A stretch of 64,000 nucleotides of DNA from Cyanophora paradoxa CCMP329 (GCA_004431415.1 QPMI01000439.1:310001-374000); one strand, 5' to 3'. Counted from the stretch's first letter, positions 1-64,000 are shown. The notes: a model not told the origin generated them from the sequence alone. Program-made: numbers and translations.

Positions 1-1640
1 CGGAAGCGCGGAGCAGCGAGCAGCGCCCGCAGGTCGGCATGCTCGGCCCGCAGATGTCCGTCGGGTCGATGGGACCGCCGTCCACCTTGCACACGGGCAG
101 TGCTGCCGGATGGAATGTGAGAAAAGCCGGGCCAGACGTTGGTTTTCTAAGTAACCGCACCTGCGCATCGAATCACAAAGTCCGGGCGGAGCCAGATTGC
201 AGCAGAGGTCAAGAATATGTCCAAGCTGATGCGGTCCCGCTTTTGCGGAGCGCGAGCCTCAGCGTCGCTTCGACTGCCGCCTCGGGACAGTCCTCACGAC
301 AGTCGGAGGAGCGGATCAACCCGCTGAACTCCACAGAAGTGACAGCCGTGCTGCCGCTGACTGTTGAGGTCTTGGGTCGGACTAACACTTCTGTGGCCGC
401 GGTGCTCTGCTGCTGAGAATCCTGGCAAGATGAAGCGAGGGAAACAAGGTCGGCGGCTACAAAGGACCAAGAAACTAGGAAATGACCTGCGGGAAAAGTA
501 TTCACAAACGTATTAATGCTTTTTAAGCTCATAAGACGAACCGGAGGGCGGGACCACGTCTGCTGATGAGAGGGATTTGAGCCTGCAGCGCTCACTGGAG
601 CTAGGCAGTCTGAGGAAGAATCGTAAAATGATGGAGCGCTTGAGCCTGTGATCAATAGTCCAGGTGGATGCATCGGTGCAGGATCCTGTAAGAGGAAGAG
701 AGCAAACGGACTGGGCTGCTCCGTCTGAAATCGGAAAGTAATACCGCGCAACGAACATGCTGCTCAGCGTCTGAAAGTCCGGCAACGAGATCCCCGGATC
801 CCTTTGCAAAGGATCCTCGGAATCATGATCAGATGAACTGTCGGTAGCGCCACCGTCGTCAGCCTCCGTGAAGTACGACATGCCCGTCGAGCCGATCGAA
901 GCGTCGGCTTGGTTGATGTAAAGCGGCTGCCGAGCGTGCAGGACGCCGGCCGTCTCCTTCTGGCTGAACTCGATTCGCATTGCAGACGCTGCAGCTGCAG
1001 CTGGCGCCGGCGCATGCAGATTCGAAATTCCGACGGGATAGGACCCGACGGTCAGATCGACGCTGAAAAGAGAGGAGATCTCGCGCGGCTGGGTGCGGCG
1101 AAGAAGAGGCCAGTCCAACGGTTCGAGGTCTGGAGGAAGGAGGTGCCAGCGGACATCTCCAGGAGCAATCTCGCCGCGTCGATCGGCAGGCCGGACTCGG
1201 ACGCCACCAGAGCTTCGGCCACGTCCCAGTCGATGGTACAGCAGCGGACCAGCAGCTCCGCCTTCCACTTCTCTGACGCCTTCTCCCACAACTGGCGCCG
1301 AGCGAGCGCGCGCCTCTGCTCATCGGTGAGGGCCTCTGCGCAGAATGCGGTGCGGAGCTGGTGAGCGAGGCGTGCAGCCGGCGCGGGAAGGGGTCTACGC
1401 CGACCTTCCGCCCGCTGGGATGCACCCTTGCCCTTCGGGTTCTTCTTCCCGCCGCCGCGGCCGGCGCCTGAGCCCGCGGCCGCGGCCGCATGCGCATGCG
1501 CAGCCGCGGCCGCCGCAGGAGCGGGCCCTGGAGTCGCGGTCGAAGGCTGAGAAGAGGATTGCAATGAAGTCCCCGCTCCAGCGAGTGCAGCGGCGTCGCG
1601 CTTCCTGCGGAGCCGCTCCGCGCCGCCTCCTTCTTGTCGA
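1..1640 (-). CDS. Hypothetical multi-exon protein (start uncertain, probably runs off the window start)
   Basis: Consecutive minus-strand frames with protein-like composition (LAHQLRTAFCAEALTDEQRRALARRQLWEK..., RIEFSQKETAGVLHARQPLYINQAD...) separated by intron-like segments; no recognised domain. Confidence 0.35.
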
Positions 1641-2037
1641 CTGCGCAGCGCGGATCGTCAGCGGCGCAAGGCTGAGCGCGCGATACGCTAGATCGACTCC
1701 GCGACGCCTAGGTCATCGATCTAAAGCGGCGTGGACCGCAGCGTTCGAGCCCGCGCTGGCCATGGCGCGCGGCCCGCATGAGCGCTCTCGCGCGGCACAA
1801 AGCGCGGCGGACATCTAGGCCGCTCCGCGAAGCATGCGCGTCTAGAAGCTACAGCAGCGCCCCAGGATCGCAATCCCTGCACGATGTGCGCACCGGCGCC
1901 GCCCGGCATCGCGCAGCTTCCGCCTCCGGTCAGGCACGCACGCCTCCGCTGTGCGACATCGGCTGCCGCCTTCTTCCGCGATGCGCGCTGCCCCGATCTC
2001 GCGCGTTCCCGCCCTCAACGAACGTGCTTTCCGCCGA

Positions 2038-5000
2038 TGACCGCGCCGGTGCGACTGGAGGAGTTGATGCAGGACACGACGACCATCCAGCGCGTGCAAC
2101 ACGCCGCGCTGCCCGCTGCTCGCTGCCGACGGCTCGCTGGCCTGCTTCGATGGCTCGCTCGGGGGCTACGCGATTTCGGGCGGGTACGACTTTTCGCGGC
2201 TCCTCCGCATCGCCCCGCGATCTGGATGCGTTCCGGGTGATCTTCAAACGCTGTAGGATAGCAGCACCGCGGAAGGGGGCGCCCCCAGGAAGAGCTTCGA
2301 TTGCGCCTGGCGGGGCGAGGCGATGACAGCCGATTCGAGCTCCGGTGCGTGGCGGATCGCACCGATCGCCAATTCTGCGGCGTAGCTTCGAGCTGCTCGC
2401 GCGCGCGTCGCCGTCGAGCTGAGCGGTTTCGCAGCGGCGAAGCGGAGGGCGAAGGCGAAAGCACGAAAGAAGCAGCAGCAGTCCGACGAACCGGATGCGG
2501 CGGGACGCGCTGGACCGCCGCCGGCCGGGGCGCCCCAAGCGGATGCCAGGCGGAACGCGCGCGTGCCGAAGCACCGGCGTGCGGGCAAGACAGGTGAGGA
2601 TCGAGGACGCGTGCGATCCGATCGCCTGGCTCCCCGCCGGCTCACTGCGCGTCGCGAGCAGAGCCGGTGGCGCCGACGGGCGTGGCGATGACGCGGCTGC
2701 GGAGCAGTGGCAGCGGATGTCGACCGAAGAGCGGCGGGCATTTGTGGAGAAGGAGTGCCTCCTCGATCTGGGCGACGCCGCCGCGCGAGGTGCGCGGTCC
2801 TAGGCCTCCGCCCCGGCCCCGCTCCGAGCCCGCCCGCTCCGCCTCCCGGCGCCCACGCGCGCCGCAGTGTGCGAGCTGACAAACCTGCGGGACGACTGGA
2901 GCCGCTTCTTCCTCAAGAGCGCGCTCGCCTCGGGCTTCGCGCCCGAGACGCGGCCGACCTGCCCGCACCCGTCCCTCGTTGCTCGCCTGCTCAAGGCGCG
3001 CCTTCGCCGCCGCCGCCTTTGCCGCCCCGCGCGCCGCTCACGCCGCATCATCAGATCCACGTCGTGGGTCGTTCCATCGTCGTTCGGACCCGCCGGCCTC
3101 CACCGCGGCCGCGGCCGCGGCCGCCGCCGCCGCCGCCGCCGCGGGCCGCGCTCCCGAGTACCACACTGAGGACGTCTACATAAGCACCGACTTCGAGGCG
3201 CGAATCCAAGCGCCCGGCGCCGCTTCCGCGCATTCCGATACCCCCCGCAGGTCGAGCCCCCCGCCGAGGACGCGCACGAGTTCAGCCCGGGGTACCACAT
3301 CGAGCTCGAGGCGCGCCCGCTCCTTCCGCCGGCGACGCGTACCCCTCCGTGACGTCACGCCGCCGCAGGCGGAAGAGAGCGGGTCGGAGGGGACGGAGGG
3401 CGGGGACGGGGAGGACGGGGCGGGACCCTCGTCGGTTCTCATGGCCGGATCCTGTGTCTACTTCCTATCAAAGAACAAGGCAAGTACGCTTAACTGTGTG
3501 AGGAACGCTAGAAGAACCAGAACCCCCGCCCGGCCCTTCTGCTTCTGCTGCGCCCCTTCCGCCTCGCAGCGGCTGATTTGCCGTACCCCCACCCGCCAGG
3601 ACCCTGTCCTGAACCTCAACACCGCCGGCCGAGCGGACGACGGGCGCGCAAGTACCCCCTCATCGCCCCCCCTCCCCCTTCTGAGCGATTCGGGGGGTAC
3701 AGGGTCGAGGCCTTCTCGCTTCGCTTCACGGTATCCCCCCACATGGACGCGTGCGGGGCCTGGCTCCCCTTTCAGGACATGCCCCCCGGCGGCCGCGTCT
3801 TCCTCACCTGGTTCGCCCGATCCGATCCGCTCAGATCAGATCAAATCGGATCCGATCCGATCTGAGCCGTCCCGCAGGAACTTCACGGACCGGGAGGTGG
3901 TGGCCGTGATGGAGGGCAAGTCCGGGCGCGTCGTGGCGGGCCCCAAGGCGAGCTGTACCCCCCCTTCCCCCTCCCCCTCCGCCCCTCTGTCCCTTTCTTC
4001 TTCTTCGGCTCCTCACTCGCTGCCGCTGCTTCGCCTCCAGGTGGCGTCGGCGGACCGCTCCGAGGGTGTCATCGACTGCGTGGGGCTCGGCGACAAGCCC
4101 GACCAGGCGCGTGTACCCCCCCCGCTCCCCCCCCCCCCCCCGACCCGGCCCCCCCGGTGCCCGGGCCTAGACCGTTAGCTAGCTAGCTACGGCCCGTGCC
4201 GTCCAGCCTTGCTAGCGCTCCGCACCCGCCCGCCCCTAGCCGCGGTCGCTTGCACGACTAGCCGCGCCCGGTGCCATTTGCGGCGGCTCCCCCACTGCTG
4301 CGGGGTCGGCCCAGAGCGCGCCTCACCCGCCCTACGACCCCTGTAGACGTTAGCGCCCGCTTCCGCCCGCGCCGGCCTAGCCAAGAGCGATCCCCGCACC
4401 CGCCCGCCCGCCCCTGACCCCCGCCCGCCGCCTGCCCCTAGCTCCCGCCTCCTGGACGCCCGCCCGCCCGCCCCCGCCGGCTCCTTCAACTAGCCCGCCC
4501 CTGACTCTTCTTTCACAGAGCGAGGACGTGCTGATCCACTGCGAGCTGGAGCGCCGCGGCGACGTCATCTCCTGCGACAAGATGGAGGTGCGCCAAGCTG
4601 TGCGGGGCCGGCCGAGAGCGCGCGCGCGCGTGAGAGAGAGGCATCTTAAAAGGCACGCCGTATTAGAGTGACAAGATGGAGGTGCGCCCGGGCGTACGGG
4701 CAGCGGGGGCCGGCCGAGAGGCGCCAGCCATCTTAGATACACAGGAAGAAGAAGAAGAGACGTAGTTCGAGATCGCTTCAGCTCCCTCAGGCTCAAGAAC
4801 GCCCAAGAACGCCTCAGCTCAAGATTAGCAGAGAGAAGTAGGCGCAGCTACTGCTAGCTTAGATATGCTACTGCTTAGCTCAGAGCTAAAACGAGGGAGA
4901 AGAGGCTAAGCTTACATTAAGGATGTGCACCTTCGGATCCTTACCTCACGGCGCCTCAGGTCATGGTGCGGGCGGACTGGCTGCTGGCGCAGTGGGGCCT

Positions 5001-5891
5001 GCCGCTGGCGCCGCCCCCCGGGCCCCGGCCCTGCCGCCACCCGGCCGCCGCCGCCGCCGGCCGCCAGGCCTGCGGCCTCTGCACCCACTTCGCATTCGGG
5101 GCACCCCAGGTACGCCCTTCTAAGATTAACGCAGCCCGTCTATCTTCCATCTACCTATCTAACTATCTAACGACCATACCATCAAACTATCTCGGGCGCC
5201 TGCCTGCCCGCCTTCCGCTCTTCTTCTATCTTCTTCTATCTATCGCTTCCTGCGCCCCTCGGGCGCCTGACCCCCGCCTCCGCCCCCGCAGGGCCGGGCG
5301 GCGGTGGCGCTGCGGTACGCGGGGCCCGGGGAGCGGCGGATCGGGCTGGAGGCGGCGACGCCCGAGGCGCTGGGCGAGTGCTTCGGGGCCCTCGCCGAGG
5401 CCCTCCCCGAGGAGGGGCCCCTCGTGCGCCCCGCCCCGCCCCGCACCGCCCGCTCCCGCCCGCCCCGCCCCGCCCGAAAGCTTCGAAAAGGATCCCCTAA
5501 TGGAGCTTCTAGACGGGACCCTTTTGGCCCCGCCCCGCCCCGCCCCGCCCTGCCCCGCCCGCCCGCCTCCGACCCGCCCCGATCCAAGCTTTTTCTACAA
5601 CGGATGCCTCAAGAAGGGGGCGGAGCTATTTAATAGGACGGCTCTCTCGCGCGACCTGCTCGGACTAAGACTTAGCTAAGACTAAGGCTTAGATCAAGCT
5701 TGGGGAGCCGCGCCGCGCCCCCCGCCTCCTCCTGACGCCCCGCCCCTCCCTCGCCCCGCCCACCGCAGCTGCGGGAGGAGCTGGTGGGGTACCTGAAGGC
5801 GCTGGCGGCGGAGGGCGTGCCGCCCCGCGTCGAGCACGACGGGGAGCGGGGGGAGACGCTCCAGGCCGAGTTCCTCAAAGAATCCCAGCAG
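2038..5891 (+). CDS. Hypothetical multi-exon protein; no terminal exon found
   Basis: Chain of exon-like segments bounded by GT/GC..CAG (EQWQRMSTEERRAFVEKECLLDLG, PEYHTEDVYISTDFEARIQ, NFTDREVVAVMEGKSG, SEDVLIHCELERRGDVISCDKME, LREELVGYLKALAAEG...AEFLKESQQ). No family recognised; start is approximate. Confidence 0.5.
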
Positions 5892-6301
5892 GCGAGTGGC
5901 AGACCGGCGCCCCCCCTCTAGCTGGCCCCAGGGCCTTCTAGCCGCTAGGACCGCTAGGACCCGAACTTTCTATGGAGCTATGAAGTCTAGCTTCCCTCAA
6001 AGAGGCCCCGGCCCTCTTCTAGCGAGCCCCTCTCTCTAGGCTTCTGGCCTCCTAGCGTTCCTTCTAGGCTTCTGGCCGAGTCCGTTTTAGCCGGGCCTCG
6101 CTGGTTCCTCGAGGAGTCCCAGCAGGCGAGCCTCTCTCTAGCCTTCCATGGCCCCCTTCTGGCCCCTCCACGCTTCTATCCCTAGCTTCCCTTCAAACCC
6201 GCTCTTTCTAGCCTAGCGAGCCGATTTCGTCAAGGAGTCCCAGCAGGCGAGCCCTCCCCTGCCCCGGAGCTAGCTCCTTCCAGCCTCTCCAGCTCCTAGC
6301 C

Positions 6302-6475
6302 CTAGCTTCTAGCTCCACGCGTCTCTTCTAGCTTCCTCCAGCCTCTAGCCCCTAGCGGGCGAGCGGTCGCCGCCGGAGTCATGGGGCCGATCTTCGACTT
6401 CAGCCACTCACAGCCATCGCGATGGTAGCGCGCTCCGGTCTTCGTGGCGAAAACGACGTAAGCTGAGGCGTCCAT
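6302..6475 (-). pseudogene. Truncated inverted paralog of the Ada-type Zn-finger gene
   Basis: MDASAYVVFATKTGARYHRDGCEWLKSKIGPMTPA aligns with the N-terminus of the gene at 7167+, but homology stops at ~6370, before the PCxxC half of the motif, and the frame runs into CTAG-rich filler. Confidence 0.65.
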
Positions 6476-7293
6476 TGTTGTAGTTGAAGTTGAAGAAGCT
6501 GAAGCTGAAACTGCTGAAGGGCAGCGCCACGATGGTGAACGCTGCTGATGAGGACTGAGGCTGCGCGAGGCGGAGGCCGCGCTCTTAAGGCGGCTGCTGG
6601 TATAATTGCTGCATATCATGCATTGATTCCGCGCGCGAGCAGCGTGGCGACGATTCGCGCTCGGCGCGCTGCGCGGTGCGCGCGGCGCGGGCTGACAGCA
6701 GTCATGACGAAATGCCCTCGGTGGGATCCGAACACCAGTCCAGCGCCGTGAGCCAGCGCGCGCCCTCTAGATCTCAGCGCGCGTACGCGTTGGATCGGTT
6801 CAGCGCATCGCGGAAGTTCGTTTATAATATAATTACCGCATTTCTGCACGCGCGCTCGCCGAGCTCGAGTCGATCGCTACTCGGCGGCTGCGCTATTTAC
6901 GAGTGTTCGGATCCCTCCGAGGGCATTTCGTCATGACTGCTGTCAGCCCGGCCCGCGCCGCGCGCTCCGCGCAGCGCGCCGAGCGCGAATCGTCGCCACG
7001 CTGCTCGCGCGCGGAATCAATGCATGATATGCAGCAATTATACCAGCAGCCGCCTTAAGAGCGCGGCCTCCGCCTCGCGCAGCCTCAGTTCTGATTAGCA
7101 GCGTGCACCAACGTGGCGCTGCTCTTCAGCACTTTCGCATCAGCTTCTTCAACATCAACAACAACAATGGACGCCTCAACAACAACAATGGACGCCTCAG
7201 CTTACGTCTTTTTCGCCACAAAGTCGGGCAAGCGCTACCATATCGGTAGCTGCGACGCGCTGAAGTCAAAGAGCGATCCCATGACTCCGGCGG
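6370..7293. repeat. Long inverted repeat: arms 6370-6735 and 6903-7293, spacer 6736-6902
   Basis: Direct reverse-complement match read from the sequence, e.g. gctgacagcagtcatgacgaaatgccctcgg / ccgagggcatttcgtcatgactgctgtcagc and gctgctggtataattgctgcatatcatgcattgattcc / ggaatcaatgcatgatatgcagcaattataccagcagc. Confidence 0.95.
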
Positions 7294-8064
7294 AGGCGGA
7301 GTCCGGCCATTTCAAGGGAAAACGCCTCACGCCCTGCAAGATTTGCATCAACAACGCGTGGCTGGTGCGCATAGACCGAGCACTCAGCACGCGCCCGGCG
7401 CTCATTTCGATTCCGTTGCGCAGATCAAGGCCAAAGCGGCCAGGAACACGTTCGTGCCTGTCCCGCTCACTGGAAACGTCAAGCAGCAGCTGTATCCGAC
7501 CAAGACTGGCCAGAAGTACCATCACAAGACATGCCCGTGGCTCGGGGCCACCGGCCTGGTACTCGGGCCTCGCGGCATGGATGACCTTGAGTCCCGCGGC
7601 TACCAGCCCTGCGCCGTCTGCCTCAAGCCCGAGGCCGGTTACGAGTCCCGCAACGTCGTGCGCTCCTTTCTCCATCTAGTTTCGCTTGCGCTAGGCTAAT
7701 CGCGAGCCCTGTCGCAGAAGGTGAACGAGGCGCTCCGCATCACGAGGGCGACCGCGGTAGGGGGCGCCTCTGCCGCCGGGCCTGCGCAGGTGCCCCGCGT
7801 TCTTGTCGCTTTCCCGACAGCAGCGTTGCTCAACGGCTCGTCCTGCAGGGGGATGCAGGCACGAGCGGCGCCGGCTCGTCCAGCGGGGACCGCCGGGAGG
7901 CCATGCGCCGCGCCCAGCTCGAGCTCGAAGAGATGGAGGCCGGCGTCGCGCGCAAGAAGGCCGAGATCCAGCGCCTCTCCGCGGTGCGCTGCCCTGCGCC
8001 CCACGCCCCGATTTCTCCGTGGCACGACACTGACAGTCGCACTCGAGCGCAGCCCGAGCTCTGA
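7167..8064 (+). CDS. Small protein (~216 aa) with two Ada-type metal-binding (H-C-C-C) repeats and a C-terminal coiled coil
   Basis: Five in-phase exons (7167-7364, 7424-7657, 7718-7789, 7849-7983, 8053-8064). Motifs TKSGKRYHIGSC...LTPCKIC and TKTGQKYHHKTC...RGYQPCAVC, then RREAMRRAQLELEEMEAGVARKKAEIQRL. Confidence 0.75.
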
Positions 8065-8359
8065 AAGCTGAAAGCGGGGAGACGTGACAAGCGCTAGGGG
8101 CTCCAAGCTTCGGAGGAATCTGCCGCGCGCCCAGCGGCCTCGGACTAGTACTACTAGGCTGTTGCCTGGTAAACCTCTAGTTCAGCCACATGCATTCACG
8201 TTGAGCTCGCTCGCGAGCGCAATGTGTTGAAGCTCAGTCCCCTGCAGCTGCTGTGTTCGAATTCCTGAAATCAATATTCAAAGAGCGCTTGTACCGTAGC
8301 AGTCATTTGCATGCGCGGGGCTCGAGGCCGCAGCAGCATGATAAGCTCTTGCCTAGTAC

Positions 8360-11300
8360 TTAAATTGATTTCATCAAAACTAGAGGGCCCCGCGGCCGCC
8401 CACCCCCGCCGCTGCAACTGGCGTCGGCGTCCACAGCAAAGTCGCCACTGGTGTGAATGGAGCCGAGGAGGAGCCGAGGGAGCCTCAGAGGGGCCACGCT
8501 GGGGAAGGGATCACAGAAGCCGCGCCGCTGAGGCGGGACTCGGGAGCCGCGGGGGGGAGGGAAAGAGCTCCACCTCCAAGCGCGCAGGCGGGGGGCGGCG
8601 GGGCGGTCGGAGGACCGCGGCCGGGCCGGAGTGGCGGGGAGGGAAGGTTGGGAAGGACTCCGGGAGCGGGGGGAGCGGGGGGAGGGGGAGGGGGTGGGGT
8701 GGGGTGTGGGTGGGGGGTGGGGGGATGGGGGGGGGGGGGGATGGGGGGTGGGGGGGAGGGGGAGGGAGCCCCGGGACGCCCGGCCCCTCGGACCCCCGGC
8801 CCCGCAGCAGTTCATCCCCCCGGCTGCCCCGGGGCGCCGCGGCGGGGCGGGGCGGGCGGGCGGGCCCCCGGCCCCGGCGCCCGCTGCGGCGCCCGCACCT
8901 CTCAGCCTGCCCCGGACCCGCGGGCCCCCGACCCGGCCCCGGCCCCGGCCCCGGCCCCGGCCTCGGCGAGGAGCTCCCGCAGCTGGTCCTCGAGGCGGCA
9001 GCTCGCGCGGACCGCCCAGCGCCTCCGCCGCTCCCACTCCGGGAGGGCCTCCAGCTGCCGGGGCCGGCGATTAAGGGATGCATATATATAATAAAGATGG
9101 CGACGCAGGCATTAGGCGAGAGAGCGGTGGGCTAGGCCCTCAAGTTAAGCTCGCGGTCTTTTCGAGTTCAGACACTCTTGAAGTGATTTAGACGCAGACA
9201 TTCGGTGGGAGAGACTCTGAGAGAGAGCCGACTTGTGCCACAAGCAAGGCTCACACTAGGCCCAAGCCCGGCCGCCCCCTCTAAGCTCGAATTCGCTCTA
9301 GGCTCGCTAGGCTCAGCGGATCCGGACCTTGGCGATGCTGTGGCGGGTCAAGGCGAGCCGCCGGGCGAGGGAGTGGCGCCGGCTCTCCGCCCCCTCTTCT
9401 TCTTCCACCAGGTGCACCTGCCGCGGGGCGGGGCGCGCGGCTTGAGCTTAAGCTTTAAGCTTCGACTGCAGCTCCGCTTTGGCTAGCCGGCAAGCCGGAG
9501 CACGCGCGAGGCGAGCTCAAGCTCAAGCTGACTCTTAGCTCAGCGCCGAGAGAGGCGGGGCGGCTTGGGGCGGCTAGGGCTCCTAATCTATCCAGCTGCG
9601 CCCGGTCCGCCTCTAAAACCCAATCTATATTTAGCGCCAGTTCGAAATTACATCCTGCGCCCGGCACGGCCCGGGCTCGGGAGCGTACCTCGACGGCTTG
9701 AAGGAGACTCGGGGCGGCCGCCAGCGCGCTCAAAGCTGCGCCCTCCTTCGATGGGGAGGCGAAGGGGGCGGGGGCGGTGTCGGATACGGCGTACCCCCCT
9801 GGAACGGCTCGTCGCCCAGCCAGCCGTCCCCGGCCGCCGGCCAGCAGAAATGGACCCGTGCCCCCTCTGGAAGGTGGGCTTCGAGCACTTCGACGAGCGC
9901 GCCTGGTGCACCCGCCTCAGGGTGGGGGCGGGGGGCGAGGGGCAGGGGGGTACGCGCTCACCCGGGGCCAGCCCTGGGTAAGTGCACTCGTCGTCAAAGA
10001 GAATTTCGGCCTCAGGCGTGCCACCGAGCGCCTCTGCGGCGGGGTACGCTGATCGCAAGCGAGCAGGCGCGAAGGGGTGGGGGGTCGGGAAGGGAGGGGG
10101 TACGCGGACCGAGGAGCTGGCGCAGGAGGCCGGCTTGCACGGCGCAGCGGCGGAGTTCTACCCTGGGGAAGGGGGGGGGGGGGGGGGGGGTAAAGATCCG
10201 CAGTTCGAGTACCACGGGGGGTACAGGATCCGCACTTCTGGAGGCCGGGGGCGAGGGGGGCGGGGAGGGCGGGGGGGAGGGTACAGGAGTCAAGTGCGAG
10301 GAGGGGCGGCTCCTCGTGGGGGTACGGGTCCGCCGCGAACTCGCCGGGCCGCACGACGGCGGCAAGGGCGGCGGCGGCAGGGGGGGAAGAGAGGTCGAGG
10401 AGGGCGAGCCTGAGGCTCCGAACGCGGACGCCGGCGGCGGCGAGGGCCAAAACGTCGGAGGGGGAGGCGGGTGAGGCCTCCAAGTCCAGGCTCAGGACGT
10501 GTGTAAGGGACGGAAGTGCCCGCAGCATCGCCGGGACGCGGGGGCCGAGCGGGGCCGCCCCCAGGCGGCGCAGCGTAGGGTGGCGGAACCCCTGCGGCGC
10601 GGTGCGGTGCCGCGTCAGCCGCTGAATAACGTACCCGGGCGGCGCGCGCGCGCGGCGCGGCGCGCGCGCTCGCCTCTTTCTCGTTCCCGAACTTGAAATC
10701 GTAGCCCTCCTCCGGGTTGATGAAGAGATCGTAGAGCGCGGGCGCACACTCGTGGAGCCGCAGCCGCCGCAGGGGCGCCGCCGCGTCGACGTCCCCTCGG
10801 CCCGCGAACGTTAACGTCAACGGCACCTCGAGGCGCAGCTCCCGCAGCGAGCGCGGCAGCGCCTCTCTGACCGCCGCGAGCGGCCACTGCGGCCACCGGT
10901 ACCGCGGCTCGCGCGGCTCTACGGAAGATTCCCGAGCCCGAGCAGCGCCGACGAGCAGGCGAAGCTTAAGGCGAGTCACGCCGCCCGAGAGGCGGCTGCG
11001 GAGCGCTGCCAACGCCCGCGCGTTCGCCTCCGCCGCCTCCGAGCACCCGTCGACGTCGCCCTCGTCCTCCAATCTGGCGGGCGCGGGCGCGTTCGAATTC
11101 AGGAAGCTGGACCGCGCGCAGGCTCCTCATGATCAAGTAGCGCGGACCCGATTTCGAGGCGGAGCGACGGAGAGCTGTGATCGAGCGCGCAGGAGCGCCA
11201 GCGGCGGCACGCTCGGCTCGCCCGCGCCCGGTCGGGCACCTCGAGGAGCGCGAAGACCGCCGCGAGAAGCTCGCGCGGCAGCGACGCTACCGGCGCGCCG

Positions 11301-11362
11301 TCCTCGCCGGGGCCTGCAGCTAGCGCCACCGGCGATGGATCGGCCGCGGCCGACGAGCTCAT
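8360..11362 (-). CDS. F-box protein with Leu-rich (LRR-like) C-terminal region
   Basis: N-terminal F-box motif SLPRELLAAVFALLEVPDRARASRACRRWR; downstream LRELRLE, LRRLRLHEC, LPSLTHVLSLD, VRSLRL segments. 3' end approximate. Confidence 0.7.
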
Positions 11363-11742
11363 ACCGTCTGGACTCAATTAACCGGCTGCGGGCGGCCAGA
11401 TGCAGCCGGTATCGCGGCCCGACATGCACAAGTACCCCTTGACCTGTCTGTACGTGTACCCCTTGCACCTCACCCGCTTCCCCTGTACCCCCCGGCGCCC
11501 CGTCCGAAACCCTGTTTCATATGCATGATCATGCACAGTGCGGACGTCGGGCGCCGGGGCCGCGGGGGGCCGTCCTCGCGCGCCGCCTGTAGCTGGCCTC
11601 AAGTACGTGTACGTCTTAAGTAGAGCCACTGCTGGGCGCTACGTCTACTTAAATCGGTCTGTGGGTGTCGGTGTCTGTGCTGAGGGGCTGGAGAAAGACT
11701 GAGAGGTCGCAAGCCCGGCCCCCGTGGCCACGCCACCGCCTG

Positions 11743-14700
11743 TCACTGCCGGGCCGGTGCCGGCGCCGCGCCGGGGCCGGCGCCGGTGCCGGCGGTGGCG
11801 AGCCAGGCGGCGATCGCCTCGACCTCGCGGCGGCAGTCGGGCACAACCGCCGACATGTTCATCCACCCGTGGCTGCGCCGGGCCGGGGCGGGGCGGGGCG
11901 CGCGCCGCTCGGTCAGCGGAGCCTCGGAGGCGTCACGCTTGAGAGCGGATCGGCTTAGAGGTTCTTCCATACAAGTGCCACGGGCGCGTTCGCGTACTTC
12001 TTATCTCATATATTTAATACCCCCGATCGCGGCCTATAAATAGACTCGCCCAGAAGAAGGCCGCGGGCGCGGGCGCACCAGAAGCCTTGGAGGAGGCGGA
12101 GCTCGGAGGGCGCCCCCGCGGCGGCGAGGCGCCGGTGGAAGGTCGTCGCGTCGTCCAGCAGCGGATCCATGTCCCCTGGGGAGGGGGGGGGGGGGGTTGT
12201 TCAGAGGAGGCGGCGGCGGCGGGAGGCGCGGGGGCGGGGGGGGGGGGGGGTAGCGGGATGGCGGGGCGGGGACGGGAGGAGGAGGAGGCGGAGCAAAGGG
12301 CGGCGAGGGCGGGGGCGGACCGACGACGATGAGGGTGGGGGGGAAGCGAGCCAGCATCGCCCCGGGGGCCAGGACGGGCGAGATGTACCTGCGGGGGTAC
12401 AGAGAAAGAGGCCGAAATCAGAGGGGAAAGGGCGAGGGGGACCTCTATCCCGAAGAGGCGGGGAGAGGGCGGGCGGGTTCAGACTGGGGGTACAGGGGTA
12501 TCTCGTTCGCCTAACTACTACCCCTCTATCTCGCAAGCAGAGGCGGAGGGGCGCGATCCTCCCCCGCCCCCGCCCCCGCCCCCGCCCCCAGCGCGAGCTC
12601 TGGATGTCCGAGTTGGGCGTCTAGGGCGAGGGGCGGCGACGAAGGTCCAGCCCGCCCCCTCGCCGCTCTGACTACCTGTAGGGTCTAGAGCGTCTAGAGC
12701 GAGCTGAGCAGCGGCACGGCGAGCTCGAGCGACGGCGATGGCCCCCTGCCCGCTGCCCGTCTCTCTCTGCCCCGCGCACATGTTCTCGTGTCCCCTGGGC
12801 GCGAGCTCGCCGAGGTAGGCGTCCAGGGAGAGCCGCATGAACGCCGAGTTCAGCATCGGGTCGAAGCAGCTGCGCGGCGGGGCGTCAGAAGCCGAGGGGA
12901 GAGCGCTCGCGCTCTACCTATCTCTAGCGCTCTTATGGTTGCGGCGCAGCGCGGCGCCTAGGATAGCCGCGGCGCGGCCGTCAGAAGCTTAGGGGGAAGG
13001 CTTCTGCTGCCTGACTGACTGCGGCTAGAGCGCTCTATCTGTTGTGCTCTTTTGACTGCGGCGCAGCGCGGCGCCTAAGATAGCCGCGGCGTGGCCGCGC
13101 GCGGCGTCGTCGCGCACCTTAGGAGCCGGGAGGGCGTCACGGCCTCTGCCACGTACGTAACGGGGTACTCCAGCACGGCCGCGTCCGGCAGGCGAGCCCC
13201 CTCCGCGATCAGCTGCGATCGGGCCGGCGAGGTCAGGTGAGCGATCGGCTGGGGGTTGAGGTTCGAGGGGGGTACCGCGTGCACGGACCCGCAGGATAAG
13301 AGAGGCGACGAGGTTGCCCCCGCAGCTGTCGCCGCTGAGAACGATGCGCTTCCCGCTCCATCCCACGCGCTCCGGGTTGGCAAGGAGCCACTGCGCGCCG
13401 GAGCGCGGATGAGCGTGCAGCGGGCGCGGTGGGTACTCGGATCGGAAGGGAGGGAGGGAGTGGGGTACCTGGTACGCCGTGTACACGTCCTCTAGCGCGG
13501 CGGGGAAGCGGGACTCGGGCGATTTGCGGTAGTCCAGAGAAAGGAGGGGGTACCCCGTGACCCTGCGGGGGTTCGGCGTCGGAATCCGGGCGGGAGCCAG
13601 GGGGGTACGGGGAAAGGCGCACTTGGCGAAGACACGGGTGTACATAGAATGGGAGAAAGGGGACATGGCGACGAAACCGCCGCCGTGGGCGTGGAGGATC
13701 ACAGAGTCGCTGGTTCGAATCAAAGCGGGGCCGTTTCGAAAGAGACAGGAAGGGGGGTACAAACCTGAGGCCGCGGCCCGCGGAGGGGCGGGCGCCGGCG
13801 GGGAAGCAGGAGCAGCCCCGCGGGGGGCTACCCGGGAGGGAGATGGGGTACACGACCTCCGACTGCGGGGGGCGTGACGAACGTAGGGGGGAGGAGGGGC
13901 ACGCGGGGGGGTACTGCACCAGCAGGAGGCAGGGGATGGAGACGGATCCGACGAAGGGGTACGCGAGCTTCGGGCAGAGCTTTTCGAAGGTGTGGTCGGG
14001 GAAGGCGGGCTTGGTCTTAGAAGACGACGGGGAGGAGGGGGGCGAGGACTCGGAGGGGGAAGGAAGGGCGGGTATGTCGAAAGTCTTGTCGATGGCGATG
14101 AAAGGACGTATGATTCGCACGGAAGCGCTCCCCAGGACGCGCTCGTCCATCCAGGACCACATCTTCCGCGCCACGTCGATTGTGAGGTGGTGCAGCCGCG
14201 AGGCGAGCTGCGGGGCGGGGCGGCCAGTCAGCGCGCGGGGCGAGCGCGAGTGAGCGATCGCAGAGCAGAAGGGGACGCGCTTTGTCTGCCGAGCGGCGCT
14301 TGGAGAGGAGGTACCAGCCCGCGGCGGGGACGAAGCCGATGCCGGCCGGGAGCGGGTGGAATGTTTCGAGGGCAACGAGCATCGACGCGAGGCCCGTCAC
14401 GAGCAGGTCGAGCTGCGCGCGTATCCCCGCGCGATACTGCGGAAGGGCGTCAGATGCGGGAAAGAGGGGAAAGATGCGGGAACGATCCGGTCTGGCGGCG
14501 TACCTCCTTCCGGCTCGACATGTGCGAGAAGACCGCTGGCAAGTTGAGGCGAGCGACGGCAGCGTCGTACTGCGACATGGCCCCGGCGCTGAAAGGCAGC
14601 TGGACGCCCTCCAGCTCACGCCAATCGGCCGTGGTCGCTAGGGCGACGGCGAAGACCTCGCGGACAGAGGCCAAGCGCTCCCGGATGGAGTTTGCGAACC

Positions 14701-15013
14701 GAGCACAGCGGCGGGACGCGAAGAACTCGCGGCCGGTCTCCAGGTCGGCCAGGCGACATTTGATCTTCTCGAGGAGCGAGGCGAGGACGGAGAGGATGCT
14801 GCCAAAGCCGTCCGTGCTGCGAGTCCCGCGCTCGAGCTGCTGCTTGCGGTCCTCGAAGAGGGCGCGCAGCGATTCCAGCGCGTCGTGGAACTCGCTGAAC
14901 TGAGCCGCGTCCGTACCCTTCAGCTTCTCCAGGACGGCTGCAGAGCGCTGGCTGAGTTCCCTCAGCTCTTCCAGCACCGCCTGCGCGGCGCCGGTGCAGT
15001 CCACAGCCACCAT
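11743..15013 (-). CDS. Hormone-sensitive lipase-like alpha/beta hydrolase with long helical N-terminal region
   Basis: Spliced motifs ILHAHGGGFVAMSPFSH, LSLDYRKSPESRFPAALED, VLSGDSCGGNL (nucleophile Ser), DPLLDD (Asp) and HGWMNM (His). Confidence 0.88.
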
Positions 15014-15074
15014 CGCCTCTCGCCCCTGTACCCGGCAAATACGTGGTGGCTTCCGCTCCACACTTGAAAACGGG

Positions 15075-16713
15075 ATGTTCAACCTCTTCGGGCGCGGGCG
15101 GCCCTCGTCACAGGAGCTGCGGTGCGCTCGGCGAGGAGCGCGGGGCGAGAGCGCGCCCTCATCTGACTCGGCGAACGCAGGGACAAGCAGGTGCAGTCGC
15201 TGTCGCAGCACGTCCTCAACCTGCGCTCTCTCGACGCCAGCAAGTCGACATTCGAGGCCACGGCGCGTCGCCCCTGCCGCCTCATGCGTGATGCCTCGCT
15301 GAGCGTGCGGGTGCAGGTCCAGGTCCCTCCGACAAACGCCTCGATCGTCCTGCGCATCTCCCTTCCTCCCAACTTCCCGCAAGAAGCCTCGCCGACGGTC
15401 GCGCTGGTCCAGCCGCCCTGGGGCTGCACACACCGTGCGTCCGGCCTGCCGCGGCCTGCGCCGGCGCACGGAACGGCTCTTGACCGCCCCGCAGCATGGC
15501 TGGACGGCCAGCAGGTCGTGACAGGCCACGACGGTGAGCCCGCGCCCGCTCAGAATAAGTCGGTGACAGCAGGCCGCCGCTCACGCGCCGCGCAGCGCTC
15601 CGGAGGTGGTCCTCTGACCGCGACATCGGCAAAGTGGTGTCGGAGATCATAAGAGAGTTCACAATCAGGCCGCCGCGGCTACCGGGGGCGTCGCCGCACG
15701 CCCAGCGCGCCCCCTCCTTCCCGAACGCCAAGTGAGCGCGCCGCGCGCGCGCGCGCCGCCCCCGTTTGGGCGCACCTGACCTTTCGCGCGCCTCCAGCGG
15801 CGCACGCGCCTCCAACGGTCGCGCGGAAGACGACGGCTGGACGCTTGTGTGCGTTGAGTTGCCGCACCCGTCGCGCGCGCCGCCGCCGTACCCCCCGCTC
15901 ACGCGCCGCCTTCTCCTCAGACCCCGCGTGAACCTCACGGTACCCAGCGACTTCCCGGAGCTCCACAGCAAGACCTCCGCCGAGCTCGAGGTCCTCGAGA
16001 GCGACCGGTACCCCCCCTCTTCCCTCCCAGCACGCGTACCCCCCGTTCCTCGCCGACCCGACCGCAGGGCGACCTTTGACTCGTTCATAGCGGGGCTCGA
16101 CTGTATTAAGGAGGCGAAGCGCCTGCGGGCCGACCTGGCCAAGGCCAACGCCGACCAGGAGCAGAAGAACGCAAAGCTCCAGCAGGAGGTCTCGACCCTC
16201 GAGCAGGAGGCGAGCGAGCGAGCGGCGTACCCCCGCCGCATCCCCGGCCGCTCACGCGGCGCAGGTGCGGAGGCTGGGCGACGCGCAGCGCGAGCGGCGA
16301 ACGAAGTTGGAGGCGTCCGTCAGGAGACAGCAGGCCATCGCCGAGGTCCGAGCGGGCCCAGGGCCCAGTGGCTTGGCTCAAAGAAGACCGCGGCTGACGC
16401 TCGCCTTTTTGGTCGCAGCGGAATTCAGTCGCGAGCCTCGCGCGGGCCGTGCAGGGCGCCGCGGAGGAGGTGGACCGGCGGACGGAGCGGCTGGCGCAGT
16501 CGTTCATACGCGGCGAGACCGACGCGCGCGCTTTCATGGAGAAGTACATGAAGGCAAGTGAAATTTTTGAATTTAGATCGATTTCCGGATGACTAGTACT
16601 TGGTGAACTCGCTGATCGGTGAACTTCGTTCGCAGGAGCGGACGGCGTACCACAGGCACATGGCGAAGCGCGAGTGGCACCTCGCCTCGGCGCAGGCGGG
16701 CAGGCCGCTGTAG
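15075..16713 (+). CDS. VPS37: ESCRT-I subunit VPS37 (N-terminal UEV-like domain, C-terminal Mod(r) domain)
   Basis: LRISLPPNFPQEASP, WLDGQQVVTGH, FPELHSKTSAELEVL, a coiled coil, and C-terminal AEEVDRRTERLAQSFIRGETDARAFMEKYMKERTAYHRHMAKRE. Confidence 0.85.
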
Positions 16714-17480
16714 CCTGCGCTGTACCCCAGCAGTAATTATACATACATACATCCAGGCGGGCAGCTGTACATGTGCGCAAGCCGCGAGGGGCTGGTGGAG
16801 GCTCGATCAGAATAGACCGGGGGTGTGCATGCATACGCATTTGCCGCTGCCAGCCGCGGTTTTAATTAGAATCAGCCGCGCACTTGAATTTCATGCCTGA
16901 CTCAGGCTGAGTGACGGCTGAGTCGACGTCGGCGCCCGGCCCGCGGCGCCCGGCTAGCGCTTGCAATTGCAACAACGATCGTTCCGTACATATATCGATA
17001 TTTATAAGGCCTCGGCCTAGGGCAGGCGCTAGCTGGCCATGGCCGCTGCACATGCAATTCAAATTCTGCACTAAATATATTATTAATCGCTTGAAATCAT
17101 CAGTGAGATTGATTAAATGGACATCGATATCGACATCATGATTACGTATACGTATACTTGATTACTAAGTCTGCATCATCCTCGACTTCCGGCTGTTGGA
17201 TCGGATCCTCCAGGGCGCCCTCAGCTAGCGCTGGCGGCTCGGCCGGCCGCGGCGCCTGCGCAGCATATATATGCATCCGCGACCGCGACCTCGATGGGCG
17301 GCAGCTGCAGGGCCTGCGCGGCGGGGTGCCCGGCGCGCCGCTGGTCCTCCAGGTATTCCGCCGGCGTCTGCATCATGGCATCGCTGCAGCTGCAAGCTGC
17401 ATGGCCTGGCGCTAGCTGTACCCCGGCCAGACCGATCGCCGATCAGCAGCAGCTTAGCAGCCTCGGCGTACGCTTGCACG

Positions 17481-20400
17481 ATGCTGCTGGCGCCCGGCCA
17501 GCGCGTGCGGGCGATCCGCGCGCGCTCGGTCCAGACGCAGGACGACTCCGCGGCCGGGCGGGCCGCGCGGGCCTTCGGCGTCCGCGGCGAGCGCGTCGAG
17601 GCGTACCTGGACGACGCGGAGTTCGAAGCGAGGAGGAGCGAGGCCGGGGATGGCGCGGGCGCCGTGCTCGACGTCCCCGACCTGTTCGTGGTCCCGGGCT
17701 TCATCGACTCGCACATCCACGTCCAGTGAGCATTCTCCGACATCCGTGACGCGCGTACGCGTCGCTCACGCGTCGCGCTCGAGCTCGCAGCATGTATGGA
17801 GAGCATCTCGAGAACGTGGACCTGACGGGGTGCGCCTCGATCGGCGAGCTGCAGGCCCGCCTGCGGGCGCGCGCGGCCTCGAGCGCCACCCCGTGGATCT
17901 GCGGGTTCGGCTGGGAGCAGGATCTCTTCGCGGAGCGGCGGATGCCGACGCGGCGGGACCTCGACGCGGCCGTCCAGGATCGCCCCTGCTTCCTCTGGCG
18001 CGCCTGCTTCCACGTCGCCGCCTGCAACAGCGCCGCGCTCGCCGCCGCCGGCATCGACGGTAATCTTCGGCGCTCGCGTTCACGCGGTCGCTCGCCTCTC
18101 TGCAGCTGACGCCCCCGCGCTCGATCGATCTCGTCCTCAGCCGCGGGCCCGCCGGACCCGCCCGGCGGGAGCATCGACCGGGACCCGGCGACAAGCGAGC
18201 CTCTCGGGCTCCTCCGCGAGTGGGCCGCGGTCGAGCTCGTCAAGAAGCACGTCCCGGCGCCCTCGCCCGAGCAGCGCCTGCGGTACCTCGAGGTCGCCAC
18301 CGCCAAGCTCGCCCGGGTACGCATGCATGCACGCGGCTCTTGTTTCCGCTTACAGAAGTTGGGCCCGCGTCATCTAGCCCCGCCTTTAGCTTCTTCGCTG
18401 CCGTCTGACGCGGCCCCAGGCTCATAGAGGCTCCGCTGCCGCTTTTAGAAGCTCTCCCTTGGTTAGCTTCGCTCCGGATCTTGTCTGACGCGGCGCGGCC
18501 GCGGTCCGGCCCGGGGCGCGTGCAGCTGGGCGTCACGAGCGTGCAGACGAACGACGGGGACGGCGCGCGGGCCGTGTACGAGGCGCTGCGGGCGCGGCGC
18601 GCGGCGGCGGGGCGCGCGCCTCCGCTCCCGCTCCGAGTCTACCTTACACCCATGTACGACGAGGTGCGCCCGGCCGTGGAGCTAGAAGATGCTTGTCGAC
18701 ATCTGCCGCCCGTCGCTAGCTAAATAGTTCTATCGGGCTATCCTCTAAGGACGAGCTTATACAAGCGCCGCCCGACGCTGGCGTGAAGCGGGAACTGGAT
18801 CATAAGCTTGAGCCCAAGCTTTTTGAGCTATCTTATAAGCTCACAGGGCGCCCGCGGCAGTTGGAGGGGCTCGCTGCGAGCGGCGCGCGGACGGGCCAGG
18901 GCGACGACTGGCTCCGCTGGGGGCGCGTCAAGGTGCCGTACCCCTCCCCGCTCCCTTCCCCCTGGGGACCTCTGTACCCCCCTCCGGTCTCAGCCACCTG
19001 CAGATCTTCGCGGACGGCAGCCTGGGCGCCCGGGTCCGTACCCCCCGCCCTGGATCAGCCTGCCTCTCTACCCCCTTCCTCTCTCGACCCTCCCGCGGAG
19101 CCCTCTAGGCCAGAGCCCTGCGCCCCTTCCTCAGGACGAGCCGCCTCTCCCCCCTCGTCCCTTAGCCGCGATCCGCCTCTACGTCCGTACCCCTCCCCCT
19201 CCGCCCTCCCCCCCCCCCCCCCCCAACTTCTAGCATCTAGCCGCCACTTCCGCCCCTTCTTCTTCAGACCCCGCACCCCATCCGCCTCTAGCTGCGACCC
19301 GACCCCCCCCCCCCCCCCTGAGCCCACCCCCGCAGACGGCGGCGCTGGAGGCGCCGTACGCGGACGCGCCGGCGCCCCCGCCGGAGGCGTCGGCCTCGGG
19401 CCACGCGGGCGGGGCCGCCGACGAGTGCTGCTGCAGCCGCGGGCTCCTCCTCCGCCGTGCGCGTACCCCCCCTTTCCCACGAGCCGCGCCTGAGCCTCAC
19501 CTGAGCGCAGCGGCCTCGGAGCTGCACGAGGCGATTCGGAGGGCGCACGGGGCCGGCTGGGCCCTCGAGACGCACGCCATCGGTGACCGCGCCGCCGAGG
19601 TGCGGGTACCCCGCGGGGGGGGGGGGGGGGCGGGGAGGGGGAGGAGGAGGAGGGGCCTTGGACCGGGCCCTCCTAGAGGTCATCCTCCTCCCGGCCCTCC
19701 TCTCAACGCGTACTACGGTACCCCTGCGCAGGCCGTGATTTCGGGGTACGAGGCGCTCAAGGACCCCTCCGCCCGCCCCGTCCTCACCCACGCCCAGGCG
19801 CGCCCTCTCGCGCCCCCTTCTTCCCCCCCTAAAGATAGAGCCGGACTGCCCCCCCCCCCCTTCTAAAGATAGAGCCGGACTGCCCCCCCCCTTCTAAAGA
19901 TAGAGCCGGACTGCCCCCCCCCCTCCCCTCCCCCATCCCCTCCCTTCCTCTACTACCCCTCCTTCTCCCTCCTTCCCCGGACTACCCCCCCCCTCCCACC
20001 CCCTCTTTTTCCCCCCTATTCGTCCTCCTCTAGCAAGAGCTGATCGGCACCTGTCTCGGCAACCACCCCCCACCCCCCCCCCCCCCCCCTCCCCCGCCTT
20101 TTCCCCGGCCCGGGCCCCCGGCCTCCGAGGGGGCCTCCCCCGCCAGCCAGTCACCCTGCACCCCCCATTCCCCACTACTAAGCTGCCCGTCCCATACCGG
20201 CCCACCCCATCCATCCCGCGGAGCTGACCACATCGCTTCGAACCCGCGCAGGTGCTGTCGCGGGGCCAGGTCGGGCGGGTGGCGGCGGCCGGCGTCGTGG
20301 CGAACATCCAGCCGGCCTTCCTCAACACCGACCACAAGTGAGTCTACTAGGCTAGATGCGTCACCAGGGCTACACAAAATCACAGAGATCAGATCAAACT

Positions 20401-21168
20401 TTCTTTATAGGATCTCTCACGAAGATCACAAATTAGCCCTCCGAAGGCTTCCAAAATCATTGTAGATTCAGGACCGCGGCGGCAGGGATTGAATTCCTCA
20501 TGCCTAGGGACCCTTGCTTGCTGCCGCTGACGCGCCCGACCGACCAGGTGGGCGGAGCAGCGGCTCGGCCCCGAGCGCATGGAGACGGTATCCCCCTCTA
20601 CCCTCCAGCCCCCGTGCCCCCCGCCCCCGAGCCCGTCTAAGGCTTGGCCCCCGCCAGGCGTACGCGTGGCGTACCCTCCTGGAGGCGGGCGTCCACTGCG
20701 CGGGCGGCTCCGACGCGCCCGTCGAGTCGCCGGTACCCCCCGCCCCGCCCCTCAAGTTTCGCTCCGCTTTCGGTACCCCCCCTAATATTCCCCCCGCAGG
20801 ATCCGATGCTGGGAATGCACACGGCGATCAACAGGCAGGACGCCGGCGGGCGGCCCGAGGGCGGCTGGCGGCCTCAGGAGAAGCTCTCCCCGGCTCAGGT
20901 CAGATCTGATCAGATCTGATCCGATCTGATCCGATCCAATTTGATCTGATCTGATCAGGCCCTGCGACTCTTCACGGAGGGGGGGGCCTACGCCGAGTTC
21001 GCGGAGGGGTACAAGGGCAGGCTGGCGCCGGGGTACCTCGCCGACTTCGTTCTCCTGGACCGGGACCCCCTCCTGGAGTCCTCGTACCCCGGGGCGCGGG
21101 TCCTCCTCACCGTCGCCGGGGGGGTAGTGACGCACGCGGCGGGGCAGGAAGATGACGGGGCGGGGTAG
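17481..21168 (+). CDS. Amidohydrolase family 3 (YtcJ-like) metallohydrolase
   Basis: [21 protein letters not shown]...[64 protein letters not shown]. Confidence 0.92.
19829..19925. repeat. Intronic tandem triplication of ctaaagatagagccggactg + poly-C
   Basis: Three identical copies starting at ~19829, 19863 and 19894, separated only by C-runs. Confidence 0.9.
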
Positions 21169-22283
21169 CGGGTTTCGTTTAAGGAGTCGTTATTTAATTT
21201 TAGAAATACGTTGCGATTAAACGCGTACGTAGCGTCATCTGCCAGAGGCTGCATGATCCCGTCACTGTCCATGGACCGTTCCCCTGCCCTTGCACTTATC
21301 TTTGTGCGGCCAAACCTCGCGATGGAAACGCCGAGGCGCGCGCGCGCGCAGCCGCGAGCCGGGCCCCCCTGTGCCCGAGCAGATCAATTCATTGCCTTGG
21401 ACGTGGGCCCGATCGGGAGAGTGGGACGTTGATCAGGCCGGCCCGGGGAGGAGGTTCCGAAGTTTGTGCCGCCCAGCTAGCTATAGGCGCTGGTACGCGG
21501 GGGTGAGAAGCGGAGTGCCGGGCGAGGGGCGAGGTCCGCGAGGATGAAAATGAACGTGACTCTGAAGATCTAGAGGGCGAGATCTAGATTCACAAGGCCC
21601 GCGCCCGAAAGCGAACATCACTGATGATCAGCGACATCATGATCAGGGCCGCGCTGGGGGCGAATTCGAATTCTGGGGAAGGGGGGGGAGGGGGGGATGA
21701 ACTTTGCAGGCCCCGCGCCGGCCTGTGGTGGGGAGACTGCATGTATATACGTAGATCATATATATCCCTATAGGGGCCCGTGCGCGTGCGCTAGGGTAGG
21801 GGTTCCCGGTTCTGAGTCGACCGAGTCGCCGAACCGTTGAACCCCGTTATAATTACGTATACTAGCCAAAAAACACAGGGGCGGCTGTAACCGTTGTATG
21901 ACGGCCGACACAAGCACGCCAGCTGCGTGAGCGCTATAGCGGGTTCGTTAAACGTTCAATTACAATGCCCGACGGCTAGCGCTGCGGCCGCGCGGCCTGG
22001 CCATGGGGAAAGCTTTGGACCCGACTGGAACGGATTGAGCGCGCGTTTATCGAGTAGAAAGAACCGAAATTACAGTTAGGCCGAATTGCAGGTTGGAGCC
22101 TAGCTATATAGGAACGGGGGAAGGTGGGGGATGGGGGGGGATGGGGGGATGGGGGGGGGGGGGGGGGGGGGGGCGGGGGCAGAGGAGGGAAGGGGGCGCG
22201 GAGGGGGGAGGGAGGGAACAGGAGTTAACGTTTTAATTTCAGGCCAAGTTGTCCGCACTCCATTTCATGATAATGATGATTCG

Positions 22284-25200
22284 TCATCCATTCGGATTCA
22301 TGAGCCTGTACTCTTGCAACGTCGCTCGTAAATTGAAAGCTTCGATCTTCGCGCATTGCTCTGGAGTGAGGTCTTTGACGTTGTGGTAGTCACACCAGAG
22401 TTGTGACGCCTGTGCGCGTGATTGTGATCATGAGGTTTTGCGCACACCGACATCACTGGCATTCGCAAGGATACCTGGAGCTCTTTCAACGCTTCGGCAT
22501 ACTTTCCATAGTATATGTGCTCGTGAAACTTTTTGAAGCCCTGTGAATGCAAAATGTTGAATGATTCAAGTACCTGCAAGAGCACCAGCAAAGCTATAAA
22601 GCGAGCGAACCTTGTACTTTTTTTCTCCTGTATATGTGCAAAAATCAGTTGCACATGCGAAAACTCAGCATTCGTCAGGTTGCAATTGCAAAACAAAACA
22701 GTGAAAACAGCGAAATCAATAGGATGCAGATGCGCACCTAATTGAAATTGCATGTCAACGAGAGCCTCCCTTATATTCGGCGGCATAACCATCCAACGAT
22801 CTTCGTAACTGAATTTCTGTCCGGATGCTGTTTGAAGCTGTACTGTAGCGGCTGCTCGGATTGCTTCGGGCAACTGGTAATGAAAGATCTGACCATGGAC
22901 GACAACGAAACCGATCATGAGATCGGCACTGATCGCAAAACTCAATCTCACATCAGCCGCAATACCTTTATAGCTTGTTCCGCCGTGATGGTCGCAGTTT
23001 TCGCCTTCCAGTCATTAATTAACTTCGAGGCGGCCTCCTTTGGAACGCCCAATGCATTCATGACCGTACCGACAGCGGAAGGGTCGTCGATGTTGAATCC
23101 GACACTGTCGTAATACATGAAATAATGTTATATATAATTATATATGCGCGCGTGTTGCGAATATTTGATTGCACCCGATGGTCCAGACGTTTTTGGTGTC
23201 TTTGTACGCTTGTAATCTGATACCCTCGCTCGCTAATTTTCTTGCAATGAGTCGTTCATCAAACGATGTTCTCTTAGCATCGAAAGAGCCTGTAGTGCAC
23301 TTGCCGCTGCTGCAATATCCCGTCGGACAATCCCTCTGCAACGCCAAGATAAACTTGCGAAGTTCCTCTGCGAGGTTCTATAGCATAATATAGAAATACA
23401 AGTGCCATACGTCTTCAGAACATCCACTTTTGCACTGTCCCTCGCTGCAAGCGAACTGAAGCCGCTTCTCAATTTCAACCAAATAAAGCACTGAAGATTA
23501 TAAGGAGCTACCTGTGTGTAGGGATGGCCCCTGTTGCAGTCTTTTGAGCTCGAACAGGTTTCGCCCTGCTTTGCCACACATTGGCCATTGGAGCAAACTG
23601 GCCGAGTTGAAGGGCAATCGACGTCCTTTCGGCAACCCTGCATGCATAATCCATATCGCTTCCCGGCATTGTCGCCAGTCGCCGGCATTGTGGGGTCTTT
23701 CGGCCGCGGTCCTCCAACAAGGCAGAAACGCTCATTCGCGGACCCTGAATTGAATAATTTCCGGTCGATATCGATCGCTGATATATGTACCGACAGAGCT
23801 TACCTCCGCAGGCAGCATCGTCTAAGCAGTCGCGTGGTACGCAGACTTGGTTTCTGCAGCGCATGCCGAGCTTGCAGTTCTGCGCAGGGAAGAAAATCAT
23901 TTTTGCATGCAGTTTCATCACTGGTACAGGTAGATTGCGTCAATTCGCTCACTTCGTCCTTGTTGCACTTGTTGATGAGACATTTGCCATCTTCAGCGAG
24001 AATGCTTCTACGGCCGCGGGTCGAAGTCCGATCGCAAATCCTACTTTCTGCCGGTCTCCAACTGGGGTTCTGAGAAACGACACTTCCGGGAATGCCTGAA
24101 CACTCCGAGTCCGTTGCGCATCCCTCCCCGGGCTTTTTAGCAGCGCATTTTGCACCGTCCGGCTGGTCGATCGCGAGACAATTTTTCAGACAAGCGCATA
24201 AATAGTAATAATATTAATATGCATATATATAAGTAAGTATATACACTGTACATGTACATGCATACCAGACGAACGCAGTAGCCACTTGCACAATCAGAGT
24301 TGGATGAACACTCCGGTGGAGAGCTGAAATCCGCATTTACGGAGATAACACTGGACCAAGCCGCCCCGGTCGGCTTTGAGAACGCAGCACCAGTTGCAGA
24401 GCTGTCCGACGCGGAAAGGTACCCATACTCCATGGCGAGCGTTTTCTCCTGGCCACGAGCGATGGTGAGGGCGTAACCTACGCCGATCGGGCTATAGCCA
24501 GCGCCTCCGCTGCTGCCGCTGCTGCCGCTGGAGTATGGCGAGTTTGCTGTGCTATATAGACCGACTCGAAACTTGTATGTCCCGGAGAGCATCTGATTGC
24601 TCGATGCGTAGAAGTGCTCAACACCTGGTGTCGACGCATTCGATGAACAGGAAACATGAACTGGTAAGAAACATTGAAAAGGGATGATTACCAGGACCGC
24701 AAGTGTCGTCCATATCCAAAAACCCGTACTGAGAGTATGTCCTTTGCCAGAACACGTGATCTCCGTTCGGCAGCAGAGTGTGGAGGTCAACGTCTGTGCA
24801 AGTCGCAGACCTGGGCGTGTTTAACTTAGTTTTTTCTAAAGATTAAATGCACATGTCAACACCAAAATGTGCTGGCACCAGCTCAGAGTTGCAACCAGAG
24901 CAATTTCAGGAATGTCAGCCTTTATCTCTGCTTTGTACGACGCACCCCAACCGAACGCTGACTTGACGCCCGCAAGCCCATAATTGTTCGAATCGACATC
25001 GATATCTTCTGTTGAAGCGAGATCTAGAAGGAAACGCGAGCGACGAAGTCTTGCTTCAAATTGTTCGAAGTTCAAAACCAGATCTGTAAGATTTGAATTT
25101 CCCGCAATGCTGCTCTCATTGAGTAGCCTCCAGATCCGTGAGATGCGTTCAACAGACGGAATTCTAACAGGCAGAAGATCGTTGGCGACAGCCTCCGGTG

Positions 25201-28200
25201 ATCCTGATGCAATTATACGAATCTGGATTTGCGTGCAAAAACGCATCATGATCAGTGCTTCCTATAAAAAGCAAAAAGTATCCCATATATATCTAAATAA
25301 CTGCTCTCGCCTTGTTAACGCCTCTTGATAGCTCCGTAACCAGCGCTCTAAATTCGCCCGTCGAAGTGTCGTACGACAGCACAGTTTGTTTCCGCAGTTT
25401 ATTTTGCGCGCTTGCAACGAAAACCTGCATGCCACCCGCAGTCGGACAGTCGCGTGCGATTGATATCGATCGCTACATGCACAGAATTTGAAGGTGCACC
25501 TCAATATTAAGGGGCAGTCGACTGGACATTGAGCCATCCAAGAGTGATACAATGCCTGAGATTTCATATGTAGCCTGGTTTCGGACCGATATTCTCGTGG
25601 TAACCGTTGGAAAGAATGAAGAAGACGCGACCGAGTAGCCGTTGATTTTAATATCTGTGAACAATATGCAAATAGAGCCTTAACGAGGGAAAGGCTCGAG
25701 CGCGCGCGCTGTATACGCACTGATCGAGCTGTCAACTTTTAATGACGTCGAAACGTCTGTAGTTGGGATATCCAGCTGAGTTGCTTGCACGAGCAAAGCT
25801 AGGAGATCTTCAGATGATATACGAAATAAGTCACGAGAAATCACCTGGCCATGGCGATCGCACGGTCGACGTCAATAGATCAATTCGCTTCAAATTTAGC
25901 TATAGATCTAGCTAGGACAAGCGTAATTTCTAAGCGCGTTGACAAACACTGACCAGAAAGTCCGAATAGTTTCCGTTTCCGTAAGAGAGCGACCTGTTCT
26001 CAACGTGCACGTACACGTTCACTGGCCGAGAGCCCACTTTAGGATCGTACGCCAAGAAGCACTGGCACTCTCTCTCGAAAGCGTAGACGAGGATTGCGTG
26101 CCCGGATCTGCACAGGTCCAGGGAGACCCATGATGGGGTACTGTTGAATCCGACCCACTCCGTTTGGTTGTAATTGGCGTTGGAACTTACGTTCGCAGTG
26201 GTCCGGGAAACATTCCAAAAGCGGGATTGAGTGTCGGCTTTCGAATCCGCGATCCAGAGCAGCTGGGGACTCTCGGAAATCTGAAGTGACTGCAGCAGCG
26301 TATCGAACGTCCGATTCTTGTTTGCTTGGACGAAGGTCTCGACAAAAACGTCTGTTGCCGACAGCCTGTGCGTGGACATAATATATTAATCACGGATAAA
26401 GAAGATAATAATGAGGACTTCGATAAATGTGCAGTTATAAAAATAATAATTACATCGCTCACTTTGTCTGCAACAAAAATGCTACCTCCTCGAATGCGTT
26501 GTTTGGGAGAGCATCTCGTAGTGCCATTCGAAACACGGGGTGCGTCCTGTTTAAAGCCGAGCGCCTAGCAGCGAAGTGCCACTGGGTCAAAATAGATGAT
26601 AAGCTCGCCAAAAACGTATCGTTTGTCGTGAAGTCGAGTGAATGTAGGAGCGGATCGAATTCTGTGTTTATTGTAACTTCAATCGGTGACAAGGGCCTGC
26701 ACATGATAAATTAAATCTCGATTGCGATCTAATTCGAGCTCAATATAAACGCACGAGCTCGATCTTAACCTCCTAGAGCTGATGCTCTCAGGCTGCATTG
26801 ACGTCGTGTTCGATGAGAACACAAGAATTCTAGAGGTTGAGAAGACTGATGTGGTACGCAGCCCGCCCTGCTGATCTATTGGGAGCTGCGGTACGGTCAT
26901 AATCATGCGAATTCAATGATTCACGATCAGTGCCAGCTGCAGTTGAAGCGAAGATAGCATGTGAAATAAAATGAAGGACTAACTTGGTTGATGGCTCCAG
27001 TCACGTTATCGAGAGTGAACATGATGACTGGCCGAATCCAAATGCAAGTTTAGATCAAATAGGCGTGCGATTGTAAGGTTTTGATCATAACTAACAGGTT
27101 TTCACGGACCATTGGCAGCCTCTATTGCAGGGGGCAAAGAGATTTGCAACGGTTGCTCAAGATGTGCCCCGTTCGCCGCAAATGCAGAAACTGTGCAGCG
27201 ATATATAGCGTAAGTAGAAACGTTTCGGGGATCACGATCAGCAGTCGAGGCTCACCACTAGATGGCTTCACGGTCACGTCCATTATTCCTTCCAGCGCAA
27301 CGCCAGCAACTGAACGCGCGCTGCGTATCGCCGAGCCCGGGATAAACGAGACGCTGATGTCTGCCGACTCTCCGGCGGGGACTGCGTTTGGACCGGCGCT
27401 GATGGAAACCGGACCGATGTTTGGAATATCCAGAATGAAATCGAACTCGGAACCGGCTGGAACGGCTGTCGGCCTCTGAAGGACTTCTTGAGCGCTCGAG
27501 TTGATCAGGAGGTCTCCGATTCGCTGCACGACTACGTATTCCGATACCACGCATGCGCATATGCAAGTCATGATCCGATGATCACACAAATATTTATATC
27601 GAACTTTAATTTACAATTGCAAGGCGCGGCCGCGTGCGCACCACCATTAGGAGCCAGGGGGCTCGCGGTTGGCGTAGCTATAGGCAGCATTGTTGGCGTT
27701 GCCGTGGCAGATGGCGAAAGCGATGGCGATGGCGTGGGAGTACTAGGAACTACTAGTGGCGTGGGAGATGCGGTTGGAGTTGCCTCCGAGGTCGCGTTCA
27801 CGATTGCCACCGCCGGCGCCACTGTAGGCGGCCGCGGGTCCTCTGAGCCCTTGTTCCTGCCCAAGACGACTCCCTGCATATATACAATTGCAATAAGATA
27901 TCATGTAAGGCGAACGAAAGGCCTAGCTATATATATAGGCTGCACAGCGCGCGGGGGAAGGGCGAACGAGGGGCACAGCAATGGCTACAGCAGCCACCAC
28001 AAAGGCCACCGTGGCAACCGCGATTGTTGTCTTCTTCGTCCATGGCCACTTTGCTAGAGGCTCACGGCCCAATGAACCCGAAGCTTCCTGCGGCGCATAT
28101 ACGTCATACATGCACTGCGGCATGGCCATGGCTATATAATATATGCCTTCGAATTCTAGATCTCGACCCGATGATCGCGAGCTCGCAGCTACGTTTACAT

Positions 28201-28344
28201 ATGCATATATATGCTGTGCTGCGTATACTGGACCTGCAGCTGATCATCGGATCTGATCATGAATGTGATATTTACCTTCTCGACATCCACATGGATCTTG
28301 TCAGGATCAGTTGCATGTGAGATCACTGCAACTGGCGCTGACAT
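22284..28344 (-). CDS. Large type II membrane protein: signal anchor, Pro/Thr stalk, beta-rich ectodomain, YfaP/DUF2135-like domain, Cys-rich repeats, C-terminal T4-like GH24 lysozyme
   Basis: TM KKTTIAVATVAFVVAAVAIAVPL|GVVLG; stalk TPTASPTPLVVPSTPTPSPS; VATLSW|SATCTDVDLHTLLPNGDHVFW...GFLDMDDTCGPG|VEHF...GTYKFRV; CxxxxDC/EC repeats; EGIRLQAYKDTKNVWTIG|VGFN...ALVDMQFQLG|EKKYK|GFKKF...YAEALKELQ|ASQLW. Exons between ~25000 and 27500 are only partly resolved. Confidence 0.78.
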
Positions 28345-29216
28345 GAGCCGGCCGCACTACGGCACGCCGCCGCTGAGGCACTGATCGATATTGTGAACGT
28401 TAGCTTCCGAAAGTTTGCCGAGTCGACACTTAAAAGCTTTAACGTTATAATTAACGGAAGCTGCGCATGCACATGCGCACGTGCACGCACGCGCGGACTC
28501 CCGATCCGAGCGAGGTACGGTACGGTCGGTACCTTATAGTAGGCGTTAACGAAGTACTGCTCAGGCCTAGGCCTATGAGTATCATAGTATGTAAAGTGAG
28601 CGGCTGATGACCGCTTGGCTCGAGGGCCGAGCCTTGGAGGTTATAATTACCGTACGCGTAATCATAGACTCATAGTAATTGTCGCGTATATATACGTATA
28701 TACGTATGCGTATTACGAAGTACCGTACTACGGTAGTACGCAGATGGCGCGCCGCGCGCGGCAGACGTCGCCAGACTCGGCATGCGCACTAACTCGGCGG
28801 AGTCGGCAGATCAAAGTCTACCGCGGCCGGCGGTACTGCTACTAGTCTGCTAGAGCCTCGGAGCGGCCGCGGCCGAATTCGGAGCCGCCGAACCACTGTC
28901 TCGCAGCCGCTGAGCCACTGCAGCTGTCAGTGCCTGTCACCCATGGCCACTGACTACAGGCTGCAGCTGCCGCTGCCACTGGGCCAGGCTGAGCACGGGC
29001 CAGTGGCCATGCCATGATCATGATGGTCGGCGTTCAACGGTTGGTCGCCGCATTGGTTGGTCACTGAGTCAGGTCCGTCGACGTCGCGATCGGGCAGGGC
29101 GGAAGACGGTCAGACTCTATTACTACTAGCCTAGTAGGCTAAAAAGTTCTCAGCTGCAGTCAACTTGCTCAGTGGCGCAGTGGACCTAAGTCACCTGACG
29201 GCGCGGTCAGTAACTA

Positions 29217-29288
29217 GTGATCCCCCGATCAGGTGACCGCCGTAATCCCCCGATCAGGTGACCGTCGGTCACCTGATCGGGGGATCAC
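29217..29288. repeat. Direct-plus-inverted repeat forming a perfect hairpin
   Basis: atcccccgatcaggtgaccg occurs twice (29220 and 29245), followed after 1 nt by its exact reverse complement (29266-29285). Confidence 0.92.
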
Positions 29289-30273
29289 CAATTGCAAATT
29301 AATTACGCGAAACCAATTTATAATTATAATTGCTCGGTGTGTCAGGTCGATTCAGGTGACAGTTACTGAGTCAGGTCGATTCAGGTGGCAGTTACTCCGT
29401 GACTGTCACGGTGTCACCTGGTGATGGTCCTGACTGACTCAGTGAGGCTGACTCCTGAGCTCGAGCTCGAGATCCACTAGGCTAGAGTCTGCCAGGCAGG
29501 CCCAGCCTCCCGGCCCAGAGGCCCCAGACTCTGAGACTGGCAGCCTGTAGCAGGCTAACTCCGAGACTCTAGATCTAACTTAGTAAAGCTACCCAGGTAG
29601 CCGGATCGCGACTCGCGAGTAGCCTATAGCTAGGCCTAGTAGGCAATTTAAAACTACCGTAGTACGTACACGGCAATCTACTAAGTTACTATCAGCCGTC
29701 CTACCGTAGTACAGACTACAGCAGTACTGCCGTACTACTAGATACTGCGCAGTGCGCACTGCGCACTGCGGCAGTGCCACGGTGCGCAGTCCGACGTACG
29801 GTCACGCTGAGTCCGACGGTTACCTGATCGATATCATGATTACTGGTACTCATCAGTACTCAGACCGTCGGACTAGTAGCCTAGTAGCTTTATACTCTGA
29901 TAGCTACAAGGCTATAAGCTGGACCGTGCACCGTGGCACCGTGCGGGCCCCAGCGCGAGCAGGCTCGACCAAGGTTGCAGCCGCTCAGTGAAATTCAAAT
30001 GAAAGCTCTCAGCACAACTGAAACGGATCGAGTGCGCATTGATCGCGTAGCCTATAGCTAGTAGTAGAGAGGGCCGAAGTTAACGTTACAAGGGAGGCCG
30101 CTCCTCTTGGGGCAGGGGCGGCCTCGGGGGCGAAGCTAGGGGGGCGGGGCGGGGCGGGGCGGGGCGAAGGGGAGGGAGAGCGGGAGCGGGGAGGGGCGCC
30201 TCTAGCTAGCGGGCTAGCTAGCTAGGTGGCTAGCTATCGCTGCGGGCCCGGGGCCGGCCGGCCCGGCCGCCGG

Positions 30274-32216
30274 CTAGTAGTCGCAGGTGGAGGTGTAGGT
30301 GGTGCCGCCGGCCATGCGGCCGCTGGTGGCGAGCAGGCGCTTGTGGATCTGCGTCGACGGCCGCCCGAACGTCGACTTGATCTGCGAGCGGGCGCGCGGG
30401 GGAAGCGGCGAAGTCGTCAGCGGCAGCGGCGCGGCCGTGTCTCGCTATGAATTCTCTTTTCTTTAAGCAGGAGCCCTAGGCGCTCCGCGCGTCCCCGGCC
30501 CCCAGGCCCCGGCCCCGGCGGACGGACCTTGGGGAGGCCCCAGTACTCGGGGGCGACGGCCGGCTTGGTCACCTCGTAGCTGCCGAACGCCCTGCGCGAG
30601 GAAGGAGAAGGGTCAGGAGGCGAGGAGGCTGAAAAGCTAAACGAGAGGAAAAGCTAGAAGCCGGTGAGATGAGTGAGAGCTAGAAGCCAGTGAGTGAGAA
30701 GCTAGGTCAGAGGGCGAGCGAGGAAGCCATGAAGCTGGGTTAGGGGGCGGCGAAGTTGAATCAAGCTTGGAATCTAGAAATCTGGCGGTGAAGCCAGAAA
30801 TCAAGCTTGGATTCTAGAAAGCTAGAGAGAGCCGCTGCAGCCCGGCCCGCGCCCCGTCTCGCCCCGCTCCGCCGGGCCCCCGATCCGCCCCCGGCGCACT
30901 TGTAGGAGGAGCCGTTGGTGGTGGAGCTATAAAGCTAGGTGGAAGTTAAAGTTCAATCTAGAAATCATGCTTGCAAGCTAAAGTTGAAAATAGGAATCTA
31001 GCTTGGAATCTAGATAGCCAGAGAATCTAGATCGCTAGCGCTGGAGCCGGCGCACTTGTAGGAGGCGCCGTTGGTGGTGGGTTACTAAGAGTTACTACGA
31101 GATTGCGAAGGAGCTAGAAAGCTAGGAGGGCGGTTAACCTAGCAGCAAAGGGCTAGACAGTTAGAGGCTAGGGTTGAATCTAGAATTATACAAGCTTGGA
31201 ATCTAGAAAGCCAGAAAGAACCGCCGGCGCCGGCGCACTTGTAAGAGGCGCCGTTGGTGGTGGTGGTGGCGGGGCGGATGGGCCCCCGGTCGTTCGTCAC
31301 CGCGTGCGTCAGCTGGTTGTTCCACGCGCCCGCGTACCCCGGCACGTTGTGCATGTACTGCGGGGGGGAGGGGGGGAAGGCGGGTCAGCTGCCCGCCACG
31401 TGAACGCAGGGCTGGCTAGCTGGCTAGCTGGCTAGCTGTCGCATTGGAGGGGCCGCCCTCAGAGAAAGAACGCGCAGCCGCCCCGCCCCGCGCCACCCCG
31501 CCGGCGGCTACGCAGGGCATGCTAGCTCAGCCTAGCCGTCGCAAGCCCACTAGAGCCGCCCTCGGAGAGATAGAGCGCGCGGCTAGTGCACGCGTGCGAC
31601 CCGCCCGGTCTGACCCGACCCGCCGCTATGCCTTGACAGCTCGGGCTCGGCTGGTCTCGGCTCGGCCCGGCTCGGCCCGGCTCGGCCCGGCTCAAGGCTG
31701 CAGCGCCGCCGCCCCCGCCGCCGCCCGCGCACCGTGATCCGGAGGTACTTCTTGGTCGTCTCGCGGGACTCGCCGCGGAAGCCGGGGTCGTTCGCCCGCG
31801 GGTTGTCCTCGCTCGACGGCAGGAAGCCGGCGTAGCCTGCGCGCGCGGGGCGCCGGACGTCGGCGGCGGATCAGTCATTGGAAGTCGGAGCCGGCCGGGC
31901 GGAAGCTTAAGCCACGGCGCCGGCGGCGAAGAAATGGACGGACGGACCGGGGATGTGGTAGGTCGTCGACTTCGGCGTCCCGCTGAAGAGGTCGACCGTG
32001 GACGCCTTCAAGCTGATTTCGCGAGGAACGCCCGGCGTCCTTTCTCGGGGGTTCCACCCATACGGACCGAAGTCCAATGTGTAGCTCGGGTTTGTTATCG
32101 ACCCAGGGATAACCTACCGCGGAAGAGCGTCAGGTCAAGGGGCCGGACGGCTGACGGATCAGGCCCCGCGCTCGGAGCGGCGCAGCGCCGGGGGACTTCA
32201 GAGCATAGCTGAGCAT
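30274..32216 (-). CDS. Putative axonemal microtubule-inner-type protein with PGY repeats
   Basis: Spliced SYTLDFGPYGWNPRER...STVDLFSGTPKSTTYHIPG|YAGFLP...YMHNVPGYAG; PGYxG motifs are typical of ciliary microtubule inner proteins. First exon junction uncertain. Confidence 0.55.
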
Positions 32217-32616
32217 TGCTATCGTTGTGAAAAGCACCTGGGAAGGTAGCTTTTCGCTGTTTGTGTGCGGCAGCCGCTCCGGCATCGATACGACCACTGA
32301 GTCAAGGGCAAGGGCTGCAACCTCGTCGAAACACTGTTCTGAGCAAGGCCTTTTCCTCTGCGCGCTGCGTGCGTGCCCCGCGGCGTGTGCGTCAAATACT
32401 AGTACCAAGTTAGCTGAATGAGAGTTGTTCCCCCCTCGAGGGATACGCTGATTCTGAGGCGCGTGCGCGGACTCCAGCAATTACTGCCCGAAGCACGCCT
32501 CCGACCGCAGCGGGCGCAACTCCCTGACGCAGGATCGTACTTCAGCAGCAGCGTAGGCAGCGCAGCTAAGCGGCCCGCTCCAGATTATCTCCCGGCGCCC
32601 GAACGTGCGGGCGGCT

Positions 32617-35600
32617 ATGTCGGAGCACGCATTCGTGCCGTCGCTCCCTGGGGCGAGCAGTTCGCGCGGCTGCCCCCCCTCCTCCAGTGCATGCATCAGT
32701 AGTTCAGCGGCGCGTGCGCCAGCGACCGCTCGTGCCGCGGTCCAGCCGGAGGCGGCGGCGCGCTCCTCCGCCTCGCGCTGTCCCCAGTCGCTCTGGAGGC
32801 ACGAAGAACAGAGCCAAGCACGCGAGCTTCTCTCCAGCTTCCGATCCCCGGTCTTCGGGTCCACCAGCCCGAGGCTCCGGTTTCAAGTCAACCAGCGCCT
32901 AGCGGGGGAGCCGCGGACATTCCTCGTGAGGGCCATACAAGCGACGTCCAGTCCACAGGATCCGAGCGGCGATCGGGTGCGCTCCGCCCTGAACCTGGGT
33001 CGCACGCCCCCTGCACGTGTCGGAGGGCGCGTGCCCCGCTGCCCAGGCTCACTGCATTCTTCTTTCCCACTTGCGCAGCATCGCAAACTAGTAAAGGTCG
33101 CTCTCACGTTCGCGGCAAGCTGTGCAGCGGCTTTTGTCCTTAGGGCGGTCCGCGCTGGCTCTCTGGACGCCCTGCCGCTTCCCTTCCGGCCTGCAGCACT
33201 CGGCATTGGAAAGATCATCGCTATTGTCGTTGCTTCATGCCTCCTGGCAGTCGTTGCGAAGTTCGCTATCACTGCCGGTCTGCCTTCGTCCCTGCGACGC
33301 CTCGCGCGCGTCCCTGATGTGCGGCTCTTCTTTTTCTCCTTGCGCAGACTCCGCAGAAAAGAAACTTCAGACCTGGTTGACCCCGGAGAAGCCAGCCGCG
33401 GGCCCCACGTGCGCGCCACGCGCACCGCCTGTGGACCGTCGTCTCACCCCTTTGCGCGCGCGCAGCGTGGGGGACAATGCGTCTTGGTACAGGAGATCCC
33501 TCGCTAGCGGGATCGCGCGCGCGTCGGGCCTGATGAACAGTCCCCCTCCGGACTTGTCCAGCCACATCGTCCTCGCGCGCGAGTCCTCTGGCCGCGCGAA
33601 GAAGAAGCGTTCCTACGTGATCCAGGCACGCGTAGCGCAGCGGCCGCACCGCGCGATCGCCTGCCTGCCGCTAACGAGCGCCGCGCCCGCAGAACGGGAA
33701 GCTGACGGCGGTGGCGGACCGGGATGACCGGCCCGTGCTTGAGCGCTTCCGCGACCTCGTGACGACTATGTACCTTCCGCTCGGCTTCCCGGACAGCGTC
33801 ACGCCGGATTACTGGCACTTCACCGTGTGGCAGGTCCGCCGGATTCAAATTTGATCCGGTCTCTCTCTCGCTCGCTCTCGCCTCTCGCCGACGCGCCGCC
33901 GCTCCGCAGTTCATCCAGAACTTCGCCGCGTCTGCGTGCTCGGTCATCTCCACGCAGGCGCTGCTCCGCGCCGTCGGGCTCTCGGCCGGCAAGGCCATCC
34001 CGACCGCGGCGACGCTCAACTGGGTGCTCAAGGATGGCATCGGCCGCATCGGCGCCATGATCTTCGGTTCGCTCTTCGGCAACTGCTTCGACAACGACCC
34101 GAAGCGGTGGCGGCTCGCCGGGGACGCGCTCTACGACATGGGAATGGGCCTCGAGATCCTCTCCCCGCTCGTCCCGTCCTTCTTCCTGCTCACGGCCTCC
34201 ACCGCCAACGCGGCGAAGACCATCTCGTACATGATGCGGCTCCCGCCCCGCGCCGCCATCTTCCGCTCCTTCGCCGGCCGCGAGAACCTCGGGGACATCT
34301 CCGCAAAGTACAACTCCCAGGAGGTACAAGCGTACCTGTTCAAACTTTCTTATCTATCTAAACTGATCTGATCTATCTTACAGGTTGCCGCGAACCTGGC
34401 GGGAATGGGCCTCGGCATCGCCCTCTCTACGGTCGTGGGCGTGCAGGCCGGCCCCGCCTTCGCCGCCTACGCCCTCCTCGTCTCCACGCACCTCTACGCC
34501 AACTACAGGAGCCTTAAGGTACCCCCTCCTCTCTTTTCCTTTCATTACCTTTGTTATTCCTGCAACTTATCCGGCCCAACTTTCTCTTGTTAGGACCTGC
34601 GCCTTCCCACGCTCAACTGGGAGCGCATGCTCGTGCTCCTCCGGTCGTACGTCGAGGGCGGGCGCATCCCCGAGCCCCTCGAGGTACCGTACCCCCGCAC
34701 GCGCTGTTTTTTAAAGTGCCCTGTACCCCCGCCGACTCGTCCCGAAAGGTGAACCACGCGGAGCGGATCCTGTACCTCCCGGGCACGGAGCAGCGCCAGA
34801 TCCACTTCGGGGCCGCCCTCGAGGACGTGCGCCCCTACCCCCCTCTTCCATCCCGTACCCCCCGCCCTCGACCCGGCCTCGCTGACGTACCCCTCTTCAA
34901 AAAAATCAGATTGCGGAGAACGCGGAGGAGCTGGGCCAGCTGATGCTCCTGTACAGAGATGAGAAGTATATGGTCAATTGGCGGGTACGCTATTTGATCC
35001 GCCTTGCTCTGTTTGTGCTCGATCTAAGACTCCGTTCGTTCATGCAGGACGGTCGCGCTGTCTGCGTCGTCAAGGGCAACGCGAACACAATGGACCTGCT
35101 CAAGTGCCTCCTCCAGGTTCGAACCCGGAACTTGATATATCTTTCGGATCAGATCATCTGAGCGTCTGTCTACCAGGCCGGACGCCTGTACCAGCGGATG
35201 CAGGGCCTTACCGGCCTTCGCCCCGCCACGGCGAACGAGCTGGAGCTCCGCTCTTCTGGGCGCGTCCTCGAGGAATCCTACGCATTCGCCCAGGCCCGCT
35301 TCGGCCGCTTCTACCGAGCCCTCGAGCAGCAGGTGCCTAGTACTTGATACGCGTGCAGCCGTCCAAGAGCCTAAGAGTTCGGGCAGGGCTGGAACGTGAC
35401 TCACGTGCTCTTCGAGCCCGGCTGCCGCGTCTCCTACGACACGGCGCTCGTGCTGCCCGCCCTGGGGGTACAGATCCCCGAGGAGCGGCCCGAGCACGTG
35501 GTCTGGGAGGGCAGCGTACCCTCCCAGCCCTCGAACCCCCACCCGGCCGCCTTCGCCGCGGCGGCGGCGGCCGCCGCCGCCGGCGGACGCGAGGGCGGCC

Positions 35601-35644
35601 CGGGCGTACCCTCCCCGAACTCCATCCCCCCGGCCTCTCGGTAG
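32617..35644 (+). CDS. RUS (root UVB sensitive)/DUF647 family protein with plastid transit peptide
   Basis: LPLGFPDSVTPDYWHFTVW, VISTQALLRAVG, ATLNWVLKDGIGRIGAMIF, FDNDPKRWRL, FAGRENLGDISAK, LPTLNWER; the N-terminus MSEHAFV... is Ser/Ala/Arg rich. Confidence 0.92.
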
Positions 35645-36627
35645 GGGCCGGGCCTCAGCGGCTCCTCCGCTTCATATGAGGCGGCCCCGGACCGCCCTCG
35701 TTTATGGTTACTGTAGTCCCGTACGAGATCTCGAGACAGTAATATTTGGACTCCCTTCGAGCCGATGCAAGCCCCGCAGCATCTGTAGAGTACCCCCGGC
35801 AAGCTCGTGCTAGCGTATGCAAAACTTTTCAATTGCAGCGATGCAAGTGCTTTTCATGATTAGCTAGGCATGGGCGTCGACGCTAGAAGTAGCGATTGTG
35901 TACATGTGACAGGCACTGACAGCAGCCTCAATGCCGCTCGGGGCGGTGGACGGGGGATCGGAGGGGCGACGGTGCCGGCGGAGCTCGCGGTCGAGCGGGG
36001 CGTCGGCGCTCGCGGGGCACGTGTACCATGTACATGTGACAGCGCTAGCAGCCTCACGGTCGCGTTGGCCGCCGGCCCCCCGGGCCGGGGCGGTGCCACG
36101 GTAGACGGGGGAGGGGCGGGGGCGGCGCGGCGACTCGGCGAGCCGACCCCGGGCCCGGCCCGGCGGGCGCGTGGCCGTCGACGTCGGGGGCCGGCGGCTC
36201 GCTGCGCGTGAGGGCGGGCCGCCGGCTGCCCGGGGCGGTGGACGGCGGAGGGGCTGCGGCGCCGGCGGTGGCGGAGTGGCGAACTCCGGGAGACCGGGGA
36301 GGGCTCGTGGGCCGCCGCGGGGGTGGAGCCGCGCGGCTCGGGCGAGAGCTCGAGGGAGCGGCGCGGCCCGGGGCCGGGCGCGGGCGCGGTCGTCCGCAAA
36401 GGTCACCGGGCGCGGCCGCCGTCGCCTGTAACCCCCGCAGCTGCTCCGCCTGCAGCTGCTCGCCTCCCGTCGTCAAAAGGGGATGGGGGGGATGGGGGGG
36501 GAGGGGGGGGGCGGGGGGCGGGGGCGGGGCGGCGAGGGGGGGGGGGGGGACCCGGGAGTGGGGGTGGAGGGGTGGGGGGGGGGGGGGAGGGAGGGGAAGC
36601 TGATGAAGAAAAGGGGGCACCGCGATC

Positions 36628-39600
36628 TTAATACTTGGGCAACTCCTCTCGGAGGCCCTCGATGAGAGCGCCGGCTGCCTTGTTCACTGCGTCGTCCCCC
36701 TCCCCGTATTTGCATTGTTCCGTCCAGTTCACGGAAGACAACATCATCTGCCGCGAACGCCATTCAGTCAGCCGAGGCGTGGGGGAAAGCACATGTGCAA
36801 CTGCACTCTGTAGTCCGCGCGCAGCGCGATGGACTTCCAATCGACGAGCCACACTGCCGCCTCCGGTTTCAGATGGCTGTACCCAATTGCAAGGGTAAAC
36901 AAGGGTGAACGGTACCAGGAAACTTGGGAATTCGTAGTTCATGGGCGAAAAGCATCTTTCGTGATCATGATCAGGCGGTTAGATTGTACGAGTACGTATG
37001 CGCGCAGGGCCTGCAGCTAGCTGGCCACAAGGCATGCATGCCTCGTCATCGCAGTTCTTGGACGAAAGATAGGCCGGCGAGAGGAAGCATATGAAGGACT
37101 TGCAGCGCTCCATCGCTTCCTGCACCGACCCGCTTATTAATCAATTAAATATATCACAATATCATAGTATAGCGCGGGGAAGGCATATGATCTTGAGCAT
37201 CGTGCACCGCGATCTTGAGCATCCATCTCTGGCCCGCCTTCAGCTCGCGATCCACCCTGTGATCGCGAACCAGTGAGCGAAAGGTGGAAAGCCGCGTCCA
37301 CACGGAGCGGAGGGAGACCATATTTTGATGCCGGCCGCCTGGAGCAAGTCGCAGTAGCGGAAGACGACCGCCGCGTCGACGTGCGCGTAGCTGCGTGGCG
37401 AATCGATATCGTGAGGCGTGGATTAGCAGCAGGACTCCGAGGCTCCGGGAGGAAGGCCCGCTGGCGCTCGCCTCACGAAGCAGTCCCAGGTGTTCTCGTG
37501 CGGCGTGTGCTGCGTCGCCGGTGCGTGCTGTTGCATGGCCGGGTGCCACGTCGCCGGCGTGGGCGACCCGGCTGCAGCCGCGGCCGGTGGCGACAAAGTC
37601 GGAGACGTTGCGTGATGCGGGGCAAGCTGCGTAGGAGGCGGGGGCGAAGGGCTGAACGAGGCTGGACCCGGCTGCAACACGGCAGGAGCAGCAGCTGCAG
37701 GAGAACTGGCCACGGCTGACTGCGGAAGAAGTGAGAGGCGGCGCTGCGAAAGCGGTACAGCTGCAGTCACTCTTACCGGCGTCGAGGGGACAGAAACAGT
37801 GAGCTGCTTGAACTGTTGGGTCAGTGCGGGAGCAGGCTGCAGCAAGGCGTGAGGGGCGTCGGCGTGAAACCGAGAAGGTTGCATACCCCAAAGGGGGTTT
37901 CGATTGTATTCAAGGCGTGCGGGATGAAAGTTGGCGGAGGCTGCCGTGCACTGTGAGAAGCTCATGACTACTGTGCGCGAGGCGATGTAGACCCACCGCA
38001 AAGACTGCCGGGGCGGCGCCGGCGGCGAAACCACAAGGTGGCACTGGCCATGGTGTGGCAGACTGAATGCCGTCGAACCATGGCAGGTTGGAGCCTAGGA
38101 ACGGTGAAGGGGGGGGGGGGGGGGGGAGGGGGGAGGGGGGGCGGGTCAGGAAGCGGGCGGGGGCAGCGCCGGGAGGGGAGGGGCCGGGAAGGGGTCAAAA
38201 GAAAGCGGGCGGGGGCGGGGAAGGGGAGGGAGGGGGAGCGGAGAGGGTTCAGGAGAAGCGGACAGGGGCGGCGCCGGGCGGGGGCGGCGCCGGCGCCGGG
38301 AGGAGAAGGGGGATGGGGGAGCAGGGAGGGGTCGAGAGGAAGCGGGCGGATGCAGCGCCGGGAGGGAAGAGGGCGGGGGCGGCGGTCAAGAGAAAGCGGG
38401 GGTGGAGGGGGGGGGGAGGGGGCGAGGGCGAGGGGTAGCAGAAAGGGGTCAGGAGGAAGCGAGCGGGGGCGGCGCCGGGAGGGGAATCCGGGGAGGGGAG
38501 AGGGGGGGGGGGGGGGGGGGGGGGCGTTTAGGGCGTTTGGGGCGCGTCTTCTCACCATTTCGGGCGCGCGCAGCATCCTTGGTCAGCATCGAGATGTGGG
38601 CCCCTTGTTGAGCGAGGAGGATCAAGCGCATCGCCATGCAGAACTCGATGCGCCCAAGTGATGGCTGACCATTGGCGGTTGCCTCCCAGACCTGCGAAAA
38701 TCCTCACTCAAACATTTATATATTAAATTTAAATTAAATGATTAAATTTGAGCTCACCCGTTTTAGAACATCACGGGAAAGGCCGGACTTGAGCAGAAAC
38801 TGAGCCTCGGCGCTGCAGCGACGCCACGTATGATGAGGGGAGATTAATTATATAATTTGAAGAAAAGGTCGAACATATACAATCAAATACGCACCCATTT
38901 ATTTGGCCGTCGCGGTCTTGATCGGCTAGCTTGAAAAGATGCTGGTAAAAGTTGCGCTCTTGCTCAGAAAGCTGCAGGCCTTGGCCTAGGTCTCCTGCAG
39001 TACTCGCTGACGGGACGGGGCGCAAGCTGTCCGATGATGGGGAAGGAGACGAGGGGGGGGGGGATGCCGATCGCGACGCTGGCCGCGGCGCCGCAGAATG
39101 AGCCGCGGGGTTGGCAGCCGTCTCGGGCTGCGGTACAGCTTGTTAGATGCGCACGCGGCAGCTGCAGAGGGAAAGCGGCATGGCCACCGTGACACACATA
39201 CCCTCGCACTAGGGGCAGGGGGAGACTTCTTATCTCTGTCACATCCGGATCCGGCCAGATCTCGCTTGACGAGCCCCGTCGGTTCGAATTGCAAGCCAGT
39301 AAGCTGCCGGAAGAAAATAGTGTGAGTGGGCATGAGCGCTTTGGCAGGAGGGCGGCGCTTTGGCATGAATGCCTTGTTTAGAATGGAAAAGAGACTCGAT
39401 GTGCCAACACGGTGAAGCATCTGGTGATAGACAAAGTGCGAGTGAAAGAAATTGAGTTCCTTCTCCCGCCCCTGCGACATACTGCGCCGCTCATTGATTT
39501 CCTTCTGACTGCGATTTATGACTCCAATCCAGCCGTTCTTGCGAGGCAAAAGCTCTCCGGAGAGTAGGTCACCCGCATCTGTTCCTTGATCCATAAGGTC

Positions 39601-41053
39601 CAGCTTCGTTAGCACAGCGAGCGTGCGGTCGCCTGCGACAGCGGATCCGGAGCAATATTAATATAAATGCATGCGCGTGATCATGATCATCGACAGAGCG
39701 GAGATCATTAAAATATTCATTGAAGAGAGAAAGCACCCTTGGGGTCAACCTGCTTGCACAGATCAATCGCAACGGAGTTGGCAACATCGGTGTTGGAAGC
39801 AGTCACGGCCTGCGCATCCCGCAGTGCGCCAGGTGGGCGGTACGCAATACAGCCCCCGCATCATGATCATGCGCACCAGCATGAAAGTATCCTTCTTTAA
39901 TATGTGGTGCATCACCATCTTTCGGATTTGCTGATCGATGTCCGCGGGCTGATTACCTAGATCCGAATATTGCAAGCGTGAGCAAGCGATTGGGGAAAGT
40001 TGGAGCAAAGTCTGATCATGAGCCCTACGCACCGGCTGGCACTTTAGTGAGCCCAGGGAGATCGACAAGCGTGACGCTGTGACCTGCAGCAAATCAAAGA
40101 GATTTACGTGAGCGCATCGATCTCGAAATCGAATCAGGGCGAGAGATCATGCAGTGAGAATCGAAGATAATAATAGTGCACCATAATCATGCGGAGAGCA
40201 GATTTTCAAGTAGATGGGGTCGCTCGAGATGCCCAAGTTGCCGCCGGTCTTCCGGTCGGTCTCCAAAATGATCTCCTGGCGGACCTCCTCGAAATCGTAC
40301 CATTTCCGGCCCAGTTGATGCCGAAACTCAGCGAATGTTTCTGCGCAACAGGAATCGAACAGGTGCTGAGTTCACTTAAGCGCACCACAAGCGGTGCTAG
40401 ATCTAGAATTCGAATTCGAACGCAAACAGAACAGACCACTCAACGGCTGGAAGAGGAGCTCGATGATAAGAGGCCGGCGGGTGACTGATCATGAACGTCG
40501 GTTAGTAATATATATATCGATCATAAGGATGATCATCGCGATCGGAGGATATATAGACGATCCGCGCAAGGTCCTATATAGCTAGCTATATATAGACTCA
40601 CCGATACCACTCCCACGCGGAAGAAACTCGATGCCGACAAGATTCTCGAGCACACTGAAGGCATGTATTGGGCGCCAATATTAATTGCAATTGCAAAGGA
40701 GGAAGCGAGAATGCATATGGAAGCCTGGCAGCGAGGATGCACCTCGACTTCCCGCAAGATTGCGCTCCAACAACCTTCGATCAAGACCATACCAGGAAGG
40801 CGCGCGACCGGATATTAGTAGTCACATGCAGACAGCCGCTGAGCACCTATTAATTAATAATGCGCACCACAATTTGCGACACATTCTCAAGAGGCGGCAG
40901 AGCCTCGAAATCAGACTGAGGCAAGGGTATTCAAAGGGCTGCCACATTGAGCAAATTAAAGAAAGTGGAGCGCTAGCTCACCGTTTTGGATGGATTGAGG
41001 GCCGGACGATCTAACTTTTTCTCCCTAGCGATCCAGCTCTTGAACTTCGACAT
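36628..41053 (-). CDS. Dynamin-family GTPase domain - EH domain - Pro-rich linker - TIR domain fusion protein
   Basis: In-phase exons give [63 protein letters not shown] (dynamin G1-G5); [39 protein letters not shown]...EFCMAMRLI (EH); WDCFVSYAHVD...[63 protein letters not shown] (TIR). Confidence 0.85.
38110..38520. repeat. G-rich degenerate minisatellite intron
   Basis: About five imperfect copies of (a/g)agcgggcggggg(c)(a/g)gcgccgggagggg between poly-G runs, inside the intron after the EH domain. Confidence 0.7.
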
Positions 41054-42464
41054 TATAATTATGCTGCGCTCATGATCATGATCAGCGCGGTGATCATGAG
41101 CTCGAGATGCGACGCGAGGCAGTAGGCCTAGGCCTAGGCGGCCGCGATCTCGAGTGCGCATGCAGTTAGCTACAGTAGTCGCACCCTGCTCCTGTCTGCG
41201 CCTGGCTGCGGCCGGCGTGTAAATGTACCTCTGATCTGCAATCATGATCATTTCAGAGTGCCTTCCGAGATGCAGCGCTAGCTGCAGCTGTGTGCGCATC
41301 ATGCATACGGCATGCGGCCGGCGGCCGCCCGCGCGCGGCCGCAGATCTAGACAGTCAGACGCGTGCGGGTCCCCCAATGGTCGGGCCCGGGCCCGGGGGG
41401 TCGGGGCCGGGGCGGCAATGAGCAATTATGGTGGCCATGGTCTTACCTTCCGAAGTTCGCTCGGTTAAGCCACGCGGTTCGAATTCGCTTACGATCCGAT
41501 GATCAGCCGCAGCGGCCGTATCTTGTGATCCGCCGTCCGGTCCGCGGCGCCGGCCGCGCCGGGTCTGGCCATGACCATCCATGTGTCAGCAAGCTTAAGC
41601 GCGCGGCGAGAGCGCGGTCTGGGTTTTTGCGGCCACTTCGCGACCCGCTGCCGGGCCGCGCGCAGCGGCGGGCGCGGCGCGGCCGCGGCCGCGGACAGCG
41701 GCCCGGCCGCGGCCGGCGAAAGTGTGTGGGCTGAGTGCTGCGCACCTTTTCTGGATTGCGAGAGAACAACGATTGTTGTCCTAGCGCTGCTAACTGCCGA
41801 ATTGCGCGAACCTTCTAACTGCCACTGTTCTGCGAACGAAGATTTGTTTCTCTATACCCCCGGAAATTTGATCTCGCCGGCCGCCGCGCCAGCTTTCGAA
41901 TTCCCAGCTGCTAGCCATGGCCATCCGATGCATCATGATCATATCATCATGCCATGATGATCGCCGCCGAGTCGCCGAGTCAATAGCACTGCAGCATGCG
42001 CAGGCCTCGAAGATCGATATCGGCGCCAGCGCGCGCGGCGCCGGCACGCGTACGTGCCACGGTGCATCATGCGCATCATGGCATGCGATATCGATGCTCC
42101 GGCCGGCGCCGGCGTCCGACGGTCTCGAGGCACAGAAATGCGCGCATGCGCACTAGTACTGCGGCACCTCGCTCGCCTATATAATATATAGCTGGCGCCT
42201 CCGCCACATCGATATCCTATCCCCCGAGCCGGGCCCTCCGAGGCTCGGGGCCAACACGAGCGTGGCGCAGGCTCGGCCGCGGCGGGGCGGGCCTGCCGGC
42301 TATAGACATCCGAAGTGGGGCGCATCGTACCCTGCAAGCTAGCGCCGGAGTGCAGCAGTACCCGGCGGCCCAGGCCACGGATATGCAGCATCATTTAATA
42401 ATGCCCTATAATCCTCAAACAAACAAACACGATCGCGGGCGCGGCCGGCGACCCGGGCGCCTAT

Positions 42465-45400
42465 CTATCCGAAGTGGAAGGTGAACTGCATGTTCTGCCC
42501 CCCGAAGTTCTGGAAGGGGTTCCCCTGCTGCTGGGGGACCTGCGGGGGTAGAGGGCGCGCCGTCGGTTAGGCTGGGCCAGGCCGGGGGTTGGGCTGGGCT
42601 AGGCGACACGGGTACGGTTCCTTGTTTATGGAGGGAGGGCGCCGTCGGTTAGGCTAAGGGGGGAGAGGCTTTTTGATTTCTATTCCAAGCTCCTTGTTTG
42701 TGGAGGGAGAGCGCCGTCGGTTAGGCGGCGCGGGTTCGTTCCCTGTTTATGGATCCGGAGACGATGTCGGTTCGTTCTAATTCACAAGGGGGTACGGTTC
42801 TTTCTTTGTTTCTTTGTTTATGGAGGGGGGGGGGTACGCGCCTGGACGTCCTCGCCGTTGTCGTACCTGCGGCGCTTCTCCTCGTCCGAGAGCACCTCGT
42901 ACGCCTGCACGTGTACCCCCGCCCGGCCCGCGTCACGACCAGCCCGGGGCTGAGACGCGAAGAGGCGGCGCGGCGCGCCCAGCTAGCGTGGCGTGACTCT
43001 CAGCTAGCCGGCTAGCGCCGCTAGTTCTTGAGCGAGGGGGCTTTCGGTCTAGTATAGTATAATCTAGTCTGCTCTAAGCCTTTACTTAGTGCGGCGGGGG
43101 CAGGGCGGGGGCGGGGCGGGGTGGGGGCGGGGCGGGGGCGGGGCGGGGCGGGGCGGGGCGGGGGCGCGGGGCGCGGGGGCCGGCCGGCTTCGGCGATGTC
43201 TAGCAAGTAGAGTCTAATAGAGTCTATTAATCTAGCTCAAGATTCTGATTCTGGGTATAGATCACGATACTATAGCTCACGATCCTATAGCTCACGATCC
43301 TATAGCTCAGCGGTTCCGCATTCTATAGTTCAAGATTCTATAGGGCGGGGGCGAGGGGTGGGGGCCTGCCGACCTCGGCGATGTCGTGGAAGAGCTAGAG
43401 TCTAATAATATAGCTAATTCTCAAGCTTCCAAGTCGAAGTCTAGAGTCTAGAGTCTTAGAGTCTAGAGTCTAAGCTTTCAAGCTTCAGATTTTAGTACTC
43501 TTTCGAGGCTGGAACTTCGGACCTCGGCGATGTCGTGGAAGAGCTTGACGGCGGCGTCCTTCTCCTCCTGCGTCGTCTGCTTGTCCGGGTGGTGCCTGCC
43601 GGGGGAGAAAGGGGACGAGGGGGGTCAGGCGAGAGGCGGGGCGGGACGGGGACAGAGGAGGGCGAAGGGCGGGGCGAAGGGCGGGGGGACGGCGGAGAGA
43701 GGCGAGGGCTCTACGCATCGGGCGATCGATCTAGGCGCGGCGAGGCGAGGGCGGCGGAGCGGGAGGCCTGTTTGGATCTAGTTCCTATGCCGCCTTATTC
43801 TCTAGCCTATCTCTGCGAGTTTCGCTTCTTCTCTCGGCAGCTCTGGCGCGCGCACTTGAGCGCCAGCTTGCGGTACGTCTTCTTGATGAGGTCCACGGGG
43901 GCGTCCCGGGGTACGCCAAGGATCTGGAATGGGGTGGGGGGGGTGGGGGGGGGGGGATCCGGATCAGGCCTGTCCCGGGGGCGGCGAGGGGGGGGAAGGG
44001 AGAGCGGGGAGGGCGGTGCTCCACCTTGTAGTAGTCCTTGCGCTTGCTCATCTCGAGGAGCCGCTGGGCGCGGGCGTACCTAAACGCGCGGGCCCGGGAC
44101 GCCCCCGGACGGTCAGAGGTGATGAGAAGGACGGGGCGGCGCTATCCCCGCCCGGCCCGGCCCGGCCCGCCCCGGCCCGGCCTGGCCAGCGGTGGGGTAG
44201 GTGCTGGGCGCGGGGCGCGGAGCGGGCGTGCGAAGCCGGTCGGAGGCGGGCGCTGTCTAGTCCCCTCTGGCCGGTCCATCCCGGTCTAGCGAAAGCGGGC
44301 GGGCGCTGTCTAGTCCGCTCTGGCGCTGTCTAGTCCGCTCTGGCGCTGTCTAGTCCCCTCGGGCGCGGGGCGGCGCGCGGGCGTACCCCTCCCGGGCCTC
44401 CTGGTTCCCCTGGTCCCGCTCGTGCGCGCTCTTGAAGTCCTGCACGGCCTGCGAGAACGCGTTACCCCCCTGAACCGGGCCGCGCCCGGCCGGGCGCCCC
44501 AGAAGAGGAGGGCTCGGGCGGGCGGGCTAGGGCTAGGGCTACGGGCGACCCCGGGCGCGGGGCGCGGGCGAGGAGAGCACGTTACCGGGCCGGCCCGCCG
44601 GGGGCGGGCCGGGAGCGGGCGGGCGGGCTGGGGCTAGGGCTAGGGGCGACCCCAGGCGCGGGGCGCGGGCGAGGCGAAAGCGTCACCCCCTCGAACGGGC
44701 CGGGTCGGGCCGGGGGTGGGAGGGCTAGGGCTTAAGGCCGGAGGCGGGGAGGGGAGGAGTTTAGGAAGGGGGGGTACGGGCGCACCGACTCCCATTCCTC
44801 GAGCTTGAGCTTGGCCTCACCCCTGCGCCCCGCGGCTCGGATCAGCGGGCGCGGCTCGACAGAAATCACACTCTCTTCTGCCGAGAGTGATCTCTAGATC
44901 TAGACAGAACTTTCGGACTAGACCCAGAGATCCTCTAGGAGATCTCTCGATCCTCTTGAACAGAACAGATTAGATCTTTAGATCTTTAGGGCGCACCGCT
45001 GGATCCAGGCCTCGACGAGGCCGCCGTCGGCGTCGATGGCGCGCGTGCACGCCTCCACGCCCTTCGCCCACTCCCCGCCCTGCAGGGGGAGCGAGAGGGC
45101 GTCAGCGGGGGCTTTAGAGAGGCTCTAGCGTCTGCCCAGAGCCCCGACGCGGGCGAGGGAGAGGGGGTGAGCGGGGTGGGGGTGGGGGGGAGGGAGGGAA
45201 GCCCGGCGGCTTCAGGCTTTAAGAAGGGCTCTAGCGTGGTGAGAGGGGGGGGGAGGGGGAGGGGGGGGGTGAGCGGGGTGGGGTGGGGGGGGGGAAAGGA
45301 GGCGGGGGTTGTGGGGCCTTAGCGGGGCTCTAGCGACGAACTAGGGCGATAAGGAGGGGGGAAGGGGGAAAGAGGACGCGGGGGGTACGGGACCTTGACG

Positions 45401-47520
45401 TGGGCCTTGCAGAGGCCGACGAGGGCCTTCAGGTTGAAGACGCGGTGCCCGGGGTCCACCGCCAGCGCCCGCGTGTACCCCTCCACCGCCTGCGGGGGGA
45501 GGGGGGGGGAGGAGGAGGAGAGGGGGAGATCAGAAGGGCGGGGCGGGGGGGGGGGGGGAAGGGGGGTAGGGCTCGCCTTGGGGGTCTGGCCCGAGGCCAG
45601 GGCGGCCTCCGCCTCCGAAAAGAACTTCTCCAGCTGCTTCACCTGAGGTGGAGGGGGGGGGAAGAAGTCAGGTCGGAGGTGGGAGGTGCGGGGGAGGGGG
45701 GGGGTGAGAGGGGGCGGGTTCACCTTCTTGTACTGGTCCCGAACCTGGTGGTGGTGGGCGGGGAGGGCGGGCGGGCGTGGGCGGGCGGGCGGTCAGGGCG
45801 TGGTGGGCGGCGGGGAGGGGGGCGAGCGGGGCCGGCCGGCCGGCCGGGGTGCGCGTCAACGCTTCATCATGTATCCCCCCGCACCTGTTTGTTGTCCGGG
45901 TCGAACTTCATTGCTTCCCGGTAGTGGCTGGGGTACAGGCTGTTGAGTGAAGTGCGCGGGGTACGGGGTATTTAGGGGGGTACGGCGCACTTCATGGCCG
46001 AGGAGTGCTCGCCCATGTAGTAGTACGCCTGCCGGGGGATAGAGCTGAGAGGCCGAGAAGGGGGGGGGGGGGAGGGCGGGCGGGGGTACGGGGCACCTTG
46101 CCGCGGACGAGGTACGCCCGCGTGTTGTCGGGCTCCGTCTTGATGGCACGCCTGCCGGGGCGGGCGTGAGGGCGGAGGCTAAGCTGAGGCTGAGAGGGCT
46201 GAAGGGGGCCAAGGGGGCCAGCCGCTAGATATCAAGAGCGGTCCAGATACTCGCTAGACCGAGGGCCTGCTGTTCAGCTCTGGGGTACGTAGGCGGGCCT
46301 CTAATCCACGTACCCCGCGTCGCGGATGACCTCCTGCCAGTCCTGCATCGCCGCGCTGCGCCGCCGTGAGAGGCGCTTGAGGGGGTACGCGATTCGCGCG
46401 CGGGGGGAGGGGTACGGCACCTGATGTCGGCGCGCATGAGCCGCAGCTCGGACGAGTCCGGTGCGGTCGCGAGGAGCTCCTCGAGCCGTTCCCGCGCGAA
46501 CGCGTGCTGCGAACGAAGCGTCGGGGACGTACCCCTTGGAAGTGGGGGGGGGGGGGGAACGAGGGGTACAAACCTGCCCGGACTGGATCGCTGCCCGGAT
46601 CTGAGCCAAGAGCTGCGTCGCGTGCGCCACCACTTGCAGCTGCGCATCGGATCGGATCGCGATTAGATCGAATCCGGGGCGGGCGGGCGGGCGGGCGGGG
46701 ACCGCTCGCCTTCTGCTGCGCGTCCGCCGAAGGCCTTAGCTTCAACAGCGCCTCGTAGTCCGCTTTGGCCTGCGCCGCCGCGGATCAAATGTGCGAATTC
46801 GAATTCGAAGGACGAAGATATCCGGGCGCGCGCGCCTGCTCGAAGTCGCCCTGAAGGGTGCCGATCTTCGCGCGCAGAGAAAGCGCCTGCGGGGCGGCTC
46901 AGGAGAAGCGCGGGGCGGAGAGCGGCGGGGTGGTGGCGGCTCGCCTGCGCCAGCGTCGGGTCCAGGCTCAAGGCCATGTTCAAGTCTCCGCGGGCCGGCT
47001 GCGCGGAGCGGGTAAGCAGAGGCGGGCGACCGTAGCGCTTATGCGAATACGAGGCCACGCGCCTTGTTCTTGCCCATCGTGAGATACGCGGTGCCGCGCT
47101 TGTAGTAGTCCATCGCATTCGCCTTCGGATCCAGGTCTGCGCGGAGCGGAGCGCTCGCCCACGCATACGAACATACCGCTCACGAGCACCGAACCCCGCA
47201 CCGATGGCGTTGCTGTAGTGGTTGATGGCGCCCTGGTAGTCGCCGCTGGTCGCGGCTACGTCGCCCTGGGATCTCCGCGCCGCAGCCGCAGCCGCATCTG
47301 CGGCGGCGCACGCACGTAAAAAGATTGAGGAGCCACTTCGCTGCACGCCGCGCGAGGCACAGGGCGTGGTACGGCGCTGCTGACGTAGGCAGTCTAGAAC
47401 GCGACGGGCTCGGGAGCGCCGGCGGTGCGCACCTTTCTCATCGGCTTGAACTACCGTCGCGGCGACGAAGAACAAGGCGACGAGGGCGAGCGCTGGAACA
47501 CACTTCGACCCGCGCGCCAT
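42465..47520 (-). CDS. DNAJC3: DnaJ homolog subfamily C member 3 / P58IPK (signal peptide, TPRs, J-domain)
   Basis: Signal peptide MARGSKCVPALALVALFFVAATVVQA; TPR-like exons; MSKRKDYYKILGV...YRKLALKWHPDK...FHDIAEAYEVLSDEEKRRRYDNGED; C-terminus GGQNMQFTFHFG*. Confidence 0.93.
44249..44360. repeat. Intronic 20-bp repeat ggcgctgtctagtcc(c/g)ctct x4
   Basis: Copies at ~44249, 44302, 44322 and 44342. Confidence 0.85.
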
Positions 47521-47744
47521 CCTCCTTGCGCCGCCGCCCGACCCGTAAGTGCTCTCGCGCGTCGCGCCGCAAGGCCTTCGATGCACGGGTTTGTTCAGCC
47601 GGCGCCGAACTCGGCGGAACTTGTTCTTATTGACGTACCCCACCTCCACACGCTGTTTTCGGCACTTCGCTCCCTCTCGCCACAGCAACCCAGCGAGCAC
47701 CGCGGCGCATCCGGCGAGCGTATTAGCAGCAAAACCACACAGAG

Positions 47745-48823
47745 ATGCCAGGCCTGGACGTCGGCGCAGACCGCATCTATTGCGCGGAGCAGATAGTGAT
47801 CCCGCAGGACCTTGGCGACATCCTGAAGGCGTATTCAAAGGCAGTGATCCGACAGGCACCCGAGGACCTGCTGTCCTTCTCCCGAGAGTGCGCCGCGACG
47901 CAGAAGAGCGGCGTGCCCAACCCTGCCTGACGCCTGCTCGCAGCTACTTTGCGAACCTTGCCAACCTGCCGCTAGGTACCTCAGGCCGCCTCGCCAGGCC
48001 ATAGCTCCCGCAGCTAACGCCCCCGCAGTCAAGTCTGCCCAGCTCACGCCCCAGATGCTCGCCGACCTGCGGGAGCATGTGCGCCGCCCGGTGGCAGCGC
48101 CAGCCGCTCTAGCTAAGCCCGCCGGCGCAGCTGGAGCGCATCGCGGACCCGGCGCGGCTCGGGCCCTCGGGCTACGGCCTCGTCCGCGTCGCCTCCATCC
48201 AGCAGACCTGCGCGACCCTCAAGATCCCCCAGGAGATGGTCGACAAGGTCGTCAGGTGCGCTTGCTTCCGCGCCGCTCGTCTCTTCGGCGGCGGCGCAGC
48301 CTTCCGACCGCCCGCGCAGCCTTGGGGAGTTCGCTGAGGAGGTCGACCTGTCGGCGCGCCCGCCCTCCTTTCCTTTCCCCCCCTTCCGTTCCTTTCCCCG
48401 CGCGCCGCTGACGCACCCCGCAGGAATTCATCGTCCTTATGTTCACTATCATGTCCCAGGTCGGTTTTCCGAGCACCCGCACCGGTCTCGCTCCTTCTCC
48501 CGTGGCTTAGAGACCGCGCGCGCCGCAGGACATCCAGCAAGTCATCGAGTTCATCTTCGACGTTTTCCAGGACGGGATGGGCACGATGCCCACGCAGCGC
48601 TTCCTAGCGCTCTTCTCCCACATCGCCGCCCGCGACACGAACATCGGCCTCGACTTCGTAGGCGCCCTCGCCCAGCAGATCGCCACCGAGTCGTGCGCTT
48701 AATTCCTCTCTCTTTCCCGTCGCCCCGCGTAGCGTAGCGTACCCCTCCTCACGCCTTCTTTCCCGCAGGGTCACTTTCACGTCCCTGTTGCAAATCCCCG
48801 AGTTCCAGAGGATCGTCCGGTGA
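47745..48823 (+). CDS. ROPN1L: Ropporin-1-like / radial spoke protein 11 (RIIa dimerisation-docking domain)
   Basis: RIYCAEQIVIPQDLGDILKAYSKAVIRQAPEDLLSFSRDYFANL followed by the expected helical C-terminal exons. Confidence 0.85.
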
Positions 48824-49387
48824 AGAGGATAGCGTAGGGGTGCTTCTTCAGATCTATTTGTACAGTACGAGCGTATTCTTTCCTCACGCCCGCGCTGGAG
48901 GGGGCGGGGGCGACGTGGGCGGGGCCGGCGGGCGCGCGGGGGGCGGCCGCGGGTCCGCGTAGCGGCTTGGAAACGTTAACAGCCTGGCAGGAACTTGGAA
49001 TTCGAAGGCGTGCATGCGGGCCGGGCAGCTGCAGGCTTTGCACTTGGGTACATGCATCTAGCTATATATAGATCTGCAGGGCCGGCCGGGCGCGGCGCGG
49101 AGAGATATCTAGAGGTCTCAATTCAATGATTTGCAAACGAGTACATTGTTACATATGTTCTTAGTAGAGTATACCTACGATTACGTTAAAGAAAACCATA
49201 CCTACTTCTCTTTTTCTTCCAAAATGCGAATGGCGAGCGATATCGATGCGCGAACACTTGAACAAAAGACCGGGAGCATGCAGAGCCGCGAGCCCTGGCA
49301 GGGAAAGGCGCCCCCCCGGCTGGGGCTCCTTGGAGCGGGGTACGGGGGAAGAAAGAGGGGAGGAGCGTAGGAGGGGCGGCGGGGTAC

Positions 49388-52300
49388 TCAGCGCTTGGCG
49401 TCGCCTGCCGCGGCGGCCCGCGGGCTGAGTTTGGCGTCCGCGGTGACGCTGGTACCCCCCGCCAGGGCATCCTGCTTCGCGACGGGAGCCGCGCCGTTCG
49501 CGATCGCGAGGGGCGCCGCCGCCGGTTTCGCCGGCTCCGGCGCCGGCGCGTTCAGGATCGTCTGCGGGGGTACGGGTTACTTCCAGGTGGCCTTCCGGCC
49601 CCCTCCGCGCCACCCACCCCCAGCGCACCTCCACGGTGGGGGGTAGGCGCTTCTTTCCCATCTGCATGACCGCCCGCGTCGCCGCTTCCAGCTGCGCGAT
49701 GTCTGCCGCGCCCCGCCCCGCCGCGTCAGACTCCGCTGTACCCCGCTGAACGAAGTAAAGACGATGGGGGCGTACACGTGTTCTTGGGGAAGTCGGCCGA
49801 GTCGGCCCCGAAGGGGTTGATGAGCATCGAGCTGCGGGGGGCGGGCGGGCGGGCGTCAGATGCAGCCCCCCAAGTCCCCCTCCACGACACTGGAATGGGC
49901 GTCGGCCGCCGCTGCCCTTGGAGGGGAGCGGAGGGCTCGGGAGCCCCGTCCCATTAGATTATTATCCTCTGGGCGCCCTCTTACTAGCTCTGCTCGCACA
50001 GGACCGGGGCGCACTGCATGTTCAGGAGCGCGGAGTAGATCATCTGAGCCGGGCGGGCGGAGCAGGTCAGACGGGCGCGCGCGCTCCGGGGTCCGGGAAG
50101 GAAGGAGGAGAGAGGGAGGGTGCAGGAAGTCATGGGGGAGAGGGGAGGGAAGCAAGGAAGGGGCCTCGCGCCTGGTTGAAGAACATCTATGTGTGTATCT
50201 ATGTGTCTAACTCCCTCGAAACTTATATATATAGGACCCCAGCTAGCCAGCCAGCCTCGGACCTGGTTGAAGAACATCTAACGTATCCATGTATCTAACT
50301 CCCTCGAAACTTAGATAGCGACTAATATAAAGCAAGGACCCATCTATGCATCCATCTAATCTGTCAAGGTCTAATCTGGAAGGGGCCTAGGCCTGGCAAT
50401 GGGCCTAGCCCTCGGACCTGGTTGAAGAACATCCAGACGTAGCCGAAAAAGATGCGCTCCCAGTTGCGCGGGTCCGCGTTCCTGGGCAACGGGGGCGGGG
50501 GGCGGCGGTCGGTCAGCTCAGCTCAGCTTCGGCCGCTACTTATGTATCTTTCCAGCTATCCATAGATAGATCTTTCGACCTATTCTTTCCGGGGGAGGGC
50601 GCACAGGCCGTCGCCGATTGCGGCGGAGGAGTAGATGAGGACGAAGAGGAGGTGCAGGTTCGTCAGCACCGTCTGTGAAGGGGGGCGTGAGTGAGAGGGG
50701 GAGGGGGGGGGGAGGGAGGGGGGGGGAGGGGCGTACGAGGAGGTGGACGTAGGAGTAAGGGACCTGCCGGGGGCGGAGTTCGAGGGTGAGCAATGGATAG
50801 ATAGATTAGATAGATACTTAGAGTTAGTTAGTTAGTTAGATAGATAGATAGTAAGATAGATAGGTAGATATAGCTGGCGCGGGCAAGGGCAATAGGAGGG
50901 AGCGGAGGTGCGGGCAATCTAATAAGGGCCGAGCTGGCACTTTACGTAGGCCTAATCCAATAAGGACTAATAAGACCAATCTAATAAGAAATAGCGTAAT
51001 CTGATAAGACTAATCTAATGAGGGCCGACCTGGCACTTGACGTACGCCATGATCTCGTCCACCGCGTTCCGCATCGCAATCAGCTCGCCTGCGACGCAGC
51101 GTCAGCGCGATCGGATCGGATCGGCGTCCGCGGCTTAGGCGACGGCTTAGGACGATTATCCGGGACGGGGGGGTGTGAGGGGGGGGAGGGGGAGAGGGGG
51201 AGGGGGAGAGGGGGGAGGGGGAGGGGGGCAAGGGGGGTACGTAGCGGCGCACCGTTCATGTGCGCGCCGCAGTTCGACTGGCCGACGAGCAGGCGCCCGG
51301 ACTGGCCGACCTTCCGAAGCTGGTGGGGGAGAGGTTAAATCAGGGGGGAGGGGGGAGAGAATTCAGGGGGGGTACGGGAGCGCGGACCGCGTAGGAAATC
51401 CACGTGTAGACTTGCGCGGTGGGGTTCTCGGTCTGGGGGGGTACGGGGCGGGGCGCGGGGTCGGCGGGGGCAGGGGCCGGCGGGGAGGGACGTGGGAGCG
51501 AGCGCGGGGGCGATGCGCTGGAAGGTGGGGGGAAGCCTAGGAACGGAGACCTAAGCCTAGTAGCAGGGAAACAAAGGGCGGTCTGGGCGCGGGAACGGCG
51601 GGGCCGGAAGGGCGCGGGAGCGAGTCCGCGGGCGACCTAACCGCGGAACGGAGTGCGGGCAGACACAGGAGGAACACCCGACCGGGGCCGCTCAGCCCCG
51701 GGGGCATAGGCGCGCAGGAGACCTAGGCCTAGCAGGGCCCGGAGAGGGAAACAAATGCTTGGGGGGGGGGGGGGGGTACGGGGCACCTCGAGCAGGGCCT
51801 CCTCCTCCTCGTCCGTGACGAGGCGCAGCTGCTTCAGATCTGAGTAGTCCTCCAGATCGTCGTCCGCCATCTGAGGTCGGGTCGGATCAGATCAGATGAG
51901 AACAGAGTTCAACCAAGAGCGCGGTGTCTTTGGGACTGGGGAGGAAGGGGCGGGTGCGATAGGGCGGGGCGGGGCGGGGCGGGGCGGGGGGTACGCGCGC
52001 GCCTTGAACACGAGGCGGAAGGCGAGGTTGAACCAGCGGAGCATGTGCCGCCGCACGCGGTCCGTCTCCGCGTCCTCGATCACAGCGTACGACTGGAAGA
52101 GCATGCACTGTTTCGAGCGTTGGTCGGGGGGGGAGGGCGGGCGGGGCGTTGGTTAGTTAGCTCGGCCAGGGGATGGGGGGCGAGGTGATGGGGGGACGTT
52201 GAATTCGACTGCCGGCCGCCGCTCGCTCTGCTTGGAGGGATGGGGGTACGCGAAACGCACGATGGTAACCGACTTGCCCATGACGTGCTGCAGCCGCTCG

Positions 52301-53359
52301 CGGGTTGCCCACCAGCGGTTGAGCGTTACCTGTCGGACCGGGGGGCGGGCGGATCGGCGCGGTGCGGGTTGAGGGGTACGCGGTTCGCACCGTGACGAAG
52401 AAACCGAGCAGGAAGGATACCAGCTGCGAGAACTGGAGCCAGGTCGTCTCGGGGCTGCGGGGAGGGGTACGCGAGCGTGAGCGGCGGGTGGGGTACGCGG
52501 AAGCGCTCTTCGTTCCCCCTTCCGCGGCGGGGCGCGCCTGATAGGTATACAGTTGTTCGTCTCAATGTTGTCGCTGTCGCGCTTGCACGTGTGGACTGCC
52601 GCGGCGGCGTCAACGGCGGCGCGGCGCGGTGCGGCGCGGGGCTTTGCGGAGCGCACGGGCGATGGCCGTCGTGATACCCGACATGATGAGGGCACGCAGG
52701 ATCGTGTATCGCGAGACCGCTGTACCCTGCGGCGGCGGCGGCGCGCGGCTCAGACGCGAAGCAAGCGGGGGTACGGGGCGCGGGTGCGCGGGGAGAGGGG
52801 CGCCGGGGGGAAGAGGGGCGGGGCGCGCCTTCCACAGCAACAGGAAACCCCTGCGGCGCAGGTTGGGATCAAGGAGGCGGGGCTGGGGCGGGGGCGGGAG
52901 GCGCACCAGTTCGCGAGCTTGGGTACGTCGTACTTCAGAATCTGGGTGCGCTGCCCGCCGTTGTCGTAGTCCCAGTCGATGTGCGCTCCGGAGAAGAGGT
53001 CGCGGAGGACGTTTGGCCTGCGGCGCGCTCAGGCGCTGCGGCGGCGGCGGCCGGCGGGGCGGGCGGGCGCGGCGCTCACTTCGGCTTCTCGCGCTTCGAT
53101 TCAGCCGCCGTGCCGAACCTGCGGCCCGGGGCGCACGCACGCACATCGGGCGCGGGCAGCGGCGGCGGCGGGGCGGAAGGGCGCACGCTCGGGACGTCAT
53201 GCTGCCCCTCGAAAGCGCGCTCGGAATGCGCGGTGCGCTCTGCCTCCTGCCCCCGGCATCCGCAAGCGGCTGCTCGGGCCCCTGGTCGTTGTTCTCTACA
53301 GAGGTGTCCTCAAGCGGCGTAGAGTCGGCGTTCTCGACCCTGCAGCCGCGCGCGCTCAT
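49388..53359 (-). CDS. Bestrophin-family anion channel
   Basis: ISFLLGFFV, VTLNRWW, RRHMLRWFNLA, QVPYSYVHLL, LINPFGADSADFP. Confidence 0.85.
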
Positions 53360-53946
53360 CGGCGTCGGTTGGAAGCGGATCCTCGTTGTTAAAGTGCGGA
53401 GGAAGCGCTCAGGGCCAAAGCTACACGCCGCACCAGGAGACCGCCGGCGCTGTGGGCAGCTTGAGCTCTGCAGCGCGCACGGGCGGGTCAGCCTAGGCGC
53501 GGCAGGGGATACGAGCTGAATATTAGGCAGATATGTCGAATCAATTCTGTTTGGAACGGTCTGACTACTCGCCTGCTATGTCCACTCGCCGCCCTCCCGC
53601 CTTCTTCTTTCGCTGAGACGTAGATCCCGAGTCAGGCGGAGCATCCGGTGTCTCCTCGTACTTGCTAGCACTGCCCGAGGCGCTGCCCGGCGGCCAGGTA
53701 ACCATGAAGGCGGCGGTCAGGCTAAATTCGCCGCTCGGCCTTCCGAACAACAACACGGCGCAGGGGCCAGTCAGGTCAAAAAGTTATGAGGCTCGTATCC
53801 CTGAGCTGGAAAGGCCGTTCTTTGTGCGAGGCGCTCGCTGCTCTGCGAAGCGGTCGAAAGCGCTCGCGAGGGGTACAAGTGATACAAGTGAGAATTCAGG
53901 TGGGCCGAGAAGCGGCCGTGTAGATTCGAGTGCGCGAACGATATCG

Positions 53947-56244
53947 ATGAGTTGGTGGAACCCTTTCGGTGGCGCCCCAGAGCCCCCCGTTCCGGGCGTG
54001 CCAGTCGGCTTCGCCGTCAACCAGGGCCCGCCACCACCATATGGCGCTGCGCCCACCGTCCACTACGTTCGTCCTGTATCTCGTATTCCTTCTTGATGAA
54101 TCGTGACTGGGCTCTCACAGCCCACGGCCTACGGCGCTGCCCCTCCCGCCTACGGGCCGCCGGCACACGCTCCTGTGCCGCATGCGGCACCCGCGCCGCC
54201 TGCAGCGCCTGGTAACGTGACGAAGAAAGCGCTCCTCATCGGTGCGTGCTGCTTAGCTAAAGTGATTCCTGCGTTCTTCGTGCTCGTCCGCTCAGCTAAG
54301 GTTCGGCGGCACAGGGATCAACTACCTGCGGTCCGTCCCTCGTGAAGGTTTGTTACGCGAGCTCGCCATCGCTGACGCGTATGCACGTGAGCGCAGCACG
54401 CCTGAGTGCCGCCTGAGCGGGTGCGCCTTCTGACTTCGCTCGGCCGCATCCCCCTTCACAGCCCAATGACAACTGCGCGCTGCCGCCGCTGCCGCAGGTG
54501 TATTAACGACGTGAACTGTATGAAATACCTCTTGATGACCAAGTACAAGTACGAGGAGCGCAATATACTGGTCTGTGGCGCAGCGTTGCGGGCTGCAGGC
54601 GTCGCTCCGGCCGCCCCTGACGCGCTGCGCTGCGCGCAGTGCATGACCGACGACCAGAGCGACCCTCTGAAGCAACCTACGCGCCACAACATCGTGCAGG
54701 GTGCGCAACTCTCGCCCCGCGCCAGCCACGTCACCCAGCACGCTGAGCACCCTGCGCCGCCCTCCCGCGCTCCCGGGCAGGCATGCGCTGGCTCGTCATG
54801 GTGATCCGGCGCTGTCGCGTTTCGCCCGTCGTATGGGCGAGCTAACCCGGCGCTTCTCTCAGGGTACCAAGGCGAACGACACGCTGTTTTTCCAGGTGCC
54901 TATTACTAGCTCATGGCCTCGCGAGCGCCCCTACGGAATGGCAACCAACCCGCGTCCCTCGCGTCCTCGCGCTCCCTTAGTTCTCGGGACACGGCTCCCA
55001 AGTCCGCGACCACAGCGGCGACGAGGCCGACGGCATGGACGAGACCATCCTCCCGTGCGATTTCAAGCAGGTGTACCCCCTTCACCACCTTTTCTTCTTT
55101 TACTGAGCGCTTCGCTGAGCCGCGGGTCGCCTCGCCTCGCCCCCGCTTCTGCAGGCCGGACAAATTACGGACGACGAGATCTACCAGCTCCTCTGCAGGC
55201 CCCTTCCCTACGGCTCGCCCCCTACCCCTCCCCATTCCCTCCCTCCGCATGTACCCCCTGCCGCCCTGACGGCGCGCGTACCCCTCGCTCCTCCCTTCAG
55301 GCGTTCGGCTCACAGCGGTGGCGCGTCCGCATCCTCTCCGGCCCCCCGCCCGCCCCCGCGCCCTTCGTACCCGCCCTGAATCGCCGTACCCCAGATGGAC
55401 TGCTGCCACTCCGGCACGGGCTTCGATTTGCCGTACACGCACAGCCTCAATTTCTTCGGACAGGTGGGCCGTGCTCAGTGGCGGCGGGCGACGCCCTCGC
55501 GCGCCCCTCGGTCGCCTGACGCGGCGCCCCCGCAGCTCTCAACGACGACGGAACCCATGCAGCCCAACTGGTGCTGCCAGGTACCCCCCTTCCGTGCCGC
55601 GCCTTACCCCCCGCACGCGCCGCTTACCGACCGCCTCCTCCCCCTCCCCTACGGAACAACAAGGGCGCCTGCGTCTTGATTTCGGGTCCGGCCCGCCCTG
55701 CCCCTGCCACCGCCCCGTGGCCATGCCGAGCTGCGCCGAGCTAATTTCTACCCCCCTTCACCCCTCCCCCCCCCTCCCCTTTCCGTCCCGCAGGGTGCAT
55801 GGATAGCCAAACGAGCGCCGACACGAGTGCCCTTGCGGGCGGCGTCTCCACGGGCGCCTGCTCGTTCTCCCTTATCAAGGCCCGTTCCCGAAATAGAAGA
55901 GGGAGATCGTTCCCCTGGGGACTGATCCCGGTCGAACGATCGCGTGTACCCCCGCAGGCCATCGAAACTTCGTTCGCCCAGAAGACGACGCTGACGTACG
56001 GCCAGCTAGTCGTCTCCATGCTGAACGGTGCGCATGGGCGAGCGAGCCGGACCCGCAACGATCCGGCTAGCAATTGGAGGCGCAGCGGCCTTACCGGCTG
56101 TTGCGCAGTTCTCCGCAGCGCCCCGCAGAAGTACAAGCAGACGCCCCAACTGTCATCAACCTGGTAACCCCCCTTCCCTCTGCCTTTCGCCGCTGCCTTT
56201 CACCGGAGCGCAGGCCCTGCCTGAACGACCCCATCATTATTTAG
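53947..56244 (+). CDS. Type I metacaspase with Pro-rich prodomain
   Basis: KKALLIGINY, CINDV, LFFQFSGHGSQ (His), DEADGMDETILPCDF, MDCCHSGT (Cys), GCMDSQTSAD, QTPQLSS. Confidence 0.95.
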
Positions 56245-56671
56245 CCGTGAGGCCTTCCAATTTGCTGCTCTGCGGTGCCCCTCATACGAATGGCCAGGCG
56301 TGTGGACCTCGAATTCGGAACCGACTTGAACCGAGCTCAGCCGCAGGCGCTCGAGTTTGATTGCCACTGGAACAGTGGCCTAGTGTTGTGAATGAACCGT
56401 GTACCTAATGTGAATGTGAATGATCGCCCACAGTGCACATGCGCGAGCACGCGAAGCCGCCGGGCCCGCCGGCCGGGGCAAGAGCCTTCCGCAGCGTGTT
56501 TTTCGCTTAAACAAAAAACTCAAGAAAGGAAAATAGCGATCTATCAGCAAGCTGCACAGAGAATACAGTCAAAAAACCTATCAACCAACAAGTATCGTCG
56601 TTCTCCCGGTGAGCAGTCGTGGAAAAGCGCCCGCCGGGACATGGGGCTGGTCGCCGGCGAAGAAAAGACAA

Positions 56672-57736
56672 TTACGCCTCGCGAGCAATAGCCTTTTCCG
56701 CCTGCAGAGAGCTTCAGAACTAAGCGGCAAAGACAAGAACAAGAAGAAGAAGATCGGTCACCTGCTGGAAGAGCTGCTGCACGCGCGCCTTGAGCTTCTT
56801 GGGCAGGGGACGGTTCGGGCCGTAGTTGTTGTAGTGACCGGCAAGAGAGTTCACGATGGTGCTCATGGTGGAGAAGGACGCGCGGGCGAGCGCCTGCGCG
56901 CGAGGGTCATCAGCGAGTGTGGCCCGCTAAGACATCGATCGCCCCCGCGCTCTCTCGGACGGCTAAGCGTAGCTAAGAACGTGGCAGCGATCTCCGGCGC
57001 GCAGAGTGTCAACGCGATGCGCGGAATGCACCTTCTCATCGCGGCGGTACCGCGAGGCGTAGTCATTCATGAGCTTGCGCGTCTTGGCAATCTTGTCCTG
57101 GTCGAGGCCAGCCTCAACGGTGGTCTGCATCCAGTAGAGCATGCCTGCGCCGCACGCACATGTCAGCCGTGACGGCACTCAGCGCAATGGAGTGGCGGGC
57201 GGCTAGGAGCGGGAGGCGCGGTCCCGTTGTTTTCGGATCGTGGAAGTCATTCTAATGACGAGCCCCTGGCATGGAGGGCGCCTACCCCGGAAGCGGGTCC
57301 CCGCACGTGCGCACCACGGGTGTCCTCGATGTAGTCACGGCCCTTGATCTCAAAATCAGTTCCGTAGACCTTGCCAGTCGGAGCCGCGGCCTCGTCGTCG
57401 TCGGCCCGGACGGCGGACGGGGCGATGGAGAAGCCCGCGGTGGCGGCGGCCAGCGCGAAGGCCTGGAGCATGCTACGCCGGCTCACGCCCTCCTCTGTAC
57501 GTTCCTAGACGTGAGATCGGAGTTTCGAACGTCGTCTGCGGTTGGCGAGACTCACCCTGCTGCGCCCGGACCTCGAAGTGCACGGGGGACGCTTCGAAGG
57601 CACGCGACGAGGTGGGTCGGAAGGCGCCCAGCTGGGCGGGAGCGGCCTTCTGCACGAACTGGCTGCACAGCGGAGACCGGACGTCCGGCGTCGCGGGCGC
57701 GCGGAGGGCGACGGCGGCTGTGCAGGTGAAAGCCAT
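56672..57736 (-). CDS. psb27: Photosystem II assembly factor Psb27 with bipartite transit peptide
   Basis: MAFTCTAAVALRAP transit peptide, twin-Arg SRRSMLQAFALAAA...AVRA, DYIEDT, MNDYASRYRR, VNSLAGHYNNYGPNRPLPKKLKAR, AEKAIAREA*. Confidence 0.92.
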
Positions 57737-58684
57737 GTCTGCGATCGGTGCTGCTGTCCGAGAACACTGCGTTGGGAGCGTCCCAGTAAGAGTGAGGCGA
57801 CGACTGGGAGAGGCACGCGGCTCACCTGCAATCACGCTTCCCACCTGGGTAACGAATTTCGCGACCGTTGCTAACTGGCCGAATTTGATCGATGCGTCCT
57901 TGCGGCTGCCAGCTAGCGCTGCATACCTAGACTGACGCGTACGTGCACGTGATCATGAGTTCTCGATTGCGAGCTAGCGTTCGGCGCGGCGCGCGGGCCC
58001 GGGGGATCCGGATATCGATCCTCTGGGCCCGGCGCGCGCGGCGGCCATCGATACTGCAGCTGCGCCGGCGACTCCGAGGCTCGGCGATGATCGGATCGCG
58101 ATATCATAGTATGCGAACTCTTTGTGATGCCATGATGACCCGTAGCCCAGGCGCCGGCCACGAAGCCACGCGTACGCGCACCCCTAGGCCTAGGCCTGCC
58201 CGTGTTCGAGCTCCGCTAGTCACTAGCTATATTACTGATCATGATTAGTCCTCGGTCCGCCCCCGGAGGCCGCCGGGCCGTTGTGCAGGCGAAGCTCGGA
58301 TCGGGAAATCAATATTAATTCACGTGGAATGCCAGCCTAACGTATTACTAAAGGTACACTGTAAAACAAAATCGGATAGGATAGAAATTCTGCATGATAT
58401 GGAACCAACCTGCTAGACAGAAGGGGGGCCAAAATGCATCACGATGCCAGGAAAATACATTCACAGTCTGGACGGATGCCAATATCGATCTGCCGGAAAC
58501 GCTGTCTCTAAATAATCAGCAAGAATACGATTGTATGCTATCGTACAGTTGATATCTCGCACTGCATGGGCGGCTCAAAATTGACTCGTGATTGGACGAG
58601 ATTACCTCCCTAGGCTAAAAAAGACAGCGCTAGTGGAGGAAGTAGGTTTTAGCTACAGGAGGATAAGAAGGCGCCGGGCTGGCT

Positions 58685-60001
58685 CTACGATGCCAGAACC
58701 TGGCGCGCCACGAGGACCCGCGCCGAGGCGGGCAGGGAATGCATCCATATATCCTTCGCAAGGCCGTGGAGCGCGGCTTCGGATGTGGGGACGGCCCTTG
58801 TTGCGCTCGTCGGGCGGGGGGAGGCGGCGCCGGAGCAGCAGAGGGCGGGCGAGTGGGGGGAGCACTGGCACGAAACCTCCGGGTCCTGCGTGATGTCCGA
58901 CGCTGCCGGGGACGAACCGCCCGAGGAACAGTAGGACCGCTGCTCGACCAGGGCCGCCCGCGGCCCGTTTGCTGCCGCGACGGCCGCCGCGGCCGCTGCC
59001 GCGATCGCGGCTGCTGCGACGGCTGTGGAGAAGAAGGATACGGGAGTGGGGCAGGCGGCGGCGGCGGCCGTTGCGGGGATGAGGGCGGGGAGGAGGAGCG
59101 AGGAGGACGAGGGGATGGACATCATGGAAGCCTCCGTGGGAGCGGAGGAGGCGCGGGACGAGGCAAGGGAATCGATATCGCAGACGGCGAGGATGCCGGC
59201 CTCCGTCGGGTCCGGCTGCTGCAGGGCGTCGTAGTACAGCGCGAACTCGTCCGGAGACAGGACAAGGTCGAAGCGGATCAAGAAGAGGAACTCTGCGAGG
59301 CGGGGCTCCGTCAGCGGACGCCCCAGAGCGCATGAATCGATATCAGAAGGGCGAACCGAGCTCGAGCGCGTTCATTTCCTGCAGGGGCACGCCCCCTATC
59401 CGCGCGAAATACGAATTGCTGTCAAAGAAGTCGTCCACGAACTTTGTTGCGCACAGCAGCGCTGCAAGGAAAAGCCTGCGCGCAGGTCGAGTCAGTACAC
59501 TGAAGAGGCCGAACGGGGCGAGTGATGTCAGGCGGCCGCGCACCGGTGGACGGTGAGGGGAGTGACTTGAACGACCCTCCGCTGTATCAACCGGTCCACG
59601 TACGCAAAGGCCACCAGGAAGGACTCGCTGCTGCAATGCGAATACCTGCGTACACGAGGATAAGCAAACGCACATGCGCAAGAGACCAACGTGACAGGGA
59701 GAACGCACTTCCTGAACCGGGAGACATACTCGGGGAAGGAGATCGGAGGCAGTACTGAGGAGTGGAAGAGCGACACCGGGCCCTCCAAGATGCAGACCGG
59801 TGCCGGCTCCTCGCGGGTCTCGTTCGCTGCTGCCACCAAAATTGATGCGATCGACGCCATGACACGATCCTCGGCTGTCGGGGTGCTCGGCCCCGAGGAC
59901 CGAGGCTCGTCATCGGAACTGCTCGCCATGGCGCACTCGGCAACGACGCGGGGACGCCGGGTTTCGAGCGCTGCCAGATCTCTGGAGCTGGGGCGCTTCA
60001 T
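58685..60001 (-). CDS. Pho80-like (P/U-type) cyclin
   Basis: FHSSVLPPISFPEYVSRFRKYSHCSSESFLVAFAYVDRL, TVHRLFLAALLCATKFVDDFFDSNSYFARIGGVPLQEMNALELEFL. Confidence 0.93.
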
Positions 60002-62606
60002 CTGTGCTGCGAGGGAGCGCGCTGGGCTGCTTATGTGCTTCGCTTTGTTATGAGACTGCTAGGAATGAACTGTTTGCTGCAGTTGTCGCCCGTCCCCTGG
60101 ACTTGTCTCCCACGCGCGCTACACCTGCAGGGCCACGCATTTTCCCGATCGTAGCTTCCTGTACCCCGTAAAGGTCCCACGGGGATTGGCCGGAGAACCC
60201 GTGCACAGACAATACGTACCCCCTTAGCATCTCGGGATCCGATTTCCTTAGCATCCCGGGGAGGCCGCGATCGGCCCCTCGGCGGGCCTCGCCTCCAACG
60301 CTAGGCGCGATGTAAGCTTAGGGCTCTAGATCTCCAGACCGTCGTTCGCGGATCGAATCGTCGCCGCGGTGACGGCCTTAAGCGTCGTACGCGCGCGTAC
60401 GCGTATTCTGTATACGCTGCGCGCGGCGCGCGCGTTGCGGCCGACGCTAGCTAGCTATACCCGGCGTTGCGATCGTTTTGGGATGCTGCGCGCGTATACG
60501 TACGCGTGGTGCGACAGTCGTGGCAGCCACCATGTGCATGCTGGCGCCATGAGCTGGAGGCAGGCATGCCCGCCATGAGGCAGCTACCAGGGCTGACCGC
60601 GGCCGAGCACGAACGAACCACGGTACGCGCGAGCCGACGCCGTCGCGCGCCGGTGCCCGCTCCAAGTATACGCGCGCGCGAAGCTAAACTAGACTGGCCC
60701 AGCGCAGCTCCGCCGACGCTCGCGCTGGCTCTGGACCTGCAGCTGCTGGCGCTGGCGCCGGCCGCGGCCCGGCGGATATATGCCGCGGGGGCGCCGCCTC
60801 GCGCCTGACCACGCACCGCATGCTCAGCTATAGCTATAGCACCCGCTGAGCGTACGCGTACGTCCACCGCAGCGCTCTGTCTCTGCCCGCCTGCGGCTCT
60901 GTCTCCACGTGCACCTCTTCCAGGCTTATGATCAGCAGGCTCATTCTTCGTCTCCAACTCCTCGCGGTTGTGCCTGTTGAGCTCTGCACGTACGTGGCTT
61001 TCTTCAACGCGCGCGCACGCCTGGCACGTGCACGAGCCTCAGGCGCCCTAGCTATATAGCGCGCAAGCGCTGTAGGCATCCCATATGCATTCGCGCGCGC
61101 GCGCGCGCGTGGGGCCCGCTTTCCGGGATCCCGGTCCCGGCGGCCTGCGATGCCCCCGCCCGCTGACCTGCAGGCCCCAGCCGCCAACAGCAAACCTGAT
61201 GCGCGGGCGCTGCGCCGCGGCGCGCCTCATCGGAGGCTGGCCTGCAGCTGCGCGGCGGAAGGAGCGGCACGTGCACAGCCGCAGCGCCGGGCGCGAGGCG
61301 ATCAGCGGGCCAGGCTGACGCAACGGCCCTAGTTGATGCGCGTCAGCACATGCCCCTCCGAGGCTCTGTCTCGGCGCGCGGGCCCTCGCCGAGTCGCGGC
61401 CGGCGGCGCACTATCCGCCGCCCCGCGATCGCGAACTTCGGAAATCCAAGCTCTGCTAGCGCTGAGAGACGTCCCCGGCCCCGAAGCTCTCTCCGGCGCA
61501 GCTTGGCTTTGGTGCTGGTCCGGTTACCCTCTTACCCCCTTCGAAAGGTGCAGCCCAGGGGCCCGCCGGCTCGCCGTCTCCCCCCCTCCGAGGCTCCCCC
61601 CGCCAGCGCTAGCGGCGTTCAGCCGTTGGCCATGGCCATGGTTTCCCGCGGATCGGAAGGGTCGCGGTCTCCGGGAGGCACTTGGCCGCCCGGCCGGCGT
61701 CGGCGCGAGCGGAAAGCACCGCACCGCGAGGCGGCTCGGCTCCGGACCCAAGCCCTGGCCCCGGCGGCCGCGCTTTGAAGCTTAAGGCCCCTGCGGTGGC
61801 GGCGGCCCCACCGCTTCCGTGGCCGTACCGCGAATGCTACGGCGTAACACCCTCCCCCTCCCCCCTCCCCCCCCCCCCCTCCCCCCTTCCCCGCTGCCGC
61901 TCCAGCGACTGGGGCGCATGCAGGGTGCGGAGCCGACGAATTCGAAACAGCCTTCCTGGAGTCCTCCTCCAGCCCCGGCCCCGGCCCGCTCCTCCTCTCG
62001 GGGGCGGGGAGGGGGCGCGGCGGGGGAGAGGAGAGGAGCGAGTTAATAGTATAGTTAATTCAGACAGCTATATAGCTAACTTATAGCGGCACCCCAAACG
62101 TTAACGCGTACGGCCGCTGTGCGGGAGGCAAGTCCCTTTAGCTAGGCTTTCAGCTCGCGATCATCGGATCTGTAGCTAGGCTTTCAGCTCGCATCCGTAG
62201 CTACCAAGCTCGAATACATATACTAAACTTTGAATCAAGCATAGCCTGAATAATCGAGGGCTACAAGTGGCGAGCCTCGGGAGGGGACGGCGCCAGGAGT
62301 ACAATTGAAGTGAGTAGGGGCAGCTGCGCATGCAGAGACGCAGGTGACTTGAGCTAAGGCCACGGGGCGGCCAAGGCGGGAAAAGACGGATAATTTGATG
62401 GAGCTTCGACGTCGGCCGGCCATGGAGAGGCACGGCAAGATTGAAGGTCGGGCGCATGTGCATAGGGCGAGCGGAAGGCGGAGGCATTGCCAGAGGAGCC
62501 TCCGAGAGGAGAGCCGCTGAGCTGTAAAACTAGGGCGGAGCGCAGCTTCTCGCGGCTCCACGGAAGAGTGTCGCAGTGCGCGGCTCCACGCAAGAGTGTC
62601 GCCGTG

Positions 62607-63603
62607 CTAGATGTCGACGATCACGTAGATGTCGGTGCGCTCGTCCTTCTCGTGCACCTGCGCGCGGGCGTGTGGTAAGAAGGCGGCGTGCGACGGGGCG
62701 CGGCGCGCGAGGGGCGAGAGGGGCGCGGCGCGCGAGGGGCGAGAGCGGCGCCGGCAACGACGCGCCTGCATGGCTGAGTACGTGATTGCCTTGACCTCCG
62801 TCCCCACGCTGTGCTTGCTGCGGTCGTAGGTCTCGCCTTGGCTGCGGCGGGCGGTGCGCTTGAGCCAGGGTACTGCAGAAGAACATGAGAGGGCGAGGAT
62901 GGCAGGCCGGGCGCACGCGTGGGCAGTGATCGTCCAGTTCTCGCGGTCGAACTCGACGACGCGAATGTACTTCGCGACGAAGAACTCGGTCGAGAAGATG
63001 AACAGAAACTCATCCATTATGGCGAACAGCATGGAGAACATGTCGTGGCCTGCACGCGCGCGTCGCACGGGGCGCGGAGCGGCTTGGGGCGGGCGCGCGG
63101 ACCAGACGCCGTCACAGTGCGGGTCAGGCTTCCGTCGATCTCCACCAGGTCGAGGTCAGTGATGTAATTCATCATGGCGATGATCACAGAAGCGATGGCT
63201 TCCTCCGTTGTTGCGCCCCCTGAGCGTGGTCATGTGAGCGCGGTCGGCGTCACAAGCGTTGCGGGGCCGGGACGAGCGGGGCGCGTACAAGAATGCAGCT
63301 GTATATCCGCAGTGTGGTCTAGATCTGCCGGGGAGATGTTAGGACTTGGGCAAGCGGACCCGCGACGCGCTGCAGCGCCGAAGACACCGGGCCGCAGAGC
63401 GCACACTCATAGTGATGCTCCGTGGGCGCATCCGGAATCGTTGCGCCGCTAGGGCCCTTCCCGCCAGTCTCCGCGACGTCGCCTGCCTCGCCCGCCGGCA
63501 CGTCCACTTCCTCCGAGTCGGCAGGCTCGCCGGCGCGCTCGGGCGTGCTGGCACGCACGCGCTTGACGCGTGGGGGGCGCTGAGGCAGCGGGGCACTCTC
63601 CAT
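62607..63603 (-). CDS. ZBTB8OS: Archease (RtcB tRNA ligase cofactor)
   Basis: LDHTADIQLHS, GHDMFSMLFAIMDEFLFIF, GETYDRSKHSVGTEVKAITYSAMQV, IYVIVDI*. Confidence 0.93.
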
Positions 63604-63799
63604 GTGCCGGAAAGCTCTAGTGTCAGACGAGTGAAGTTCTTGGGGTACTATCCACGAGTGGTCGGGGTACAGTGCCGTACCAGTGGAGCGCTAAATGGCC
63701 TGCAGTTGGGCGGACAGCGCAACGCTGCTGCTCAGACCATTACCCCGCCCCCGCAGTGCTAATCTCGCATCCCCGACCGCGTTCGCCGCTTGCTGCAGC

Positions 63800-64000
63800 A
63801 TGGACCCCGCCCAGCGCCAGCCGAGAGTCCGCCGCCAGGCCGGCGGCAGCACCGCGTCGGCAGACGCGCCCGCCAAGACCGATCGGACAGCCGGCACCAG
63901 CGCTGCTAGCAGCTCGACCCCGGCGCCCAAGTCGCCCGAGCACCTCTTTGTTTTCGTGCACGGCCTGGTGAGCGCTTCATATTCATGACTGATTTGAATC
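63800..64000 (+). CDS. 5' end of putative DUF676 serine esterase/lipase (partial)
   Basis: MDPAQRQ...PEHLFVFVHGL followed by a GT donor; HLxVxVHGL is the usual start of this domain. Confidence 0.6.

What the first reader, a model, noticed from the sequence alone, without database searches (positions are those of the whole stretch)
36628..41053. Hidden dynamin-GTPase / EH / TIR fusion: candidate membrane-sensing immune NADase
Seen: manual splicing joins, in frame, a complete dynamin G domain (~39373-40915), a Ser/Pro linker, an EH domain (~38555-38975), a Pro/Gln/Ala linker and a TIR domain (36628-~37490). The ORF track misses the TIR because it is split over six small exons, two of them ending at GC donors. 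The stalk and GED that normally follow the G domain are absent. The TIR keeps FVSY, WVD...[10 protein letters not shown] and C-x-x-E. Established: TIR NADases (SARM1, plant TNLs, bacterial Thoeris) need that Glu and are activated by oligomerisation; dynamin G domains dimerise on GTP; EH domains bind NPF motifs of endocytic proteins. Inference: a GTP-switched or decoy-type sensor that guards endocytic machinery and triggers NAD+ cleavage or cell death. I know of no described protein with this architecture.
Basis: partly seen in the sequence, partly recalled or inferred. Interest (0 to 1): 0.93.

Follow-up and report, generated by a model that had tools for sequence, protein, structure and literature searches.

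The report
Algal dynamin-EH-TIR fusion gene
The alga Cyanophora paradoxa makes one real, spliced protein that joins copies of two of its own endocytosis parts (a dynamin GTP-cutting head and an Eps15-type gripping domain) to an immune-type TIR domain; I found this combination nowhere else, and its job is untested.

Summary
Observation confirmed. In Cyanophora paradoxa, a 24-exon minus-strand gene (41053-36628) encodes a stop-free 755-aa protein: dynamin G domain, linker, EH domain, linker, TIR. Spliced RNA-type contigs from three studies join all three domains; a DNA-like run lacks the joints. The public model (g12664.t1) stops before the TIR.

The G domain is dynamin-proper, not EHD-type. All catalytic and dimer-interface residues are kept, while stalk, GED and bundle signalling element are gone. 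The EH domain is a 69% copy of EH1 of the alga's own Eps15-like protein. The TIR keeps its Glu but lacks the WxxxE tryptophan, so NADase activity is uncertain. Purifying selection is evident.

No second protein with this layout turned up, and the scan has not found it on other DNA. It is one of many TIR fusions noted in this genome.

Best reading (0.4): a TIR enzyme tethered at endocytic sites and switched on by crowding and G-G pairing. Rivals: non-enzymatic receptor-sorting adaptor, decoy, or dynamin regulator. A free GTP switch is unlikely. The joined TIR was not searched or folded. New variant; interest 0.62.

The parts
36628..41053 (-). Whole coding gene, 24 exons, 755 aa. Exons: 41053-40982, 40915-40868, 40774-40743, 40654-40602, 40484-40437, 40340-40182, 40083-40033, 39956-39877, 39809-39737, 39632-39373, 39303-39202, 39127-38895, 38812-38758, 38691-38556, 38094-37997, 37940-37887, 37836-37777, 37719-37472, 37390-37319, 37256-37208, 37119-37042, 36955-36916, 36853-36807, 36747-36628
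   Evidence: residues 1-467 equal C. paradoxa g12664.t1
40883..41053 (-). N-terminal 35 aa: basic, low-confidence helix; at most a worn remnant of the first BSE helix; hinge Pro32 equivalent is Ser37
39373..40882 (-). Dynamin-proper GTPase (G) domain, aa 36-292, with G1-G4 and dimer-interface residues intact; ends at a phase-0 GC-AG intron before the second BSE helix is complete; no stalk, PH or GED
40748..40750 (-). P-loop Lys49 (dynamin-1 K44 equivalent)
38978..39303 (-). Ser/Pro/Ala linker 1 (aa 293-376)
38057..38977 (-). EH domain (about aa 377-480), 69% identical to EH1 of C. paradoxa Eps15-like g3276.t1; canonical first EF-hand; peptide-pocket Trp424 kept; homology runs across the 461-nt intron
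38095..38555 (-). 461-nt GT-AG intron with C-rich, roughly 50/95-nt repeats; the public model reads into it and stops, losing the TIR
37498..38056 (-). Pro/Ala/Thr/Gln linker 2 (about aa 481-612)
36628..37497 (-). TIR_2-type domain (aa 613-755) over the end of exon 18 and exons 19-24
37042..37044 (-). Catalytic Glu687, last codon of exon 21; the -4 position (Trp of WxxxE) is Asn683 at 37056-37054
36456..36620 (-). 165-nt 3' UTR intron starting 7 nt after the stop codon
41054..41650 (-). 5' UTR with two inferred introns (41446-41236, 41184-41064), an in-frame upstream stop and a 63-codon uORF ending 5 nt before the main ATG

Best explanation
A Cyanophora-lineage chimeric gene built from two endocytic host genes plus a TIR effector.

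Shown: one spliced open frame under purifying selection; EH copied from EH1 of the alga's Eps15-like protein; G domain weakly sister to a PH-bearing dynamin, stripped of every mechanical and polymerising part but keeping its catalytic and dimer residues; TIR with catalytic Glu.

Inferred: EH (Ca2+, NPF peptides, acidic lipids) parks the protein at endocytic pits. There the bare G domain, which cannot polymerise or cut membrane, pairs head-to-head with copies of itself or with G domains of the dynamin collar. When these sites pile up or stall (for example during virus or microbe uptake), the tethered TIRs cluster and hydrolyse NAD+. The product is probably linear ADPR rather than a cyclic signal, because the WxxxE Trp is missing. 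The outcome would be a stress or death signal.
For: Spliced contigs join all domains. All G1-G4, Q40, S41, G60, G62, T65, K142, D180 and D211 equivalents are kept, while both hinge prolines and the BSE helices are lost. The G-domain model has pLDDT about 90 and matches dynamin-1 G structures. Changes avoid conserved columns (11/85 vs 20/36, Fisher p 5e-6), and neutral decay to the EH's divergence would give 5-11 stops (at most 1 of 300 runs stop-free). EH donor identified; the best solved match is AtEH1/Pan1 EH1.1, which binds Ca2+ in its first EF-hand, NPF through the conserved Trp, and phosphatidic acid (PMC8144573). TIR NADases need self-association supplied by a partner domain. Unchecked scan notes list other trafficking- or GTPase-TIR fusions in this genome.
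Against: No functional data. Asn replaces the WxxxE Trp. Isolated G domains dimerise only in the transition state, and a dimer may be too small for a TIR enzyme assembly (own knowledge). Linkers of 84 and about 130 aa allow only proximity coupling. No orthologue was found to show conservation. The G branch is long (1.56), with some core changes such as D185V.
Confidence: 0.4

Rival explanations
1. Non-enzymatic sorting adaptor. The TIR binds the cytosolic TIRs of the alga's membrane receptors (as MAL/TRAM/MyD88 do), while EH and the G domain link them to the endocytic machinery, so activated receptors are internalised or signal from pits.
For: The WxxxE Trp is missing. The weak best PDB match of exon 21 is MyD88 (E 0.055, not significant). 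Both partner domains are endocytic. Scan notes report several TM-TIR receptors in this genome (unchecked).
Against: The catalytic Glu is kept, where MyD88 lacks it (own knowledge). Bacterial TIR_2 relatives with the Glu also vary at the -4 position.
Confidence: 0.25
2. Integrated decoy or guard. The G and EH copies are baits for pathogen or virus proteins that target dynamin or Eps15 (or for giant-virus dynamins); binding clusters the TIR.
For: Both baits are duplicates of host endocytic genes that have lost their working parts, and the G branch evolves fast. Giant viruses encode dynamins.
Against: Catalytic residues are fully conserved, more than a pure bait needs. No glaucophyte pathogen or effector is known to me. 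Viral dynamins are only 26-39% alike. There is no NLR-type switch domain.
Confidence: 0.15
3. A regulator of dynamin (a stalk-less head that caps or poisons the collar, or stimulates GTP hydrolysis in trans), with the TIR as a passenger or weak scaffold.
For: Intact G interface with no stalk; EH targeting.
Against: The TIR is intact over seven exons and spliced in three studies; a pure passenger would be expected to decay.
Confidence: 0.1
4. A young, near-neutral product of domain shuffling in a genome full of TIR fusions: transcribed but without a selected function.
For: Singleton with no orthologue; many odd fusions noted in this genome; low-level intron retention after the Glu in one run.
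Against: Stop-free 755 codons despite 31% divergence of EH from its donor, and conserved-site bias in G. The true G donor could not be fetched, so part of that bias may predate the fusion.
Confidence: 0.1

Closest known systems
Classical dynamins and DRPs (dynamin-1, Dictyostelium DymA, Vps1, Drp1)
   Same: G domain 52-58% identical, all catalytic motifs kept, same fold
   Different: No BSE, stalk, PH or GED, so no polymer or power stroke; carries EH and TIR instead
EHD/RME-1 proteins
   Same: Dynamin-superfamily G domain plus EH in one chain; the nearest Atlas feature hits are EHDs (0.83); in EHD2 the EH domain blocks the G interface, a possible model here
   Different: G domain is dynamin-proper with a GTP-type G4 motif, not the EHD ATPase; no EHD_N or DUF5600 helical domain; EH comes from an Eps15-like gene; TIR added. 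Convergent, not homologous, as a fusion
Eps15/Ede1/AtEH-Pan1 EH proteins
   Same: EH is a 69% copy of EH1 of C. paradoxa g3276.t1; best PDB match is AtEH1/Pan1 EH1.1
   Different: Only one EH; no coiled coil and no DPF motifs
TIR NADase receptors (SARM1, plant TNLs, Thoeris ThsB, bacterial STAND-TIR)
   Same: TIR_2-type domain with catalytic Glu, placed behind a module that could oligomerise
   Different: No SAM, NB-ARC or LRR; WxxxE Trp replaced by Asn; activity untested
Prokaryotic dimerising NTPase-TIR systems (ParA-TIR; bioRxiv 10.64898/2026.10.19.760177) and Roco-TIR proteins (own knowledge)
   Same: A nucleotide-dependent dimerising P-loop domain fused to a TIR effector
   Different: Different NTPase class; here a eukaryotic dynamin head with an endocytic targeting domain
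Plant NLRs with integrated decoy domains; animal TIR sorting adaptors (MAL, TRAM)
   Same: Host-derived domains or a membrane-targeting module joined to a TIR (own knowledge)
   Different: No NLR core; unicellular alga; no function shown

Membership tests
Classical dynamin / DRP | Dynamin-type G domain with G1-G4 motifs | tested here: met
Classical dynamin / DRP | Three-helix BSE with hinge prolines | tested here: not met
   P32->S, P294 absent, helices lost or degenerate
Classical dynamin / DRP | Stalk and GED for polymerisation | tested here: not met
   Dynamin_M only 1-69 of 287, no GED; transcript goes from G to linker
EHD/RME-1 | G domain plus EH domain in one chain | tested here: met
EHD/RME-1 | EHD-type ATPase G domain with EHD_N and DUF5600 helical domains | tested here: not met
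   No EHD_N or DUF5600 hit; all sequence and fold hits are dynamins/DRPs
EH domain (Eps15 type) | Paired EF-hand fold with conserved pocket Leu/Trp | tested here: met
   Pfam EH E 6.6e-10; Trp424 aligned with AtEH1 EH1.1 Trp
EH domain (Eps15 type) | Binds NPF peptides or acidic lipids | not testable with these tools
   needs a binding assay
TIR domain (TIR_2) | TIR sequence profile and motif order | tested here: met
   exon-level TIR_2 E 2.7e-4 to 7.5e-4 (below the curated cut-off, being a fragment), Atlas TIR_2 clusters, local alignment to bacterial TIR_2 far above shuffles
TIR domain (TIR_2) | TIR fold of the complete domain | not tested
TIR NADase (SARM1/TNL/Thoeris type) | Catalytic Glu in alpha-C | tested here: met
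   Glu687
TIR NADase (SARM1/TNL/Thoeris type) | WxxxE aromatic residue | tested here: not met
   Asn683
TIR NADase (SARM1/TNL/Thoeris type) | Oligomerisation-dependent NAD+ cleavage | not testable with these tools
   needs an enzyme assay
NLR with integrated decoy | STAND NTPase plus repeat sensor core | tested here: not met
   none in the model

The most novel reading that the evidence does not exclude
A unicellular alga has built an endocytosis-monitoring immune enzyme from its own parts: a bare dynamin head that reads the state of dynamin collars through G-G pairing, an Eps15-derived EH anchor, and a TIR NADase that fires when uptake sites stall or are hijacked. This would be the first dynamin-gated TIR and a guard system outside plants and animals.
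Probability: 0.25. Interest if true: 0.85.

Novelty: new variant of a known kind. Interest (0 to 1): 0.62.

Why it matters
It shows a dynamin GTPase head freed from its membrane-cutting machinery, kept catalytically intact and wired to a TIR domain: a new way to couple membrane traffic to TIR signalling. It also re-creates the EHD layout (G plus EH) independently. Both donors appear to be the alga's own endocytic genes, so it is a traceable case of an immune-type receptor assembled from host parts. The protein is missing from the public annotation (truncated at 502 aa), and no paper found describes Cyanophora TIR proteins. It is cheap to test in vitro or in yeast.

Tried and rejected
Separate genes or annotation artefact: rejected (EH-donor homology crosses the 461-nt intron). 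EHD family member: rejected. Pseudogene: unlikely. Viral origin of G: rejected, since giant-virus dynamins are 26-39% identical and have no EH or TIR nearby.

Searches for orthologues or the same architecture, all blank: exon-10 phmmer of representatives, whole P0001 (length window 276-878 aa only), EH region (only the donor), linker-2/TIR-start ORF, metagenome scans by EH peptide and by a lineage-specific motif (10 chance loci, no dynamin), prokaryote genome scan with TIR exon 21, PADLOC and NCBIfam (only weak FxsC TIR-like), and literature (the genome paper has no TIR mention).

The single-sequence fold was useless (pLDDT 37). Genes of P0001 and P0270 are not on record for DNA retrieval, so no dN/dS or intron comparison with the donors was possible. 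The Cyanophora copy of the PH-dynamin was not retrieved (probably above the length limit).

Full report
Source and gene. The exon-10 search returned a 100% identical protein, which is EukProt Cyanophora paradoxa g12664.t1 on tig00020675. The window is therefore from this glaucophyte alga. The public model is 502 aa: it matches my model to residue 467, then reads into a 461-nt intron and stops, so the TIR is absent from public annotation. Splicing at GT/GC-AG sites gives 24 coding exons from 41053 to 36628 and 755 aa without a stop.

Transcript test. Eleven RNA-like runs held 0.22-0.32 of the words, as spliced sequence would. I laid X1, X2 and X8 (three studies) and the DNA-like X12. The RNA-type contigs carry 15 listed joints, identical in all three and absent from X12. 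Contig coordinates add up to the predicted exon lengths for the rest. X2 record 12 and X8 record 13 each run from G-domain exons through EH to the last TIR exon. X1 record 3 runs from the 5' UTR to the catalytic Glu and breaks where a low-depth contig retains the GC-AG intron 36956-37041. Contigs can fuse neighbours (X2's continues 3 kb past the 3' end), but here the domains are linked by in-frame introns with no stop, and homology to the EH donor crosses the key junction. The data corrected two small linker exons. The RNA label is the tool's guess, and the runs probably come from one strain.

G domain. Pfam finds Dynamin_N 39-216 and only the first 69 of 287 positions of Dynamin_M, with no GED or PH. 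It is 52-58% identical to dynamin-1, DymA and relatives. An alignment-based model of residues 1-330 is confident over about 31-296 and matches dynamin G structures at about 1.7 A. Every catalytic and dimer-interface residue checked is kept (Q40, S41, K44, S45, G60, G62, T65, D136, K142, D180, K206, D208, D211 in dynamin-1 numbering). Both hinge prolines and the BSE helices are lost or degenerate. This is a coherent trimming to a bare head. In a tree of 61 G-domain cores (five long rows left out), it has a long branch (1.56) and is sister to a PH- and proline-tail dynamin from a JGI contig, L001/P0003, with SH-aLRT 88, which is suggestive only. An unchecked scan note says such a dynamin is conserved in glaucophytes. 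It is not an EHD ATPase, although the Atlas ranks EHDs first for the G plus EH layout.

EH domain. Its only close relative is C. paradoxa g3276.t1, an EH-EH-coiled coil-DPF protein of Eps15 type: 69% identical to EH1 and 36% to EH2. So the EH was copied within this lineage. It keeps a canonical first EF-hand and the pocket Trp424. The best solved match is AtEH1/Pan1 EH1.1 (E 3e-8), which binds Ca2+ in loop 1, NPF peptides through that Trp, and phosphatidic acid (PMC8144573).

TIR domain. Exon 21 hits TIR_2 and TIR_2 Atlas clusters. In a local script the joined domain aligns from beta-A to beyond alpha-C with two bacterial TIR_2 proteins (scores 95 and 77; shuffle maxima 54 and 53), with Glu687 in register. 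The WxxxE tryptophan is Asn683. All TIRs that made cyclic ADPR in the cited survey had an aromatic residue there; L6 W131A and ROQ1 W82A lose activity, SARM1 W638A is reduced, and AbTir W204A makes far less cyclic product (bioRxiv 10.1101/2022.05.07.491051). So NADase activity is possible but not assured, and a cyclic messenger is unlikely. The joined model was not sent to search or fold tools; the full TIR fold is untested.

Selection. At columns where the nearest relative equals the consensus, the fusion differs at 11 of 85 highly conserved against 20 of 36 variable positions (p 5e-6). Neutral point mutation to half or all of the EH's divergence from its donor gives on average 5.3 or 10.7 stops, and at most 1 of 300 runs was stop-free. 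The gene is maintained, with the caveat that the true G donor was not available.

Mechanism. TIR enzymes need a partner domain to cluster them. More likely, EH concentrates the protein at endocytic sites, where the bare head pairs with its own kind or with the dynamin collar, and crowding or stalling brings the TIRs together (inferred, 0.4). The main rival is a non-enzymatic adaptor that couples the alga's TIR-bearing membrane receptors to endocytosis (0.25). A decoy (0.15), a dynamin regulator (0.1) and a near-neutral chimera (0.1) follow.

Novelty. No other protein with this layout appeared in any search or paper. These searches have length and sensitivity limits, and glaucophyte sampling is thin. 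The logic of a dimerising NTPase fused to a TIR is known from ParA-TIR systems. Scan notes list many TIR fusions in this genome, including myosin-LRR-TIR and TIR-TIR-pseudokinase-GBP (unchecked), but not this architecture on other DNA. Verdict: a real, expressed, selected, lineage-specific new variant of TIR effector fusions, function unproven; interest 0.62. No contig met here was taken for human.

Noticed in passing
window 36956-37041 (- strand): The GC-AG intron right after the catalytic Glu is retained in a low-depth contig of run X1 (depth 3 vs 11-13). The retained form would end the TIR 20 codons later, a possible inactive isoform.
   Followed up: partly
window 41582 to about 41059 (- strand, spliced 5' UTR): A 63-codon uORF ends 5 nt before the main ATG, plus two shorter uORFs; could dampen translation of a toxic protein. 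No Pfam hit.
   Followed up: partly
window 36456-36620 (- strand): 3' UTR intron 7 nt after the stop. The X2 contig runs about 3.1 kb further, probably merging with the convergent gene's transcript.
   Followed up: partly
window about 33000-35900 (+ strand): Convergent neighbour is a RUS1/UVB_sens_prot family gene (Pfam E 1.6e-33).
   Followed up: partly
window 43785-44051 (- strand): Upstream ORF begins like a DnaJ domain by eye; no Pfam hit on this intron-interrupted ORF.
   Followed up: no
window 36628-37497: The TIR part has GC3 0.80 against 0.60-0.65 for the rest of the gene, which may hint at a different donor.
   Followed up: no
L001:22-3107: JGI contig encoding a PH- and proline-tail dynamin with an apparent frameshift in the G domain; nearest relative of the fusion's G domain; organism not identified.
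   Followed up: partly
P0270 (C. paradoxa g3276.t1): Eps15-like protein (EH-EH-coiled coil-DPF), donor of the EH domain; shows that this glaucophyte has an Eps15-type endocytic adaptor.
   Followed up: yes
L014-L032: Nineteen viral-collection contigs, most named as giant-virus genomes (GVMAG), encode dynamin-like G domains 26-39% identical to the query.
   Followed up: partly
L003:1318-3087; L002 near 1345-1800: Unannotated TIR_2-containing ORFs on Rhodococcus and Burkholderia plasmid records; used only as TIR references.
   Followed up: partly
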